This document shows, piece after piece, positions 1-64,000 of a stretch of 64,000 bases of DNA. Source of the DNA: Burkholderiales bacterium. Its GTDB lineage: Bacteria; Pseudomonadota; Gammaproteobacteria; Burkholderiales; JACQAP01. Location of the stretch: NCBI GenBank assembly GCA_045810225.1, contig JBJMWI010000087.1, forward strand, positions 7,283-71,282, read 5' to 3'. The position numbers and the translations under genes were made by a program. The notes under the pieces are model-generated. The model was not told the origin of the DNA. It saw only the letters and a program-made list of their open reading frames with translations, and did not search any database. Position 1 is the stretch's first letter, and each line of letters starts with the position of its first letter.

Positions 1-900
1 GCCATCGCGCTTAAGCAGATGCCGGCAGCCGCGCGGCACGCTGTGACCATGACAGGCGAACTTTCCGATGTATTTCGCAATCGGGCTCATGGTGTGAAGT
101 CCATCATTGCGCGATTTGTCATACAGGTCCCGGGTTCTCTTACCGGTGTCTATGCGCCCGACATGGATTTTCTGACGCCGAAGCACGCTGCGAGAAAAAG
201 CGCTCTCGTGGCATCCGCAAACTGGGCGGCTAGCGCCGAACTGATCGCTGGCCTGGTGCCAGAAGGGCTGTTCCTCGATATCGGCAGTACCACAACCGAT
301 GTCGTGGCGTTTCGCGCAGGCGAGCTTTGCATTCGCGGACTCAATGATGCCGACCGGCTGGCCAGTAATGAACTCGTTTATACCGGCGTTGTACGCACGC
401 CGATCATGGCCCTGACTCGGGATATCCCGTTCAACGGACAGCGGATCGGTGGCATGGCTGAATACTTTGCGACCACAGCGGATGTCTATCGCTTGACCAG
501 CCAACTTCCCAAAGGGGCCGATCTTCTGGCTGCCGCCGATAAACGCGGCAAGAGTGTTCGCGACAGCGCGCGCAGGATCGCACGCATGATCGGTCGGGAT
601 CTGCAATCCGCGGCTATGGCGCAGTGGCGCCGCTGTGCGCGGGAGCTTGCAGAAATGCAGTTAATGCAGATTCAAAAGGCCTGCAAAATTCAATGCTCGC
701 GCGCACATCTGCCAGCGGGCGCGCAGATCGTTGGTGCCGGCACGGGAAGGTTTCTGGCGAAGAAGCTCGCGAAGCGGTTGGGCATGCGCTATCGCGACTT
801 CGACTCACTGATCAATGTTGCGCCTGCCGCAGCAAGCCGGGCGTCGGACTGTGCGCCCGCGGTTGCGGTGGCGCTTCTGGCGCACCGGAGCAGCAGCTGA
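1..900 (+). CDS. H4MPT-linked C1-transfer pathway protein, hydantoinase/oxoprolinase-like (5' end outside window)
   Basis: Frame 1 is open from nt 1, so the listed ORF 19..900 is only the first in-window Met. 'LFLDIGSTTTDVV' and 'ELVYTGVVRTP' resemble the hydantoinase_A-like family that accompanies tetrahydromethanopterin genes. The stop TGA (898-900) overlaps the next ATG (900-902). Confidence 0.7.
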   Translation, partial: AIALKQMPAAARHAVTMTGELSDVFRNRAHGVKSIIARFVIQVPGSLTGVYAPDMDFLTPKHAARKSALVASANWAASAELIAGLVPEGLFLDIGSTTTDVVAFRAGELCIRGLNDADRLASNELVYTGVVRTPIMALTRDIPFNGQRIGGMAEYFATTADVYRLTSQLPKGADLLAAADKRGKSVRDSARRIARMIGRDLQSAAMAQWRRCARELAEMQLMQIQKACKIQCSRAHLPAGAQIVGAGTGRFLAKKLAKRLGMRYRDFDSLINVAPAAASRASDCAPAVAVALLAHRSSS

Positions 901-1490
901 TGACCTGGGTCGTGAAGCTTGGCGGCAGCGTATACAAGTCTCCTGAATTGTCGCACTGGCTCGATGTCATCGCCGGGCCAGGAGCGGGGAAAACCGTTCT
1001 GGTACCAGGGGGAGGTCCGTGGGCCGATGAAGTGCGTGCCGCACAGAAGGTCGAAGGCTTCGATGATCGAACGGCGCATCGAAAGGCCTTACGGGCAATG
1101 GAGCAATACGGACGCGTGCTTGCCGGAATGCGTTCGAACCTTGCTCCTGTGTGCTCAGTCGCCGCGATACGGGAGGTCTTGCACGTTGGGAACGTCGCGG
1201 TATGGATGCCGTACGCCATGGTCGTGGACGAGATTTCGATCGAGGAAAGCTGGGACGTGACCTCTGACAGCCTTGCGGCTTGGCTTGCAGTGCGATTGAA
1301 CGCGGCCGGCTTACTGCTGATCAAATCGGTCCAGACCAATGGTCATAAGCCCGGCATCGCAGAACTCATGCGGCGCGGATGGGTCGATCCTGCGTTCGGC
1401 AGATTCGCGTCCGGTCTGCGGGTACCGACCATCGTTCTTGGCCAGGGCGGCCACAACTCCGCAGTGGAATTGCTCTCGACTCCACCTTGA
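900..1490 (+). CDS. amino-acid (Asp/Glu/uridylate) kinase family protein, H4MPT-cluster type
   Basis: The internal ATG at 900 of ORF 624..1490 gives 'MTWVVKLGGSVY...VLVPGGGPWADEVR', a typical AAK-fold N-terminus. It overlaps the upstream stop by 1 nt. Confidence 0.7.
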   Translation: MTWVVKLGGSVYKSPELSHWLDVIAGPGAGKTVLVPGGGPWADEVRAAQKVEGFDDRTAHRKALRAMEQYGRVLAGMRSNLAPVCSVAAIREVLHVGNVAVWMPYAMVVDEISIEESWDVTSDSLAAWLAVRLNAAGLLLIKSVQTNGHKPGIAELMRRGWVDPAFGRFASGLRVPTIVLGQGGHNSAVELLSTPP

Positions 1491-1685
1491 TACGCCGGCA
1501 TCTCAGACTTGCGCGACTCATCAAACTTAACAATTGATAGAATTTATTTTGCTCGTCGCGGATGAGCGACAACGGCGCCGCTTGATATCTGTACGGCTTT
1601 CTATAAACTCCGGCCTAGCTTGGTGCGCGCACGTATGCATGTTGCATGACCGGAGGGATTTTTCGGTCGTACCTTAGGAGAATCA

Positions 1686-3269
1686 ATGAAAGAATCAGCA
1701 GTGCCGCCGGTCTCCGGACCGAATCCCGACAAAAAACTGCTGCGCTCACTTGACGATCTGCCTGGTCCAAGCGGAATTCCGGTTCTCGGAAATGCCCTGG
1801 ACATCAAACCGAAGCAACTTCATCGACTCCTTGAAGGCTGGGCGAATCAGTTCGGCCCGCTGTTCGTTTTCAGAATCGCCACTCAACGCTTCCTTGCGAT
1901 CTCGGACACCGAGATGATCCAGCAGCTGTTGCGCGATCGGCCCGATCATCTTCGGCGCTGGCGCAGGATGGAAGACATTGCGACTGACATCGGCGCTCAC
2001 GGAGTGTTCACGGCCGAGAGCGCGGAATGGAGACGCCAGCGCAAGTTTGTCATGCATGCGCTCAACGCGGAACATGTGCGGGAGTTCATCCCTCGTTTCG
2101 AGCAAGTGGCCGGGCGATTGCGCCGCCGTTGGTGGAGGGCAGCGCTCGCGGGTACGCCCTTCGATGTCCATGCTGATCTTATCCGCCTTACGGTAGACGT
2201 GACCAGCGGGCTGGCATTCGGCAAAGATCTCAATTCGCTCGAAGACAAAGTCGATCCCATCCAGAATCATCTCGACAAGATATTTCCGGCCGTGGCGCGA
2301 CGCTTGACCGCCCTTTTTCCCTATTGGCGCTACGTGCCGCTGCCGGAGGACCGCGAGGTCGCGACCGCGGTCAAGGACATCCGCAAGATCATCGATGAAT
2401 TGATCATCGAAACGCGCGCGCGCCTGGCTGCGACGCCGGAATTGCGGACCGGACCACGCAATCTTCTGGAAGCACTGATTGCCGCGCAGGAAAAAGATGA
2501 AGAAGGACCTTCCGACGAGGAAATCTCGGCCAACGTCATGACCCTGCTTCTTGCTGGAGAAGACACAACCGCCAATACTCTTTCGTACATGATCCACTTT
2601 CTGATGGAATTTCCGCATGTCCAGGCCTCGGTCCAGGAAGAAGTAGATCGCGTATTCGGGATGGCGGAGCAACCGTGGCAAGACCCAACCACGCCGGATC
2701 GCCTCGAGTACATCGAGGCTTTTGCGAACGAAGCATTGCGTTGCAAACCAGTCGCAGGCCTTATTTTGTTTCTCGAACCCAACGAAGACGTGCAGATCCG
2801 GGACGTTTTCGTTCCCAAAGGCACACCGATCCTCGCGCTCAATGGTTACGTCGGGATGCAAGAAGCGAATTTCGCCCGGGCCCGTGAATTCCGGCCTGAG
2901 CGCTGGTTGGATTCAAAGGAGAACAGCGAAGACGCGCATAACACCAGGGCGTTCATGCCATTTGGAGCGGGTCCTCGTTTCTGCCCCGGCCGGAAGCTGG
3001 CGATGCTGCAGATCAAGATGGTTACAGCGATGCTGTGCCGTGACTTCGAAGTGGTCCGTCCGAAAGATGCCGTTCCGCTGGAGGACGTCTATAACTTTAC
3101 GGTAGGGCCTACCAGTGTCCCGACGATCTTGCGTCCGCGGCGGCCAGTGCGGCGCGGGATCGATATCGAATTGCGCGACAGCAACCGCCGCATGTTTGTG
3201 CTGCCGATTTCGTTCCCGGAACGGCGGGTTGCGGACCGGCGCAGGGAACATGCCGCTTCGATAACGTAA
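1686..3269 (+). CDS. cytochrome P450 (eukaryote-like class, no partner genes nearby)
   Basis: AGGAG lies 7 nt upstream of the ATG. Motifs: heme loop 'FMPFGAGPRFCPGRKLA', I-helix 'LLLAGEDTTAN', ExxR 'EALRCKP', N-terminal 'LPGPSGIPVLGN'. Length is 527 aa with an Arg-rich C-terminal tail. Confidence 0.9.
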   Translation: MKESAVPPVSGPNPDKKLLRSLDDLPGPSGIPVLGNALDIKPKQLHRLLEGWANQFGPLFVFRIATQRFLAISDTEMIQQLLRDRPDHLRRWRRMEDIATDIGAHGVFTAESAEWRRQRKFVMHALNAEHVREFIPRFEQVAGRLRRRWWRAALAGTPFDVHADLIRLTVDVTSGLAFGKDLNSLEDKVDPIQNHLDKIFPAVARRLTALFPYWRYVPLPEDREVATAVKDIRKIIDELIIETRARLAATPELRTGPRNLLEALIAAQEKDEEGPSDEEISANVMTLLLAGEDTTANTLSYMIHFLMEFPHVQASVQEEVDRVFGMAEQPWQDPTTPDRLEYIEAFANEALRCKPVAGLILFLEPNEDVQIRDVFVPKGTPILALNGYVGMQEANFARAREFRPERWLDSKENSEDAHNTRAFMPFGAGPRFCPGRKLAMLQIKMVTAMLCRDFEVVRPKDAVPLEDVYNFTVGPTSVPTILRPRRPVRRGIDIELRDSNRRMFVLPISFPERRVADRRREHAASIT

Positions 3270-3277
3270 CGCTCCCA

Positions 3278-3994
3278 TCAAACCTGCAGCTCGCGGGTCA
3301 ATACTTCCCGGCCGTGATGAGCCGGAATAAGCGCCCGGATTCGGGATGCCGCCTCGTAATCAAACGTTTTTTTTCTGTCCCAGTCCGCGCACAGTGCGCC
3401 GCGAAATCCGAGGTAATCCGGCTTTAGCGCAAGCAGCGGGGCTATGTCTTCTATACGCAGTGATCCGGCGAGGCCGCTCAGCAACCCTAGATCGCGCGCC
3501 TGGTTCACGAAAGTTCCGAGTTCAAGCGTGGTGCGCCAATCGCGCAGCGTCTTGCCGTTTTTAATGGCGGTATCCAACATGGCGCCGGAAAATCCGCTAC
3601 TGGCAAGCACGTCAATCAGCCCGGCATCATAAGCCGCGTCAGCGAATACAACCGCAACCAGGCGGATATTGCCTGCCAAACTTGACAGCGCGGTCACGCA
3701 GTCGCGAGCGCGGGGATGGAAAAAGAAGCCGACCTTGATGAAATCAACGCCGGTGGCGGCCAAGCGCTCCACAGATTCCATTACTACCTGGGGATCCATT
3801 GAAGGAACGTCGCCGATGGTCGCGCTCACCAGTCGCCTCCCGCCGATTGATCGGACGCAAATCCGGACCGCGGCGTGGTCGAGCGCGCCAAGCGCACCCT
3901 GCGAGGGTTCCTTGAGATCGATAAGGTCGGCGCCGCTTGCCATTGCGAGCACCGCTTCGTCCAGCGACCGCACGCTGGCCAGCATCAACGTCAT
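3278..3994 (-). CDS. mfnB: (5-formylfuran-3-yl)methyl phosphate synthase-like protein (DUF556/MfnB family; methanofuran biosynthesis)
   Basis: 'ASVRSLDEAVLAMASGADLIDLKEPSQGALGA...VSATIGDVP...DFIKVGFF' matches my recollection of the MfnB/DUF556 pattern. Its ATG overlaps the upstream stop (ATGA at 3991-3994). Confidence 0.65.
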   Translation of the reverse strand: MTLMLASVRSLDEAVLAMASGADLIDLKEPSQGALGALDHAAVRICVRSIGGRRLVSATIGDVPSMDPQVVMESVERLAATGVDFIKVGFFFHPRARDCVTALSSLAGNIRLVAVVFADAAYDAGLIDVLASSGFSGAMLDTAIKNGKTLRDWRTTLELGTFVNQARDLGLLSGLAGSLRIEDIAPLLALKPDYLGFRGALCADWDRKKTFDYEAASRIRALIPAHHGREVLTRELQV

Positions 3995-4557
3995 GCGGCG
4001 CTCGCCTTTCTACGAAACTCTTCGATGCGCGTCTTGAGCCAGCCCCATGCTTCTTGCTCACGCGGGCCGGCGGTCTTCTCCACAGCGATGGCAAGATAGG
4101 CCATCTCTGTATCGATTTTTTCCTGCGACAGCAAGTTCAGCCGGCTTACCAGAATGGCCGCCTCAATGACGGCGGATTGCGCGCGGTTGAAGCCTTGGAA
4201 GGCGCCATGGCTTGCATGCAAAAGCTCCCGGCAATACAGGCGCGGGCGCATAGGATCGTCCTCGACACGCTGTAGTTCGACTTCGGAGTGCGCTAAGGCA
4301 GCGGCGAGCCGGGGGCAAGACAAGCGTTCCGCCGGCTGCGTAGGCCAGTCGTAGCGCCCGGTCAGGCAACCTGCAAAGATGCGCACATCATCTACGTAGT
4401 TCACTACAGCACATTGCTCGTGCAATATGTGTTCCAGTGTGGTGGAAGGCCGGAATGGACTTAAGATAATGCCTTGTCCTTCGCGGCGAATGCCCATCGG
4501 GGCGATATGCGCGCGGCCTGCGTCATCGCGGGTGCTGACAATGGTCTCGAAAATCAC
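3991..4557 (-). CDS. DUF447 family protein (H4MPT-associated, flavin-reductase-like fold)
   Basis: 188-aa ORF starting 'MIFETIVSTRDDAGRAHIAPMG' with a GTG start that overlaps the upstream stop. It sits in an operon with pterin and methanofuran genes. Confidence 0.6.
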   Translation of the reverse strand: MIFETIVSTRDDAGRAHIAPMGIRREGQGIILSPFRPSTTLEHILHEQCAVVNYVDDVRIFAGCLTGRYDWPTQPAERLSCPRLAAALAHSEVELQRVEDDPMRPRLYCRELLHASHGAFQGFNRAQSAVIEAAILVSRLNLLSQEKIDTEMAYLAIAVEKTAGPREQEAWGWLKTRIEEFRRKASAA

Positions 4558-5951
4558 GGCGCGGCTTTCGTTTTCGAACTTACCGGCCGTGGAACCAAGG
4601 TCGCCGGAGCATCGCTGCCCGCGCGCAACTGAGCGATACCCCAGTCAAGTTCGCTATCCTGTACGTAGCGTTTGCCAAGCTGCCAGGCGATCTGCGCGCG
4701 CGCCAGTTCGACTCCCATATAAAAAGCATGGGAGCCGTCCTGCTCCAATGCCAATTGCGCAAATAACTTGAAAGGATCGGTTGCAGTGCGCATGCCGTCG
4801 CGGTTATAGACATGCAGGCCTTCCGGGCTGATTTGCACGCGAAAGCTTGGATCCTTGATTTCAGCTGCTGTTGCCGCGATTTCCTGTGCGCTCCACGGGA
4901 ACGGATCAAGCGCATGCAATGCCAGGAGCCCTTCGCCAAAGCCTTGTGGCAAGTCGCCGGCTTCGCGCGCTGAATGCATGACCCGGCGTGCCTGATCTGC
5001 TTCTCGAATGACGGCCGAGCAATGCGGACTGACCTGTGTAGTCAGGATGTTCGTGATGCGCAGCTCGGAGATAATTCCCATCAACAGCGTTTGCATGCCA
5101 AGCGTATCCGCCTCTGTAAGTTCCGTCAGATTGCCTGTGCCCATCAGGATTTTGACCTCGGGTAAGCGTTGGCGTAAATCGTGGTAGCGCACAATCGATT
5201 GCGTGAATCCAAAATGGATGGGTTCCAGAATGGCATCGGCAAGATAATCGCGGCCTTTCTGTTCCATGGCATCAATGGACTGATAGAGCGACCTCATATC
5301 GTTCGGTGCAGCCGCAATCAGTACCGGCGTGGAAGCGACCTGGTCCGCAATCCATAGCGTGTCCGGTTTAAGGCTTAGCAGAAAATCCGCTCCGGCATGT
5401 CCGCCGCGCAGAAGTTCCTGCGAATCCATTGAATCCACACTGACGGAGAAGCCAGACGCATGCAACGCGGCAATCGCATCTTCCAGGTGCGGAAACGGCG
5501 TTTCCGGCAAGCATCCCAGGTCGATCACATCGGCTCCGGCGTTTCGGTAGGCGTTGGCCTGATCGATAATTTCCGCGAGGCTCATGTTCGGGCCATCGAC
5601 AATTTCCGCAAAGATACGCACATCATGGCTGCTCAAGTCGAGCGGTGCGGCCTCACGGCCGAAATGGCGGGGCAGATCCTTGAGATCTTCAGGGCCACGC
5701 TCGAACGGAACGCCGAAATGGGACGAGAGTGCGTTCAGGTCACCGCGGCATCGCCCTGGCACCATGACGCGGTCGATTCCCGTCAGACCGGGAAGCCTGC
5801 GGCGAATCATGTCCGTGGTCATCAAACCCGCGACTTGGAGGGACAGCGCCAACACGGAATGCCGGAATGGCGCCGGCTGCATGGCTTCGATGATGCGATG
5901 CAGGTTTTTTTCGGCAAGCCGGCCGGTCAGGAAGAGGATGTGCTCAGACAA
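4554..5951 (-). CDS. dihydropteroate synthase-like pterin-binding protein (H4MPT biosynthesis type)
   Basis: 465-aa ORF. The central region 'AGADVIDLGC...SVDSMDS' looks like a pterin-binding DHPS barrel with a long N-terminal extension, as in methylotroph/archaeal methanopterin DHPS-like proteins. Confidence 0.7.
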   Translation of the reverse strand: MSEHILFLTGRLAEKNLHRIIEAMQPAPFRHSVLALSLQVAGLMTTDMIRRRLPGLTGIDRVMVPGRCRGDLNALSSHFGVPFERGPEDLKDLPRHFGREAAPLDLSSHDVRIFAEIVDGPNMSLAEIIDQANAYRNAGADVIDLGCLPETPFPHLEDAIAALHASGFSVSVDSMDSQELLRGGHAGADFLLSLKPDTLWIADQVASTPVLIAAAPNDMRSLYQSIDAMEQKGRDYLADAILEPIHFGFTQSIVRYHDLRQRLPEVKILMGTGNLTELTEADTLGMQTLLMGIISELRITNILTTQVSPHCSAVIREADQARRVMHSAREAGDLPQGFGEGLLALHALDPFPWSAQEIAATAAEIKDPSFRVQISPEGLHVYNRDGMRTATDPFKLFAQLALEQDGSHAFYMGVELARAQIAWQLGKRYVQDSELDWGIAQLRAGSDAPATLVPRPVSSKTKAAP

Positions 5952-6484
5952 TTCAACCTCTGGTCGAGTGCCGTCCCCAGTTCTTCCACTGACAGCACCA
6001 CCGTGGTGTGGTCGAACTTCGCAAGCTTGTTTACATTCTCAAGGTCTATCGGACGCGGATAGACCCACACATCGCCGCCAGGCGCTTCCGAAATCAGTGC
6101 TGGGGCCGTGTCGCAGGCGAACACAATGGACGGGATACGGCACTTACCGGCCTGCGCGTAGATGTTGGTGGCCAGTGTGTCGGAAATGCCGGCCACACAT
6201 TTCGCCACCGTATTCGAACTCGCGGGGCCGATGACCACCGTATGGTAGTCGCCTCCGTACAAAAAAGTCACCGGCACCGAACTCGCTGTGTTGTCGCGAA
6301 ATACTTTCATGCCGCGCCTCAACGCAGCCAGATCGTACCCGTACATCTTAAGCACTTCAGCAGCCGCCTCGCTCAGGAACAAATCCACGGCCGGCAGTCT
6401 GCTTACGATCTCCATGCACTCCTTGAGATAGTGTCCCGAGCCTGTCAGTACCCAGGCGACACCTGATGCTTCGGACTTGACCAT
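5927..6484 (-). CDS. archaeal-flavoprotein-like flavoprotein (AfpA/DmrA-type, putative dihydromethanopterin reductase)
   Basis: 185-aa ORF. 'VAWVLTGSGHYL' and 'GPASSNTVAKCVAGISDTL' are flavoprotein (CoaC/AfpA-like) motifs. It is the first gene of the minus-strand cofactor operon and overlaps the next gene by 25 nt. Confidence 0.6.
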   Translation of the reverse strand: MVKSEASGVAWVLTGSGHYLKECMEIVSRLPAVDLFLSEAAAEVLKMYGYDLAALRRGMKVFRDNTASSVPVTFLYGGDYHTVVIGPASSNTVAKCVAGISDTLATNIYAQAGKCRIPSIVFACDTAPALISEAPGGDVWVYPRPIDLENVNKLAKFDHTTVVLSVEELGTALDQRLNCLSTSSS

Positions 6485-6692
6485 TGCTCTCTATTACTCG
6501 GGATAACCGGACTGTTCATCGTATTGCCGGGCGCCGGCCGCAGCAACAGTGTTCCGACCTGGTACGAAATGCATAGGCGCCCGTCACGATCGGGATGTTA
6601 GTCGGGTTTCAGGCGGAACGGAACCCATCGTCTTGCCGGTATATCCGGCTAGAATGGTTTTGTACCCAGATCCTTTGGTCGTGGAGAACATC

Positions 6693-7070
6693 ATGGGCGA
6701 GTCACCCGAAAAAGCGTTTGCCGAAGCCGAAATCAAGCAAAGATTGTCAGCCGAATTGCCGCACTGGTATTACGAAGATGGATGGATACGCCGAAAATTC
6801 AAAACCGCCGGCTGGAAGGCCACGCTGATGGTCGTCAATACGGTGGGTCATCTCGCCGAAGCCGCGTGGCACCATCCGGATCTCACGGTTTCCTATGCCT
6901 TCGTTATCGTCAAGCTGGTCACGCATTCCGCCAAGGGCATTACCGAAAAAGATTTCGCACTCGCTAGGAAAATCGAGGAAGTCGTGCAATGGCAACCACG
7001 CAAAGAAGGTAGTGCACTGGAAGGCACACCAAACGAAGACCAGCGCTTCAAATATCTCAAGTACGACTGA
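6693..7070 (+). CDS. pterin-4-alpha-carbinolamine dehydratase
   Basis: The internal ATG at 6693 has GGAGAA 5 nt upstream. 'LPHWYYEDGWIRRKFKTAGWKATLMVVNTVGHLAEAAWHHPDL' is the PCD/DCoH signature region. Confidence 0.8.
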   Translation: MGESPEKAFAEAEIKQRLSAELPHWYYEDGWIRRKFKTAGWKATLMVVNTVGHLAEAAWHHPDLTVSYAFVIVKLVTHSAKGITEKDFALARKIEEVVQWQPRKEGSALEGTPNEDQRFKYLKYD

Positions 7071-7071
7071 A

Positions 7072-7458
7072 ATGACGGACCGCTTCACCCAGACACCTGC
7101 GGCGCTGGATGTTATTTTTGTCCGCGAGATCAAGCTCGACACGCTTATCGGCGCTTATGAATTCGAGCGCCGGCAACCGCGCACGCTGAAGGCCGACATC
7201 GAAATTGGCCGATCCTCCCTGCGCGCATGCAAGACCGATCACTTGGCAGATACCATCGATTACGCAGCCGTCGTCAATGTGGTGAGGGAAATCTTTGCGT
7301 CGCATAAATTCCATTTGCTCGAGCCGCTGGCGGAGTCGATTGCCAGATCCCTACTTGAAAAATTCGATGCCCAGTGGGCGCGAATCGAACTGTCCAAGAC
7401 CGGCGTCGTGCCGAGCAGCCGCGAAGTCGGCGTACGCCTGGAACGCTGGCGCGGGTAG
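7072..7458 (+). CDS. folB: dihydroneopterin aldolase family protein
   Basis: The ATG at 7072 lies 1 nt after the upstream stop. 'DVIFVREIKLDTLIGAYEFERRQPRTLKADIEI...DTIDYAAV' fits the FolB tunnelling fold. Confidence 0.7.
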   Translation: MTDRFTQTPAALDVIFVREIKLDTLIGAYEFERRQPRTLKADIEIGRSSLRACKTDHLADTIDYAAVVNVVREIFASHKFHLLEPLAESIARSLLEKFDAQWARIELSKTGVVPSSREVGVRLERWRG

Positions 7459-7820
7459 GCGGCTTATTGCAGCGCGCCAGAAATACGCTTTCCTGCGCAG
7501 CCAGTGCAGTGCTGGAGCCTTGCTTATCCTGATCCGGAAGGCAGCGTGGTTGGGCCGGACACCGCAGCCTGAGCGATATCGATTGCGCAGGCGGGCAGCC
7601 GTTAGTGCAGCGCAAAATCATTGTTCCGCGCACCGTAGCAGGCGTTGACCTCATCCGGGCGTCTGTGATTCCATGAAGGCTAGCGTCATCAAGAACGCGG
7701 GAGCCTACCACCCGGTTCGTGGTTGTGAACGTATGGCAACAGGAGAGGGTTCCGCCACGACCTCCGGTAACGCACATACTCTTGTCCGGCGATACCTGTC
7801 GAGACAAGGGAGGAGGTCGC

Positions 7821-9785
7821 ATGAAACAGCAGCAGCTCACCACCGACGTGGCGGCCATCCGCCGCGCCTATGGACAATTCCTCAGCAAGGGACGCGTACC
7901 GCATGGAGCGGTCCCTGATTTCATCGAAAGATCCTGGAAGCGAAGCGCCGCCTTTGGCGTCGCCCATGATCGTATCCGCGAAATCGGGCGCGTCGACGAA
8001 ACGGATCTGCGCATTGTCGTCAGCCAATATGGCAGCCTCATCGATCTTGCCACGCCCGTCATGCAGCACCTGCACCATCAGCTGACGGGAACCGGTAGCG
8101 TCGTGCTGTTGTGTAGCGGCGAAGGTTTCATCCTGCATTCGATGGGCGACCCGGACTTCTTGCCGAAAGCCCAGCATATCGCGCTTAAACCGGGAGTCTC
8201 GTGGGCCGAGCGGGACAAGGGGACCAACGCGATCGGCACCGCCATCATCGAGCGCCGGCCGATCGTGGTTTATGCGGGACACCATTACATCCGCACCAAT
8301 CATTTTCTGGCGTGTTCGGCGACTCCAGTACTGGACCCGTTTGGACAGGTCGCCGGCGTGCTCGATATAACGTGCGATTACCGGTTTCACCAGCGCCACA
8401 CGCTTGCGCTCGTGCAGATGTCCGTGCGCGTCATCGAGCGACAGATGTTCCAGCACCGCTTCAACAAAGACGTCGTATTCAACGTGCATCCTGAACACAG
8501 CTATCTGGGCAGTCCGTTCGATGTGCAGGTGGCGTTCTCGGCCGATGGGGAATTTCTTGCAGCTACCCCGGCCACCTGCAGTCAGCTGGACTTGCAGCCG
8601 GGAGGCTTTCATGGGCGGTTCGAAGAATTGTTCGATGCATCCTTTGAGAAGGTGCTCGACAAGCTTCAATGCACTTCCATATCAACGATACAGCTGCGTT
8701 TGAAAAGCCTTGGCATGCCCGTGTACCTGCAGCTTGCACACGGCGCTTTGCCAAGGCAAAGCATTCCGGGCGCTCTGCTGGAGCCTGCGAACGACAAACG
8801 AAAACCGGATACAGAATCTGCGCGCACGGCACCCACGCTTGAATCTCTCGACGTTTCCGACCCCGCGCTTTTAGCCACGATTGAAAAGGCCAGGCGTACT
8901 TTGGGCCGCGATATACCAATTCTGATCGAAGGCGAGACTGGAACCGGGAAGGAATGGCTTGCCCGCGCTATTCACAACAGCGGCCCGCGTGCGGGGAAGG
9001 AATTTGTTTCAATCAATTGCGCAGCGATTCCGGAAGCCTTGATGACTTCTGAATTGTTCGGTTTCGAGGACGGCCAGATTACCGGCACGAACCGCAAAGC
9101 AACCCCGGGCAAGATCGAGCGCGCGCACGGGGGCACGCTGTTTCTCGACGAAATCGGCGAAATGCCGATGGCGCTGCAGGCTCGACTGCTTGGGGTCCTG
9201 CAAGATCGCTCAGTGACCCCTCTGGGCGGTGTGCCGGTGCACGTCGACATCGCGTTAGTGTGCGCGACACATCATCGGCTGGCTGATCTGGTTAAGGCGG
9301 GCGAATTCCGCGAAGATCTTTACTACCGGCTGAACGGGCTGACGCTGCAGTTGCCACCGCTGCGCAATCGCAAGGACATTATTGAGCTGGCGAAGGCACT
9401 GGACGAAACCGAATGCGGCGGTTCATCGCAAATCAGTCTATCCGAAGAGGTGCTGCAGATATTCGTGCATCACCCGTGGCCCGGAAACGTCAGGCAGCTG
9501 CATTCGGTGATCCGTACCGCCATCGCGATGGCCGGCGACGGGGAGAGCGTTACGCGTCACCATCTCCCTGAAGATTTCCTCGCGCAGATGGAGCAGGGAA
9601 CCGGGCCTTCCGCAGCCTACGTGAATTCGCCGGAAAGCCTTGAGAAAATCGAATTGCATGCAATCCAGGATACGATTCGCCACAACCACGGCAACATATC
9701 GGCCGCGGCACGCCAACTCGGCGTAAGCCGGACCACGCTTTATCGCAAGCTCAGGCAAGGCGGCTTCCCGACCGTCGCGCTATAG
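7821..9785 (+). CDS. sigma-54-dependent transcriptional activator, AcoR-like (GAF + AAA+ + Fis HTH)
   Basis: The internal ATG at 7821 is preceded by GGGAGGAGG. It has Walker A 'GETGTGKE', 'GAFTGA'-equivalent 'ITGTNRK', 'ESELFGFE' and a C-terminal HTH 'AARQLGVSRTTLYRKL'. The N-terminal ~300 aa are GAF-like. Confidence 0.85.
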   Translation: MKQQQLTTDVAAIRRAYGQFLSKGRVPHGAVPDFIERSWKRSAAFGVAHDRIREIGRVDETDLRIVVSQYGSLIDLATPVMQHLHHQLTGTGSVVLLCSGEGFILHSMGDPDFLPKAQHIALKPGVSWAERDKGTNAIGTAIIERRPIVVYAGHHYIRTNHFLACSATPVLDPFGQVAGVLDITCDYRFHQRHTLALVQMSVRVIERQMFQHRFNKDVVFNVHPEHSYLGSPFDVQVAFSADGEFLAATPATCSQLDLQPGGFHGRFEELFDASFEKVLDKLQCTSISTIQLRLKSLGMPVYLQLAHGALPRQSIPGALLEPANDKRKPDTESARTAPTLESLDVSDPALLATIEKARRTLGRDIPILIEGETGTGKEWLARAIHNSGPRAGKEFVSINCAAIPEALMTSELFGFEDGQITGTNRKATPGKIERAHGGTLFLDEIGEMPMALQARLLGVLQDRSVTPLGGVPVHVDIALVCATHHRLADLVKAGEFREDLYYRLNGLTLQLPPLRNRKDIIELAKALDETECGGSSQISLSEEVLQIFVHHPWPGNVRQLHSVIRTAIAMAGDGESVTRHHLPEDFLAQMEQGTGPSAAYVNSPESLEKIELHAIQDTIRHNHGNISAAARQLGVSRTTLYRKLRQGGFPTVAL

Positions 9786-9865
9786 CATATTCACCGCGAG
9801 CGAACCGCTGTTTGACCAGGTTCGAAAAATTTCCTGTTTGCAGCTTGGCCCGTCCATCCTGAGCG

Positions 9866-9882
9866 TGGCTCATCTGATGCAT
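9866..9882 (+). promoter_or_regulatory. candidate sigma-54 promoter (distal) upstream of xoxF
   Basis: TGGCTCATCTGATGCAT has GG-N10-GC spacing. The -24 element TGGCTC and -12 element ATGCAT compare with the consensus TGGCAC-N5-TTGCW. It lies ~240 nt upstream of the xoxF ATG. Confidence 0.25.
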
Positions 9883-10061
9883 CCTGAAACACTTGTCCAA
9901 TACTGCAACACCAAACATGGGTGGCATTGCGCATCGGATGGTTTTCATTCAGGAAATCATTGACCCTGCAAATGCACTGTGCTTGTATAGCTGAACACGT
10001 TCGGTGTGATTTGCTCGCAGAATGCGTGCCTGAAAGTGTATGCCGTTACGGCGAAGCGATT

Positions 10062-10077
10062 TGGCGACCGTGCGGCA
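10062..10077 (+). promoter_or_regulatory. candidate sigma-54 promoter (proximal) upstream of xoxF
   Basis: TGGCGACCGTGCGGCA has GG-N10-GC spacing but a weaker -12 element. It lies ~47 nt upstream of the xoxF ATG. Confidence 0.25.
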
Positions 10078-10123
10078 ATGGGAAGTTCTCGCTGCACTTC
10101 AAACACTATAAGTAGGAGGAGAG

Positions 10124-11932
10124 ATGAGAAGGAAATTGTCTTACCTGGCAGTGCCGTTGGCGCTGGTCGCTGCAACAGGAATCGCGCAGGCCAACTCCGA
10201 CGTTGAAAAGAATATTGCAAATCCGTCCAACTGGGCCATGCAAGCTGGCGACATGTACAACCAGCGCTACAGCAAGCTCAATCAAATCAATACCGGCAAT
10301 GTAGGCAAGCTGCAAGTGGCGTGGACGTTTTCCACCGGCGTGCTGCGAGGCCATGAAGGTTCCCCGCTGGTGATTGGGGACATGATGTATATCCATAGCG
10401 CGTTCCCCAACAAGGTATTCGCGATGGACCTGAACACGCAGACCATCAAATGGAAATACGAGCCAAAGCAGGATCCGGCCGTCATTCCGCAAATGTGCTG
10501 CGATACGGTCAATCGCGGCGTTGCTTACGCCGAAGGCAAAGTCTTTCTGCAGCAGGCGGACAGCGTGTTGGTGGCGCTTGACGCAAAGACCGGCAAAGTG
10601 GCCTGGTCTGTGAAGAATGGCGATCCGTCCCTGGGCGCGGTGAATACCAATGCGCCGCATGTGTTCAAGGACAAAGTCATCACGGGCATCTCTGGCGGTG
10701 AGTGGGGCGTTCGCGGCTTTCTGGCTGCTTACAACATCAGCGATGGTTCGCTTGCATGGAAGGGTTACAGCACCGGTCCGGACGACGAAATGCTGATCGA
10801 TCCGAAAACCACGACGACCTGGAAGGACGGCAAGGTCCAGCCGGTCGGCGAAGATTCTTCCTTGAGCACGTGGCAGGAAGACCAGTGGAAAATCGGCGGC
10901 GGGACCACATGGGGCTGGTACAGCTATGACAAAGCGTTGAACCTGGTTTACTACGGCACGGGCAATCCGAGTACATGGAACCCGGCGCAGCGTCCCGGAG
11001 ACAACAAATGGTCGATGTCGATCTGGGCGCGCGATGTGGACACTGGCAAGGTCAAGTGGGTTTATCAGATGACGCCGTACGATGAGTGGGATTTCGACGG
11101 CATCAACGAAATGATCCTCGCTGACATTCCCGTCAAGGGCAAGCAGACCAAGGCGCTGGTGCATTTTGACCGCAACGGGTTCGGCTACACCCTCGATCGC
11201 ACCAACGGCGCGTTGCTGGTTGCGCAGAAATATGATCCGGCAGTGAATTGGGCAACACACGTTGACATGAAATCGGGGCGCCCACAGGTGGTTTCCAAGT
11301 ATTCGACGGCGCAGAACGGGCCGGACAAGAATACCAAGGGCGTATGCCCGGCGGCTCTCGGTTCCAAAGATCAGCAGCCTGCATCGTTCGATCCAAGCAC
11401 GGGCTTGTTCTATGTGCCGACCAACCACGTCTGCATGGATTACGAACCGTTTGCCGTTGAATATGTAGCGGGCCAACCCTATGTCGGTGCAACTTTGGCG
11501 ATGTACCCCGCGCCAGGCGGCAAGCACATGGGTAATTTCATCACCTGGGACGCCGGACAGGGCAAGATCGTGCAAAGCCATCCCGAAAAATTCTCGGTCT
11601 GGAGCGGTGCATTGACAACCGCTGGCGGCCTCGCCTGCTATGGCACCCTGGAAGGTTACCTGAAGTGTGTGGATGCGAAGGACATCAACAAGGAACTGTA
11701 TAAGTTCAAGACGCCCTCCGGCATCATCGGGAACGTCTTCACCTATCAGCACAAGGGCAAGCAGTACATCGGCGTTTATTCTGGCATTGGCGGGTGGGCC
11801 GGGATCGGTCTGGCTGCCGGACTGGAAAAGGATGCCGACGGCCTGGGCGCAGTAGGTGGCTACAAGGAGTTGGCAAACTATACCGATCTCGGTGGTTCGC
11901 TAACGGTGTTTGCGCTGCCTTCGACGAAATAA
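10124..11932 (+). CDS. xoxF: PQQ-dependent methanol/ethanol dehydrogenase, lanthanide-type XoxF (XoxF5-like)
   Basis: AGGAGGAGAG Shine-Dalgarno sequence and a signal peptide ending 'AQA'. It has the vicinal Cys pair '[11 protein letters not shown]'. '[10 protein letters not shown]' carries the extra Asp (DFDG rather than DYAG of MxaF) that marks lanthanide enzymes. It is near-colinear with XoxF sequences as I recall them. Confidence 0.93.
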
Positions 11933-11961
11933 ACCGAAGCAGCACATCGTGCGTTAATTGG

Positions 11962-12001
11962 AGGCGTCCCGGCCGTCGCGCTGGGGCGCCTTCTTATTCT
12001 T
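11962..12001 (+). terminator. intra-operon hairpin / partial terminator between xoxF and xoxG
   Basis: AGGCGTCCC-N12-GGGGCGCCT followed by TCTTATTCTT. It sits 30 nt after the xoxF stop and 17 nt before the xoxG ATG. Confidence 0.4.
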
Positions 12002-12017
12002 GAACCGGAGCCGGAAA

Positions 12018-12404
12018 ATGAAGTGCTTGCGCTACGCGGTGACCGCGTTGATGTTGTATTTCGGCGTGAACAGCCATGCCGATGAACCGCTCTACAAGGT
12101 GCAGGATGGCTACAAGGTGGATGCGGAGACGATGAAGGGCTTTAAAGCATGGCGCGCGGCCGCGTGTGACCGTTGCCACGGCGCGAACCAGCAAGGTCTT
12201 GTTGGACCATCGCTGATCGAACGTTTGAAGACGCTGTCTAAAGAAGACTTCGTGAAGACGGTTACCGAAGGCCGGCTGGAAAAAGGCATGCCCAGCTTCA
12301 AGACCAGCAAAATGGTGATGTCCAACATCGACCAGCTCTATGCCTATCTCAAAGGACGCTCCGACGGTGCAATCACGCGCTCGAAGGTTGAACAGATTCA
12401 ATAG
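12018..12404 (+). CDS. xoxG: periplasmic c-type cytochrome, XoxG-like (single CxxCH)
   Basis: The internal ATG at 12018 gives a signal peptide 'MKCLRYAVTALMLYFGVNSHA', heme motif 'CDRCH' and a distal Met region 'GMPSF'. It lies directly downstream of xoxF. Confidence 0.8.
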   Translation: MKCLRYAVTALMLYFGVNSHADEPLYKVQDGYKVDAETMKGFKAWRAAACDRCHGANQQGLVGPSLIERLKTLSKEDFVKTVTEGRLEKGMPSFKTSKMVMSNIDQLYAYLKGRSDGAITRSKVEQIQ

Positions 12405-13254
12405 CCCGACCACCGCCGCGCTGTTGGCGATCACGCTTGCAGCGCTTGCGTTGTCAGTGGCCGCCGAGGACGAGCCGTTCCAGAAGCCGCGCGCGTTGCG
12501 CGTTTGCGACGATCCGAATAATCTCCCGTTCTCCAACGACAAGGGCGAAGGGTTCGAAAACAAGATCGCCGAAATCCTGGCGCGCAAGCTCGATTTGCCG
12601 TTGGAGGCTTTTCATTATCCTGAGCGTATCAACATCGTCAGAAATACCATTCGCTACAAGTTGCCGAATGAATCCGACTACCGCTGCGATCTGCTGACGG
12701 GCGTACCGTCGGATTGGTCTGCAGTGGCGGCGACGAAGCCGTATTTTCACTCGACTTACGTGCTGGTGTATGCCAAAGGCGGCCCTATCGATGTTGGCAG
12801 CGTTGAGCAGTTCCTGGGGCTCGACAAATCGGTGCTCAAGAAGTTGAAGATCGGCGTCTATGAACGCACGCCGGCCGTGGACTGGATGAAAAAACATGAT
12901 CTTCTGGATCAGGCCGTGCCGTACCGACTGCTGAACGCCGATCCGAGCCACTATCCCGGCAAGATCGTCGAAGACGATCTTGCCAAAGGCAAACTCGACG
13001 CCGTCATCGTGTGGGGGCCCATTGGTGGTTATTTCGCCGGGCGCAGTACCTCGCCGAAGCTTGTCGTATTGCCACTGAAACCGGAGCCGGGTATTCGTCT
13101 AAACTTCGGTGTGTCCATGGGAATGCGCCAGGGAGAAAACGCCTGGCGTGCCATGATCCAGAAAGCGCTCGACGACAGTCGTGACGACATCATGAAAATC
13201 CTCAGCGAGTACAACGTGCCCGTCGTGGACGACAAGGGTCAGGTATCGCGCTGA
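12340..13254 (+). CDS. xoxJ: MoxJ/XoxJ-like periplasmic solute-binding-fold protein
   Basis: 'LRVCDDPNNLPFSNDKGEGFENKIAEILARKL' is the type-2 periplasmic-binding fold typical of MoxJ-like proteins. The start is ambiguous: ATG 12340 overlaps xoxG, or TTG 12388 gives 'MNRFNSPTTAALLAITLAALALSVAA'. Confidence 0.75.
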   Translation: MPISKDAPTVQSRARRLNRFNSPTTAALLAITLAALALSVAAEDEPFQKPRALRVCDDPNNLPFSNDKGEGFENKIAEILARKLDLPLEAFHYPERINIVRNTIRYKLPNESDYRCDLLTGVPSDWSAVAATKPYFHSTYVLVYAKGGPIDVGSVEQFLGLDKSVLKKLKIGVYERTPAVDWMKKHDLLDQAVPYRLLNADPSHYPGKIVEDDLAKGKLDAVIVWGPIGGYFAGRSTSPKLVVLPLKPEPGIRLNFGVSMGMRQGENAWRAMIQKALDDSRDDIMKILSEYNVPVVDDKGQVSR

Positions 13255-13315
13255 AAGCGAAGACTGCCGATTCCGGATTTCATGCTATGCCTGGCGCAAT
13301 TTCCGAGGTGCCGTA

Positions 13316-13657
13316 ATGAGAATGCAACAGCTACTGGTCCTGGGGCTATTGGCTGCTGCATGGCCGGCCAACGCCAACGATTTCCCAACGGTCGAGCGCG
13401 TGGAGTTCGTGCTTGAGTGCATGCGCAACCATAAAGGCGGGGAATTCGAACTGCTGAACAAGTGTTCGTGTGCAATCGATCGCCTTGCGGAGAAATACAC
13501 ACACGATGATTTTGTCGAAGCGCAGACCATGGCCAAGGCAGTTACGATTGCGGGCGAGCGCGGGTCCACATTGCGTGACAACGAGGAAGCACAAAAAGCC
13601 GCCCGGCAATACCGCGCAGACATCAAGGACGCTGCGAATGCCTGTTTTCTGCACTAA
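13316..13657 (+). CDS. small secreted protein of unknown function (4 Cys)
   Basis: GAGGTG lies 6 nt upstream of the ATG. The signal peptide is 'MRMQQLLVLGLLAAAWPANA'. Cys residues occur in 'LECMR', 'KCSCAID' and C-terminal 'NACFLH'. The 3' end overlaps the next gene by 20 nt. I recognise no family. Confidence 0.6.
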   Translation: MRMQQLLVLGLLAAAWPANANDFPTVERVEFVLECMRNHKGGEFELLNKCSCAIDRLAEKYTHDDFVEAQTMAKAVTIAGERGSTLRDNEEAQKAARQYRADIKDAANACFLH

Positions 13658-14465
13658 AAAAAATTCAGGCTGGCGCGGCATTGTGCTTGTCCTGGCCCTG
13701 TTGGCGGGAACCGGGACGCCAGTTGCGGCAGATGACAGCGCCAGTCCTGATACGCAGATCTGGCGCAAAGTGCGTGCCGATCTGTTCGGCGAGCGGCCGA
13801 TCAGTGATGACGGCGCCACCGGGCGCATACGCTTGGAAATGCCGCCACGCGCAGCGGATGCGGCAGTCGTTCCATTGTCGGTTCGCATCACGCCGAGGGA
13901 GGGCGAAACGCGCCCAAACAAACTATACCTGGTCATTGATCGCAATCCTTCACCGATCGCCGGGATCTTCGAGTTCGGCAAGGGCAGCGGCAATACTGAA
14001 CTTGAAACACGAGTCAGGATCGAGGAATACACCTGGGTTCGCGTAATCGCTGAAGCGGAGGACGGCACGCTATTCGCGACCCAGCGATTCATCAAGGCAG
14101 CCGGGGGCTGTTCGGCCCCCGCTGGCAAGTCACTCGCCGAGCGGCTGACGGGAATGGGACAAATGAAATGGCGCATCGATCCTGCGTCCGATCCGGGTTT
14201 GCCGGCAACGGTTCAGCTCATGATCCGTCATCCGAACAATTCCGGCCTTGCGATGGACCAGCTGACCCGGCTGTATGATCCTCCTTACTACGTGCGTAGC
14301 GTACGCGTCACGCGCGGTAACGAACTCGTGCTTGCGGCCGATGTCGATTTTTCAGTCAGCGAGAATCCGACTTTTCGCTTCACTATGACGCCAGCCGTGC
14401 CTGGTACGCTGCATGCGCTCGTGATCGATTCTAACGAACAGGTGTTCGAAAGCTCGGCGCCTTAA
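13638..14465 (+). CDS. fused SoxY-SoxZ-like carrier protein (quinoprotein-dehydrogenase-associated type)
   Basis: Starts at the internal ATG 13638. The N-terminal half follows a SoxY pattern ('IRLEMPPRAADAAVVPLSV...DRNPSPIAGIFEF...') ending in 'AAGGCSAPAG', the carrier-Cys position. The C-terminal half is SoxZ-like ('QLMIRHPNNSGLAMDQ...ENPTFRF'). Confidence 0.75.
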   Translation: MPVFCTKKNSGWRGIVLVLALLAGTGTPVAADDSASPDTQIWRKVRADLFGERPISDDGATGRIRLEMPPRAADAAVVPLSVRITPREGETRPNKLYLVIDRNPSPIAGIFEFGKGSGNTELETRVRIEEYTWVRVIAEAEDGTLFATQRFIKAAGGCSAPAGKSLAERLTGMGQMKWRIDPASDPGLPATVQLMIRHPNNSGLAMDQLTRLYDPPYYVRSVRVTRGNELVLAADVDFSVSENPTFRFTMTPAVPGTLHALVIDSNEQVFESSAP

Positions 14466-15379
14466 AGCACGATCGGTTGTGAAATATCATCGCCAGGGAA
14501 TACGGCGCTTAGCAGGTTGCGCAACTGATCAGCGGTAGCGGGATGCAACGCCGCGCCAGGATGGCGCACCTTGGCCGTCTTCAGCACGCCACGCAACCGG
14601 AAAATCTCCTTTCGCACCGCCACGCCGGGTTGTTGTTCGAACACAATCAAGGGCAAGAAACGCGTGTAGAGTTCGCGCACTTTTTTCCAGTCACCGGCTC
14701 GCGCGGATTTGACCATGGCGGTCAGCACTTCGGGAAAGGCGAATCCGGTATTGAATCCGCTCGATCCGGCTTCAAGGTCGAACATTCCGTACAAAGCACC
14801 GAGTCCGGTCAGGATCGGCACTTTGCGCTCCTGCATGCCCGCCGCAAGCGCTCGGATTTTCGGTGCGGTCGGGATAGCCTCTTCCTTGATGCTGGCGATA
14901 CGAGGCACTTCACGGATGATGCGAAGCAAGAGTGCCGCGGTCATATGCACTTGGGTCGAAGCCGGATGGTCCTGCAGGACAATCGGAATCGTTAGCCCAT
15001 CGGCTATGGCTCGGTAGTACTCGACTATGCGATCTTCGTTGGGTACCGCTTCTGCATGTGGAGTGACCATGACGGCCCGGGCGCCCAGATTCTGAGCCAT
15101 CTGCGAAAGATCGCGCGCGGCACGGGTGCCACTATGGCTGGTACCGACGATGACCGGCATGGATGCTGCGGCCGATACGGCCGTGCGGATCAGCCTTTCG
15201 CGTTCGCTGTCCATCAGGCGATTGGCTTCGCCAAGTACGCCGAGGATGGTAATTCCCTCCACACCGAGCTTGGCCATGAATCGAACCAGGCGGTCGAAGG
15301 ACTCAAGATCAAGATTTTCATTGTCCGCGAAAGGCGTGGCTAAAATTGGATACACGCCTTCGAAATTCAATGTTGTCAT
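14462..15379 (-). CDS. dihydrodipicolinate synthase/N-acetylneuraminate lyase family aldolase
   Basis: The internal ATG at 15379 is preceded by GGAGA. 'GVYPILATPFADNENLDLESFDRLVRFMAKLGVEGITILGVLGEA' is the DapA-family N-terminus. Its 3' end overlaps the convergent soxYZ-like gene by 4 nt. Confidence 0.8.
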   Translation of the reverse strand: MTTLNFEGVYPILATPFADNENLDLESFDRLVRFMAKLGVEGITILGVLGEANRLMDSERERLIRTAVSAAASMPVIVGTSHSGTRAARDLSQMAQNLGARAVMVTPHAEAVPNEDRIVEYYRAIADGLTIPIVLQDHPASTQVHMTAALLLRIIREVPRIASIKEEAIPTAPKIRALAAGMQERKVPILTGLGALYGMFDLEAGSSGFNTGFAFPEVLTAMVKSARAGDWKKVRELYTRFLPLIVFEQQPGVAVRKEIFRLRGVLKTAKVRHPGAALHPATADQLRNLLSAVFPGDDISQPIVL

Positions 15380-15479
15380 GCGGATTCTCCAGAGAGCGCG
15401 CATTGTCGGCCGCCGGCTGAAGGGTGTCAAAGAGCGGGTACAATCGCGCGTCGCTTAAAGACAATATCGGAGAACAAGC

Positions 15480-16244
15480 ATGGACATGCCGGTCAATCAG
15501 CTCAAGCGTGCCTTGCGCGCGGGTCGCACGCAAACCGGTTGCTGGCTAAGCCTCGCGAGCCATGTGTCTGCCGAAATTTGTGCCTCCGCCGGTTTCGACT
15601 GGGTGCTTGTGGATACCGAGCATGCGCCTGCCGATCTGCAGAATGTTCATCACCAATTGCATGCCATTGCTGCTTACCCGGTGTCCGCGCTGGTACGCGC
15701 TTACTGGAATGACACTGTGCTGATTAAGCGTCTGCTGGACATCGGCGTGCAGTCGCTGCTACTGCCCTATGTGCAAAATGCGGAGGAGGCGAAACGCGCA
15801 GTTGCCTCCGTTCGCTACCCGCCCAAGGGCATACGCGGCGTGTCGGCAAATTCCCGCGCCAACCGCTTCGGCCGGGTCAAGGATTACTTTGCGCACGCCA
15901 ATGACGAGATCTGCCTGATGGTCCAGGTGGAAACGCGCGCGGCCGTATCAGAAATAGAAAAAATGGCAGCGATTGATGGCATAGATGGGATTTTTATCGG
16001 TCCGCAGGATCTTGCCGCGGATTTCGGGCATCTGGGAAATCCGGGGCATCCAGAAGTTCAGGCCGCGATGGCCGATGCGCTGACGCGCATCAAAAAGACG
16101 GGCAAGGTCGCGGGCATCCTCGCTTTCGCAGAACCAGACGCCAGGCGCTGGATTGAACATGGCGCTCAATTTGTCGCCGTGACGTCCGACCAATTTTTGC
16201 TGGTGCGCGAAAGCGCGGCTGTTGCCTCCCGCTTCAGAACCTAA
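15480..16244 (+). CDS. HpcH/HpaI family 2-keto-3-deoxy-acid aldolase
   Basis: 'GCWLSLASHVSAEICASAGFDWVLVDTEHAP' and 'QVETRAAVSEIEKMAAIDGIDGIFIGPQDLA' fit the HpcH/HpaI (GarL-like) class II aldolase pattern. Confidence 0.8.
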   Translation: MDMPVNQLKRALRAGRTQTGCWLSLASHVSAEICASAGFDWVLVDTEHAPADLQNVHHQLHAIAAYPVSALVRAYWNDTVLIKRLLDIGVQSLLLPYVQNAEEAKRAVASVRYPPKGIRGVSANSRANRFGRVKDYFAHANDEICLMVQVETRAAVSEIEKMAAIDGIDGIFIGPQDLAADFGHLGNPGHPEVQAAMADALTRIKKTGKVAGILAFAEPDARRWIEHGAQFVAVTSDQFLLVRESAAVASRFRT

Positions 16245-16819
16245 CGTTGGTACTGGCGTTTCTCTTCGATGCTGTCGACCATGTAATGGATGCCCCGCAG
16301 CCATGATTTATCGGAATTGCTGCGCAAATCCACGGATTTTGTATAGAGCGTGTTCCCGGATGCCACGTCCTTAACTTCGATATTGACGTTGAGAATGAGG
16401 TTACTGACTTTTTGCACCCAGCCGAGAATAATCACGTCGGCCTGCAGTGCGCGGCCGATGTCGATTTCGCAACCATTACACTCACGCAGGTCGTGCAGCG
16501 ACTTTTCTTGCGCGATCAGTTCCGCGGCAGGCGCACTATCGACGACCTGGTACAAGCCGCGCTGCCGTAATTCGTTACGCAACGCGTCGTCAATCAGGAG
16601 CAGGCGTTGTTGCTGAGCTGCTCTGGATTCGGCTGTCTCGTAGTCGCGCATTTCGTTAATGAGCTCGAAGTCCATGATCGCGGCGCGCTTCGGCGGGGGT
16701 GATGCCGGCTCCCCGGCGTAGGAATGCATGCCGCAAGCGGCACAGAACCACAAGTAGGAATGCATGCCGCAAGCGGCACAGAACCACAACACGATCGAGG
16801 CGTACGGCAGACCTCTCAT
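16241..16819 (-). CDS. putative lipoprotein, DUF2380/DUF3280-like, with duplicated lipobox
   Basis: The start at 16819 overlaps the gntK stop (ATGA). The N-terminus 'MRGLPYASIVLWFCAACGMHSYLWFCAACGMHSY' carries two identical lipobox-like segments. The C-terminal domain has 'CNGCEIDIGRAL...GWVQKVSNLIL'. The listed ORF extension to 17170 overlaps gntK out of frame and is rejected. Confidence 0.65.
   Translation of the reverse strand: MRGLPYASIVLWFCAACGMHSYLWFCAACGMHSYAGEPASPPPKRAAIMDFELINEMRDYETAESRAAQQQRLLLIDDALRNELRQRGLYQVVDSAPAAELIAQEKSLHDLRECNGCEIDIGRALQADVIILGWVQKVSNLILNVNIEVKDVASGNTLYTKSVDLRSNSDKSWLRGIHYMVDSIEEKRQYQR
16718..16789. repeat. perfect 36-bp tandem duplication (2 copies)
   Basis: gtaggaatgcatgccgcaagcggcacagaaccacaa occurs at 16718-16753 and again at 16754-16789 with 36/36 identity. 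It is in frame and duplicates 12 aa of the lipoprotein signal/lipobox. Confidence 0.95.
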
Positions 16820-17331
16820 TGGTCCAGACCAGCCGTGCGAATCGGTTCGATTTTCAGCTGACACAGGATGCGATCGGCAATCGCATTTGGCGTTTGCACC
16901 ACATCGACGACCAAGGCATCCCGTGGCTCCTCCAGCGCAGCAAACTGGGATTCGAGCAATCCGGCTTTCATGTAATGATTCTTGCGTGCTTCGAGGCGTT
17001 GACGGATCAGGTCGAAGACACCTTTCAGATAGACCCAGTGAAGATCCCGACAGCCGTGTCCCAAGCGGTCGCGATATTTCTGTTTCAATGCGGAACATGC
17101 AAGCAACACACTTTGATGTTCGGTCTGCTTCTGGAGCAGCATGGCATTCATGCTGTCGAGCCACGGCCATCGGTCCACATCTTCAAGGGCAACACCGCTG
17201 CGCATCTTTTCGATGTTTTGCACGGAGTGAAATTGATCGGCATCGTACAGATGCCACCCGGTACGTTGGGCGAGTACCTCACCGACGGTGGTTTTGCCGA
17301 CGCCCGATACACCCATCAGGACCACCATCAT
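16816..17331 (-). CDS. gntK: gluconokinase (shikimate-kinase-like fold)
   Basis: P-loop 'GVSGVGKTTVG', plus 'YDADQFH' and 'DRWPWL', which are typical of GntK/IdnK. Start and stop overlap both neighbours. Confidence 0.85.
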   Translation of the reverse strand: MMVVLMGVSGVGKTTVGEVLAQRTGWHLYDADQFHSVQNIEKMRSGVALEDVDRWPWLDSMNAMLLQKQTEHQSVLLACSALKQKYRDRLGHGCRDLHWVYLKGVFDLIRQRLEARKNHYMKAGLLESQFAALEEPRDALVVDVVQTPNAIADRILCQLKIEPIRTAGLDQ

Positions 17332-18245
17332 GATGGTTCTGCCGGCTGCACGGCGTGGCCTCCAAAGCCTGCGCGCATCATGGCCAACAGTTTCGATGCA
17401 TAGGCATCGTGTCCCTGACTGGCGAAGCGCGCCATCAGCGCCAGGCTCATGACCGGGGCCGGCACCCCAAGCTCGATTGCTTCAATGGCCGTCCAGCGAC
17501 CTTCTCCGGAGTCGGCGACAATGGGTTCGATCGATTCAAGCGTCTGTCCCTTTTTCAAGAAATCAGCTGTGAGATCCAGAAGCCACGAGCGCACTACACT
17601 ACCGTGGCGCCACATTTCCGTAATAGCGCCAAGGTCCAGGCTGAATTCCGATTTTGCTTTCATCAGCGACAGCCCTTCGGCATACGCTTGCATCATCCCG
17701 TATTCGATGCCGTTGTGGATCATCTTGACGTAATGGCCTGAACCGGCCGGCCCACAATGCATCCAGCCGCGATCTGCTGCGGGCGCTAGTAGTTTCGCAA
17801 ACGGTTCTACCCGGGCAACAGCTTTTTTGGTTCCTCCCAGCATAAGAGCGTAGCCGTTTTCCAGTCCCCACACGCCGCCTGATACGCCGGCATCGACAAA
17901 GCCGATACTGCGCTCGTCGAGCCATGCCGCGCGCCTCTGCGAATCTTTGTAATTGGCATTGCCGCCGTCAACCAACACATCTCCCTGGACGAGCAAGGCT
18001 GCCATGGTCCGCAGGGCCTGTTCGGTAATCTCGCCCGATGGCAGCATGGTCCACACTACGCGCGGGGTCGGCATCGCCGCGACCAGGCTGGCAAGTTCGG
18101 CGTGGGCCGTCACACCGTTCTCCTGTGCAAGCGCGCTACGCGCTAGCGGGCTTACGTCAAAGGCAGCCACATTTGCGCCACCGCGTGCCAGGCGCCGGGC
18201 CATGTTTGCGCCCATGCGGCCCAAGCCAACCATGCCGATCCTCAT
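17328..18245 (-). CDS. gnd: 6-phosphogluconate dehydrogenase, decarboxylating, short (Gnd-like/YqeC) form
   Basis: I prefer the ATG at 18245 (GGAGAA 6 nt upstream), giving 'MRIGMVGLGRMGANMARRL' (Rossmann fold). 'HYVKMIHNGIEYGMMQAYAEG' is a 6PGDH signature. Confidence 0.8.
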   Translation of the reverse strand: MRIGMVGLGRMGANMARRLARGGANVAAFDVSPLARSALAQENGVTAHAELASLVAAMPTPRVVWTMLPSGEITEQALRTMAALLVQGDVLVDGGNANYKDSQRRAAWLDERSIGFVDAGVSGGVWGLENGYALMLGGTKKAVARVEPFAKLLAPAADRGWMHCGPAGSGHYVKMIHNGIEYGMMQAYAEGLSLMKAKSEFSLDLGAITEMWRHGSVVRSWLLDLTADFLKKGQTLESIEPIVADSGEGRWTAIEAIELGVPAPVMSLALMARFASQGHDAYASKLLAMMRAGFGGHAVQPAEPS

Positions 18246-18352
18246 GTTGTTCTCCATCGCATCAGTCAGAACTTATTGTCCGGGCTCGAATCGCGATACG
18301 CAATGCGCGCATAGCTTGAATCCGGTACATTGCGGCCCAAAGGAGAGCGGGG

Positions 18353-18814
18353 ATGGCGCGAGCAGTGTTCAACAGCCTGGATGACTTGGCAGGCAAAATC
18401 GGCGTGGAAGTCGTTGTCAGCGACTGGCTGGAAGTCACGCAAAAGCGCATTCAGCAATTCGCGGACGCGACAGGAGATCATCAGTGGATTCATGTCGATG
18501 TTGAGCGCGCACGGCGTGAATCGCCTTTCGGAGCGCCCATTGCCCACGGATTTTTGACAATGTCGCTGCTGAGCCATTTTCTCAATGAGTCGCTCGAGTT
18601 TGGCAAATCGAAAATGGGTGTGAATTATGGATTCAACCGATTGCGCTTCACCGCGCCGGTAAAGGTCGGCTCGCGCCTGCGCGCCCGCTTCACGCTGAAA
18701 GACTTCCAGCGCATTGAAGGAGGCGTACAAATGGTTTGGGATATTGCCATGGAATGTGAAGGCGAGACCAAACCGGTGCTGGTAGCGGAGTGGGTAGGTC
18801 GCCGCTATGGCTGA
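18353..18814 (+). CDS. MaoC-like (R)-specific enoyl-CoA hydratase / NodN-like dehydratase
   Basis: AAGGAG Shine-Dalgarno sequence. 'FADATGDHQWIHVDVERARRESPFGAPIAHGFLT' is the hot-dog MaoC motif. Confidence 0.8.
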   Translation: MARAVFNSLDDLAGKIGVEVVVSDWLEVTQKRIQQFADATGDHQWIHVDVERARRESPFGAPIAHGFLTMSLLSHFLNESLEFGKSKMGVNYGFNRLRFTAPVKVGSRLRARFTLKDFQRIEGGVQMVWDIAMECEGETKPVLVAEWVGRRYG

Positions 18815-19592
18815 GCGGCTCCCGGCGATTTTTGTTTCGCACGGGGCTCCGACGTTGCCCATTGAGCATAGTGCCGCCCGAGCATTCCTCGCGGATCTGG
18901 GGAGCGCACTCGGCAAGCCAACGGCGATCCTGGTCGTTTCTGCGCACTGGGAAAGCGGTGAGACGGCCATCAGTTCGGTCGCTACGCCGGAAACGATTCA
19001 CGATTTCTTCGGTTTTCCGCAGGAGTTGTATCGGATGGTGTATCCGGCGCCTGGTGCACCGGAACTGGCGTCGCGCGTCAGTGAGTTGCTAGCGCAAAAA
19101 GGCATTGCAACCCAACTTCATCCGACTCGCGGACTGGATCACGGAGCATGGGTGCCGTTGATGCTGATGTACCCGGAGGCCGACATTCCGGTCACGCAGC
19201 TGGCGGTGCAGCCGGAACGCGATACAAAGTTTCATTTCGGATTGGGTGAAGCGCTGAGCCAGTTACGTGATGATGGAATCTTGATACTGGCATCAGGTGG
19301 CGCGACTCACAATCTTTACGAGTTCGGTCGCCATCGACGGGATGCGCCTCCGCCGGAATGGGTCACGGCTTTTCAGGAATGGCTCGCGTCCACGATCGAA
19401 AGCGGTAACACCAGTGAATTTCTGGATTACCGCACTATGGGACCCCATGCGGCGCGAAACCATCCCAGCGAGGAACACTTTCTTCCGATTTTTGTTGCCG
19501 CTGGGGCAAGCATTCCCGGCAGCGCGGGAAAACGCATTCATCGCAGCCATAGCTACGGCATCCTCGCGATGGACGCTTACCGCTTCGATTGA
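18807..19592 (+). CDS. ygiD: class III extradiol dioxygenase (4,5-DOPA dioxygenase, YgiD-like)
   Basis: 'LPAIFVSHGAPTL', 'VVSAHWE' and 'LDHGAWVPL' fit the LigB/YgiD family. It overlaps the maoC-like gene by 8 nt. Confidence 0.8.
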   Translation: MAERLPAIFVSHGAPTLPIEHSAARAFLADLGSALGKPTAILVVSAHWESGETAISSVATPETIHDFFGFPQELYRMVYPAPGAPELASRVSELLAQKGIATQLHPTRGLDHGAWVPLMLMYPEADIPVTQLAVQPERDTKFHFGLGEALSQLRDDGILILASGGATHNLYEFGRHRRDAPPPEWVTAFQEWLASTIESGNTSEFLDYRTMGPHAARNHPSEEHFLPIFVAAGASIPGSAGKRIHRSHSYGILAMDAYRFD

Positions 19593-19602
19593 CTTCAGCG
19601 CC

Positions 19603-20052
19603 ATGAAACAAGATTTCAGATTTATGCATCGCTTGCGCGTGCGCTGGGCAGAAGTGGACCGGCAAGGGATCGTATTCAACGGCCATTATCTGACTTACTT
19701 CGACGTCGGCATCACGGAATACTATCGTGCGCTGGGTTATCCCTACCCGGACGGCCTGGGATTACACGGCACTGACCTGTACGTCCGCAAGGCGGAGTTG
19801 GAATACCATGCTTCGGCCCAGTATGACGATGAGCTCGACATTTGCGTAAGGATCGCGCGCCTGGGACGCTCGAGTTTCGACTTCCGCACAGAAATTCACC
19901 GGATAGATAATTGCCTTGTGACAGGCAGGTTGGTATACGTCCATGCAGATCCGATTGCGCGCAAATCAGCGCCCTTGCCGGATTTTCTGCGCAACGCCAT
20001 AAGGTTGTTCGAACACACTGCGCCGGACGAACTGGAAAGCGCCAAAGCATGA
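19603..20052 (+). CDS. acyl-CoA thioesterase, 4HBT/YbgC-like
   Basis: The internal ATG at 19603 gives 'FMHRLRVRWAEVDRQGIVFNGHYLTYFD', a typical hot-dog thioesterase N-terminus. Confidence 0.75.
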   Translation: MKQDFRFMHRLRVRWAEVDRQGIVFNGHYLTYFDVGITEYYRALGYPYPDGLGLHGTDLYVRKAELEYHASAQYDDELDICVRIARLGRSSFDFRTEIHRIDNCLVTGRLVYVHADPIARKSAPLPDFLRNAIRLFEHTAPDELESAKA

Positions 20053-20275
20053 AATGTTCGCTTGCAATGCGATAATGCGAGGCGAGCCGAAGCTTCATCA
20101 CTTCGCGCCGTCTTGTCTAAAGCTGAGCCAATAAAAGGGAGAAGCAGCGTGCGCAGTTCGCACGCCCAGTTAGCGAATTGCCGCAATCGTCGCCGTGATA
20201 ATGGCGATAACCGCGCATATCTGTATTCAAAGAGTAGCCTCCAATCAATTCGGAACGCCAACCCAAGGAATAGTC

Positions 20276-21508
20276 ATGAACTTCGAATACTCGGACAAAG
20301 TGAAACAACTGCAAAAACAAGTTTCCGATTTCATGCAGCAATATGTGGCGCCGCAGGAGTCGCGGTTCTTTGAGGAGATAGCGCAAAACCGTGCCAAGGG
20401 AAATGCGTGGATTCCAACTCGCATTATCGAAGAACTCAAGCCGAAGGCGCGCGCGGCCGGCTTATGGAATTTGTGGCAACCGAAAGATCATGGCGGTTCA
20501 TTGACGAACCTGGAGTACGCGCCGCTGTGCGAAATCATGGGGCGCAGCAGCTGGGCTCCCGAGGTATTCAACTGTTCCGCGCCCGATACCGGGAACATGG
20601 AAGTTCTGTTGCGCTACGGAACGCCGGAACAACACAAGCAGTGGCTGACCCCGCTTCAAGCGGGCGAAATTCGTTCCGCATTCCTGATGACAGAACCAGA
20701 GGTGGCTTCATCGGATGCGACCAATATCCAATGTCGCATCGAACGGCAAGGCGATGCTTATGTCATCAATGGAAGAAAATGGTGGTCCTCCGGCGCCGGT
20801 GATCCGCGCTGCAAGATTTTCATTGTCATGGGCAAGTCGGACCCGGATAGCACTGACCGTTACAAGCAACAGTCGATGATTCTTGTTCCGGCCGATGCCA
20901 AAGGCGTAAAGATCGTCCGTTCGCTAAGTGTGTTCGGGTACGACGATGCGCCCCATGGGCATATGGAGGTGTCGCTCGAGAATGTCCGCGTGCCGGCTGC
21001 AAACATACTGTTGGGGGAGGGGCGCGGCTTCGAAATCGCGCAAGGCAGGCTGGGTCCCGGACGCATCCACCATTGCATGCGTATCATCGGCCAGGCCGAG
21101 CGGGCGCTGGAATTGATGTGTAAACGGCTCAAAAGCCGCGTCGCATTTGGCAAGCCCGTGGTCGAGCACAATATCTGGCACGAGCGCATTGCGGAATCCC
21201 GGGTGATGATTGAACAAGCCAGGCTCTTGACACTAAAGGCCGCCTACATGATGGACACCGTCGGCAACAAGGAAGCAAAGGCCGAAATAGCAATGATCAA
21301 GGTAATCGCGCCGAATATGGCGCAGCAGATCATGGATTGGGCTATTCAGGCGCATGGAGGCGGTGGGGTCTGTCAGGATTTTCCTTTGGCGATGATGTAT
21401 AGCCACAATCGTACGCTGCGACTGGCGGACGGCCCGGACGAAGTCCATCGGAATCAGCTTGCACGCCTGGAACTGAAGAAATGGGACCCTGCTAAAGCAC
21501 ATCGCTGA
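20276..21508 (+). CDS. acyl-CoA dehydrogenase (ACAD10/FadE2-like)
   Basis: The internal ATG at 20276 has AAGGAA upstream. '[14 protein letters not shown]', '[16 protein letters not shown]' and '[10 protein letters not shown]' fit the family. Confidence 0.85.
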
Positions 21509-21735
21509 TTGCAGGATCCTAAGCAACAGTATTGCGGTGCAGCACAGCAAGGTGCGCGCGCCCCGCAATTGTGAATGATGCCGCGAGTTTGCGAGCCGAA
21601 GCAAAAGTGGATGTGAGGGTCGTCTGTCCCGCAAAATCACGGAAATTCCGATGCCCGCAAATAGGGTTGTTGCCCGACCCGCAAACTATGTAAGCCAAAG
21701 AGTTGTAACGCAGTTTTTATTCGTGTATTTTGGCC

Positions 21736-21760
21736 GGCGTAACTATCTCCGTGTTACGCC
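21736..21760 (+). promoter_or_regulatory. perfect inverted repeat GGCGTAAC-N9-GTTACGCC upstream of iorA
   Basis: 8-bp arms with no mismatch, 48 nt upstream of the iorA ATG. It could be an operator or a leader hairpin. Confidence 0.3.
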
Positions 21761-21808
21761 ATCTCTTCTCATACATAACTTCATTCCTCACCAAGGGGGA
21801 GCTTTGCA

Positions 21809-22258
21809 ATGAAAATCTCGTTCAACGTAAATGGAAAAAGCACGAGCGTCGATGTCGCGCCGGATACGCCGTTGCTTTGGGTACTTCGTGACACGCTGGG
21901 CATGACCGGCACGAAATTCGGTTGCGGCAAGGCGCTTTGCGGCGCATGTACCGTGCATCTGAATGGCCAAGCCGTGCGTTCCTGCCAGACGCCGATCGGT
22001 TCGGTGTCCGGCCAGAAAGTAACAACCATCGAAGGCCTTGGTGGCAATCACAAGGTGCAGAAAGCTTGGGTCGCTCTGGACGTGCCGCAATGCGGATACT
22101 GCCAGCCCGGCCAGATGATGTCAGCGTCCGCGCTGCTGGCTTCTAACAAGAATCCCTCCGACGAAGATATCGATGCGTTCATGTCCGGCAACATCTGCCG
22201 TTGCGGGACGTATCCTCGTATTCGCGCAGCGATCAAGCAAGCTGCGAAGATGGCCTAA
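21809..22258 (+). CDS. (2Fe-2S)-binding small subunit of molybdopterin oxidoreductase (IorA-like)
   Basis: It carries two [2Fe-2S] Cys clusters, '[11 protein letters not shown]' and 'CGYCQPG...CRCGTY'. Confidence 0.85.
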
Positions 22259-22272
22259 GGAGGAAATGACAA

Positions 22273-24483
22273 ATGGAAAATATCATCAAAAATGAAGCTC
22301 GCCGCGACTTCCTGAAAGTCAGCGGTTCCGTCGCTGGCGGATTGGCGCTCGGGTTCTACCTGCCGGGCAAACACAATGTCGCTGTTGCGGATGCGGGTGG
22401 TGGTTACGCCAGTCCGAACGCCTGGGTCAGAATCGGCGCCGACAATGCCATCACGATCATGGTCGCACGTTCCGAAATGGGGCAGGACGTCTATACCTCG
22501 ATGCCGATCCTGGTGGCCGAGGAACTCGAAGTAGATCTGAACAAGGTAAAAGTAGAGTTCGCGCCTCCAGCGGAGGTCTACATCAACGCCTTGCTCGGTG
22601 GCCAGCTTACCGGCGGGTCGACTTCAGTGCGTGATGCTTGGGAAAAACTTCGCAAGGCAGGCGCGTCCGCCCGCATGATGCTCATCGCTGCTGCCGCCGA
22701 TCAGTGGGGCGTCGATGCTGGTCAGTGCAAAGCCGCCAATGGTGCGATCACTGGCCCCGGTGGCAAACGCGTGAACTATGGTCAGGTTGCCGCCAAGGCG
22801 GCCACTATGGAAGTACCGAAAGACGTTCCGCTCAAGCCATCGAGCCAGTTCAAACTCGTCGGCAACAGTAAGCAAAGGCGTCTGGATACCGAAGCAAAGG
22901 TCAAAGGCACTGCGCAATTCGGCATCGATACTCGCGTACCGGGCATGCTCTACGCCGCGGTTGCCATGTCGCCGATCATTGGCGGTAAGGTCGCGAGTTA
23001 TGACGATACCCGTGCCAAGTCCATGCCTGGCGTCAAGGCGGTGGTCCAATACAGCCGGGGCGTGGCAGTGGTTGCCGATTCCTACTGGCAAGCGAAAAAA
23101 GCGAAGGACCTGTTGCAGATTCAGTGGGACGGTGGCCCGAACGCGAACAACGATTCAAAGTCGATCTGGGATGGCATTCGCAATGCCAGCGATCAGCCCG
23201 GTGCGGTGTTCCGTGAACATGGCAATGTCGAGTCCGGCATGAGCCAGGCAGCCAAGAAAGTTGAGTCTACTTACCAACTGCCCTTCTTGTCGCACTCGCC
23301 GATGGAGCCTATGAACACGACGGCTGACGTCCGGGCCGACAAGGCGATCATCATCACGCCGACTCAGTTCCAGCAGCTGATTCCGCACGTGGTCGGCGGT
23401 GCAACGGGATTGAAACCGGAACAAGTCGAAGTGCATACCACCTTCCTTGGCGGTGGATTTGGCCGCCGCGTGGAAGTGGATTATGCGATCGATGCGGCTG
23501 AAATCTCCAAGGCCGTTGGTGCTCCAGTCAAGATGGTATGGAGTCGCGAAGACGATATGACGCATGATTCGTATCGCCCGGCCAGCCTGATGAAACTGTC
23601 GGCTGGGTTGGACGCGAGCGGCAAGCCGGTTGCTATGCGTTTCCACTCAACGAGCCCATCAATCTCGGCACGCCTGTTCCCGAGCATCGTTAAGGATGGC
23701 ATCGATCCGTTTGCCGTCGAAGGCATCGATAACTATCCCTACGATACGCCAAATATGAAGCTCACGTACCAGATGCACGACGCTGGGGTGACGCCTGGAT
23801 ATTGGCGCGGGGTGTCGCATAACCTGAACGCTGTTGCGCTTGAGTGCTTCGTCGATGAGCTTGCCAATGCAGCGGGCAAAGATCCCATCCAGTACCGCAT
23901 TGATATGCTGGACATGGGATCCACCAAACATCAGTGGTCTGGCCTCTCGGCAGGCGTGCCGGTCGGCACCCGTATGAAGCGCGTTCTGGAAGAAGTCCGC
24001 GCCAAATCGGGCTGGGGCAAGAAATTGCCAGATGGCCGGGGCATGGGCGTAGCGGTGATGGAAGGCTACAACACCGTGATTGCGATGGTCGCCGAAGTAA
24101 GCGTGTCCCCCAACTACGACGTGACGGTTGAGAAGGTCACTGCCGTAGTCGATGCCGGGACCCTGGTGCATCCGGATCAGGCTCTTGCGCAGATGCAAGG
24201 CACGATCAATTTCGGTCAGTCGGCTTGCATGTGGGGCGAAATCACGCTCCGCAACGGCGGGGTCGAACAAACCAACTTCGATATGTACCGTGTTGCACGC
24301 ATCAATGAAGCTCCGAAGGTGCTCGACATTCACTTCATCAAGAGCGACAGCACACCAGGTGGGTTGGGCGAACCGGGCACCGCAGTTATTCAGCCCGCCA
24401 TTGGCAATGCAATTTTTGCTGCCAGTGGCAAGCGTTGCCGTACGTTGCCGTTCTCGCCGGAAAACATCAAAGGCTCTGCCTAG
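22273..24483 (+). CDS. molybdopterin-cofactor-binding large subunit (IorB / membrane-bound aldehyde dehydrogenase-like)
   Basis: Tat-type signal 'RRDFLKVSGSVAGGLALG'. The 736-aa architecture fits the xanthine-dehydrogenase family and follows the 2Fe-2S subunit. Confidence 0.85.
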   Translation: MENIIKNEARRDFLKVSGSVAGGLALGFYLPGKHNVAVADAGGGYASPNAWVRIGADNAITIMVARSEMGQDVYTSMPILVAEELEVDLNKVKVEFAPPAEVYINALLGGQLTGGSTSVRDAWEKLRKAGASARMMLIAAAADQWGVDAGQCKAANGAITGPGGKRVNYGQVAAKAATMEVPKDVPLKPSSQFKLVGNSKQRRLDTEAKVKGTAQFGIDTRVPGMLYAAVAMSPIIGGKVASYDDTRAKSMPGVKAVVQYSRGVAVVADSYWQAKKAKDLLQIQWDGGPNANNDSKSIWDGIRNASDQPGAVFREHGNVESGMSQAAKKVESTYQLPFLSHSPMEPMNTTADVRADKAIIITPTQFQQLIPHVVGGATGLKPEQVEVHTTFLGGGFGRRVEVDYAIDAAEISKAVGAPVKMVWSREDDMTHDSYRPASLMKLSAGLDASGKPVAMRFHSTSPSISARLFPSIVKDGIDPFAVEGIDNYPYDTPNMKLTYQMHDAGVTPGYWRGVSHNLNAVALECFVDELANAAGKDPIQYRIDMLDMGSTKHQWSGLSAGVPVGTRMKRVLEEVRAKSGWGKKLPDGRGMGVAVMEGYNTVIAMVAEVSVSPNYDVTVEKVTAVVDAGTLVHPDQALAQMQGTINFGQSACMWGEITLRNGGVEQTNFDMYRVARINEAPKVLDIHFIKSDSTPGGLGEPGTAVIQPAIGNAIFAASGKRCRTLPFSPENIKGSA

Positions 24484-24529
24484 AGCCACTTCGGCTGCCC
24501 GGATCACCGGGCAAGGAGTCGTTCACAAA

Positions 24530-24560
24530 CCCCTCGACGGTATCGTCGGGGGGTTTTTTA
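24530..24560 (+). terminator. rho-independent terminator after iorB-like gene
   Basis: CCCCTCGACG-GTAT-CGTCGGGGGG followed by TTTTTTA. Confidence 0.7.
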
Positions 24561-24637
24561 TTGGCCATGGCCAGCCGCCGGGATTAAAATCGTTGTTCCC
24601 GTTCGGACAGAACGCTAGCAAAATATAAGGCACGGTT

Positions 24638-25660
24638 ATGGATAGCGTGGATTTACAGGTCTTGCGCAGCAGTGTCGGGTGGCTCGAGGAAGGCCATCGC
24701 GTCATTCTTGCGACTATTGTGGAAACTTGGGGATCCTCCCCCCGGCCGGCTGGTGCAATGTTGGCCGTACGCGGAGACGGGCTCGTTGCCGGTTCCGTAT
24801 CAGGGGGGTGCGTTGAAGACGATCTTATTTTACGGATACGCAACAAGTCATTGGCGATTGACCGGCCGGAAATTGCATCCTATGGCATTAGCAAGGACGA
24901 AGCGACGCGCTACGGACTTCCTTGTGGCGGAAAGTTGGAACTTGTGCTTGAACCCGTCCAGGACAAACGAGCGCTGACAGAATTGCTGGAGCGGGTGGAT
25001 CGCCATGAACTGACAGCCCGGACTTTGGATATGCAGACCGGTACCGTGAGATTACGGGCAGCCAAACGAACCGATAGCACACTCAGTTTCGACCGCAAAC
25101 ACCTGACCACCGTGCACGGACCTCGGTGGAGGCTACTGATTATCGGGGCGGGCCAACTTTCACAGTATCTGGCACAAATGGCGCAGGCACTGGACTACAG
25201 CATTACGGTTTGTGATCCGCGCGATGAGTACGCCGATACCTGGAACGTCGACGGAGCGGTTCTGAACCGCGGCATGCCTGATGACGTCGTACTTGCAATG
25301 AATTTGGATTCTCACAGCGCGGTCGTCGCAGTTACGCATGATCCGAAGCTGGATGATCTTGCGCTTATGGAAGCGTTGAAGTCGCCAGCGTTTTACGTTG
25401 GAGCCCTTGGTTCACGTCTTAACTCCCAGAAGCGGCATGAGCGCCTGATGATGTTTGATTTATCGGAGGCGGAACTGAGCCGCCTGCACGGACCAATTGG
25501 CTTGAACATCGGCAGCAAAACACCACCCGAGATCGCCATATCGATTCTCGCGGAAATGACGGCTGTGCGTCATGGTGTAGCGTTGGAAAGCGTCGGAGTC
25601 CGGGAAAACACGGAGCCTTCCGATAGTTCACGGCAGGTCTGCGTTGCGACAGGTGTTTGA
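24638..25660 (+). CDS. XdhC/CoxI family molybdoenzyme maturation protein
   Basis: 'VILATIVETWGSSPRPAGAMLAVRGDG...GSVSGGCVE' is the XdhC N-terminal domain. 'LLIIGAGQLS' marks the Rossmann-like C-terminal domain. Confidence 0.8.
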   Translation: MDSVDLQVLRSSVGWLEEGHRVILATIVETWGSSPRPAGAMLAVRGDGLVAGSVSGGCVEDDLILRIRNKSLAIDRPEIASYGISKDEATRYGLPCGGKLELVLEPVQDKRALTELLERVDRHELTARTLDMQTGTVRLRAAKRTDSTLSFDRKHLTTVHGPRWRLLIIGAGQLSQYLAQMAQALDYSITVCDPRDEYADTWNVDGAVLNRGMPDDVVLAMNLDSHSAVVAVTHDPKLDDLALMEALKSPAFYVGALGSRLNSQKRHERLMMFDLSEAELSRLHGPIGLNIGSKTPPEIAISILAEMTAVRHGVALESVGVRENTEPSDSSRQVCVATGV

Positions 25661-25685
25661 GCGAAGTGCAAAATAGCCTCGCAAT

Positions 25686-25714
25686 GGGAGCCGCAATGGC
25701 TCCCATGTTTTTTT
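25686..25714 (+). terminator. rho-independent terminator after xdhC-like gene
   Basis: GGGAGCC-GCAAT-GGCTCCC followed by ATGTTTTTTT. Confidence 0.6.
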
Positions 25715-25749
25715 GTGCGAGCGGCTTCAAAAATAATCGGGAGTAAACA

Positions 25750-26505
25750 ATGCGGCTTAACCGGAAAATTGCAATTGTGACTGGCGGTGGATCTGGCTTT
25801 GGAGAAGGGATCGCCCGAAGATTTGCGGAAGAGGGGTGCAAGGTCATCGTCAACGACCTGAAAGCCGAGGGAGGTGAGCGGGTTGCGAAAGCCCTCGTCT
25901 CGGAAGGCGGACAGGCGAAGTTCGTCCAGGGGGACGTGTCTAAAGCGGCCGATTGGGACAGGTTACTGAAAGCAACGCTGGACGCTTATGGCAAGCTGGA
26001 TATCGTGGTTAACAATGCCGGCACAACGCACCGCAATCAGCCTTTGCTGGACGTGACGGAGGAACAGTTCGATCGCGTCTATTCGGTCAATGTCAAAAGC
26101 CTGTTCCATGGGGCTCGCGCGGTCGTGCCCTACTTCCGCAAAAGCGGTGGCGGTGTGTTGATTACTATTGCTTCGACAGCGGGGGTGCGACCACGGCCCG
26201 GGTTGGTTTGGTACAACGGTAGTAAAGGAGCCGCAATTGTGATCAGCCGTGCTATGGCTGTTGAACTAGCACCGGACAAGATCCGCGTAAACGTGGTTAA
26301 TCCGGTGGCCGGCGATACTCCTCTATTGGCGGAATTCATGGGCTCGGACACGCCCGAAATTCGGGCAAAGTTTATTGCCAGCATTCCATTGGGACGTTTC
26401 AGCAAGCCCATCGATATTGCCAATGCTTGCCTTTATCTAGCGTCGGACGAGGCAGATTTTATTACCGGCGCGTGCATCGAAGTCGATGGTGGGCGTTGCG
26501 TATGA
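25750..26505 (+). CDS. short-chain dehydrogenase/reductase (SDR)
   Basis: 'VTGGGSGFGEG' (TGxxxGxG), 'NNAG', and the catalytic 'YNGSK' (YxxxK). Confidence 0.85.
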   Translation: MRLNRKIAIVTGGGSGFGEGIARRFAEEGCKVIVNDLKAEGGERVAKALVSEGGQAKFVQGDVSKAADWDRLLKATLDAYGKLDIVVNNAGTTHRNQPLLDVTEEQFDRVYSVNVKSLFHGARAVVPYFRKSGGGVLITIASTAGVRPRPGLVWYNGSKGAAIVISRAMAVELAPDKIRVNVVNPVAGDTPLLAEFMGSDTPEIRAKFIASIPLGRFSKPIDIANACLYLASDEADFITGACIEVDGGRCV

Positions 26506-26564
26506 TCGGTCGCGGGCGGCCTGGCAGTTGCTGTTGGATCTGCGCCGTAGCGAATGGAACAGTG

Positions 26565-27755
26565 CTAGCCAGTAAATGCCTGTAGCCCGGTCTGTGCGCG
26601 ACCCAGGATCAACGCGTGCACATCGTGGGTGCCTTCATAGGTGTTCACCGCTTCCAGATTCATCACATGGCGCATCACGTGGTATTCGTCGGAGACCCCA
26701 TTGCCACCGTGCATGTCGCGCGCAGTTCTCGCAATATCCAACGATTTGCCGCAAGAGTTGCGTTTGATCAACGACACCATTTCAGGGGAAGCTCGGTCTT
26801 CATCCATCAGTCGGCCTACCCTTAGAGCCGTTTGCAGACCAAGCGCTATTTCGGTTTGCATGTCCGCTAGCTTTTTCTGTATCAGTTGGTTGGCAGCCAG
26901 CGGCCTGCCGAACTGTTTTCTTTCGAGCGTGTAACTACGTGCAGCGTGCCAGCAGAATTCCGCAGCGCCTAGCGCTCCCCACGCAATTCCATAACGGGCC
27001 TTGTTAAGGCACCCGAACGGGCCTTTGAGTCCTTCCACTTTGGGCAGGAGGTTTTCATCCGGGACAAACACATCATCCATGACGATCTCCCCGGTGATTG
27101 AAAGGCGCAAGCTCAATTTGCCTTCAATTTTTGGCGTGGTAAGGCCTTTCATTCCTCGCTCAAGAATAAAACCGCGGATCAAAGCGTGATCATCTTTCGC
27201 CCATACCACCAACACGTCTGCAACCGGGGAATTGGTAATCCACATCTTCGCCCCTTTAAGCACGAAGCCGCCATCCACCTTGCGTGCACGGCTGACCATG
27301 CTCCCTGCGTCGGATCCGAAGTCTGGTTCAGTGAGGCCAAATGCTCCGATAAATTCGCCCGATGCCAGTTTGGGGAGATATTTCTGCCGCTGACGTTCGG
27401 AGCCATAACTGTAGATCGGGTACATCGTGAGACTTGATTGCACACTCATCATGGAGCGATACCCGGAATCCACCCGTTCAATCTCCCGGGCGATCAACCC
27501 GTATGAGACGTGGTTCACGCCAGCGCAGCCATAACCGTCCAACGTTGAACCGAGAAAGCCAAGGGCTCCCATTTCGGTAAAGACTTCCCTGTCGAAACGC
27601 TCTTGCCTGTGTGCCAATACCACGCGGGGCATGAGCTTTTCCTGGCAGTACACGCGGGCAGATTCGCGAACCATGCGTTCGTCATCATTCAACTGCTCTT
27701 CCAAGAGCAAGGGATCCTCCCATTGGAAGCTTGAGCGGGTGAGGGGCGCATTCAT
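26565..27755 (-). CDS. gcdH: glutaryl-CoA dehydrogenase
   Basis: The 396-aa ORF includes '[25 protein letters not shown]' and '[14 protein letters not shown]'. It is colinear with GcdH as I recall it. Confidence 0.88.
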
Positions 27756-27876
27756 GCATTTCTCCTGATTTCGAGCGGAAAGCCGGCCGCGAAGTATTCT
27801 ATGTCATGGCAACGCAAGTTCAGGAGTTCGTTTGCGGCAGTACCGCAGACGGCAGACTCAGCTTATAGGCTGGGAC

Positions 27877-28119
27877 CTATTTTTTCTTTCTTGCGCAGAT
27901 ATCAAAGCCATCGCGCCAGCCTAAGGCGTATTGTGAATCATGCTTGAACCGGTCCTCGTCCCGGATTTGACCACCGGTTCTATTGCTGCTTGCGCATCCA
28001 TCCCCATAGCCGGTTCGAAAGGCCGGAGAATAACCGGCGAGATTGACTGCGACTTCCTTTTTGGGCGGTGCGCATGCGGCAAGTATCAGTGCTGCCACAA
28101 ATATCAAAGTTTGTTTCAT
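27877..28119 (-). CDS. small lipoprotein of unknown function
   Basis: The start at the internal Met gives 'MKQTLIFVAALILAAC' (lipobox LAAC). A motif repeats in the mature part: 'GYGDGC' and 'GWRDGFDIC'. The protein is 80 aa. Confidence 0.6.
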   Translation of the reverse strand: MKQTLIFVAALILAACAPPKKEVAVNLAGYSPAFRTGYGDGCASSNRTGGQIRDEDRFKHDSQYALGWRDGFDICARKKK

Positions 28120-28236
28120 GGTGGGAAGAATCAATAGCAGTCTCTAATGCTGCAGGAAGGTCTAGAGGCCGTGGGACAATGCATTACACGCAGAATTCCA
28201 CCCGCGGGGCCTGGCTACGTTTTGCAGGATAGCCCA

Positions 28237-28271
28237 TAAAAAAACGCCCGATAAGGGAGGAAATCGGGCGT
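28237..28271 (-). terminator. rho-independent terminator after the 191-aa membrane protein gene
   Basis: On the minus strand: ACGCCCGA-N12-TCGGGCGT followed by TTTTTTTAT. Confidence 0.65.
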
Positions 28272-28351
28272 TAACACGCAGAAAACTGGGAAATTACCTT
28301 GTCTATCAATCTAAGCGCGGCGAGTCCTCATGCGGATTTTTTGTATGCTTA

Positions 28352-28927
28352 TCAACCAATGCGGATTACCGACCCGTTCACCAGCTTGATTCTTTCACCA
28401 ATGCTGAAAGAAGGCCGCTCAGGTTCGTAAATCGTACGAACTGTACCGTTCTCCATATGGACCGTTACAACGAAACCTGCTCCATCGCTGGTACCTTGAT
28501 CGTAGCCGGACTGACCTCCAACCTTCAGGATGGTCGCCCCTTCGCTGGCGCGATTTTGCGAGCGATTAAACCCAGTGTCGGCCGGTCGCGCCTGACCGGG
28601 TTTGATGGAATCAACAACGCCGCAATCCGGGCAAACCGTCTTGCGAGACGGTACACGTGCTCCGAACTTGTAATTGACGGGTTTGCCGTCGGCCAGTGTC
28701 TCGCCCCGATGGCGAGTCAATCCCTGATGACCGGTCGCTGCAACGACGGGCGCTTGAATCAGGCCGCTGGCTGCGGAATTGCTGAAACTGGAGAAAGGAT
28801 TCAGACTGGAGCGGGTGATGGAAAGGTGACCGGTAATAGCGGCGACGCCGATTCCACTAAAAGCCAGAACAGAGATGGTAGCCGCCACGAGCAACGGGGT
28901 GAGCGCAGGGTTTTCAGTTTTAATCAT
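28352..28927 (-). CDS. single-pass membrane protein of unknown function (CxxCG motif plus conserved-looking C-terminal beta domain)
   Basis: N-terminal TM segment 'LTPLLVAATISVLAFSGIGVAAI', then 'VCPDCGVVDSIKP', then C-terminal 'VVTVHMENGTVRTIYEPERPSFSIGERIKLVNGSVIR'. It resembles the betaproteobacterial CxxCG/glycine-zipper envelope proteins but lacks the glycine zipper. A sigma-54 promoter lies upstream and a terminator downstream. Confidence 0.65.
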   Translation of the reverse strand: MIKTENPALTPLLVAATISVLAFSGIGVAAITGHLSITRSSLNPFSSFSNSAASGLIQAPVVAATGHQGLTRHRGETLADGKPVNYKFGARVPSRKTVCPDCGVVDSIKPGQARPADTGFNRSQNRASEGATILKVGGQSGYDQGTSDGAGFVVTVHMENGTVRTIYEPERPSFSIGERIKLVNGSVIRIG

Positions 28928-28990
28928 GGTGTCGCTGTTTTACCTGGTCCCTACAGTATCGGCGGGTAAACACTACAGTTAATAACGTAT

Positions 28991-29007
28991 AAGCAGTTGT
29001 CGTGCCA
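28991..29007 (-). promoter_or_regulatory. sigma-54 (-24/-12) promoter
   Basis: The minus strand reads TGGCACGACAACTGCTT, with GG-N10-GC spacing and a 6/6 match at -24. It is intergenic, 64 nt upstream of the ATG at 28927 and 137 nt downstream of the glrR-like stop. Confidence 0.55.
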
Positions 29008-29061
29008 AAATGGCGCCCCTCGTAAAAACAAGCGGTTAAGGAAAATAGCGACGGGCATTCA

Positions 29062-29088
29062 GACGACGTACGTCGTCATATAGAGACA
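29062..29088. promoter_or_regulatory. candidate enhancer (UAS): 16-bp perfect palindrome overlapping a CGTC-N10-GACA element
   Basis: GACGACGTACGTCGTC lies at 29062-29077, and CGTC-gtcatataga-GACA at 29071-29088. The second is one mismatch from the TGTC-N10-GACA GlrR site as I recall it from E. coli. The elements lie ~55-80 bp upstream of the -24 element. Confidence 0.35.
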
Positions 29089-29143
29089 AGGCCTGAGCTT
29101 GCTAAGTACTTTACTGAGAGCCCGTTTCGGCTCCTCAGCTTGG

Positions 29144-30496
29144 CTATGCAGCCTTGAACAGCTTGGGGTCCAGATGATGGCGCTGCAGCAATTTATAGAA
29201 TTCGGTGCGATTCCGTTTGGCGAGCTTCGCTGCCTGCGTCACGTTTCCACCTGTTATTTTGAGGAGTTTGGCTAAATAATCCCGCTCGAATTCACTTCGA
29301 GCGGACTCGAATGACGACAGTTCCGCGATCTGTCCGCGCATTGCGCTGTCAACCAAGGCGGGCGTGATTATCGGTGTGGTTGAGAGTGCCACGGCTTGTT
29401 CGACGACGTTATATAACTCACGGACGTTCCCCGGCCAAGCCGATTTAACAAGGATTTCCATCGCTTCGGACGCAAAGCCATTAAGCGTTTTCTTGTAGCG
29501 GTTGGCGAGCTGGTGAAGGAAATGTGTAGCGAGGACCGGGATATCCTCGCGCCGTTCGCATAAAGCGGGCAGGGCGAATGAGACGACGTTCAAGCGGTAA
29601 TAAAGATCCTCACGAAATATTCCGCCCTTGATAGCCTCCTCCAGGTTGCGATGCGTGGCAGAGATTATGCGCACATCCACCGGAATGGTTTGGGTAGTTC
29701 CGATCGGCCGGATTTCCCTGTCCTGCAGAACACGCAGCAGCTTGACTTGCAGGGGTAATGGCATGTCCCCAATCTCATCCAGAAACACAGTTCCGCCTTC
29801 TGCAGACTGAAACAACCCTTTGTAGTCGCGCGCTGCACCGGTAAACGAGCCTTTCATATGCCCAAACAATTCTGATTCCAGCAACTGCTCTGGAATCGCT
29901 CCGCAATTTATGGCCACAAAGGGTTTGTCGGCGCGCGAGCTGGCCTTGTGTATTGCCCGGGCCAATAATTCCTTTCCTGTACCGCTCTCTCCTCGAACCA
30001 TTACGCTGGCGTCGCTTGCCGCCACCAATTTTGCTTTACCGAGAATGCTTTCCACGGCGAGACTACGAGTGATGATTTCGACGCGCCAATCTGCTTCCCC
30101 GTTCACTCGTTCATTCCGGCCGCCGCTGACTGCAACAGCTTTTTCTACCTGTTGCAGCAAATCCTTGCTATCAAAAGGTTTGGTCAGATAGCCGAACACG
30201 CCGCGCTGGGTTGCGGCCACTGCTTCCGGAATGGTCCCGTGCGCGGTCAAGATAATCACCGGCAGTGTGGGATTGCTTTTATGGATGTTTTCAAAAAGCG
30301 CCATGCCATCCATGCCGCTCATCCGCAGGTCAGTAATTACCAGCTGGGGTATGGCCACTGAGAATCGGGCAAGCGCCCTCTCAGCACTATCAGCACTTTC
30401 CACAGTGTAGTCGGCACCTTCAAGCCTGAACGTCAGAAGGCGCAAAAGATCGGGGTCGTCATCGACAATAAGAATACGGGCCTTTGACATTGTCAT
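29144..30496 (-). CDS. glrR: sigma-54-dependent response regulator, GlrR/QseF-like
   Basis: Receiver domain 'ILIVDDDPDLL...ITDLRMSGMDG', AAA+ domain 'GESGTGKE', 'GSFTGA', 'ESELFGH', and HTH 'AAKLAKRNRTEFYKLL'. It is near-colinear with E. coli GlrR as I recall it. Confidence 0.85.
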   Translation of the reverse strand: MTMSKARILIVDDDPDLLRLLTFRLEGADYTVESADSAERALARFSVAIPQLVITDLRMSGMDGMALFENIHKSNPTLPVIILTAHGTIPEAVAATQRGVFGYLTKPFDSKDLLQQVEKAVAVSGGRNERVNGEADWRVEIITRSLAVESILGKAKLVAASDASVMVRGESGTGKELLARAIHKASSRADKPFVAINCGAIPEQLLESELFGHMKGSFTGAARDYKGLFQSAEGGTVFLDEIGDMPLPLQVKLLRVLQDREIRPIGTTQTIPVDVRIISATHRNLEEAIKGGIFREDLYYRLNVVSFALPALCERREDIPVLATHFLHQLANRYKKTLNGFASEAMEILVKSAWPGNVRELYNVVEQAVALSTTPIITPALVDSAMRGQIAELSSFESARSEFERDYLAKLLKITGGNVTQAAKLAKRNRTEFYKLLQRHHLDPKLFKAA

Positions 30497-31083
30497 TTTT
30501 TCTTTGGAATACTCTGTTCTCGTTCTATCATTTTCATTTCCATTTCAAGAATTGCATCAAGCTTCTGTTGCAGGGCTTCTGCTTTCTGTTGCGACATTTC
30601 GGTTTTTTGCTGCAACGCTTCTGCGCGACGCTGCTCCTCTTTGAATTTTAATGCTTGTTGTTGCGATACCTCTTCAGCGCGCCGCAGCTCGACCAGTCCG
30701 GAATTAAGCCAGATCGCCAGCGGACGCAAGGACGAGCCCTCTTGCCCCTTGTCCTTGATAAAGGGACCAAGCAATGCAATCGCGGCGTTGTCATCGCGGA
30801 AACTAGCGCCTGGATAGGAAAGCAGCAACGCGAGTTGCATGCGGTTAAATTGTGATTTGTCGATCTCGAAAGCCTCACGGACTATTTCCAATTCGTGCGG
30901 CAATTCACTTGGCTTCATGAGGGTAAGGCGATCATAGAATTTCAGTATACGGTCTGCGTCGCTGTGCGCGGGTTCAACGACCGAACGATACCAGGGGGCA
31001 TCGGACCGCGTGGTTCTGCTGTCGACTGGCGCACAGCCGGCGATTATCGCGACCAATACAAGGCCGCCCGTCCGCCACATCAC
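30493..31083 (-). CDS. qseG: QseG-like lipoprotein (two-component-system accessory)
   Basis: Lipobox 'VAIIAGC'. The C-terminal Q/E/K-rich coiled coil has repeated 'AEALQQK' and ends '...MIEREQSIPKKK'. The gene sits between the kinase and the regulator with 4-nt overlaps on both sides, as qseG does in enterics. Confidence 0.6.
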   Translation of the reverse strand: MMWRTGGLVLVAIIAGCAPVDSRTTRSDAPWYRSVVEPAHSDADRILKFYDRLTLMKPSELPHELEIVREAFEIDKSQFNRMQLALLLSYPGASFRDDNAAIALLGPFIKDKGQEGSSLRPLAIWLNSGLVELRRAEEVSQQQALKFKEEQRRAEALQQKTEMSQQKAEALQQKLDAILEMEMKMIEREQSIPKKK

Positions 31084-32525
31084 GCTGCTACCTCAACCTG
31101 GCGTGATGGCAGTATGACGCGCAAGTGAGCGCCCGGATTTCCATCGACAATGATTTCCACACTGCCATGATGCGCGCTTACATATTCTTTGACGATAGCC
31201 AGTCCTAGCCCTGTCCCTTTCACAGGTCCGGTATATTCAGACCCGCCTTGATAAAAAGCTTCGAATACCCGGTCCCGGTCTTGAGGAAGGATACCAGGGC
31301 CCTGATCCATGACATCCATTACGACATCCAGTCCGCGCCTTCGCAGCTGAACGCTGACTGTTCCCCCTGCAGGAGAAAATTTAATGGCGTTAGAGAGCAG
31401 ATTATCCACGATTGCTTCCAACTTGTTTTCGTCTGCTTCCACGTCGAGCTCCGATGCGGCGAGATTTAGGCTCAGGTTTTTCGACCGCATTGCGAGGGAG
31501 TGTTGTTGTGCGACGCGAGCCGTAAGTCCTTTCAGGTTGAAATGCGAAAACGAGAGAGCGGCAGTGTGAAACTGTGCACTGTGGTAGCTGAGCAAGTCTT
31601 CAATGAGTTTTTGCAGCCGTAATGTGTTATGCCGCAAAATGCGCGCGATTTCAAATTGTCCGGCCGTCATTTTTCCGGTAACTTCATCTGAAAGTAGTTC
31701 AACTCCTTCGCGCAGCGCGGTAAGCGGGGTCTTGAGCTCATGTGATACATGACGCAGAAATCGCGATTTCTGCTCTTCCAGATCCAGCAGCCGCAGGCGC
31801 AACCAGTCGAGTTGCCGCCCGAGAGACTCGAGATCGGCAGGCCCACTGACTGCAATACGGGCGTCGAAACTCCCCTCTCCGAGACTCTGTATTGCGGATT
31901 CAAGCTGCGCGATCGGTTTGGAGATGAGCATGGTTGCCCCGATCACCAATAGCAACGCGATCGGAACTAGCGCCAGCAATTGCCAATAGATGAACCGTTG
32001 CACTTCGCCGGCCATTTTTTGCATGGTGTCAACTTCACGATCCACCAGAGAATTGCTTTGTTCATCTATCCGACGCGCAGCTTCCGATAGTGCGGCAAGT
32101 TCCGCTGCCGCAAGGTTCACGGTTTCGGATTTGGCACCTGATTTGCCGATGCGCTCGAATAAAGCCGTCTCCCGGCCTCTCAGCGCTTCCATGGCAAGCT
32201 TTTGCTTGTCGTCCAACGGGAGAGCGGTCATTTTACGAGCGGTGTCTGAGAATCGTTCGTGCGCCAAGCCATAGCCTTGCAGCAACGATGGGTCTCCGAT
32301 AATCGCAAACTGCCGAATGCTGCGCTCCATGCTCGTGATTTGCTCAATCAAAAAACGCGTGCTCTGTGTAGTCTGGACTGCCTGATAAACCGCGCGCTGG
32401 CTGTGGGTAGCTAGTTGGTGAATCGAATATGCGTTGTTGATTAAAGCGAATATCAACGGCAGAACCGCGAGCGAAAAGCCCGCGAGAATCAGCTTCAGAA
32501 ACGAGCGAGGATAGTAGAGCTGCAT
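31080..32525 (-). CDS. glrK: sensor histidine kinase, GlrK/QseE-like
   Basis: Two TM segments with a periplasmic loop, a HAMP domain, an H-box 'FLRHVSHELKTPLT', an N-box 'NLLSNAIKF' and a G-box 'GTGLGLAIV'. The protein is 481 aa. Confidence 0.8.
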   Translation of the reverse strand: MQLYYPRSFLKLILAGFSLAVLPLIFALINNAYSIHQLATHSQRAVYQAVQTTQSTRFLIEQITSMERSIRQFAIIGDPSLLQGYGLAHERFSDTARKMTALPLDDKQKLAMEALRGRETALFERIGKSGAKSETVNLAAAELAALSEAARRIDEQSNSLVDREVDTMQKMAGEVQRFIYWQLLALVPIALLLVIGATMLISKPIAQLESAIQSLGEGSFDARIAVSGPADLESLGRQLDWLRLRLLDLEEQKSRFLRHVSHELKTPLTALREGVELLSDEVTGKMTAGQFEIARILRHNTLRLQKLIEDLLSYHSAQFHTAALSFSHFNLKGLTARVAQQHSLAMRSKNLSLNLAASELDVEADENKLEAIVDNLLSNAIKFSPAGGTVSVQLRRRGLDVVMDVMDQGPGILPQDRDRVFEAFYQGGSEYTGPVKGTGLGLAIVKEYVSAHHGSVEIIVDGNPGAHLRVILPSRQVEVAA

Positions 32526-32675
32526 AAAAGAAACTCATTTCATGGTGCCGTAGCCGATTCCAGTGTCGATGCACCGGAATGGGCATAAGACTTCGTTTGA
32601 TGCCGGATCACAAACAACTATCGCATGTAACCGGAAACACCGCCACAGCCGCTATGCAATGGGTTTTTCGCTGTG

Positions 32676-33467
32676 TCAGCGCACCAGTTCAACCTCAACA
32701 CGGCCAAATTCAAAAAAATCGGCTGTAACAATATCACCAACCAGAACGGCGGCCGGAGTAACGCACGTCCCCGTGGTCACGGTTTCACCCTCACGCAGCA
32801 TGTCGCCGACTAGCGACAACTCGTTTGCGAGCCAAGTCAACGCGATGCGCGGGTCGCCAAGTACATTTTCCCCTGTGCCTTGTCTGGCAATCGTTCCGTT
32901 CACGTAGACCACGACCGGATGCTGTGCCAAGTCAAACATGCGCCAATCGCGCAGGGTAACGGCTGATCCGAGGACAAAATAGCAAGCGCACGCGTTATCT
33001 GCGATTAGCTGCGCTGCGCCAGCCGACTCGTAATGCCGATAGCGTGAGTCCGGAATTTCTATCGCAGGATGCATGGTCGCCACTGCCGCCAATACCTCTT
33101 CACGGGTGTAGGCGGTCTTGCGAGGCGGGAGATCTTTCCCGATGCCAAAACAGAATTCCGCTTCCGCCACTTTCATGACATTGTTATTCAACGGAACCTT
33201 CGCGCCCGTCGAAAAAACTCGCTTGTCCAGTAAACGCCCGGCGAGCGGACCGTCAACGCCGATATGTTTTTGCCCCGCCACACTGGTTGCGGCAATCTTC
33301 CAGCCGAAGACCTTCTGACCGGATAATTTCGCAATCTGGGCTTGAATTCGATAGCCGTCGGCGCGCGCTGACGGCCGGTACGCTATTGGCAAGGCGTCTA
33401 TGTGTTTGTTGTCCCGCCATGTCGCCCAAAGCGTCCTGGCAGCCGATTCGATCAGATGGTCTTCCAA
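32676..33467 (-). CDS. 2-keto-4-pentenoate hydratase / 2-oxohepta-3-ene-1,7-dioate hydratase family protein
   Basis: 'ADGYRIQAQIAKLSGQKVFGWKIAATS' and 'EAEFCFGIGKDL' fit the MhpD/HpcG-type FAH-fold hydratase pattern. Confidence 0.75.
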   Translation of the reverse strand: MEDHLIESAARTLWATWRDNKHIDALPIAYRPSARADGYRIQAQIAKLSGQKVFGWKIAATSVAGQKHIGVDGPLAGRLLDKRVFSTGAKVPLNNNVMKVAEAEFCFGIGKDLPPRKTAYTREEVLAAVATMHPAIEIPDSRYRHYESAGAAQLIADNACACYFVLGSAVTLRDWRMFDLAQHPVVVYVNGTIARQGTGENVLGDPRIALTWLANELSLVGDMLREGETVTTGTCVTPAAVLVGDIVTADFFEFGRVEVELVR

Positions 33468-33484
33468 TTTGTGCTCGTGCTGGA

Positions 33485-34582
33485 TTAGTGTCTGAGCGCC
33501 ACAGGCCTTACTACATTGACGAGTGGCTCACCGCGAGCAAGGAGGTCAAGATTTTGAGCGATCAAACGGCACCGTCTGGGCAATAGTGCATGTGTCCATC
33601 CGGAACCATGCGGTGTCATGATCACGTTTTCAAGTTCGCGGAAGGGCACGTTGGACGGGTCTCCGATTGCCTTACCATCTGCCGGATAGCGATACCAAGT
33701 GTCGATCGCCGCACCTCCTATCCGACGATCCCGGCACGCTTCATAAAGTGCTTTTTCATTGATGAGAGCGCCGCGCGCGACATTGACGATGAAGGCGGTA
33801 GATTTCATTTTTGCAATTCGCCGTTCATCAATCAGGTCGATCGTAGATGCATCAAGAGGCACTGCAAGCACAATGAAATCCGCTTCCCCCAGCAGGGTAT
33901 CCAATTCGTGCATTGAGCGTACCCCGTCCACAAAACTGTCACCGCTACCTGGTGTGCGGCTGCACGCCAAAACCCTCATGCCGAACGCTCTAGCGCGTTT
34001 AGCGACTTCGCGGCCGATGCGACCGTAGCCAACGATTAACAGGGTTTGTCCGTACAACTCCCCGTGGCGGGGACCGCTCAAATGGGACCCGTACCATTCG
34101 CCCCGCCTGATGGCTGCGTCCATGCGCGGTATTCCGATTACCCACTGCAGCATGGCCGAAAGAACGTACTCCGCGATCCCGATTTCATGTTCGAAAACAT
34201 TACACACGGCTGCTTGCGCTGGAACGGCCTCGAAAGAGATATCGTCAGTACCGGCGCCTGGTAACTGCAGCAGTTTTAACTTCGGTGCCGCAGGCATATC
34301 CTTCGGCCAGCTCATCGAAATCAGGGCGTCCGCATCCAATAGCTTATCTTCAAGTTCGTTACGATCGTCGTGGTTTGCGACATCAACCGTCCAGCTCGTC
34401 TTTAGATACTGGGGAATGAGCGCAAGGCGCCCGTCGTTATCAACTTTTTTGATCAGTAGCTTCAATATCAAGTACTCGCTAGAAACTCTGAGAATCGCAG
34501 AATTAGGGTCCAATTCTGTAAATCTTAAGGCTGCCTCTAATTCGGACAAAGCTAAATATACAAGTGAAGTACGATTGCGCAC
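33485..34582 (-). CDS. D-isomer-specific 2-hydroxyacid dehydrogenase
   Basis: NAD motif 'IVGYGRIGREVA', plus 'VNVARG' and 'TPHGSG'. The true start may be TTG at 34465 ('MKLLIKK...', 326 aa) rather than ATG at 34582. Confidence 0.8.
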   Translation of the reverse strand: MRNRTSLVYLALSELEAALRFTELDPNSAILRVSSEYLILKLLIKKVDNDGRLALIPQYLKTSWTVDVANHDDRNELEDKLLDADALISMSWPKDMPAAPKLKLLQLPGAGTDDISFEAVPAQAAVCNVFEHEIGIAEYVLSAMLQWVIGIPRMDAAIRRGEWYGSHLSGPRHGELYGQTLLIVGYGRIGREVAKRARAFGMRVLACSRTPGSGDSFVDGVRSMHELDTLLGEADFIVLAVPLDASTIDLIDERRIAKMKSTAFIVNVARGALINEKALYEACRDRRIGGAAIDTWYRYPADGKAIGDPSNVPFRELENVIMTPHGSGWTHALLPRRCRLIAQNLDLLARGEPLVNVVRPVALRH

Positions 34583-34810
34583 CGAAAATGAAGAGGATCA
34601 CTAAGCCGAATGGATGGCGCCGGGGTGACTCCAGGCACGTTGACCTGCAGTGTGCTGACCGCATAATTACGGAAGTCGCACGACTGCGCAAGATTCAAGC
34701 GGTCGAAAATAACACTTTCCCGAGAGCAATCCCCGGCACGCCGGAAAAATACTTGCATGCACGCGCGAAGGAAAATTAACTATGTTCATTACTGAGCGAG
34801 AATACCGGCT

Positions 34811-35830
34811 ATGACTATATCGCAATCTATCCTCGTTACGGGTGGTGCCGGGTACATTGGCTCTCATACCGTTGTTGAATTGCTTGCGGCAGGACATGAC
34901 GTCTTTATCGCAGACAATTTATGCAACAGTAAGGCGGAAGTTATCGACCGCATTGAGGCGATTTCAGGACGAAGGCCAGGGTTCGCGGCCGTTGACATGC
35001 GTGACCAAGGTAGTCTCCGCAAATTATTTGCAGAACATGCCTTCAACTCCGTACTGCATTTCGCCGGATTGAAAGCGGTCGGAGAATCGGTAAGCAAGCC
35101 TCTCGAGTATTACGACAACAATGTCATTGGCACCTTGTTTCTACTGGAAGCCATGGCCGAGGCTGGGGTCTACACTTTGGTATTTTCCTCATCAGCGACA
35201 GTGTACGGTAACCCGCACACGGTTCCGATTACTGAAGATTTTCCGCTGAACGCAACCAATCCCTATGGTCGGTCAAAGCTTATTATTGAAGATATCCTGC
35301 GCGATACTGCACGAGCGGATGCACAATGGCGGATTGCGTTGCTGCGTTATTTCAATCCGGTCGGCGCTCATGCTTCCGGGCTGATCGGGGAAGAGCCCCG
35401 AGGTACGCCGAACAATCTGATGCCGTATGTTGCGCAAGTGGCTGCGGGTATGCTGCCACAACTTTCCGTCTACGGCGCGGACTATCCCACACCGGATGGG
35501 ACCGGAGTTCGGGATTATATCCATGTCGTTGATCTAGCCCAAGGACACCTGGCAGCGCTGACCGTTCTTTCACAACGTCCGGATCTGCTTACGTTAAACC
35601 TTGGAACAGGCCGCGGCTATAGCGTGCTGGAAATGATAAAAGCATTTTCAAACGCGAGTGGCCGCACCATCAACTATCGCGTTGTCGATCGCCGTCCGGG
35701 CGACGTGGCGGCGTGTTATGCCGATCCGACGCTGGCCTATAAAGTAATGGGCTGGCGCGCACATCGCGGCATCGAGGCAATGTGCGCGGATGCCTGGCGT
35801 TGGCAGAAAGCTAATTGTTCTTCGACGTAA
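34811..35830 (+). CDS. galE: UDP-glucose 4-epimerase
   Basis: 'ILVTGGAGYIGSH', catalytic 'YGRSKLIIE' (YxxxK), and 'RDYIHVVDLA'. Confidence 0.9.
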   Translation: MTISQSILVTGGAGYIGSHTVVELLAAGHDVFIADNLCNSKAEVIDRIEAISGRRPGFAAVDMRDQGSLRKLFAEHAFNSVLHFAGLKAVGESVSKPLEYYDNNVIGTLFLLEAMAEAGVYTLVFSSSATVYGNPHTVPITEDFPLNATNPYGRSKLIIEDILRDTARADAQWRIALLRYFNPVGAHASGLIGEEPRGTPNNLMPYVAQVAAGMLPQLSVYGADYPTPDGTGVRDYIHVVDLAQGHLAALTVLSQRPDLLTLNLGTGRGYSVLEMIKAFSNASGRTINYRVVDRRPGDVAACYADPTLAYKVMGWRAHRGIEAMCADAWRWQKANCSST

Positions 35831-35837
35831 CTGGAAC

Positions 35838-37082
35838 TCAAAAATAGCGAGTCACGAGAAAGCTGATGGCATTGTATTCAAAGTCCGCCAAGGGCGTATT
35901 CGATGTTCTTCGTCCTCTTTCCAAATTAAAGTCGAGTTCAGTCAGCCGCAAAGGCGTCCAGAGTAATGAGACCTGGTATATCTTGTCCTTGTCCTCCCTT
36001 TGAGCCGTTGGTGCTGTGAGTCCCGGGTCGCCGAGATAGTCGAGCGTTTCGTACAATATCTTGCCGCGTAATGCCCATTTCGGTGCCAACGACCACGTCG
36101 GGATGATGCTGATGCCGGTGACGCGAACGTAGTTTGCGCTGAGGTTCTGAAAATCGGAAAGTTCACGCCAGGTGGCGAAATCAATCGCAGTTTTTCCAGT
36201 CGGTCGCCAAATGTAGTTCAAGCGCCAGGTCGGAGCGCTGTAATCCCGGTTTGGCGCTTGGTCGAATGAACGGTCGGTATGGCCTAACCGGGCACGTAAT
36301 TCTGAGGCTCCTGTGATCCTCCAGTATGTAACTACGCTGTATTCAGTTTCCGTGTAGTCGTTTTCGACCAGTGACGTTCCCACTGGTGTGGCGGTTGGAT
36401 AATTTGCTCTTGCTTTGCGCAATTGCGCTCCCACTGTATTCTCAGCGGGTGTGACCCAATTTACAGTTGCGGTGGTATTGTTGATCTTGGAATCCAGGAA
36501 ATCTCTGGATGATTCGCCATGATCGGTATCGTTCCAATCGGCCGCCACCGTCAGCTTCAGGCGTGAATAGACAAGATAATTGGCAGTGCCGTATACACGG
36601 TCTGCATTCACCATATCGCGCAGGTTTTGCTGGAATTCCGCGAAACTTTCGAGATAACGGCGATGACCGAAACCCAATTCACCGTTCCAGTCATTACCTA
36701 CTTGCCACTGCCATTCGCCCAGCAGAGAGTTCGAAGTATTGTCGAGATTGTCGAACCGCTGGAATCTGTATTCGGTCACGTTCGCCTGCGCAATGAATTT
36801 CTGCCGGCTCTGCCGAATTTCATACTGTGCGCCGGCACCAAGTTGGTAGATCATGTCCGACTTCTCGGAAGAGCCGATAGCGGCCTGTGCATCGGCGTCG
36901 TCAGACAAACGGAACAAGTTGCTGTCATAGGCCAATCCGCCGTAAAGCTTCAGCTGCAAAGGCTGACTTTCCTGCAGCCATCTTTCCTTCTGCAGAGGAG
37001 TGTACTCTTCGAGTTGCTGTGAAAATGCAGGCCCCCGTAGCGCCATCAACGTGCCTAGCGCGATGAGCAATGACGTTCTCAT
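35838..37082 (-). CDS. outer-membrane beta-barrel protein, EpsL-like (exopolysaccharide-associated), putative
   Basis: It has a signal peptide, alternating amphipathic beta-strand pattern and a C-terminal '...ISFLVTRYF' (aromatic terminal residue, the OMP beta-signal). The 'YGGLAYDSNLFRLS' start resembles EpsL-type barrels. Confidence 0.55.
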   Translation of the reverse strand: MRTSLLIALGTLMALRGPAFSQQLEEYTPLQKERWLQESQPLQLKLYGGLAYDSNLFRLSDDADAQAAIGSSEKSDMIYQLGAGAQYEIRQSRQKFIAQANVTEYRFQRFDNLDNTSNSLLGEWQWQVGNDWNGELGFGHRRYLESFAEFQQNLRDMVNADRVYGTANYLVYSRLKLTVAADWNDTDHGESSRDFLDSKINNTTATVNWVTPAENTVGAQLRKARANYPTATPVGTSLVENDYTETEYSVVTYWRITGASELRARLGHTDRSFDQAPNRDYSAPTWRLNYIWRPTGKTAIDFATWRELSDFQNLSANYVRVTGISIIPTWSLAPKWALRGKILYETLDYLGDPGLTAPTAQREDKDKIYQVSLLWTPLRLTELDFNLERGRRTSNTPLADFEYNAISFLVTRYF

Positions 37083-37328
37083 TGTTCCCCCGAAAAAAAA
37101 TCCCCAAAAGCCTTTTTGCTAATCGCGGGACTATGCCAGGAACATGCCCCGAATCTCGTATATAGAGAATGCAAATGGAATTAAGTTCGGTTCCCTGCGC
37201 TAGAGAGACCAGAAAAGTGCAGGTTGAGCGACCGAATGAGACAAATAGCGGCTGAAGCGGGAACCGGCAATGTGACCGCCGGTGCAGACCGGGGATTAGG
37301 GTGGTAGCTTCAGCAGCGGTGGGAGAAG

Positions 37329-37415
37329 TGGTGCCGGGAGCCGGAATCGAACCGGCACGCTATTGCTAGCGCGGGATTTTGAGTCCCGTGCGTCTACCAG
37401 TTCCGCCATCCCGGC
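37329..37415 (-). tRNA. tRNA-Leu (anticodon CAA)
   Basis: The minus strand reads GCCGGGATGGCGGAACTGGTAGACGCACGGGACTCAAAATCCCGCGCTAGCAATAGCGTGCCGGTTCGATTCCGGCTCCCGGCACCA. It has a 7-bp acceptor stem, anticodon loop CTCAAAA, a long variable arm, a TPsiC loop GGTTCGATTCC and an encoded CCA. Confidence 0.9.
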
Positions 37416-37482
37416 ACGGGAGCGCAATTATCGACAATTCAGATGCAGCGGGCAACTTCTACTCGCCGATATAATGCGCGCG

Positions 37483-39622
<2,140 letters not shown>

Positions 39623-39779
39623 CGTGCTAAAATGCGCCACTTTTTCGTGGCCTTCGCTTTGTTCGGACTTTTGAATTCCTTTTAAAACTCGGGCGGCGTC
39701 GGTACAGCTTGGCGGCGAAATGGCGAGATTTGCCATGGAGGCTGCCATCCAAACTTGATCGCGAACTGGAGGAATATCC

Positions 39780-40112
39780 GTGCTGATCAGCAATGCTTAT
39801 GCTCAGGCCGCACCAGCGAGCCAGGGCTTCGATTTATTCCAGATGTTGCCTCTGGTATTGATGTTCGTACTGTTGTATTTCCTGATGATCCGGCCACAGT
39901 CCAAGCGCGCAAAAGAGCATAAGGCGATGCTGGCAGGGCTGCAGAAGGGGGACGAAGTCGTCACGGCTGGCGGCACCCTCGGCAGGGTCACCAAGGTCGG
40001 TGATAATTTTGTTTCGGTTGAAATTGCTCCCACCGTTGAAATCCAGGTACAGCGAACCTCGATCAGCACTTTGCTGCCCAAGGGGACGGTCAAGGGCGTA
40101 GACAAGGGTTAA
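39780..40112 (+). CDS. yajC: preprotein translocase subunit YajC
   Basis: GTG start with GGAGGAA upstream. 'LVLMFVLLYFLMIRPQSKRAKEHKAM...GDEVVTAGG'. Confidence 0.88.
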   Translation: MLISNAYAQAAPASQGFDLFQMLPLVLMFVLLYFLMIRPQSKRAKEHKAMLAGLQKGDEVVTAGGTLGRVTKVGDNFVSVEIAPTVEIQVQRTSISTLLPKGTVKGVDKG

Positions 40113-40129
40113 CCGGGAGCTTCAATAAC

Positions 40130-41992
40130 ATGAACCGTTATCCGCTCTGGAAATACGCTCTCATTGCGGTTGCGCTGGCCGTAGGGCTGCTGTACACCCT
40201 GCCAAATTTTTTCGGCGAAGTGCCGGCAGTCCAGATCTCGCCGGCAAAAACCACCGCCAAAATCGATGAATCCCTGCTGTCTCGCGTCGACGTTGCGCTC
40301 AACCAGGCGAGCTTAAAGCCGGACGGCATTTTTCTCGATCCGGCCAGCATCAAAGTTCGATTCGCGAATACGGACATGCAATTGAAGGCAAAGGATGTCC
40401 TGCAGGGCGCTTTGGGGGAAAACTATGTCGTCGCACTGAACCTGCTGTCGAGTTCGCCGCGTTGGCTCTCGCGCATGAATGCGCTGCCGATGTACCTGGG
40501 CCTCGATTTGCGCGGGGGGGTGCATTTTCTCCTGCAGGTCGACATGAAAGGTGCGCTCACTAAAGCCGCTGACCGCTATGCTGCCGATATCCGTACCACG
40601 CTCCGAGGCAAGGAAATCCGTTACGCTGGAATCGCGCGCGAGGGTCCAAATGTCGTGGTGAAATTCCGGGATGCCGAGACACGGGATCGCGCCCTTACCG
40701 AAATTACAAAGCAGAATCCAGACTTGCTGCTGAATCCGGTCGACGTGTCGTCGGAACACTCGATTAACGCAGCGCTAAAAACCGAGGTGCAGAAACGCAT
40801 TCAAGAGTTCGCCATTCAGCAAAACATCACGACGCTACGTAACCGGGTCAATGAACTGGGCGTTGCCGAACCGATCGTTCAACAAGCGGGCGCGGACCGT
40901 GTGGTGGTCCAGCTTCCCGGTGTGCAAGATACCGCAAAGGCCAAGGATATTCTGGGGCGGACAGCGACTCTGGAAGTTCGCATGGTGGATGAAGAGCATA
41001 GCGATGCGGCCTCACTGCAGGCCGCGATCGCAGGACAGACGCCTCTCGGTGATGAGCTCCTTTACGACCGCGAAGGAGCGCCGCACGTGCTCAAGCGCGA
41101 AGTTATCCTGACCGGAGACCGCATCTCCGACGCGCAACCCGGTTTTGACAGCCAAACTGGAGAACCTGCGGTACACATTAATCTTGATGGCCGCGGCGCG
41201 ACGATCTTCCAGCAGATTACGCGCGAGAATGTCGGCAAGCGCATGGCGATGGTCTTGGTGGAAAAAGGCAAAGGTGAAGTGATCACGGCGCCAGTAATCC
41301 GTTCTGAGATCCCCGGCGGCCGCGTACAAATCAGCGGGCGCATGACGACGACGGAAGCGCGGGACGTGGCGTTGTTGTTGAGGGCCGGAGCATTGGCTGC
41401 ACCAATGGAAATCGTGGAAGAGCGAACGGTAGGCCCCAGTCTTGGTGCGGACAACATCACCCGCGGTTTCCATTCAACCATGATTGGCTTCGCCGCAATC
41501 GCCATCTTCATGATTGCTTATTATTTGTTTTTCGGTGTGGTGTCAGTTATTGCTCTGGCCGTAAATTTGATGCTGTTGGTTGCGCTGCTTTCTATGCTTC
41601 AGGCAACGCTGACCTTGCCGGGCATTGCGGCCATTGCACTGACACTCGGTATGGCGATCGACTCGAACGTGCTGATCAACGAGCGCATCAGAGAGGAATT
41701 GCGCAACGGAACGACGCCGCAGGCGGCAATCACAGCCGGTTATGAGCGTGCCTGGGCGACGATCCTGGATTCAAACATCACAACGTTGATAGCCGGCATT
41801 GCCTTATTCATGTTCGGCAGTGGCCCCGTGCGCGGTTTTGCGGTTGTGCATTGTCTTGGCATTCTCACTTCGATGTTCAGTGCGGTGCTAGTGTCCCGTA
41901 GCATTGTGAACTTGATTTTTGGTGCGCGGCGCAAGCTGGAGAAATTGCCAATTGGCAATACCAACTGGTACAAGCGGCAGACTGCCGCGTAA
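40130..41992 (+). CDS. secD: protein translocase subunit SecD
   Basis: 620 aa with the typical SecD periplasmic domain and a C-terminal 6-TM region ('LGMAIDSNVLINERIREE'). Confidence 0.93.
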   Translation: MNRYPLWKYALIAVALAVGLLYTLPNFFGEVPAVQISPAKTTAKIDESLLSRVDVALNQASLKPDGIFLDPASIKVRFANTDMQLKAKDVLQGALGENYVVALNLLSSSPRWLSRMNALPMYLGLDLRGGVHFLLQVDMKGALTKAADRYAADIRTTLRGKEIRYAGIAREGPNVVVKFRDAETRDRALTEITKQNPDLLLNPVDVSSEHSINAALKTEVQKRIQEFAIQQNITTLRNRVNELGVAEPIVQQAGADRVVVQLPGVQDTAKAKDILGRTATLEVRMVDEEHSDAASLQAAIAGQTPLGDELLYDREGAPHVLKREVILTGDRISDAQPGFDSQTGEPAVHINLDGRGATIFQQITRENVGKRMAMVLVEKGKGEVITAPVIRSEIPGGRVQISGRMTTTEARDVALLLRAGALAAPMEIVEERTVGPSLGADNITRGFHSTMIGFAAIAIFMIAYYLFFGVVSVIALAVNLMLLVALLSMLQATLTLPGIAAIALTLGMAIDSNVLINERIREELRNGTTPQAAITAGYERAWATILDSNITTLIAGIALFMFGSGPVRGFAVVHCLGILTSMFSAVLVSRSIVNLIFGARRKLEKLPIGNTNWYKRQTAA

Positions 41993-42025
41993 AGCGGATT
42001 ACTGGACCAAGCAAGGAAAGAAATA

Positions 42026-42955
42026 ATGGAGTTTTTCCGAATCCGTAAAGATATCCCGTTCATGCGTCATGCATTGGTGTTCAACATTATTTCGTTGATC
42101 ACTTTTGTGCTCGCTGTGATATTTCTTGCCACTAGGGGTTTGCATCTCGGAGTTGAGTTCACGGGCGGCACGGTAATGGAAATAAACTATGGCCATACCG
42201 TAGACGTGGACAAAATTCGCGATACTTTGACGCGGGTTAGTCTCGCGGATGCTACGGTCCAAAGTTTCGGGAGTTCGCAAACGGCCTTGATCAGACTGCC
42301 TGCCAAACAAGGCGTTACGGGCGCGCAGTTATCGGAGACCGTGATCAAGGCGTTACGCCAAGATGACCCTTCCGTTGAACTGCGTCGTGTGGATTTCGTG
42401 GGTTCGCAAGTCGGCAAAGAACTGGTTGAAAACGGCGCTCTGGCACTATTGCTTGTATCCATTGGCATCGTGGTTTACCTGTGGATGCGATTCGAATGGA
42501 AATTCGGGTTATCCGCGATAGTCGCCAATCTGCACGACGTCGTGATCATCCTGGGCTTCTTTGCATTTTTCCAGTGGGAGTTTTCGCTTCCGGTACTGGC
42601 TGCGGTACTCGCCGTATTGGGTTATTCCGTCAATGAATCCGTTGTTGTGTTCGACAGGATTCGGGAAAATTTCCGCAAAATGCGCAAGGCCTCTACGCCT
42701 GAAGTCATCAACAACGCGATTACGCGCACGATGTCCCGGACGATCATTACGCACGGCTGTACGCAGTTGATGGTGACGTCAATCCTCATTTTCGGTGGTG
42801 AGACGCTGCATTATTTTGCGTTGGCCCTGACCATCGGCATTCTGTTCGGGATCTATTCATCCGTTCTTGTCGCCAGCCCGTTGGTGATGTGGCTGGGTGT
42901 GACACGGGAAGACTTCATCAAGCCGGAAAAGAAGCAGGAAGAGGCGGTGGTGTAA
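42026..42955 (+). CDS. secF: protein translocase subunit SecF
   Basis: '[12 protein letters not shown]' and '[16 protein letters not shown]'. It follows secD. Confidence 0.92.
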
Positions 42956-42962
42956 TTTAGCG

Positions 42963-43601
42963 ATGGAACTGCTTTCGCAGTTTCTCGACGTAATCCTCCA
43001 TCTCGATGTGCATCTCCGGGAGTTGGCGCAGAGCTACGGCGCCTGGGTGTATGCGATTCTGTTTCTGATCATTTTCTTTGAGACCGGTGTTGTAGTTACG
43101 CCTTTTTTGCCTGGAGATTCGTTGCTTTTTGTGGCGGGCACTATCGCGGCTGCGGGGTCCATGAATGTCCACGGTTTGGTGCTGCTGTTGATTGTGGCGG
43201 CCATTGCTGGAGATTCACTGAATTACACAATCGGCCGCTATCTGGGACCGAAAGTTTTCCGTTTTGAAGACTCCCGGTTTTTCAAGCGCGCCTATATTGA
43301 TAGGACTCGTGCATTCTTTGAACGACATGGCGGCAAGGCCATCGTTATTGCACGGTTCGTACCTGTCGTTCGAACCTATGCTCCGTTCGTAGCCGGAATT
43401 GGCTCCATGCAATACCGGCGCTTTCTTATGTTCAACGTGACCGGAGCGGTCCTTTGGGTGGCGCTGCTAGCTTATGCAGGCTTCTTTTTCGGTAACCTTC
43501 CCGTGGTACGCGAGAATCTTACAGCGGTTATCTTTGGAATTATCTTGTTGTCCATAATGCCTGGTGCGGTCGAATTATGGCGGGCCAAACGAGCGCGTTA
43601 G
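42963..43601 (+). CDS. DedA family inner-membrane protein
   Basis: '[22 protein letters not shown]' and '[16 protein letters not shown]' are DedA/SNARE-associated motifs. Confidence 0.8.
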
Positions 43602-43604
43602 CTA

Positions 43605-44978
43605 TTACAGGCGCTTTGCCAACGTCTCGGCCAGTCCGATATAGCTTGCTGGTGTAAAAGCGAGCAGACGTTCTTTCTCTGCTGGCGGCAGGCTTAGGCC
43701 GCGGATAAATCCGTGCAAAGCGTCCCGCGTAATGCCGCTCTTGCCACGCGTCAGCGCCTTCAACTGTTCGTAAGCATCGTCTATCCCATAACGCTTCATG
43801 ACGGTCTGAATCGCTTCACCCAATACCTCCCAATTACCAAACAAGTCGTCGGTAAGCCGCTTTGGATCGGGCTCTAATTTATCAAGTCCGCGCAAGCAGG
43901 CATCGTAGGCGAGCAAGCTGTACCCCAGCGCGACTCCCATGTTGCGCAAAACCGTAGAGTCAGTGAGGTCGCGTTGCCAGCGGGAGATTGGAAGCTTGGC
44001 GGATAAGTGCGACAGCAGTGCGTTCGCCAAGCCCAGATTCCCTTCGGAATTCTCGAAATCGATCGGGTTTACCTTGTGCGGCATGGTCGACGATCCAATT
44101 TCACCGTCTTTGATTTTTTGCTTGAAATAGCCGATCGAAATATAACCCCAGGCATCGCGATCGAAATCTAGCAAAACAGTATTGAATGCTGCGAATGCAT
44201 CGAACAACTCTGCAATGCTGTCGTGCGGTTCGATTTGCGTGGTATACGCATTGAATTCAAAACCAAACTTCTCGACGAAATTCCGGCAGAACGATTCCCA
44301 ATCGAAATCCGGAAACGCCGCAAAATGGGCGTTGAAATTACCGACGGCCCCGTTCATTTTTCCGGTTAACGAGACGGCCGATACGCGCGCGCGTTGCCGT
44401 TTGAGCCGATGTACGAAATTCGCCATCTCCTTGCCGAGCGTGCTCGGAGTTGCCGGTTGTCCATGCGTGCGGGATAGCATCGGCAGCGATGCAGTGGAAT
44501 GGGCCAATGCCGTGAGTTTTGCAACGATCGCATCCATGACGGGCATAAGCACTTGCGTCAACGCATCCCGAATCATGAGGGCGTGGCAGAGGTTATTAAT
44601 GTCCTCTGAAGTGCAGGCGAAATGGACAAACCGTGTGATATTGGCTATTTCTGTGTTGTCCGAGAGCTTCTCTTTCAACCAGTATTCAATCGCTTTGACG
44701 TCGTGATTCGTGCGAAGCTCGATTGTTTTCACCGCTTCGCCGTCGCGAACCGTGAAGTCTCGAACCAGCGCATCCAGTTGCATTACCGTAGCTGGCGAAA
44801 GTTGTGGGATGCCGTCTAGTGTCCGCGCTGCACAAAGCGCCTTCAGCCATTCAATTTCGATTCGAATTCGATAACGGATCAACCCGAATTCGCTGAAGTA
44901 GTCAGATAGCCTGGAAACCTTTTCTCGATAGCGCCCATCGAGTGGGCACAGCGCGGTAAGCGGAGAGGACGTCGTCAT
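43605..44978 (-). CDS. purB: adenylosuccinate lyase
   Basis: I prefer the internal Met at 44978 ('MTTSSPLTALCPLDGRY'). It carries the fumarate-lyase signature 'GSSTMPHKVNP'. Confidence 0.9.
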   Translation of the reverse strand: MTTSSPLTALCPLDGRYREKVSRLSDYFSEFGLIRYRIRIEIEWLKALCAARTLDGIPQLSPATVMQLDALVRDFTVRDGEAVKTIELRTNHDVKAIEYWLKEKLSDNTEIANITRFVHFACTSEDINNLCHALMIRDALTQVLMPVMDAIVAKLTALAHSTASLPMLSRTHGQPATPSTLGKEMANFVHRLKRQRARVSAVSLTGKMNGAVGNFNAHFAAFPDFDWESFCRNFVEKFGFEFNAYTTQIEPHDSIAELFDAFAAFNTVLLDFDRDAWGYISIGYFKQKIKDGEIGSSTMPHKVNPIDFENSEGNLGLANALLSHLSAKLPISRWQRDLTDSTVLRNMGVALGYSLLAYDACLRGLDKLEPDPKRLTDDLFGNWEVLGEAIQTVMKRYGIDDAYEQLKALTRGKSGITRDALHGFIRGLSLPPAEKERLLAFTPASYIGLAETLAKRL

Positions 44979-44991
44979 CGGAGCAACTTTA

Positions 44992-46104
44992 TCATGGCGC
45001 GACATGAGGGATGGCTGCATCAATGATGCCACCGCCTAGACAGATGGTCGACTCGTACACGACAACCGATTGGCCTGGCGTGACGGCCCATTGAGGTTCG
45101 GCGAAGCGTATTTCACAAGAAGTGCCATCGACCCGCTCAATTTCGCAAGGCGCATCCTTCTGGCGGTACCGAGTCTTGGCGCCGTATACCCAATTACAGT
45201 GGGGATTCATCCCGCTGATCCACGACAGTTCCCCAGCAGTAAGCGCCTGCGCCAGCAAGGCGGGATGATCATGGCCTTGCACTACGACCAGGCGATTAGA
45301 CGTCATATCCTTGCGGCATACATACCACGGTTCACCAGCTCCTTCGCTGCGTCCGCCGATTCCCAGCCCCTGGCGCTGACCGATTGTGTAATACATCAGA
45401 CCGCTATGCGTCCCAACTACATTTGCCTGCAAGTCCACGATATCACCGGGTTCAATCGGTAAATATCGGCTCAAAAATTCGCGGAACGGCCGTTCGCCGA
45501 TGAAGCAGATTCCCGTTGAGTCTTTCTTGTCGTGATTGGGGAATTTGAGACGGGCCGCGAGATCTCGCACGTCTCGCTTGTACATTTTCCCGAGAGGGAA
45601 AAGCGTGCTGGCTAGCTGAGACTGGTTCAGTCGATAAAGAAAATAACTTTGATCCTTCGTACCATCTTCCGCCTTCAGCAACTGATACATGCCGTCCACT
45701 TGGCGTACTTGGGCGTAATGTCCAGTGGCAATGCGATCGGCACCGAGCTGCAGGGCATGGTCAAGAAAGGCCTTGAATTTGATTTCGGCATTACACAACA
45801 CGTCCGGATTGGGTGTTCGCCCGATCTTGAACTCGGCAAGAAAGCTGTTGAACACACGCTCCTTGTACTCCGCCGAAAAATTCACGGCTTCAATATCGAT
45901 GCCAATGATATCGGCGATGGAAACGGCATCGATCAGGTCCTGGCGTGAATTGCAGTATTCGTCATCATCGTCGTCCTCCCAATTTTTCATGAACAGTCCG
46001 AGTACGTCATAGCCTTGCTGCTTGAGCAGCCAGGCTGCGACCGAAGAGTCCACGCCACCGGACATACCGACAACGATGCGGTTTTTTTTATTCAATCCGC
46101 GCAC
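44992..46104 (-). CDS. mnmA: tRNA 2-thiouridine(34) synthase
   Basis: PP-loop '[10 protein letters not shown]', plus 'ATGHYA' and 'KDQSYFL'. The start is GTG at 46104 or TTG at 46095. Confidence 0.9.
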
Positions 46105-46546
46105 CCAAGTCCACTATGACATCAAGTGGTGTGCTTTTGCCTGCCAAATAATCCTCCAAGCAGCGGATGACAAGGGGGCTACGATGCCTTGCTCGGTTCC
46201 TGCGTACTTCTTCTGCGGTGAGCCATACTGCGCGAACAATTCCGCTATCGAGCGCTCGGTCGGCGTGATGCGCGCCAAGCCGGCCGGAAAATGCAAAGCG
46301 AAGGTAAGTGGTGTCACTGGGAGATGATTGCCATCGATAGACACCAATGAGGCGTTCAGGCACAAATTCCCACGCGCTCTCTTCCAGCACTTCCCTCGCT
46401 ACTGCTGCGATGATCGTTTCGCCAGCTTCAAGGTGTCCCGCCGGCTGATTGAACAGGAGTCCGCCTTCCGTATGCTCCTCAACGAGCAGAAAACGTCCAT
46501 CGCGTTCTATGACCGCGGCAACCGTAACATCAGGCTTCCAGACCAT
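46088..46546 (-). CDS. NUDIX hydrolase
   Basis: I prefer the internal Met at 46546 because it avoids overlap with marC. Nudix box '[22 protein letters not shown]'. Confidence 0.8.
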
Positions 46547-46550
46547 TGGA

Positions 46551-47183
46551 TTAAAGCAACTTGGGAAACAACTCGGTAATTCCCCGGTAAATGTATTCCA
46601 CACCGATTGCGGCGATGATAAGGCCCATCACACGCGTGATGATGTTCATGCCAGTTGTGCCCAATCGCGCCGATATGCGCGTTGCAGCGGCAAATGTCCA
46701 CCATACTGCTATTGCAATTACGGCAGCTGGGATCAGCAGCATGAGTCTATGGACAATGCCTTGCGACTGATGTGTGGCGATAATCATGGTGCTGATCGCA
46801 CCCGGTCCGGCCAGTAACGGAATTCCCAGAGGGACCACCGCCACGGCATCTCGTTCCGCGGCTTCAGCCGCTTCGTCCGGAGTCTGACGAATGCCCGTTT
46901 CGCGCGCTTGCAGCATCGCGATTGCCATTAGCAAGAGCAGTATGCCGCCCGCAATTAAAAAAGAAGGGATGCTGATACCGAAGAAATTCAGCACTTGCGT
47001 ACCAATCAACGCCGCGCTTGCGAGGACGCAGAAAACGGTAATTGCCACAACCTGCGTAATGCGCTGCCGCTCACCATCGGGATAGCCGGTGGTGGTGCCG
47101 AGGAATACCGGAATGCTGGCCACCGGGTCCACAATCGCCAATAGGGCAACAGTCAGCTTGATCAGATTGGTCCATTCGTCCAC
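46551..47183 (-). CDS. MarC family (UPF0056/NAAT) integral membrane protein
   Basis: GTG start with AAGGTG 6 nt upstream. The protein is 210 aa with a 6-TM pattern. 'IDPVASIPVFL' and 'LAGPGAIST' are typical of MarC-family proteins. Confidence 0.8.
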   Translation of the reverse strand: MDEWTNLIKLTVALLAIVDPVASIPVFLGTTTGYPDGERQRITQVVAITVFCVLASAALIGTQVLNFFGISIPSFLIAGGILLLLMAIAMLQARETGIRQTPDEAAEAAERDAVAVVPLGIPLLAGPGAISTMIIATHQSQGIVHRLMLLIPAAVIAIAVWWTFAAATRISARLGTTGMNIITRVMGLIIAAIGVEYIYRGITELFPKLL

Positions 47184-47214
47184 GCGTACACCTTGTGTTT
47201 AGTCGCAAGACGCC

Positions 47215-47247
47215 AAATAAAAAAGGCAGGGCTTTTTAACCCTGCCT
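47215..47247 (-). terminator. rho-independent terminator on the same strand as, and 28 nt upstream of, the marC start
   Basis: The minus strand reads AGGCAGGG-TTAAAAAG-CCCTGCCT followed by TTTTTTATTT. The plus strand has no T-run. Confidence 0.7.
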
Positions 47248-47474
47248 AGCATCGGACTGGCCCCGGGTTACCTGACCCGGTCCTTGGCAGTAACCCATTC
47301 CCACTTTCCTATTTGTCTGGCTAAACCCTATCTTCTCGGGCTGGCAGGTGTGGGTCCAAGTGCACAAGCAGATTCCCGATTGTCGTGGGTACCAGGCAAA
47401 TCTGTGGCCGGTCCCGACTTTTTATTATCGGGAACAGCCGACAGAACCTTTGCGTTGTGCGCAAGGCGCTGGCA

Positions 47475-47503
47475 AGAATAAGGATTTTTCTAGGGGGCGT
47501 CAA
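47475..47503 (-). promoter_or_regulatory. candidate sigma-70 promoter for the marC leader / sRNA
   Basis: The minus strand reads TTGACG-N17-TATTCT. This would give a ~255-nt transcript ending at the 47215-47247 terminator. Confidence 0.3.
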
Positions 47504-47549
47504 ACGACGCGTTCGGCGCCAAAGCACTTACGTTTATCGCGGCCCACTA

Positions 47550-47587
47550 AGAAACAAAGGCAGGGAATTCTTCCCTGCCTTGTTTCT
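47550..47587. terminator. bidirectional terminator (38-nt near-perfect palindrome)
   Basis: AGAAACAAAGGCAGGGAA-TTC-TTCCCTGCCTTGTTTCT has T-rich tails on both strands. It lies 18 nt downstream of the 62-aa gene. Confidence 0.7.
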
Positions 47588-47604
47588 TGCAACCACGTTG
47601 AAAC

Positions 47605-47793
47605 TTACTGCTTCGCCGGAGCCGGCTTTGCAGCATCCGCTGCTGGGGCGGCGGTGTCCTTTTTTGCCTTTTTATTGTGTTTTTTCGACTTGGCGGGCTT
47701 TGCGTCAGCCGGCTTGGCTTCGTCAGCAGCAACCGCCGAGAGCGTTACAGCGGCAAACAGAGCAGCGATCAGCGCCGCGATAATTTTTTTCAT
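47605..47793 (-). CDS. small secreted Ala/Lys/Pro-rich protein
   Basis: The internal ATG at 47793 has GGAGA 7 nt upstream. Signal peptide 'MKKIIAALIAALFAAVTLSAVAA'. The mature part is 39 aa of low complexity ('KPADAKPAKSKKHNKKAKKDTAAPAADAAKPAPAKQ'). Confidence 0.6.
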   Translation of the reverse strand: MKKIIAALIAALFAAVTLSAVAADEAKPADAKPAKSKKHNKKAKKDTAAPAADAAKPAPAKQ

Positions 47794-47887
47794 GCGTTTC
47801 TCCGTTAGTGGGTTCTTCAGGGTGACACAAATCGGTGTCATCGCCTTAACGTCCCGCTGGCGACCCGGTTGACATATTTAGTTACAA

Positions 47888-48478
47888 CTAGCCGCCAGCA
47901 ACCAAGCTGAAGGCAGGCAGTACTCTGTAGCTCCCCAACGCAAGACCGCTTAAGGTCCACGGACCAATCCGGTAGCGGATCAAACGCAGGGTGGGCAAAC
48001 CCACCGCAGCAGTCATTTTTCGAATTTGCCGGTTCTTTCCTTCAGTGAGCGTTATATCTAGCCAGCATGTGGGGATGTTCCGGCGCGTTCGAATCGGGGG
48101 GCTGCGCGTCCACAATTCAGCGGGCTCCGCGATCTCGCGCACCGCCGCGGGAGCGGAGACGAATTCTTTGAGCTTCACGCCGTTACGCAGCCTCGCGAGC
48201 GCCGTCTCATTCGGGGAGTTTTCCACTTGCGCCCAGTAGCCCTTCGGCCATTTTCTGTCAGGATGGCTCACCTCGTTCTGCAGGGCGCCATCGTTGGTCA
48301 AAAGCAGCAGGCCTTCGCTGTCGGTATCAAGCCTGCCAACAGGGTAGATATCCCGGTGTGGCACGAAATCCTTTAGCGTGCGTTTCTCGCCGGCAGGGCT
48401 GAACTGGCAAATTACGCCATACGGCTTGTTGAACAGGACGACTTTGACATCACCTGGTACTAGGACAGAACGAATCAA
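47888..48478 (-). CDS. rluE: 23S rRNA pseudouridine(2457) synthase RluE-like
   Basis: 'VVLFNKPYGVICQF', catalytic 'GRLDTDSEGLLLLTNDG' and 'GKNRQIRKMTAAVG...LRLIR'. The TTG start overlaps the aceB stop, so the start is uncertain. Confidence 0.85.
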   Translation of the reverse strand: MIRSVLVPGDVKVVLFNKPYGVICQFSPAGEKRTLKDFVPHRDIYPVGRLDTDSEGLLLLTNDGALQNEVSHPDRKWPKGYWAQVENSPNETALARLRNGVKLKEFVSAPAAVREIAEPAELWTRSPPIRTRRNIPTCWLDITLTEGKNRQIRKMTAAVGLPTLRLIRYRIGPWTLSGLALGSYRVLPAFSLVAGG

Positions 48479-50088
48479 CGGTGTTCTTGGGCGGTAATGT
48501 ATTCATAGGCCGGCAGGGTCAGGAATTCAACAAATTCGTCCGCCAGCGTGAGCTGCTCAAACATTCTGGCTCCCTCTTCATACTTGCCGGCTGCGTAACC
48601 TTTTCCGAGCATCTCGCGTACTTTCGATAATTCTTGTGGCACGAGCTCCTGGAACAATTCTTTGCTGACTTTACGGCCGTCGTCCATGAGGCCGTGAGGG
48701 CTGCGAATCCAGTGCCAGATCTGAGCGCGAGAAATTTCGGCAGTGGCGGCATCTTCCATGAGATTGAATATCGGCACGCAACCGGTACCGGCAAGCCATG
48801 CGCCTAGATATTGGATGCCAATGTTAATGTTGATGCGAAGCCCGCGCTCTGTGATTGGGCTCCGCGGCTGGAAATCAAGCATATCGTTGGCGGTCACAGT
48901 TACGTCATCCCGCTTCTTATCAATCTGATTGGGTCCTTTCATTGCCTTGTTGAAGGCCTCCATGGCGATTGAAACCAGGCCGGGATGCGCGACCCAAGTC
49001 CCGTCATGGCCGTCATTCGCTTCACGTTCCTTGTCTGCACGTACCTTGGCCAATGCGGCATCGTTGGCGGCAGAATCATTCTTGATAGGAATCTGCGCTG
49101 CCATGCCGCCCATGGCAAACGTGCCGCGCTTGTGGCAGGTCTTGATCAGTAGCAGCGAATAGGCGCGCATGAATGGACTAGTCATCGTCACAAAAGCCCG
49201 ATCTGCCAGGATGAAATCTTTCTGGTTGCGGAATTTCTTGATGCAACTAAAAATATAATCCCAGCGGCCGCAATTGAGGCCTGCGGAATGCTCACGCAGC
49301 TCGAAAAGAATTTCTTCCATCTCAAAGGCGGCGAGGATAGTCTCGATCAAAACCGTTGCCTTGACCGTCCCTTGCGGTATACCCAGTTCGCGTTGTGCGA
49401 ATACGAACGCGTCATTCCATAAGCGCGCCTCGAGATGAGACTCCATCTTCGGAAGGTAGAGGTAGATGCCGGATTTGCTCTTTACTCGGCCTAATGCGTT
49501 ATGGAAAAAGTACAGGCCAAAATCGAACAACGAGCCGGACATGGGCTGCCCATCTATCAAAATATGCTTTTCGACGAGATGCCACCCGCGGGGTCTTACC
49601 AGGAGAGTCGCATGCTTTTCTGAAAGGCTGTAGTGCTTGCCTTCCGGGCTGGTGAACGAAATGTTGCCGGATAGTGCGTCGCGCATGTTGATCTGCCCTT
49701 GCAGCTGGTTGTCCCAGGTAGGCGTTGACGAATCCTCGAAATCCGCCATGAACATGCTTGCTCCGGAATTCAGCGCGTTGATCACCATCTTGCGGTCCGT
49801 TGGACCGGTGATTTCAACACGCCGGTCTTGCAAATCCGCAGGGACGGGTGCTACTTGCCACGCCGCATCGCGCATGGGTTTTGTCTCGACCAGGAAATCT
49901 GGCAACTTTCCCGAATCGATTTGTTTTTGCCGCTGCACCCGGCGAGCAAGCAACTCGAGCCGTCGCGCTTCAAAGTTACGGTGCAGTTTCACCAAAAACT
50001 CGAGCGCTTCGCCGGTGAGGATACTTGCATAGTCTTGCTTGATTGGCCCGTGCACTTGCATGCCGGTTGGGATGCTTGACTGGTCCAC
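48475..50088 (-). CDS. aceB: malate synthase A
   Basis: 537 aa, with 'MADFEDSSTPTW' and 'GLNCGRWDYIFS'. The size fits the A-type enzyme. Confidence 0.9.
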   Translation of the reverse strand: MDQSSIPTGMQVHGPIKQDYASILTGEALEFLVKLHRNFEARRLELLARRVQRQKQIDSGKLPDFLVETKPMRDAAWQVAPVPADLQDRRVEITGPTDRKMVINALNSGASMFMADFEDSSTPTWDNQLQGQINMRDALSGNISFTSPEGKHYSLSEKHATLLVRPRGWHLVEKHILIDGQPMSGSLFDFGLYFFHNALGRVKSKSGIYLYLPKMESHLEARLWNDAFVFAQRELGIPQGTVKATVLIETILAAFEMEEILFELREHSAGLNCGRWDYIFSCIKKFRNQKDFILADRAFVTMTSPFMRAYSLLLIKTCHKRGTFAMGGMAAQIPIKNDSAANDAALAKVRADKEREANDGHDGTWVAHPGLVSIAMEAFNKAMKGPNQIDKKRDDVTVTANDMLDFQPRSPITERGLRININIGIQYLGAWLAGTGCVPIFNLMEDAATAEISRAQIWHWIRSPHGLMDDGRKVSKELFQELVPQELSKVREMLGKGYAAGKYEEGARMFEQLTLADEFVEFLTLPAYEYITAQEHR

Positions 50089-50144
50089 CTTGGCCCTCTA
50101 TTTCATAATGTGAAAAAGAATTTCGCAAAATGATAAATAGGAAA

Positions 50145-50179
50145 CGCCGCGTGAACAAGCACTGCCTGCAAACGCGGCG
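50145..50179 (-). terminator. hairpin / possible attenuating terminator between aceA and aceB
   Basis: On the minus strand: CGCCGCGT-N19-ACGCGGCG followed by the T-rich TTTCCTATTTATCATTTT. The loop is long, so the call is weak. Confidence 0.3.
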
Positions 50180-50197
50180 ACCAAGCTTAAACCTAAG

Positions 50198-51475
50198 TCA
50201 GACGAACTGTTCTTCTTCGGTGGAGCCTTTGAGGGCCGTTACCGATGATCTGCCACCTTGTACCGCCTGGGTGATTTCGTCGAAATAACCGGTTCCAACT
50301 TCCCGCTGGTGCTTGGTTGCTGTGTAACCGTGGGCCTCAGCTGAGAATTCGGCTTGCTGAAGTTTTACGTACGCCGTCATTTGCTCATTCGCGTAACCGC
50401 GCGCGAGGTCAAACATGCTGTAGTTAAGCGCGTGAAATCCCGCAAGCGTGATGAACTGGAACTTGTAGCCCATTGCACCCAGTTCTCGTTGAAATTTGGC
50501 AATGGTTCCGTCATCAAGATTCTTCTTCCAATTGAACGACGGTGAACAATTGTAGGCAAGCATTTTGCCGGGATATTTTTTGTGTATGCCTTCGGCAAAT
50601 TGCCTGGCAAACGCAAGATCCGGCTTGCCTGTTTCGCACCAGATAAGGTCAGCGAAGGGCGCGTACGCCAGTCCACGTGAAACTGCTTGCTGAATGCCAT
50701 TTATCACGCGGTAGTAGCCTTCAGCGGTACGCTCTCCCGTGCAAAAAGGTTTGTCGTTATCGTCGAAATCGGATGTAATGAGATTGGCGGCCTCTGCGTC
50801 CGTACGCGCGAATAATACGGTAGGCACACCCATGATGTCGGAGGCCAACCGAGCCGCGGACAATTTCTGGACCGCCTCCTGGGTCGGAACCAGCACTTTT
50901 CCACCCATGTGCCCGCACTTTTTGGCAGAGGCAAGTTGATCTTCAAAGTGGACGCCCGCCGCGCCTGCTTCGATCATCGACTTCATGAGTTCAAACGCAT
51001 TGAGTACTCCACCGAATCCCGCTTCAGCATCTGCAATGATTGGTGCCAGCCAGTCGGTTCCGTCTTTGCCCTCGGCATGGTGGATTTGGTCTGCTCGAAG
51101 CAAAGTGTTGTTGATGCGGCGTACAACGCTTGGGACGCTATCCGCGGGATAGAGTGACTGGTCTGGATACATCTCACCTGCATTGTTGGCATCGGCCGCT
51201 ACTTGCCAACCGGACAAGTAAATGGCTTTTAGTCCCGCCTTAACCTGCTGCATGGCCTGGTTTCCGGTTAGCGCACCCAACGAATTCACAAATGGCTCTT
51301 GATGCAGAAGGGTCCAAAGCTTTCCGGCTCCTCGCTGCGCCAGGGAATATTCGATTTTCACGGTACCCCGAAGCCGGTAGACGTCATCGGGAGAATAAGG
51401 CCGGTTGATGCCTTGCCAACGCGGGTTGGTTTTCCAATCTTTTCTGATTTCTGCGATTGCCTGATCGCGATTCAT
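50198..51475 (-). CDS. aceA: isocitrate lyase
   Basis: It carries the signature 'KKCGHMGGK', plus '[10 protein letters not shown]'. The protein is 425 aa. Confidence 0.93.
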
Positions 51476-51696
51476 GGCGGTCTCCTGTTCGTTAGTTCAA
51501 AGCCCCTAGTGCGGGACACAAAATAGTCAGACGTTAAAACCTACTCCCGCGCTCTGGCGCGGACGGGTTCCACATGAAGCGCCAGACATCTGGCCCGGCT
51601 GACTCACAGAGATGCCGCGTTTGGCGGTATCTCGAATTTGCTCGGTGCACTCCGGTTTGGACTAAATGCAACGGTGGTGCACAAAAGGTACAGTAC

Positions 51697-51796
51697 AATT
51701 TTCGCGCATTGCAACAAATGCAACTGCTAACACAATACAATGTATTATCAGTTACTTATATATTCCATAAAAACATTATTTTGCAATGCGAAAATT
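51697..51796. promoter_or_regulatory. inverted repeat pair flanking an AT-rich core in the aceA/icd divergent region
   Basis: AATTTTCGCGCATTGCAA (51697-51714) pairs with TTGCAATGCGAAAATT (51781-51796). The arms are reverse complements apart from a 2-nt CG gap, and 66 bp of AT-rich DNA separates them. Confidence 0.3.
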
Positions 51797-51939
51797 GGTT
51801 TTAAAAAAACGGTCCCTCTGCAGCACCGTCGGTTGCCTTTGTGCCCGGTCCCGGCGTTGCCTTACAATTGCCGTTTTTTTGCGTGGCCGTCCGTCCAGAC
51901 AGTTCTAATTCAGCAATATCGACAAATCGAGGCCGACTC

Positions 51940-53181
51940 ATGTATCAGCACATCAAAGTGCCGTCCACTGGCGAAAAAATCACTGTAAAAAAGGATTTTT
52001 CGTTGAGTGTCCCATCCAATCCGATCATTCCTTACATCGAGGGTGACGGAACCGGTATGGATATCACGCCTGTGATGCGCAACGTGGTTGATGCCGCGGT
52101 CCGTACAGCCTATGACGCAAAGCGCAAGATTGTGTGGATGGAGATGTTTGCGGGAGAGAAATCCTGCAAGGTCTACGGCGAAAACGTCTGGCTACCAGAG
52201 GAAACCCTGTCCGCCAGCAAGGAATTCGTTGTCTCCATCAAAGGCCCTCTGACCACCCCGGTCGGAGGAGGAATTCGTTCAATTAACGTTGCCTTGCGCC
52301 AAGAACTGGATCTTTATGTCTGTTTGCGCCCGGTGCGCTATTTCAAGGGCGTGCCGAGTCCAGTCAAACAGCCTGAAAAAACCGACATGATTATTTTTCG
52401 CGAAAACTCCGAAGACATCTATGCCGGCATTGAATGGGCGGCCGAGTCGGAAAACGCGCGTAAGCTGATCGATTTTCTGATCAAGCAGATGGCGGTGAAA
52501 AAAATAAGATTTCCGCAAAGCTCAGGCATCGGGATCAAGCCGGTTTCGCGAGAAGGTACCGAACGCCTCGTGCGCAAGGCCATTCAGTACGCCATTGAAA
52601 ACCAGCGGCGTTCGGTGACTTTGGTGCATAAGGGCAACATCATGAAATTCACAGAAGGAGCCTTTCGCGATTGGGGCTACGCCTTGGCGAAGCGCGAGTT
52701 CGGAGCGCAGTTGATTGACGGCGGACCATGGATGAAACTACCGGGCGGGGTGGTCATCAAAGATGTGATCGCGGATGCCTTCCTGCAACAGATTCTGTTG
52801 CGCCCAGAAGAATATGACGTAATTGCGACTTTGAATCTCAACGGTGACTATATTTCGGATGCCTTGGCGGCCCAGGTAGGCGGCATCGGCATTGCTCCAG
52901 GGGCGAATCTGAGCGACTCAGTCGCGATGTTCGAGGCAACTCATGGCACTGCGCCAAAATACGCAGGAAAGGACTATGTCAATCCCGGTTCCTTGATTCT
53001 TTCGGCGGAGATGATGTTGCGCCACATGGGGTGGATTGAGGCGGCGGATCTCATTGTGAAATCAATGGAGGCCGCAATTACCGATAAAATGGTGACTTAT
53101 GATTTCGCCAGGCTAATGACTGGCGCAACGCAAGTTTCCTGTTCCGGTTTCGGCAACGCCATGGTGGAACGCATGCGTTGA
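51940..53181 (+). CDS. icd: NADP-dependent isocitrate dehydrogenase (homodimeric, E. coli type)
   Basis: Starts at the internal ATG 51940. '[35 protein letters not shown]' is nearly identical to the E. coli Icd region that contains the regulatory Ser. Confidence 0.92.
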
Positions 53182-53195
53182 TAGCGCTGGGGGTA

Positions 53196-53221
53196 AAAGC
53201 CCACGAAGAGCCGCGGGCTTT
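53196..53221. terminator. weak shared hairpin between convergent icd and cspA-like genes
   Basis: AAAGCCC-N12-GGGCTTT sits between the two stop codons. It has no long T-run. Confidence 0.3.
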
Positions 53222-53239
53222 GAATGTTTGGGCGCCGCG

Positions 53240-53443
53240 TCAGGCGGCCTGGATGTTTGAAGCCTGTTTGCCCTTAGGCCCTTGAGTGACCTCAAAACTT
53301 ACCTTCTGGCCTTCTTTCAGCGTCTTGAACCCGTTCATCTGAATCGCCGAAAAATGGGCAAACAGATCTTCGCTTCCATCATCAGGCGTGATGAACCCGT
53401 AACCCTTGGCGTCGTTGAACCACTTGACCGTACCGATTGCCAT
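53240..53443 (-). CDS. cspA: cold-shock protein, CspA family
   Basis: Starts at the internal Met 53443: '[34 protein letters not shown]' (RNP1 'KGYGFI', RNP2 'LFAHF'). 67 aa. Confidence 0.9.
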
Positions 53444-53733
53444 ACATACTTCCCTCATTGAAGAACGCGGGCCAGAAACCCGCTGACCGTTTGAGTTTCA
53501 AGTCCGCGCGTTATCGGCAAGACCGGTACCTGCAGTATGCTTGAAGCCAAACACCAGTTCGCTTTGTAGGTTATTTGTTTTGTGAAGTCAAGTATGCCGA
53601 ACATGCGCAAGCGGTTGTTGCAATGTAGATTTAGCCGATCGGCTGATCGCCTCAGGCATGAAATCTGCACTTGTGTTTTTCACCGTTATCCGCAAAATTA
53701 GAGTTAGTGAAAGCAGCGAAGCGAGACGAAGGC

Positions 53734-54042
53734 ATGGCAACGGGAAATCGTGACAGCACGCTCCTAGAGGCCGAGAAAAGCAAGGTCAAGGCGCCGCCAT
53801 TGTTCAAGGTTATGCTGCTGAACGATGACTACACCCCGATGGATTTTGTCGTCGCAGTGTTACAGACTTTTTTTTCCATGACCAGGGAGCAAGCGACCCA
53901 AATCATGCTCAAAGTTCACAGGGAAGGCATGGGCGTCTGCGGCGTGTATCCTAGAGATGTTGCGGCGACCAAGGTAGAGCAGGTGATTGCATTTTCGAAA
54001 CAGCATCAACATCCGCTTCAATGCGTGATGGAGGAAACATGA
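53734..54042 (+). CDS. clpS: ATP-dependent Clp protease adaptor ClpS
   Basis: Starts at the internal ATG 53734. '[27 protein letters not shown]' is the ClpS core. Confidence 0.9.
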
Positions 54043-56333
54043 TTGCGCAGGAACTAGAAGTAAGTCTGCACATGGCCTTCATGGAGGCTAGGCAGAAACG
54101 TCACGAGTTCATCACGGTGGAGCACTTGCTACTTGCCATGCTGGACAATCCGTCGGCGGCCGAGGTGTTACGCGCGTGTGCGGCCAATGTGGAAGAACTA
54201 CGCAAGCTGCTCACGGACTTTATTAATGAGCACACGCCGGTGGTCAGCGGAGAGGATGTCGATACGCAGCCGACGCTAGGCTTTCAGCGCGTGATTCAGC
54301 GCGCGATCCTGCATGTTCAGTCGTCTGGCAAGAAAGAAGTTACGGGCGCAAACGTGCTGGTCGCCATCTTTGGCGAGAAAGACTCCCACGCGGTGTACTT
54401 TTTGCACCAGAAAGGCGTGACGCGGTTGGACGTAGTGAATTTCATATCCCATGGCATCACGAAAGTCCCGCAAACCGCACCGGCCAAGCCGCAGGCGGAA
54501 AGCGAGTCTGATTCAGAACAGGAGCAAAGCTCGGGCGGAGCGCTGGAAACCTATACGCTGAACCTCAATGCGCTTGCCATCTCGGGCAAGATTGATCCGC
54601 TGATTGGGCGTGAGCGCGAATTGGAGCGCGTGATCCAGACCTTGTGCCGCCGGCGCAAAAATAACCCGTTACTGGTTGGAGAGGCCGGGGTCGGCAAAAC
54701 GGCGATCGCCGAGGGATTGGCGCGCCGGATAATCGAAGGCGAAGTGCCCGAAATCCTGGGCCGCTGTCAGGTGTACGCCCTGGACATGGGCTCGCTGTTG
54801 GCAGGAACCAAGTATCGCGGAGATTTCGAGCAACGGCTGAAGGCCGTTCTGAAGCAGCTCACCGATAATCCGAACGCCATACTGTTCATTGATGAAATCC
54901 ATACGCTGATCGGCGCGGGCGCAGCGTCCGGGGGCACGCTGGACGCGTCCAACCTGCTCAAACCAGCGCTTTCATCAGGCAGTCTCAAGTGCATCGGTGC
55001 GACTACTTACACCGAGTACCGCGGGATATTTGAGAAAGATCATGCCCTGTCGCGCCGTTTCCAGAAAATAGACGTGACTGAGCCGTCGGTGGCAGAGACG
55101 GTTGAAATTTTGCGCGGCCTGAAAACCCGGTTTGAAGCGCATCACGGCGTCAAATACACCGCCTCGGCTCTTAGCTCAGCGGCGGAACTATCCGCCCGCT
55201 TCATCAATGACCGCCATCTTCCGGACAAAGCCATCGACGTAATCGACGAGGCGGGTGCGGCTCAGCGGATTTTGCCCAAATCGAAACAGAAGCGAATCAT
55301 CAGCAAGCACGAGATCGAAGAGATTATCGCGAAGATTGCGCGCGTGCCGGCACAAAGCGTATCGTCCACCGATCGTAGCAAACTGCAGAATCTGGATCGT
55401 GACCTGAAGGCCGTCGTATTCGGTCAGGATCTGGCTATTGACGCGCTGGCCGCATCCATCAAGATGTCCCGCAGCGGCCTGGGCAATCCGCAGAAACCGA
55501 TCGGTTGTTTCCTCTTCAGCGGTCCAACCGGGGTTGGGAAAACTGAAGTCGCGCGCCAATTGGCCTATACCATGGGCGTAGAACTGATTCGGTTCGACAT
55601 GTCCGAATACATGGAGCGCCATGCGGTGTCCCGACTGATTGGAGCACCTCCGGGCTATGTGGGCTTCGACCAAGGCGGGCTGCTAACCGAGCAAATTTCC
55701 AAGCATCCGTACTGCGTGGTACTGCTCGATGAAATAGAGAAGGCGCACCCGGATATATTCAATATTCTTTTGCAGGTCATGGATCACGGAACGCTGACTG
55801 ACAACAACGGGCGCAAGGCGGATTTTCGTAATACGGTAATCGTCATGACGACGAATGCGGGTGCCGCTGAATTGTCGAAAACGACCATGGGTTTCACCCA
55901 GCAGCGGGTCGCTGGAGACGAAATGGTCGAGATCAAGCGCATGTTTACGCCGGAATTCCGGAATCGTCTCGATGCCATCATCTCCTTTGCGTCGTTGTCA
56001 CACGAAATCATTGTCCGCGTTGTCGACAAATTCCTGATGCAGCTCGAAGAACAGTTGCACGAGAAAAAAGTCGAGGTCGATTTCACCGCCGCACTGAAAA
56101 CTTATCTCGCAAAAAATGGATTCGATCCGCTAATGGGTGCGCGGCCGATGGCGCGCCTGATCCAGGACACCATACGCACTGCTTTGGCCGACGAGTTGTT
56201 GTTCGGTAAACTTGCAGGCGGCGGCAGCGTTACGGTGGACATTGATAACCAGGGCAAGACCAAGCTGGTGTTTCATCCTTCCAAGCGCGAGACCAAGGAT
56301 CGGGACAAAAACAAAGAGGAAAGCGTCGCCTGA
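54039..56333 (+). CDS. clpA: ATP-dependent Clp protease ATP-binding subunit ClpA
   Basis: The ATG at 54039 overlaps the clpS stop (ATGA). It has two Walker A motifs, 'GEAGVGKT' and 'GPTGVGKT', and an N-terminal Clp_N repeat. Confidence 0.93.
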
Positions 56334-56344
56334 GAGGGGCGATT

Positions 56345-56376
56345 AAAAAACCGGACTTCGGGTCCGGTTTTTTTTG
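56345..56376. terminator. bidirectional rho-independent terminator (clpA / sulfurtransferase)
   Basis: AAAAAA-CCGGAC-TTCGG-GTCCGG-TTTTTTTT. Confidence 0.8.
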
Positions 56377-56387
56377 CGGGTTCTGTC

Positions 56388-57224
56388 TCAGATTGCGCGC
56401 GGTCGCGAAGGGTCAGCTATCCATTCACTCCAGGACCCGGGATACAGACGCCCACCCGGCAATCCCGCAATTTCCATCGCCAACAAATTATGGCAGGCCG
56501 TTACGCCTGATCCGCATTGGCTGACGATTGCTTCAGGCGAGGCTTTCCCAAGCAACGGCGCGAAATCGGCCCGTAATTGGGTTGGCGACTTGAAAAACCC
56601 ACGCGGCGTCAGGTTGTCCTTGAAGAAACGATTTACCGCTCCCGGAATGTGACCACCAACCGGATCGATGGTCTCGTTTTGTCCGTGATATCGGTCATTT
56701 GCGCGCGCGTCCAGCAGAACCATGTCCGGCGCATGCAGACGTTTCAGCACGTAATCCGCATCCACAAAACAATGTTGAACCGCAATGCTGAATCGCTCTT
56801 GCGCTGGCACAGGGGCTTCGGCGGTGACCGGTAATTTTGCCTCCAGCCATGCCTGCCAGCCGCCATCCAAAACGGCCACTGCCCGATGTCCCAGCCAGCG
56901 CAGCATCCACCATAGCCTGGACGCGTATACGCCTCCCGCGTTGTCGTACGCAACGACTTGCTTGTCGTTCGAGACTCCCATACGACCCAGCCAAGCGCCA
57001 AACACTTCCGGATCAGGCAACGGATGCCGTCCGTTTGTGCCGGTTAGACGCGCAGCAAGATCGCGATCCACGTGGGCGAAACGGGCGTTCGGGATATGCG
57101 ACTGGGCGTAAGCGTCAGAGCCGAAAGCGGGGTTGGTCAATTCATGCCGGCAATCGAAAATCACAAACGCGGCGTCGTTGATATGCCGAGCCAGCTCAGC
57201 AACGGAAATCAGCGTTGTATGCAT
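56388..57224 (-). CDS. sseA: 3-mercaptopyruvate/thiosulfate sulfurtransferase (tandem rhodanese, SseA-like)
   Basis: It has two rhodanese domains and the active-site loop 'CGSGVTAC'. Confidence 0.8.
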   Translation of the reverse strand: MHTTLISVAELARHINDAAFVIFDCRHELTNPAFGSDAYAQSHIPNARFAHVDRDLAARLTGTNGRHPLPDPEVFGAWLGRMGVSNDKQVVAYDNAGGVYASRLWWMLRWLGHRAVAVLDGGWQAWLEAKLPVTAEAPVPAQERFSIAVQHCFVDADYVLKRLHAPDMVLLDARANDRYHGQNETIDPVGGHIPGAVNRFFKDNLTPRGFFKSPTQLRADFAPLLGKASPEAIVSQCGSGVTACHNLLAMEIAGLPGGRLYPGSWSEWIADPSRPRAI

Positions 57225-57272
57225 GGTGTACGCCGTAGGTGCATGCTGGCCTGTACCAGCATGCAGGGATGA

Positions 57273-58376
57273 TTACAAATGCGGTTGAACGTGCGCGCGC
57301 ACGAACTCGTGGAAATGGATCATTCCATCTTCCATCGGTGACTGGTAAGGACCAAATTCATTGCGATGCTGTTGATGCAACGCTCGTCGGCCTTCCGTCA
57401 TGCGTACGCAAATCTCTTCATCTTCTCTTGCTGTCTCGGCATAGGCTTGTTGTTCCGCCTCAACGAACTCACGTTCGAACAGCACGATGTCTTCGGGGTA
57501 ATAGAATTCGACAATATTGCTGCAATGTTCCGGGTCTTTCGGGACGATGGTACTGACAACAAGCACGTTTGGATACCATTCAACCATCACGTTTGGATAA
57601 TACGTAAGCCAGATCGCGCCTTGCTTAGGCATCTCGCCATTGTTATACCGTAGAACAGCTTCATGCCATTTTTGATAAGCGGCAGTACCGGGCTTGCCGA
57701 GCGCCTGGTTGATTCCCACGGTTTGCACGCTGTACCAATCGCCAAACTCCCACTTGAGGTCGTCAGCATTCACAAACTGGCCGAGACCCGGATGGAAAGG
57801 CCCCACATGATAGTCTTCCAGGTACACCTCGATGAACGTTTTCCAATTTACGGAATACTCGTGGCGCATGATGCGGTCAAGCCGGTAACCGGAGAAATCA
57901 AGGTCAGCCAGGACACCCAGCCGCGCAAGATCAACATTGGGATTGCGTGGCCCTGCAAACTGCAAACCATTCCAGCCGGTTAATGCGGTCTTGCCCAAGT
58001 CAAGGCAAGGATTGCCCGGGAAATGTGGTGCCCCCAGCAATTTGCCCGACAAATCGTAAGTCCATCGGTGCAATGGACACACAATGTTGTGAGCGTGTCC
58101 GCTGCCCTTGAGCATGATGGATTGACGGTGGCGGCAAACGTTTGAAAGCAGTTCAACACCACTGTGGCTTCGCACGAGAACTTTTGCATGATGCATCCAG
58201 TCCAGGGACCGGTAGTTCCCAACTTCCGGAACCATAAGCTCGTGGCCCACGTAGCCGGGACCATTTTCGAATAGCATCTTGCGCTCGATTTCCGCAATCT
58301 GCGGGTCGAAATACCATTCGATCGGTAGCTGAGCCGGAGTTCGGGTCAGGGCCGAAACATTAGCCAGATCGGTCAT
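57273..58376 (-). CDS. Rieske [2Fe-2S] non-heme-iron oxygenase, alpha subunit only
   Basis: It has the Rieske motif 'CRHRQ...CPLHRW'. The 367-aa protein has no beta subunit or reductase gene nearby. Confidence 0.8.
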   Translation of the reverse strand: MTDLANVSALTRTPAQLPIEWYFDPQIAEIERKMLFENGPGYVGHELMVPEVGNYRSLDWMHHAKVLVRSHSGVELLSNVCRHRQSIMLKGSGHAHNIVCPLHRWTYDLSGKLLGAPHFPGNPCLDLGKTALTGWNGLQFAGPRNPNVDLARLGVLADLDFSGYRLDRIMRHEYSVNWKTFIEVYLEDYHVGPFHPGLGQFVNADDLKWEFGDWYSVQTVGINQALGKPGTAAYQKWHEAVLRYNNGEMPKQGAIWLTYYPNVMVEWYPNVLVVSTIVPKDPEHCSNIVEFYYPEDIVLFEREFVEAEQQAYAETAREDEEICVRMTEGRRALHQQHRNEFGPYQSPMEDGMIHFHEFVRAHVQPHL

Positions 58377-58405
58377 AACTGAATGTCCCTACTGCGTAAA
58401 TGTAT

Positions 58406-58441
58406 AAAAAAAAACGCCCCGGCGCGTTTAAAAGTGGGGCG
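58406..58441 (-). terminator. rho-independent terminator on the same strand as, and ~30 nt upstream of, the Rieske oxygenase start
   Basis: The minus strand reads CGCCCC-N15-GGGGCG (or the inner hairpin AAACGC-GCCGGG-GCGTTT) followed by nine T residues. No minus-strand CDS lies upstream of it. Confidence 0.6.
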
Positions 58442-58582
58442 GAATTCTGAGCACGATTTTCCCTTAAAACCCTACCGGACGCAACGTCTTGTCCCGTTGA
58501 TATCAAGCCTAACGTCCTAATCAGACTACTGTTCGTTGACCCGGGTTCCGGTGATGGGCTATTTTGATGAACTTTCCAACGA

Positions 58583-58855
58583 GTGTTCGTACGTCAAGTG
58601 ACAAAATCCACATCCCAGGCAACATCATCCTCTGACGCCCCCGCGTCCTTCGAAGCCGCGCTGGCCGAAATAGAAAATATTGTCACCAAGATGGAAGCGG
58701 GGCAGTTGCCCCTCGAGGAGTCACTCACCGCATACAGGCGCGGAGCGGAACTGCTCCAGTATTGCCAGGCTCGACTTCAGGAAGCACAGCAACAGGTCAA
58801 AGTGCTTGAAGCCGGCACACTGCAGAATCTCAATGGTGACGACAGCGCCGAATGA
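58583..58855 (+). CDS. xseB: exodeoxyribonuclease VII small subunit
   Basis: 'APASFEAALAEIENIVTKMEAGQLPLEESL' aligns with E. coli XseB as I recall it. The start is uncertain: GTG at 58583 or 58598. Confidence 0.8.
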   Translation: MFVRQVTKSTSQATSSSDAPASFEAALAEIENIVTKMEAGQLPLEESLTAYRRGAELLQYCQARLQEAQQQVKVLEAGTLQNLNGDDSAE

Positions 58856-59738
58856 ATTTCAGGGCTGGATGCTGGATCGACAGGCCCGCATCGAGACAAC
58901 GCTGCAATCAGCGTTGCCAGCACCCGAAATAGCGCCTGCGCGCTTGCATTCCGCGATGCGTTACGCCGTATTGGGGGCAGGCAAACGGGTCAGGCCACTG
59001 CTCGCCTACGGCGCGGGCGAGTTAGCTTCTGCGCCGATCGAGAGGGTGGATTACGCGGCGGCTGCAGTCGAATTGATTCACGCCTATTCACTGGTCCACG
59101 ATGACATGCCATCAATGGACAACGATATACTGCGTCGTGGAAGGCCGACTGTTCACGTGGAATTTGACGAAGCAACGGCGCTGCTGGTTGGGGACAGTCT
59201 GCAGACATTGGCTTTTCAGCTTCTTTCAGAACGGACCGTAGCGGACGATGCCCACCGTCAACTGGAAATGATTGAACTGCTGGCCCGGGCAAGCGGTTCA
59301 CGAGGCATGGCGGGTGGCCAGGCCATAGACCTGGAATCTACGTCGCAAGCGCTTACGGTACCGGAGCTGGAGTTCATGCATATTCATAAAACTGGCGCGC
59401 TGATTCGTGCATCGGTCGCGCTGGGCGCTCGTTGTGGTGGCGCATTGAGCGATGCGCAACTGCATCGGTTGGACCATTTCAGCAAGTTCATCGGCCTGGC
59501 GTTCCAGGTAATCGACGACGTGCTCGACGCGCAGTCCAGCTCCGCCATGCTAGGCAAAACCGCCGGCAAGGATGCACGCAATAACAAACCCACCTATGTC
59601 AGTGCGCTGGGTGTTGAGCGCGCGCGTGAACTGGCGGGCGAACTGCGCGATAACGCTCTGGACGCGCTGGATACCCTTCCAAACGCAGGCGGACATCTGC
59701 GCGAACTTGCGGACTTCATCATTCTTAGAAAGTTTTGA
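58833..59738 (+). CDS. ispA: (2E,6E)-farnesyl diphosphate synthase
   Basis: It has DDxxD motifs 'VHDDMPSMDND' and 'QVIDDVLD'. The start is ATG at 58833 (overlapping xseB by 23 nt) or ATG at 58869. Confidence 0.88.
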   Translation: MVTTAPNEFQGWMLDRQARIETTLQSALPAPEIAPARLHSAMRYAVLGAGKRVRPLLAYGAGELASAPIERVDYAAAAVELIHAYSLVHDDMPSMDNDILRRGRPTVHVEFDEATALLVGDSLQTLAFQLLSERTVADDAHRQLEMIELLARASGSRGMAGGQAIDLESTSQALTVPELEFMHIHKTGALIRASVALGARCGGALSDAQLHRLDHFSKFIGLAFQVIDDVLDAQSSSAMLGKTAGKDARNNKPTYVSALGVERARELAGELRDNALDALDTLPNAGGHLRELADFIILRKF

Positions 59739-59780
59739 ACCTGCCTTCCGGCCCAGCCCTCGTCCGACTCCAACGCTCTC

Positions 59781-61622
59781 ATGTATGAATTGCTGAATAC
59801 AATCCAGTCTCCCTCCGAATTGCGCGCGCTTGAGCGAAAGCAATTGCCCGAGCTTGCTCGCCAGTTGCGCGAATTTCTGCTCGAGTCGGTGGCCAAAACG
59901 GGCGGTCATCTTTCATCGAACCTGGGCACGGTAGAACTGACTATCGCATTGCATTATGTGTTCAACACGCCACAGGACAGGCTGGTATGGGACGTTGGAC
60001 ATCAGACTTACGCACATAAGATCTTGACCGGCAGGCGTGAAGCGATGTCTACGTTGCGCCAGTACGGCGGTATTGCAGGTTTTCCGCGACGTTCGGAAAG
60101 CGAATTCGATACATTCGGCACGGCGCATTCAAGCACGTCAATCAGCGCCGCGCTCGGCATGGCGGTCGCTGCGCACATGAAGGGAGAAGATCGCCGTGTG
60201 GTGGCAATCATCGGCGATGGCGCCATGACCGCCGGCATGGCGTTCGAGGCTTTGAATAATGCGGGTGCAATGGATGCAAACATCCTGGTGGTGCTGAACG
60301 ACAATGATATGTCGATTTCGGAAAACGTCGGTGCGCTGAATAACTATCTTGCTCGTCTGATATCGGGACGATTTTATGCGGCAGCCTGGAAAACCGGCGA
60401 GAAGGTGTTGCGCGTGGTTCCACCGGTTCTGGAGCTGGCAAAGCGCGCCGAGGAGCACGTGAAGGGCATGGTCACTCCCGGTACGCTATTTGAAGAATTC
60501 GGCTTCAACTATATTGGACCCATCGATGGGCACAATCTCGACGTTTTGATAACGACGCTCGGAAATATCAAAAAGCTCGACGGCCCGCAATTCCTGCACG
60601 TAGTCACCCGCAAGGGCAAGGGTTACGAGCAGGCTGAAGGCGACCCGATTCTCTATCACGGCGTCACGAAGTTCGAGCCTGCCGCCGGCATCACGCCGAA
60701 GCCAGTATCCAAGCCGGCGTACACCCAGGTGTTTGGTGACTGGCTGTGCGATATGGCCGCCTTGGATACGCGACTGATCGGCATCACGCCGGCAATGCGA
60801 GAAGGGTCCGGTCTGGTCCGCTTTTCACAGGAATATCCTGATCGGTATTTCGATGTCGGCATTGCCGAGCAGCACGCGCTGACATTTGCCGCGGGACTCG
60901 CTTGCGAAGGGTTCAAGCCGATTGTTGCGATTTACTCGACGTTTCTGCAGCGCGCCTACGATCAGCTGATCCACGACATTTGCATACAGAACTTGCCCGT
61001 GCTGTTCGCTATCGACCGCGCTGGGTTGGTCGGTGCAGATGGTCCAACCCACGCTGGCAGCTTCGACCTTTCTTATCTGCGTTGTCTGCCCAATATGGTC
61101 ATCATGGCACCGTCCGACGAAAACGAGTGCCGGCAGATGCTATTCACCGGTTTCAAACTCGATGGGCCCGCCGCAGTTCGGTATCCGCGTGGCACTGGCC
61201 CCGGCGTGTTACTACAACCGGAAATGGCGCCGCTGCCGTTGGGCAAGGGCGAGATACGCCGTCGGGGCAGCAATGTCGCCATTCTTTGCTTTGGCGCGTT
61301 GCTGAAGCCGTCTCTGGAGGCCGCAGAAAAACTCGGAGCTACGGTAGCAAACATGCGTTTCGTCAAACCGCTCGATGAAGCCCTGATCCGGGAACTTGCG
61401 AGCGACCATGAGCATCTAGTCACAGTGGAAGAAAACACCGTTCTGGGCGGCGCCGGTAGCGCAGTGCTCGAACTGTTGGAAAAACTTGGGTTGTCGCGAC
61501 CGACGCTGCAGCTTGGATTGCCGGATCGCTTCATCGATCATGGAGATCCGGCGAAACTGTTGCAGGATTGTGGGCTTGATGCCGCTGGTATTTTCAAATC
61601 GGTCGCCGAATTCATTAGGTGA
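59781..61622 (+). CDS. dxs: 1-deoxy-D-xylulose-5-phosphate synthase
   Basis: 613 aa, with '[13 protein letters not shown]', '[14 protein letters not shown]' and '[16 protein letters not shown]'. Confidence 0.94.
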
Positions 61623-61626
61623 GTAG

Positions 61627-61655
61627 TTTACTGGGGTATTGGCGGCGTTTATAAT
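61627..61655 (+). promoter_or_regulatory. candidate sigma-70 promoter of folE2 with overlapping imperfect palindrome
   Basis: TTTACT-N17-TATAAT has an exact -10 element. The -10 lies inside CGTTTATAATCATAACG, an imperfect palindrome with a GTTAT/ATAAC core reminiscent of Zur-type boxes. Confidence 0.4.
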
Positions 61656-61693
61656 CATAACGTGCTGTGATCGCGCTCCAAAGGAGCAACGAC

Positions 61694-62494
61694 ATGAATT
61701 CTCCCGATAACTTCACCATCCCCGACGTGCAGGGCCGCGCGGATACGCGCCGTCTTGCCATAGACAAAGTCGGCATCAAGGCCATCCGGCATCCGGTTCG
61801 CGTGGGCGACCGCGACGGCGGCGTCCAGCACACGATTGCGACCTTCAACATGTATGTCGGCCTGCCGCATAATTTCAAGGGTACTCATATGTCTCGTTTC
61901 GTCGAGATCCTGAATGCCCAAGAACGGGAAATATCGGTGGAGTCCTTCGAAGCCATGTTGCGTGACATGGTGAAGCGTTTGGAGGCGGAATTCGGACACA
62001 TTGAAATGACGTTCCCGTACTTCATCAACAAAGCGGCGCCGGTGTCCGGTGTGCAGAGCCTGATGGATTACGAAATCACGTTCGCCGGCGAATTATCCCG
62101 TGCGGGCTATTCGTTCACCATGAAAGTCATAGTGCCAGTCACGAGCTTATGCCCCTGTTCAAAGCAGATCTCTGAATATGGCGCTCACAATCAGCGTTCT
62201 CACGTGACTATCACGGCGCGCACGAATAGTCATGTCTGGATCGAAGAACTGGTGCGCGTTGCCGAGCAAGAGGCTTCGTGTGAACTTTACGGTCTGCTGA
62301 AGCGTCCCGACGAAAAATATGTCACCGAGCGCGCTTACGATAATCCGAAATTCGTAGAGGATCTCGTGCGTGATGTTGCGACGGCGTTGAATCAGGATAG
62401 CCGCATCGATGCCTACGTGGTCGAATCGGAAAACTTCGAATCCATACACAATCATTCCGCATACGCGATGATCGAAAAGGGCGTTACGCTTTAG
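61694..62494 (+). CDS. folE2: GTP cyclohydrolase FolE2 (type IB)
   Basis: The internal ATG at 61694 has AAGGAG upstream. '[10 protein letters not shown]', '[13 protein letters not shown]', 'TSLCPCSK' and 'GAHNQRSH' fit the COG1469 FolE2/MptA family. Confidence 0.88.
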
Positions 62495-62509
62495 TGATGT
62501 CCCGGCAAT

Positions 62510-62540
62510 AAAAAAGGCCCGCGGTGCGGGCCTTTTTTAT
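62510..62540. terminator. bidirectional rho-independent terminator after folE2
   Basis: AAAAAA-GGCCCGC-GGT-GCGGGCC-TTTTTTAT. Confidence 0.8.
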
Positions 62541-62673
62541 TCCGGCAGGGCGCATCGATGTAGCGTATTTCGGTGCCCGGCTCCTTAGTAGAGGCGGTCA
62601 AATGGTTCGGGAACGCGGACACGCCAGTCGTGCGCGGGGATAAGCGCGCAAACTTTCCCGACGCTCAGGTCTT

Positions 62674-63672
62674 TTAGAGAGCGCGGACGCTCACCAGGTG
62701 ATCCGGTTCCCGCGCGGCCCCGAGGGGATTGCGCAGCGGCCGCCCGAATTGCGGGCTGTGAATCTCGAAAATGTCGCCGACCCTAGTTGCTATTTTTTTG
62801 GTAAAGCTGCCGGTCGCAGCACCGAAAAAATGCACATGGACATCCCCTGGACGGCGGAAATCGCGATACTTGAAATGGTGATGCTCAAGGTTGGTAATCG
62901 AGTGGCACATGTTGGCTTCCCCGGAAAGCCAGTCTTCCGCCCAGAGTTCCGTGCCATCGCGTAGCAGGCGCGCGCGGCCGGTTACAGATTCGGGTAGCGA
63001 GCCTACCAGCAGTTCCGGCCCGTAGGAGCATTGGCGTAGTTTGGAATGCGCCAGATAGAGATAATTTTGACGCTCCATGACATGGTCCGCGTATTCGTTT
63101 CCGAGCGCATAGCCAACGCGCAGTACTTCGCCGTCGTCTGCGATCACGTAAATGCCGACAACTTCAACTTCTTCACCGCCGTCCAGCGCGTAAGGCGGCA
63201 ATTCCAGCTCCGTCTCCGGGGCGACCACGCAGTGACCGTCACCCTTGTAAAACCATTCCGGCGCAGTACCAATCTTGCTCTTGGCCGGTTTGCCACCCTC
63301 AATGCCCCATTTGAACATTTTCATCGAATCGGTCAGTTCGGCATCGGCCTTCTGCAGTTTCGTATGCATGGAGTCGCGTGCCGCGGCGCTGCCAAGATGC
63401 GATAACCCGGTTCCGCTGATGAGACAGCGGTAAGGGTCGGGATGATCGAACGGCGGCAGCAACCGTTTCTCGTTTACGACTTCATCATAGTTCTGCGCGT
63501 CCGTGCCGATTTTTGATTTGGCCGCAGCCTCCAGCGGAGAGCCGGTACGGGCGGCCAAGAGCGCAAGGTCGTAAATTCGGGTCACGCCGCTCAGCACGCG
63601 CAAAGTCTTGCCGTCCTCGGATGCAGCAACCCGGCGCGCACCGGACCGGTCCGTGAATTGAACAAGCCTCAA
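62674..63672 (-). CDS. fumarylacetoacetate hydrolase-fold protein (GguC/AraD1-like)
   Basis: 332 aa, starting 'MRLVQF...' with the long N-terminal domain plus C-terminal FAH fold typical of the GguC-like subgroup. The assignment is by pattern only. Confidence 0.7.
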   Translation of the reverse strand: MRLVQFTDRSGARRVAASEDGKTLRVLSGVTRIYDLALLAARTGSPLEAAAKSKIGTDAQNYDEVVNEKRLLPPFDHPDPYRCLISGTGLSHLGSAAARDSMHTKLQKADAELTDSMKMFKWGIEGGKPAKSKIGTAPEWFYKGDGHCVVAPETELELPPYALDGGEEVEVVGIYVIADDGEVLRVGYALGNEYADHVMERQNYLYLAHSKLRQCSYGPELLVGSLPESVTGRARLLRDGTELWAEDWLSGEANMCHSITNLEHHHFKYRDFRRPGDVHVHFFGAATGSFTKKIATRVGDIFEIHSPQFGRPLRNPLGAAREPDHLVSVRAL

Positions 63673-63818
63673 GATATTCTCCCAAATATGGTTGATGCGG
63701 TTTTATGATCCGGCTTGCGTGCCGGACACGGAATGTTACGACTAAACACGCAAGCCCGGGTCGCCGTTGTACCCGACCGGTGCCAAATCTATACTTCGCC
63801 CGTTAAATGGGAGGATCG

Positions 63819-64000
63819 ATGAAGGTACAAACCAATGGCATTGAACTTAGCTACTCCGTTGAAGGGCAGGGCCCGTGGCTCGTTATGAGTCATTCGCTGG
63901 CGTGCAACCATTCGATGTGGGATGAACAAGCTCAGCTGCTGAAATCACGCTATCGCGTGCTTCGTTTCGACACCCGTGGACATGGCGGCAGCGACGCGCC
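63819..64000 (+). CDS. alpha/beta hydrolase, 3-oxoadipate enol-lactonase-like (3' end outside window)
   Basis: This CDS is absent from the ORF track because it has no stop inside the window. GGGAGGA lies 5 nt upstream of the ATG at 63819. My translation is 'MKVQTNGIELSYSVEGQGPWLVMSHSLACNHSMWDEQAQLLKSRYRVLRFDTRGHGGSDA', a classic alpha/beta-hydrolase N-terminus. Confidence 0.7.
   Translation, partial: MKVQTNGIELSYSVEGQGPWLVMSHSLACNHSMWDEQAQLLKSRYRVLRFDTRGHGGSDA

Follow-up and report, generated by a model that had tools for sequence, protein, structure and literature searches.

A GlrK/GlrR-type module and a predicted sigma-54 promoter for a SlyB-like membrane protein gene in an uncultured betaproteobacterium

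The QseE-QseG-QseF system (GlrK-YfhG-GlrR) of E. coli and other Enterobacterales acts on the sigma-54 promoters of glmY and rpoE P2. The open-access literature that we searched describes GlrR/QseF outputs for Enterobacterales only, as the first-pass annotation of the present locus had also stated. What would such a system control in other bacteria? This question is raised by a 64,000-nucleotide stretch of DNA (the window) from an uncultured soil betaproteobacterium, a MAG lineage, in which a complete module of this type had been proposed to drive an uncharacterised membrane protein gene rather than a GlmY-like sRNA. We consider it likely that the three genes form an envelope-signalling module that acts directly within its own locus, on the gene adjacent to it on the downstream side.

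The kinase, lipoprotein and regulator genes

The first-pass annotation was confirmed at its stated coordinates. The ORF coordinates agree with three coupled genes, each overlapping the next by 4 nt (Table 1), in the order kinase, lipoprotein, regulator, as in the E. coli system. The regulator carries Asp56, the GSFTGA motif and a C-terminal HTH (Pfam REC, Sigma54_activat and HTH_8), and is orthologous to E. coli GlrR/QseF, with 57% identity over the full length and a near-identical HTH. GlrR was by far its best NCBIfam match (626.8 bits; the runner-up, NtrC, reached 428), a score that is below the curated cutoff of 763. The kinase, with two membrane helices around a periplasmic domain followed by HAMP, HisKA and HATPase_c domains, is an orthologue of E. 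coli GlrK (33% identity over 411 aa, E 4e-69), and its sensor half by itself is also homologous (25% identity over 131 aa, E 4e-8). The assignment to the GlrK/GlrR type, with a lipoprotein gene between the kinase and regulator genes, is thus well supported by sequence comparison and would make the module a variant of the known system.

The lipoprotein encoded between them had been equated with QseG. It is the QseG counterpart by position and architecture, without a significant sequence match: neither Pfam nor NCBIfam gave a hit, PF13942 included, and comparison with the enteric QseG profile gave an hhalign probability of only 8.6%. It consists of a helical domain and a Q-rich C-terminal helix of about 70 residues with AEALQQK occurring twice, and the AF2 model (pLDDT 81.9) is all-helical with a helix at 120-190. 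Homologues of this protein (E 3e-17; hhalign 98.7%) lie between the kinase and regulator genes in distant loci as well. Upstream of the kinase gene, CATGCGATAGT is the sole conserved island among 22 aligned regions, and is likely the extended -10 of a predicted promoter for the three-gene operon. The surroundings differ from those in E. coli, since glmY is not upstream of the kinase gene and glnB is not downstream. Searching 26-34.5 kb with Rfam detected no GlmY or GlmZ even at E<=10. The window holds no copy of rpoN or ihf.

Table 1. Positions of the features in the window
Feature	Position	Strand	Basis or detail
Sensor histidine kinase gene, GlrK/QseE type, 481 aa	31080-32525	-	ORF; Pfam domains
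Kinase/lipoprotein gene overlap	31080-31083	-	4 nt
Lipoprotein gene, 196 aa	30493-31083	-	ORF; lipobox IIAGC
Lipoprotein/regulator gene overlap	30493-30496	-	4 nt
Sigma-54-dependent response regulator gene, GlrR/QseF clade, 450 aa	29144-30496	-	ORF; Pfam; NCBIfam
Likely extended -10 in the promoter (sigma-70 type) of the three-gene operon, CATGCGATAGT	32617-32627	-	Inferred
Putative GlrR-type upstream activating site, TGTCTCTATATGACGACG	29071-29088	-	TGTC-N10-GACG; conservation; E. coli likeness
Perfect 16-bp palindrome, GACGACGTACGTCGTC	29062-29077		Overlaps the right half of the box; outside the conserved architecture
IHF-like island (candidate), TAACCGCTTGTTTTT	29024-29038	-	T-rich AAC-N4-5-TG, halfway from box to promoter; conserved alignment columns
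Predicted sigma-54 promoter, TGGCACGACAACTGCTT	28991-29007	-	GG 29006-29005, GC 28994-28993
191-aa target gene	28352-28927	-	ORF; 223 homologues
Stem-loop aaCGCCCGAU-UUCCUCCCUU-AUCGGGCGuu + U7	28238-28272	-	Loop invariance, wobbles
Small lipoprotein gene, 79 aa from ATG 28116	27877-28116	-	ORF; lipobox LAAC
Same, 85 aa from TTG	27877-28134	-

The intergenic region downstream of the regulator gene

The promoter-like element TGGCACGACAACTGCTT can be read directly 137 nt past the regulator stop codon, as first annotated, and is the sole match with at most one mismatch in intergenic DNA facing a gene between 27.6 and 33 kb. Transcription is predicted to start near 28980-28982. The box TGTCTCTATATGACGACG sits 63 nt upstream of the -24 element; the CGTC-N10-GACA reported at this place was confirmed, and its minus-strand reading TGTC-N10-GACG is the conserved one. 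The GlrR consensus is TGTC-N10-GACA, IHF sites lie between box and promoter of enterobacterial glmY (PMC3045617), and both this consensus and a requirement for IHF have been described (PMC3045617, PMC6075780). Upstream of E. coli glmY we found three TGTC-N10-GACA matches (TGTCTCTTTTTAGCGACA, TGTCTGTAAATCACGACA and TGTCGCTTTCTGGCGACA), which TGTCTCTATATGACGACG closely resembles at the inner positions beyond the core, although there is one box here, at a fixed 63-64 nt, against three there. The 64-nt spacers share the consensus catAAct..tTG.ttt, and TAACCGCTTGTTTTT is a candidate IHF site by its position and partial consensus. An arrangement of GlrR-type box, IHF-like island and -24/-12 sigma-54 promoter is well supported for this region, but, unlike at enterobacterial glmY, the promoter here follows the regulator gene and faces a protein-coding gene.

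Neither motif is frequent enough to be significant by itself: TGGCAC-N5-TTGCW with up to two mismatches occurred 25 times in the window (40 expected), and the GlrR box with up to one mismatch 28 times (21 expected). Their significance comes from conservation across loci instead. Of 62 homologous intergenic regions, 60 contain a box and a -24/-12 element joined by a spacer of 62-66 nt, a composite with no other occurrence on either strand of 708 kb. Its spacing is 64 +/- 2 nt overall and exactly 64 nt in 46 of the 58 distinct intergenic versions. The GTC and GAC of the box are invariant in 28/28 aligned loci, and the GGCA and TGC of the promoter are invariant in these 28 loci and in the 58 versions, within intergenic DNA that has otherwise diverged with many indels (mean majority fraction 0.53 in the 28 loci). 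Syntenic relatives make up most of these 60 loci, and shared ancestry explains some of the conservation. The palindrome GACGACGTACGTCGTC, which had been listed together with the box, exists but lacks such conservation; the closest relatives (L014, L048 and L073-75) keep no more of it than CGAC-N4-GTCG, and it is absent from the remaining aligned ones. Perfect palindromes of this length (16 bp) number four in the window, where about 0.8 would be expected. The functional element appears to be the box.

The target protein and its relatives

The promoter points at the 191-aa membrane protein gene, as stated before, but the protein is no orphan. Profile comparison places it in the glycine-zipper 2TM (SlyB-type) family, as a divergent member with a helix for its anchor. 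Its 223 homologues all come from uncultured Betaproteobacteria/Burkholderiales, several being named 'SlyB' in the JGI annotation, and a profile search retrieved relatives of the same layout, 23 of 41 with PF05433. The protein itself has no Pfam match. An N-terminal membrane helix (residues 9-31) and a conserved linker are followed by CPDCGVVDSI, a degenerate glycine-rich stretch and a four-strand C-terminal beta domain. AF2 modelled the protein poorly as a whole (pLDDT 52.5), placing a helix at 9-31 and beta strands at 152-189. We infer a periplasmic location for the product, with an anchor in the inner membrane. SlyB, PCP and YfgH are outer-membrane lipoproteins of this family (PF05433) and act in the PhoPQ regulon as envelope-stress effectors. 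The beta domain at the C terminus of the 191-aa protein aligns weakly with that of SlyB, and, like SlyB, the protein would be induced by an envelope-related two-component system, though through sigma-54 and GlrR here and PhoP there. Unlike SlyB, the 191-aa protein has a membrane helix and no lipobox, bears CxxCG and has a degenerate glycine zipper. With the zipper lost and a poor structure model, its function is a guess.

The linkage of box and promoter to glycine-zipper protein genes recurs independently. In L089/L090, a kinase gene, a homologue of the lipoprotein gene and a regulator gene (67% identical product) lie in a different neighbourhood. They are followed by TGTC-N10-GACA, an IHF-like site and TGGCACGGGCATTGCT, behind which comes an operon that includes genes for a BON protein and for an intact glycine-zipper protein (PF05433). 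In L100, the same module is followed by two boxes, an exact 64-nt AT-rich spacer, TGGCACGTCGCTTGCT and then a gene for an intact glycine-zipper protein; the target protein there is only 28% identical, yet the architecture is unchanged. We count these as two independent contexts, several further loci being on contigs too short to judge.

Alternative outputs and activators

The stem-loop with U-run after the 191-aa gene had been described as its terminator. Both parts are present and suggest an intrinsic terminator, but the invariant anti-Shine-Dalgarno loop makes it a candidate 3'-derived regulatory RNA as well. The main output could then be RNA, a 3'-derived sRNA from the sigma-54 transcript whose UUCCUCCCUU loop pairs with the Shine-Dalgarno sequences of other mRNAs, with the protein as a co-product; we regard this reading as possible but doubtful. 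The loop CCUCCCU is identical in 27/27 aligned loci while the protein drops to 33-36% identity and the 3' region around the hairpin cannot be aligned. All seven stem changes are G-U wobbles, valid solely in RNA from the minus strand, but the 27 loci contain no double compensatory change, which leaves wobbles and invariance as the backing for the structure. The hairpin is single-copy per locus and per window and is kept where flanking genes were gained or lost. It occurs on 56 metagenome contigs, mostly with the 191-aa gene upstream, and in four contigs it forms the 3' end of a free-standing gene that spans about 165 nt and has a sigma-70 promoter close to consensus (TTGACC-N16-TATAAT). Nevertheless, both distant glycine-zipper contexts lack it, and in one clade it overlaps the sole possible start region of a downstream lipoprotein gene. 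Neither a processing site nor an own promoter was found here, and no target emerged; GGGAGG is absent from the ribosome-binding sites of all genes of the module. Folding of the 3' region as a whole is ordinary (z = -1.19).

CpxAR, an envelope two-component system, likewise adjoins its most direct target, the gene for the periplasmic protein CpxP, and the sRNA CpxQ is cut from the 3' UTR of cpxP mRNA. CpxAR differs in its OmpR-type regulator and sigma-70 promoter, and the hypothetical RNA here would have its seed within the loop of the terminator, not upstream of the terminator. Rfam gave only sub-threshold matches for the hairpin region, the best likenesses being ar14, Betaproteobacteria toxic sRNA and LhrC, sRNAs with CU-rich loops. 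Burkholderia 'toxic sRNA' (RF02278), alphaproteobacterial ar14 (RF02344) and Bordetella S17 share with the hairpin a CCUCC(C) complementary to ribosome-binding sites, placed on the terminator hairpin or in single-stranded sites; the scores are 18-26 bits against gathering scores of 50-59. S17, which its paper links to the 'toxic sRNA' family, arises by processing of a longer RNA and acts as a repressor at ribosome-binding sites (PMC11722255). S17L (190 nt) is comparable in length to the free-standing gene, but the conserved part of S17 is its 5' region instead of a terminator loop, and the window has the terminal hairpin only, fused to an mRNA. Taken together, the invariant loop and the free-standing copy still allow for an RNA output, so 'protein rather than sRNA' may be too strict.

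The next gene, first given as an 80-aa lipoprotein gene, does follow, with the lengths of Table 1. Its motifs GYGDGC and GWRDGF are conserved in homologues at 27 loci, and a -10-like TAGAAT/TGGAAT is conserved 55-75 nt past the hairpin, so this syntenic gene is probably a separate transcription unit. In L096, a Usp gene on the opposite strand takes its place.

If the output is the protein, it might serve as a feedback partner of the kinase, as MgrB does for PhoQ and CpxP for CpxA, instead of as an envelope-protecting effector. We find this unlikely. The gene stays beside the module in relatives down to 28% identity, and in the wider family the membrane helix is the best-conserved segment. Its residues P11, G27 and G33 hardly vary, which points to a specific partner within the membrane, but self-association of the kind known from glycine-zipper proteins would explain a conserved glycine-rich helix just as well. 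A subfamily-specific conserved periplasmic linker (H67, G69, T71, R72 and K82) has replaced the variable Pro/Ala-rich linker of the relatives, which also fits a feedback role, but the L089 homologue is deep inside a multi-gene envelope operon, more like part of an effector set.

Use of a genuine box and promoter by another sigma-54 activator, with the regulator adjacent by coincidental synteny, is very improbable. In most of the supporting loci synteny extends for 10 kb or more, so adjacency by itself is weak evidence, but the detailed fit to the E. coli GlrR consensus and glmY sites, the conserved HTH, the two non-syntenic contexts and the absence of the composite elsewhere in the 708 kb argue for the adjacent regulator. 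Least probable of all is that the islands reflect phylogenetic inertia or chance with no sigma-54 transcription here, as the chance-level frequency of the single motifs might suggest, given invariant positions within diverged DNA, constant spacing and an identical architecture at 28% target identity.

In the mechanism that we prefer, with the protein as direct output, the kinase would phosphorylate Asp56 of the regulator, and the lipoprotein would probably modulate the kinase in the periplasm as QseG does QseE. The regulator would bind the box, and a bend at the IHF-like island would bring it to sigma-54 RNA polymerase at the promoter, giving a transcript that starts near 28981, covers the 191-aa gene and ends at the stem-loop. 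Envelope-stress protection is a known role of the glycine-zipper 2TM (SlyB-like) family. Since the product descends from this family, the most likely effect of the system is to raise, directly and not via GlmY, the level of a protein that protects or senses the envelope. A GlrR-type promoter on a SlyB-like gene would offer a simple handle on the role of a poorly understood envelope-signalling system.

A GlrK/GlrR-type module with an accessory lipoprotein

The features described in the first-pass annotation, comprising the open reading frames, the -24/-12 element, the palindrome, the GlrR-type box and the stem-loop, were all found where it had placed them, and the 4-nt overlaps that it reported among the kinase, lipoprotein and regulator genes were borne out. 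Pfam assigns HAMP, HisKA and HATPase_c domains to the kinase and REC (PF00072), Sigma54_activat (PF00158), AAA_lid_14 (PF25601) and HTH_8 (PF02954) to the regulator, and returns zero matches for the accessory lipoprotein, the 191-aa protein and the small lipoprotein. The positions of these and the other features are collected below.

Positions of features in the window and of free-standing hairpin copies in other contigs
Feature	Position	Strand	Remark
Kinase ORF, 481 aa	31080-32525	minus	
Lipoprotein ORF, 196 aa	30493-31083	minus	lipobox IIAGC
Regulator ORF, 450 aa	29144-30496	minus	
191-aa ORF	28352-28927	minus	
Membrane helix of the 191-aa protein	28835-28903		residues 9-31
Small lipoprotein ORF	27877-28134	minus	
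Small lipoprotein read from the ATG at 28116	27877-28116		
-24/-12 element TGGCACGACAACTGCTT	29007-28991		read from sequence
GlrR-type box CGTC-N10-GACA	29071-29088		TGTC-N10-GACG on coding strand
16-bp palindrome	29062-29077		
Further 16-bp palindrome AGAAATCGCGATTTCT	31756		
Further 16-bp palindrome CAGGCCCGCGGGCCTG	37932		
Further 16-bp palindrome ATTGCCAATTGGCAAT	41944		
Stem-loop with U-run	28238-28272	minus	
-10-like TGGAAT	28195-28203		
Island CATGCGATAGT before kinase gene	32617-32627	minus	
GlrR-type box TGTCGCTAGTCGGCGACA	32801-32818		
Free-standing hairpin, L045	~1137-1340	hairpin strand	
Free-standing hairpin, L065	~720-920	hairpin strand	
Free-standing hairpin, L083	~430-635	hairpin strand	
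Free-standing hairpin, L080	~330-540	hairpin strand	

The proposed identity of the two signalling proteins was upheld. Across its full length the regulator shares 57% identity with E. coli GlrR; the helix-turn-helix is nearly identical, and the phospho-acceptor, Asp56, aligns with D56 of the E. coli protein. GlrR is the nearest of all activator families among the NCBIfam models (626.8 bits vs 428 for NtrC, 407 for ZraR and 404 for AtoC); because this score lies below the curated cutoff of 763 for the GlrR equivalog, we assign the regulator to the GlrR clade and not to the curated equivalog. The kinase, with its HAMP-HisKA-HATPase_c core, matches E. coli GlrK at 33% identity across 411 residues (E 4e-69), and its N-terminal 200 residues alone, the sensor half, retain 25% identity (E 4e-8), which points to a periplasmic sensor domain homologous to that of GlrK.

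The equation of the accessory lipoprotein with QseG stood only in part. Its position, its lipobox and its architecture agree with QseG, since the AF2 model (pLDDT 81.9) consists of a helical domain and a Q-rich C-terminal helix as in QseG, but the sequence tests were all non-significant. Neither PF13942 nor the NCBIfam QseG model matched the lipoprotein or 18 of its relatives, even at E<=10, whereas PF13942 is present in every enteric QseG retrieved. BLASTP against QseG and hhalign against the single sequence gave non-significant results, and a PDB fold search with the lipoprotein returned nothing below E 0.7. The comparison of the lipoprotein alignment A3 with the enteric QseG profile A6 by hhalign stayed colinear for 122 columns, with the RPL..W motif among them, at a probability of 8.6% and E 0.004. 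E. coli QseG binds the periplasmic domain of the kinase and is needed for kinase activity (PMC6075780). The lipoprotein gene sits between the kinase and regulator genes in all loci, and homologues of it occupy this place in distant loci as well; the protein is thus a third component of the module that is conserved irrespective of any kinship with QseG.

A single island is conserved before the kinase gene among 22 loci, namely CATGCGATAGT with TGGCG about 17 nt upstream, and it is probably the extended -10 of a sigma-70-type promoter for the three-gene operon. A second site, conceivably for autoregulation, is the perfect GlrR-type box TGTCGCTAGTCGGCGACA, 276 nt ahead of the kinase start codon and within the 3' end of the hydratase-like gene upstream. 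Only 8 close relatives have kept it, its sequence is dictated by the conserved residues LSLVGDM, and no sigma-54 promoter was found between it and the kinase gene.

A conserved GlrR-type site and predicted sigma-54 promoter before the 191-aa gene

Taken alone, none of the short motifs (the box, the -24/-12 element or the palindrome) has significance in the window, and their conservation was followed through homologous loci. Among 185,579 species genomes, the 191-aa family was found at 30 loci, all from metagenome-assembled genomes (MAGs) of uncultured Betaproteobacteria/Burkholderiales; the nearest relative is a soil MAG with a 97% identical regulator and a 90% identical 191-aa protein. The 28 intergenic regions between the regulator and 191-aa genes are mostly unalignable save for three islands: (T/C)GTC-N10-GAC(A/G), a T-rich AAC-N4-5-TG and TGGCA(C/T)-N6-TGCT. 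In these regions GTC, GAC, GGCA and TGC are invariant, and the remainder has a mean majority fraction of 0.53. For GlrR the consensus TGTCN10GACA has been published, and the glmY promoter needs IHF (PMC3045617; PMC6075780). The predicted GlrR site upstream of the sigma-54 promoter is conserved and agrees with the E. coli sites.

We then defined a composite as a box with at most one mismatch, a spacer of 62-66 nt and a -24/-12 element. With metagenome contigs added, the composite occurs in 60 of 62 complete intergenic regions, in 58 distinct versions, 46 of them with a 64-nt spacer; the other two regions bear recognisable variants. Elsewhere it has zero matches in 708 kb on both strands. The proposed sigma-54 element before the 191-aa gene, TGGCACGACAACTGCT, has one mismatch to the consensus, GG-N10-GC spacing with elements of the TGGCAC and TTGCW type, and correct placement, and its conservation upstream of the 191-aa orthologues is confirmed by these counts.

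The 16-bp palindrome overlapping the box fared differently. Only CGAC-N4-GTCG is kept, and in the nearest relatives only, and the window holds four perfect 16-bp palindromes against about 0.8 expected from shuffles, so that such palindromes are not rare in it; we therefore rejected the palindrome as a general operator. The other three are AGAAATCGCGATTTCT, CAGGCCCGCGGGCCTG and ATTGCCAATTGGCAAT. As a separate observation, the 191-aa gene of loci L015-L025 has a leader with a conserved block, AAACGGCTGCGCGGAAGGCGGCTCC ... GAGCCGCGTCCGC, that resembles a stem-loop and lies some 20-90 nt past the sigma-54 promoter. In the window the leader is shorter and lacks such a block.

Because at least seven syntenic genes are common to all 28 genome loci, the adjacency of the module and the 191-aa gene in them is weak evidence. 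Seven contexts of distant glycine-zipper relatives were looked up, and four of the contigs were too short to judge. L089/L090 have other neighbouring genes (relA/spoT, rpoZ, gmk), and their module consists of a 482-aa kinase, a 183-aa homologue of the lipoprotein (E 3e-17) and a 67% identical regulator with the same helix-turn-helix. After the regulator come TGTCGTTGTCCCACGACA, the IHF-like AATGGATTGTTTTT and then TGGCACGGGCATTGCT, and the operon behind this promoter encodes a BON/EF-hand protein, small proteins, a PF05433 glycine-zipper protein and a DUF3568 protein. In L100, the lipoprotein is recognised by hhalign at 98.7% and the regulator is 63% identical; the module is followed by TGTCGTCAGGTGGCGACA and TGTCGCCATTTGGCGACG, an AT-rich 64-nt spacer (hand-counted) with AACTAATTG, and TGGCACGTCGCTTGCT, downstream of which a glycine-zipper protein gene adjoins a bactofilin gene. 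The contigs L096/L097 share the synteny of the window, but a universal stress protein (Usp) gene replaces the small lipoprotein gene, on the opposite strand in L096. We consider the regulatory wiring, in which the module would act through the box and the sigma-54 promoter on the 191-aa gene, probable and computationally well supported.

A SlyB-related envelope protein as the predicted target

The 191-aa protein has 223 close homologues, all uncultured, some of which JGI labels SlyB. It is laid out as a conserved N-terminal membrane helix, a conserved linker, the motif CPDCGVVDSI, a variable glycine-poor stretch and a conserved C-terminal beta domain, MENGTVRTIYE..RP.F..GERIKLVNG. An exhaustive profile search with the family collected 478 proteins at E<=0.001. 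The distant relatives have the membrane helix, CxxCG and the beta domain in common with it and carry a canonical glycine zipper where the 191-aa protein has the variable, degenerate stretch. PF05433 was found in 23 of 41 sampled distant relatives and matched neither the 191-aa protein nor 23 close homologues. The N-terminus lacks a lipobox cysteine, and its membrane helix looks uncleaved. On the strength of the shared helix, CxxCG and beta domain, and of the 23 PF05433 matches, the 191-aa protein is by sequence a helix-anchored derivative of a SlyB-type family with a degenerate zipper. Its AF2 model is poor (pLDDT 52.5), and hhalign against E. coli SlyB aligned the expected region with a probability of only 2%. 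In two Nitrosomonas MAGs, L030 (5307-5996) and L031, distant relatives with CVNCGV, a glycine-rich stretch and the C-terminal beta domain were seen downstream of a lysyl-tRNA synthetase gene, with no two-component genes nearby.

According to published abstracts, SlyB and YfgH are outer-membrane stabilisers under envelope stress, which supports, without proving, an envelope role for the 191-aa protein. Across the whole family, conservation is highest in the membrane helix, AAxSVxAFSGIGVAAITGHL (alignments A1 and A4), which is kept even in relatives at 24-30% identity. Such conservation is unusual for a mere anchor and would also allow for feedback on the kinase.

The 3' hairpin and the comparison with QseE/QseG/QseF

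The hairpin 3' of the 191-aa gene reads CGCCCGAU-UUCCUCCCUU-AUCGGGCG and is followed by U7. It is nearly invariant, including the loop, in 26 of the 28 genome loci, where other 3' sequence is unalignable, and lies from about 45 to 490 nt after the stop codon. The seven changes in the stem are all G-U wobbles. The anti-Shine-Dalgarno loop UUCCUCCCUU is invariant in the relatives with the hairpin (L002-L029, L033-L088 and L096-L097). No promoter of its own was detected for the hairpin by a sigma-70 scan of the window, and some relatives have a 3' region that leaves no space for one; the hairpin is absent from both distant glycine-zipper contexts (L089/L090 and L100).

A dispersed repeat or uptake-type sequence is rejected by the single copy in the window and in each locus. 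Membership of a known Rfam family is rejected likewise, all scores being below gathering thresholds: RF02278 (toxic sRNA) scored 18.5 vs 50, and ar14 (RF02344) scored 18.4 in the window and 24-26 in free-standing copies, vs 58.8. Among these sub-threshold scores, sRNAs with CU-rich loops come closest. The Bordetella sRNA S17, which its authors relate to the 'toxic sRNA' family, arises by processing of a longer RNA and acts by blocking ribosome-binding sites, among them the one of a sigma-54 activator (PMC11722255).

Searching metagenomes with the hairpin gave 56 contigs, about 47 of them with the 191-aa gene upstream. Four (L045, L065, L080 and L083) have neither that gene upstream nor two-component genes nearby. 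L045, L065 and L083 have a near-consensus promoter, TTGACC-N16-TATAAT, some 165 nt ahead of the hairpin, which would therefore end a free-standing transcript there; a second loop in the free-standing copies carries CUCC. One clade has a PA2779-like gene ahead of the hairpin, and the sole start available to a C39-like peptidase lipoprotein gene puts the hairpin within its signal-peptide codons. In that arrangement (L015-L023, L076 4-1458, L086 and L088), genes for the PA2779-like small membrane protein and the C39-like peptidase stand between the 191-aa and small lipoprotein genes, and the signal peptide with the embedded hairpin reads MRFCVFHARFPPLSGVFFICALLAGC. The same peptide is the signal peptide of the small lipoprotein in L025 (8524-8796), and remnants of the PA2779-like C-terminus persist where that gene is lost. 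The small lipoprotein family (GY.DGC ... GWRDG.DIC) matched no Pfam or NCBIfam model. Its gene has a conserved -10-like TAGAAT 3' of the hairpin (TGGAAT in the window) and is therefore probably transcribed separately.

A 3'-derived anti-Shine-Dalgarno RNA is a serious but unproven candidate for a second output of the module. The full reading, in which the GlrR/sigma-54 transcript would both encode the SlyB-derived envelope protein and release a 3' sRNA whose CCUCCC loop masks the ribosome-binding sites of other mRNAs, is one that we hold tentatively and judge rather unlikely. If it were true, an RNA output would be recurrent in GlrK/GlrR systems, here by a mechanism unrelated to GlmY, and the hairpin would amount to a portable 'seed module', found also in a free-standing sRNA gene and in the start of one clade's lipoprotein gene.

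The first-pass annotation had further proposed that no GlmY-like RNA accompanies the module, and an Rfam search of 26000-34500 agreed, giving neither GlmY (RF00128) nor GlmZ even at E<=10. The system resembles E. coli QseE/QseG/QseF in the regulator clade, the DNA site and the sigma-54/IHF-type architecture. There, however, glmY upstream of the kinase gene is the output, whereas here it is probably a protein gene downstream; no glmY is present upstream of the kinase gene, where the region holds a sigma-70-like block only. The accessory lipoprotein also appears to be of another family than QseG, with no match to PF13942. In the open-access literature searched, no output of GlrR/QseF is described beyond Enterobacterales, only genome-census counts of the pair.

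Even in E. coli it is not yet clear what QseE/QseF (GlrK/GlrR) senses or what it is chiefly for (PMC6075780); its known direct targets there, GlmY and sigma-E, are themselves regulators, so that what the system ultimately protects is hidden. Here, a GlrR-type regulator, its DNA site and an architecture of the sigma-54/IHF type appear to lead directly to an envelope protein of glycine-zipper (SlyB) lineage. The module is a compact sensor-accessory-regulator-promoter-reporter unit, which would be testable in E. coli because its binding site matches that of E. coli, and the anti-Shine-Dalgarno hairpin is a candidate for a new 3'-end-derived sRNA of uncultured soil Betaproteobacteria. The recurrence of the same wiring in distant lineages suggests that direct control of an envelope protein may be a widespread, perhaps older, role of GlrK/GlrR.

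Follow-up and report, generated by a model that had tools for sequence, protein, structure and literature searches.

In leader-peptide attenuators of the trp, his and pyrBI type, the leader encodes a regulatory peptide of 14–30 codons. An sRNA can also derive from the 3′ end of an mRNA, as is the case for CpxQ, which comes from cpxP, the gene of a periplasmic stress protein. An earlier note on a 64,000-nt stretch of Burkholderiales DNA (hereafter the window) proposed that the 420 nt upstream of marC were a riboswitch or attenuator leader, or else a free-standing sRNA. Comparison with related loci argued for a different origin. The stretch is very probably the relic of a small gene for a secreted protein, which we call ORF2, and its promoter (P2) and terminator (T2) have been retained. 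For the explanation as a whole, a gene relic with P2 and T2 kept, we estimate a probability of about 0.72, with most of the weight on the relic.

On the minus strand of the window, the genes run in the order aceA, aceB, rluE, gene 1, the 420-nt stretch, marC, a Nudix gene, mnmA and purB. The coordinates of the features are given in Table 1. The marC product matched Pfam PF01914 (E = 2e-54) and also the NAAT/YchE-like models of NCBIfam. Its GTG is the earliest possible start of the ORF, and the start column of the alignment held ATG or GTG in 56 of 56 related loci. The Nudix gene follows marC at a spacing of 4 nt, and mnmA and purB come next, packed tightly. Gene 1 matched no family in Pfam or NCBIfam and has orthologues in about 32 loci. 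Other ORFs on either strand of the 420-nt stretch had no match in Pfam. A mobile-element origin of the stretch was rejected, as no plasmid match was found, and the literature on marC, ychE and yhgN held nothing of relevance on regulation. Two independent assemblies carried the intergenic region with 0 differences from that of the window; the region is therefore not an assembly artefact.

Table 1. Features between rluE and the end of marC, with positions in the window.
Feature	Position	Strand	Description
Gene 1	47605–47793	minus	Intact 62-aa secreted Lys/Ala/Pro-rich ORF, upstream of the 420-nt stretch
T1	47549–47588	minus	Palindromic intrinsic terminator of gene 1; core AAGGCAGGGAA/TTCCCTGCCTT, A- and T-rich flanks
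P2	47475–47503	minus	Sigma-70-type promoter; −35 TTGACG 47503–47498, 17-nt spacer, −10 TATTCT 47480–47475
Relic 5′ UTR of ORF2	47406–47469	minus	Includes the former ribosome-binding site GGGA 47415–47412
Relic ORF2 body	47268–47405	minus	Ancestral ATG now ACA 47405–47403; ancestral stop TAA 47270–47268
20-codon uORF	47236–47298	minus	Chance ORF in decayed sequence
Small hairpin	47265–47296	minus	GGGUUACUG...CAGGUAACCC, around the ancestral stop; conserved in the closest clade only
T2	47214–47247	minus	Intrinsic terminator; stem-loop 47247–47224, T-run 47223–47214
marC	47183 (GTG) to 46551	minus	Shine-Dalgarno AAGGTG 47194–47189; MarC/NAAT-family membrane protein

Related loci were collected by a scan with MarC, which gave about 35 loci from genomes of uncultured soil Burkholderiales and about 45 from metagenomes. 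All the relatives are metagenome-assembled, and their MarC proteins were 69–98% identical to that of the window. The window's copy (WIN) belongs to a closest clade of four lineages, WIN, L177, L079 and L002; L079 is the closest distinct relative, with a MarC that is 98% identical. The order rluE, (gene 1), T1, P2, ..., T2, marC was kept in related loci.

In many of these loci, an ORF of 62–67 codons lies between the same P2 and T2. The intact cassette consists of P2, a UTR of ~70 nt, ORF2 and T2, and it occupies exactly the position of the stretch in the window; the stop codon of ORF2 is followed by the terminator hairpin after 25–35 nt. The predicted protein has a signal peptide and a conserved core (AGVAPN.G.SA..QSGAKIA.PAKP...KDSAK). 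ORF2 was intact in about 23–25 distinct related soil Burkholderiales loci, with a dN/dS of 0.1–0.35 in most pairs, and we judge it to be a real gene under purifying selection. A profile search of a large database assigned 101 protein clusters to the family; all were annotated as hypothetical, and none contained a Pfam domain. ORF2 has also been destroyed many times, by deletion, frameshift or erosion, with profile breakpoints that differ among loci. Parsimony on a MarC tree with 56 tips required at least 14 changes between the intact and the non-intact state. By this reconstruction, ORF2 was lost independently about a dozen times and is dispensable. This family of secreted proteins of 62–67 aa in soil Burkholderiales is previously undescribed and is repeatedly lost.

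The window contains a dead copy. Its body carries an internal TAG and a deletion of 24–28 nt at ~47355/47356, and it measures 138 nt from start to stop, versus 189–204 nt in intact copies. The former ribosome-binding site and start region of the window (AAGTCGGGACCGGCCACA) aligned base for base with those of intact copies such as L085 (AAGACGGGACCTGCCATG), and the former last codons and stop of the window (CCAAGGACCGGGTCAGGTAA) aligned with those of intact copies (CCAAGGATTCAGCCAAGTAG); at both ends the correspondence held codon by codon. A DNA profile built from the complete cassette hit the window twice. The 5′ hit covered unit positions 1–94, that is, promoter and UTR (E = 1e-9), and the 3′ hit (E = 3e-11) ran from the 3′ end of the ORF, past its stop, to the terminator. 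The protein profile of ORF2 found no match in the three forward frames of the window or in L079 and L177, and a DNA profile of the ORF only (2000 shuffles) gave no hit in these sequences either. For the interior, the evidence consists of its position and a chain of intermediates, and we do not claim direct homology. Similarity could be followed from WIN to L079 (z = 10.3), from L079 to L002 (z = 6.1) and from L002 to the intact ORF of L009 (z = 4.7), each z-score being calculated against 1000 dinucleotide shuffles. L177, L079 and L002 are graded intermediates between the window and intact ORF2. At the site of the window's deletion, L177 retains GGCGTAGCGCCT (GVAP), and it reads GGATGGCGTAGCGCCT (..DGVAP..) when seven sequences of the closest clade are aligned. 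The former ATG position holds ACA in WIN and L177, AGA in L079 and ATA in L002; as all four lineages lack the ATG, the gene had probably died before they split.

We then compared the rate of change of the interior with that of marC. Synonymous divergence of marC (pS) was 0.28 between the window and L079 and 0.52 between the window and L002. The interior (47455–47290) was 66% identical to L079 without gaps and 50% identical when gaps were counted, versus a neutral expectation of ~72%, and it differed by indels of 3, 4, 9 and 28 nt. It had no significant similarity to L002 and could not be aligned with it, as expected of neutral sequence at that distance. The corresponding identities to L079 were 95% for P2, 91% for T2, 89–92% for T1 and 95% for gene 1 (pN 0.007). 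In a sliding-window profile, P2 formed one conserved island and T2, together with its surroundings, another, amid neutral sequence; the ~50 nt before T2 were conserved somewhat above neutral, in the closest clade only. By these measures, the interior is drifting at or above the synonymous rate.

The TTGACG-N17-TATTCT promoter pointed out in the earlier note was present, with a predicted transcription start at ~47467–47470. Its pattern occurred a single time in the window, and such a site taken alone is no better than chance (1.3 expected in shuffles vs 1 found). Its credibility comes from conservation. The −35 TTGACG did not vary among 52 distinct loci, whether ORF2 was present or not, the −10 was nearly invariant (−11A and −7T fully so), and the spacing was 17 nt (18 in a few), with variation in the 5′ part of the spacer. 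Conserved hexamers around a varying spacer make a pattern typical of a working sigma-70 promoter, and because these hexamers are conserved across the 52 loci, we consider P2 a credible promoter. When read side by side, nearly all related intergenic regions contained both the promoter (GTTTGACGC...TCCTTATTCTT) and the terminator (AAGGCAGGG...CCCTGCCTTTTT). There were three kinds of exception. The −10 had drifted to CACTCT or CAATCT in the L012/L018/L096 lineage, in which P2 lies right next to T2; in L008 and L020, a deletion took T2 too, and P2 directly faces marC; in L004, L023 and L016, there was no cassette, and marC adjoins the upstream gene (rluE or aceB).

T2 is a strong minus-strand intrinsic terminator, as had been described, although the gap from its T-run to the marC GTG is 30 nt and not 28. 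Its stem-loop, AGGCAGGG-N8-CCCTGCCT, is extendable to 10 bp (−17.6 kcal/mol) and is followed by the T-run TTTTTTATTT, with 9 U in 10; it looks like an efficient terminator. Stem and T-run were nearly invariant in 56 loci whose MarC identities span 69–100%, with a compensatory variant (GGCAGAG/CTCTGCC) in L030, and the distance from the 3′ end of T2 to the marC start was a constant 36–42 nt in almost all related loci. Since the P2 hexamers and the T2 stem are invariant across 52–56 loci with saturated synonymous sites, including loci without ORF2, both elements are, on this comparison, under purifying selection. As the earlier note had it, the stretch is non-coding in this genome and lies between a promoter and a terminator; both of these are conserved.

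The palindrome upstream, T1, was also correctly recognized as having the stem arms of T2. Its arms pair over 18 bp, with a single T bulged out (−25.9 kcal/mol, z = −6.9); its core was the same in most relatives and different in some subclades. In the 64-kb window, the stem AGGCAGGG/CCCTGCCT was found at T1 and T2 only, and the remaining terminators had different stems. The GGCAGGG hairpin was likewise absent beyond T1 and T2 from the window and from 225 kb of related loci, and a genome-wide, uptake-sequence-like motif was rejected, as T1 and T2 are its sole sites. Paralogy of gene 1 and ORF2 through a tandem duplication would explain the common stem but found no support, as hhalign aligned their signal peptides only. 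T1 and T2 lie 330 nt apart, and conversion between the copies or a sequence-specific factor are possibilities for the shared stem. T2 is conserved in sequence and not merely in pairing, and simple leakiness does not account for that.

Searches for RNA structure returned little besides the terminators. Rfam 15 at gathering thresholds found no family in the window, nor in any of 18 related loci, in agreement with the earlier view that the leader fits no known riboswitch class. At E values up to 10, the region gave solely hairpin look-alikes at T1 and T2; PhotoRC-I (27 bits vs a threshold of 45, wrong strand) was rejected as a look-alike of T1. The leader of the window folded with z = −4 when T2 was included and −2.4 when it was not, and that of L079 without T2 with −1.6. 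The predicted folds of the two coincided in a single 5′ hairpin and in the terminator and otherwise differed, and the 5′ arm of a large hairpin of the window (47432–47399) was missing from L079. When the three closest lineages were folded together with RNAalifold, the terminator alone was kept, with a covariation term of +2.9 (a penalty), and no consensus pairs were predicted for 22 aligned ORF2 5′ UTRs. In a pair count on six sequences, only T2 and the small hairpin around the ancestral stop held up, with the caveat that the count used the window's own minimum-free-energy structure, which biases it toward that structure and inflates the numbers. In the small hairpin, 89% of cells were paired and a single C-G to U-A change was compensatory, and the region was conserved slightly above neutral. 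The P2-to-T2 leader ranged from ~20 to ~300 nt in orthologues, with no common sequence. Inspection by eye revealed no conserved antiterminator pairing; the sole upstream CCTGCC able to pair with the 5′ arm of T2, in ACCTGCCAG at ~47350, is CCTGGG in L079. Nor did inspection by eye reveal a conserved sigma-54 or sigma-70 promoter overlapping T2, or a conserved −10/−35 pair between T2 and marC in the alignment.

The comparison shows that, in the lineage of the window, ORF2 lost its start codon and that the coding part then drifted and shrank by deletions past direct recognition. For the present role of P2 and T2 we propose the following. P2 may still fire. Most of its transcripts would stop at T2, giving a ~250-nt non-coding RNA with no sequence-specific role, and the fraction that reads through T2 would supply marC and probably also Nudix-mnmA-purB. 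T1 would insulate these genes from transcription of rluE and gene 1. P2 and T2 were kept long after the death of ORF2, and P2 therefore appears to serve something other than ORF2; marC and the genes behind it are the sole things downstream, from which we infer that P2 feeds marC. This role of P2 is put forward tentatively, at slightly less than even odds. The earlier note held that marC must be transcribed by read-through. With no room and no conserved promoter motif downstream of T2, read-through is the most plausible route.

Some observations fit the relic with retained P2 and T2 less well. The ORF2 profile has no direct match in the window or in L079 and L177. T2, with its 10 bp and 9 U in 10, looks efficient, and substantial read-through would be unexpected without help, for which no antiterminator is conserved. 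A leftover T2 should have decayed, and simple leakiness accounts neither for its near-invariance nor for the stem shared with T1. The ~50 nt before T2 also exceed neutral conservation in the closest clade.

Two other readings concern what P2 and T2 are for. T2, and perhaps T1, could be a conditional terminator, at which a factor or condition acting on the GGCAGGG/CCCTGCC hairpin gates read-through from P2 into marC-nudix-mnmA-purB. The agent would be a sequence-specific antitermination or termination factor, and ORF2 a dispensable passenger, which would explain about a dozen losses with P2 and T2 kept. Such a gate agrees with the survival of both P2 and T2 beyond ORF2, with a T2 stem kept as sequence and not just as pairing over MarC identities of 69–100%, with the T1 core shared in most genomes, with the lack of further copies of the hairpin in the window and in 225 kb of related loci, and with the fixed distance from T2 to marC. 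We nevertheless consider it unlikely. No candidate factor is known, no alternative pairing is conserved, the leader of ~20 to ~300 nt has no shared sequence, T1 differs in some subclades, and loci without the cassette (L004, L023, L016) or without T2 (L008, L020) exist; moreover, strong selection for hairpin stability alone can hold stems unchanged. Equally improbable in our estimate is the opposite reading, in which P2 is inactive or irrelevant, expression of marC comes from an unrecognised promoter that overlaps T2 or from read-through of everything upstream, and the conservation of P2 and T2 is unrelated to marC. In the cassette-less loci, marC lies immediately behind rluE or aceB and must share its transcript, and the −10 drift to CACTCT/CAATCT in L012/L018/L096 points the same way. 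Against this, the P2 hexamers are identical at ~50% synonymous divergence while spacer and interior have changed, which is unlikely without selection; the alignment, read by eye, has no conserved −10/−35 pair between T2 and marC; and the strong T1 should block upstream transcription.

The two functions that the earlier note had suggested for the RNA itself fare worse. An sRNA, either the whole P2-to-T2 transcript (~250 nt) or its 3′ fragment, derived from the mRNA of the dead gene, is a shade less probable than the readings above. It would be bounded by a conserved promoter and a Rho-independent terminator, its leader minus the terminator has a fold slightly more stable than those of shuffles (z of −2.4 in the window and −1.6 in L079), and the last ~50 nt before T2, with the compensatory change in the small hairpin, are above neutral. 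But the promoter and terminator are conserved and the body of the RNA is not. The interior changes at least as fast as synonymous sites and often carries indels, the folds of the window and L079 agree in one 5′ hairpin and the terminator alone, the leaders of ORF-less relatives share P2 and T2 alone, Rfam gave no match, and the pair counts are inflated by the window-derived structure. Control of T2 formation by a ligand (riboswitch) or by translation of the uORF (leader-peptide attenuator) is very improbable. The locus does have the promoter, long leader, terminator and gene of such an architecture, and the 20-codon uORF exists as described, after AGGAAAG and with its TAA in the T2 loop. Its supposed role in antitermination does not survive the comparison with L079, however, where a deletion has removed the ATG and CAA TAA stands in this frame; the uORF also had no hit in Pfam. 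There is no conserved aptamer-like structure (covariation +2.9, no UTR pairs), Rfam at E values up to 10 gives terminator-like hairpins only, the lone CCTGCC partner of the T2 5′ arm is changed in L079, and the leader very probably descends from a protein-coding gene. The interior diverges at least as much as synonymous sites, and only the terminator is kept as structure. The earlier note had named a lack of conservation in relatives as refuting its reading; the interior was conserved in neither sequence nor structure, and the functional reading fails.

The preferred reading, a relic of ORF2 with P2 and T2 retained, carries a caution. In a single genome, a promoter, a terminator, a low folding energy and a uORF together mimic a riboswitch or an sRNA, and here comparison with relatives unmasked the leader as a dead gene. 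That P2 and T2 outlast each loss of ORF2 suggests their co-option to set the expression of marC and the housekeeping genes behind it, which would be a simple case of regulatory elements that outlive their gene.

Compared with leader-peptide attenuators, the intact relatives are alike in their arrangement of promoter, short ORF, intrinsic terminator and gene, with no room for another promoter. ORF2 differs in being a secreted protein of 62–67 aa under purifying selection, its stop lies 25–35 nt before the hairpin with no conserved antiterminator pairing, and the arrangement persists where the ORF is dead or deleted. Riboswitch leaders with terminator platforms resemble the locus in the long 5′ leader that ends in a Rho-independent terminator just before the start codon; the locus differs from them in having no aptamer, covariation or Rfam match, and its leader varies from ~20 to ~300 nt among relatives and derives from coding sequence. 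With CpxQ-type sRNAs the locus shares a conserved 3′ end, a short hairpin plus terminator, on the present or former mRNA of a small exported protein, but no seed-like sequence is conserved across the ORF2 family, and conservation upstream of T2 is weak and confined to one clade. The ORF2 products resemble the acid-shock periplasmic protein Asr (NCBIfam NF033636) in being small and Ala/Lys/Pro-rich and in having a signal peptide. Three of 11 members matched that model below threshold, the best with E = 3.6e-5 and 24.5 bits, far under the 50-bit cut-off; we regard the similarity as compositional and do not class ORF2 as Asr. With bacterial pseudogenes and intergenic gene relics, the 420-nt stretch shares positional orthology to an intact gene, a lost start, an internal stop and deletions, substitution at or above the synonymous rate, and no ORF called by gene callers. 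It differs from them in that the flanking promoter and terminator are nearly invariant and have not decayed with the ORF, and in that the same gene appears to have disappeared in about a dozen independent events within the family.

ORF2, the small secreted-protein gene located between the promoter P2 and the terminator T2 in related soil Burkholderiales loci, represents a family without previous description. The family comprises 101 clusters, every one annotated as hypothetical, and was found in soil Burkholderiales metagenomes only. Its members are signal-peptide proteins of 62-67 aa with the core GVAPN.G.SA..QSGAKIA.PAKP (for example, L009:2688-2891 and the related loci L011, L013 and L029). 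The gene position is invariable, with marC on one side and gene 1 or rluE on the other; at least about a dozen independent losses were identified. In the window, where ORF2 is very probably a decayed relic, a small hairpin surrounds the former stop codon; it is retained across the clade formed by the window and its close relatives L079 and L002, with a single compensatory change. The ~50 nt ahead of T2 showed conservation slightly above neutral.

T1, the palindromic terminator of gene 1, and T2, the intrinsic terminator ahead of marC, have a hairpin core in common in most genomes (the window and the related loci L001-L122), and this hairpin has no further copy in the rest of the window or across 225 kb of the related loci. 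The sequence of the T2 stem is itself near-invariant among the related loci. The distance from T2 to marC was outside 36-42 nt only in the relative L021 (L021:715-2099), which carries added sequence of several hundred nt between gene 1 and P2 and a further ~250 nt between T2 and marC. The tRNA gene was the only Rfam match within the window at the gathering threshold. A sub-threshold match to PhotoRC-I on the plus strand (47558-47604; E = 7.6e-5, 27 bits where the gathering score is 45) was an opposite-strand reading of the T1 hairpin, and we rejected it as a look-alike rather than a member.

Features of the analysed region and the tRNA gene
Feature	Position	Strand	Remark
Block TTGTAAC-N5-TGTCAACC-N16-CGTTA and 5'-UTR hairpin	47823-47886	minus	about 34 loci
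T1 and T2 hairpins	47557-47581 and 47224-47247		core AAGGCAGG(G)/(C)CCTGCCTT
Hairpin GGGUUACUG..CAGGUAACCC around former ORF2 stop codon	47265-47296	minus	
marC, Nudix hydrolase gene, mnmA, purB	43605-47183	minus	
tRNA gene	37332-37415	minus	Rfam, gathering threshold

Upstream of gene 1, a block of very high conservation begins directly after the rluE stop codon and is followed by the 5'-UTR hairpin (TGACAC..GTGTCA, replaced by GACGCC..GGGTGTC in another subclade). The AAC-N16-CGT spacing within the block resembles that of ECF-sigma promoters; this likeness would suggest that gene 1 responds to envelope stress.

Downstream, marC, the Nudix hydrolase gene, mnmA and purB lie close together, with a 4-nt gap or overlapping ends, and thus look like a single operon. 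The gene order resembles that of the E. coli neighbourhood rluE-nudJ-mnmA-hflD-purB; in the window marC is inserted and hflD is absent.
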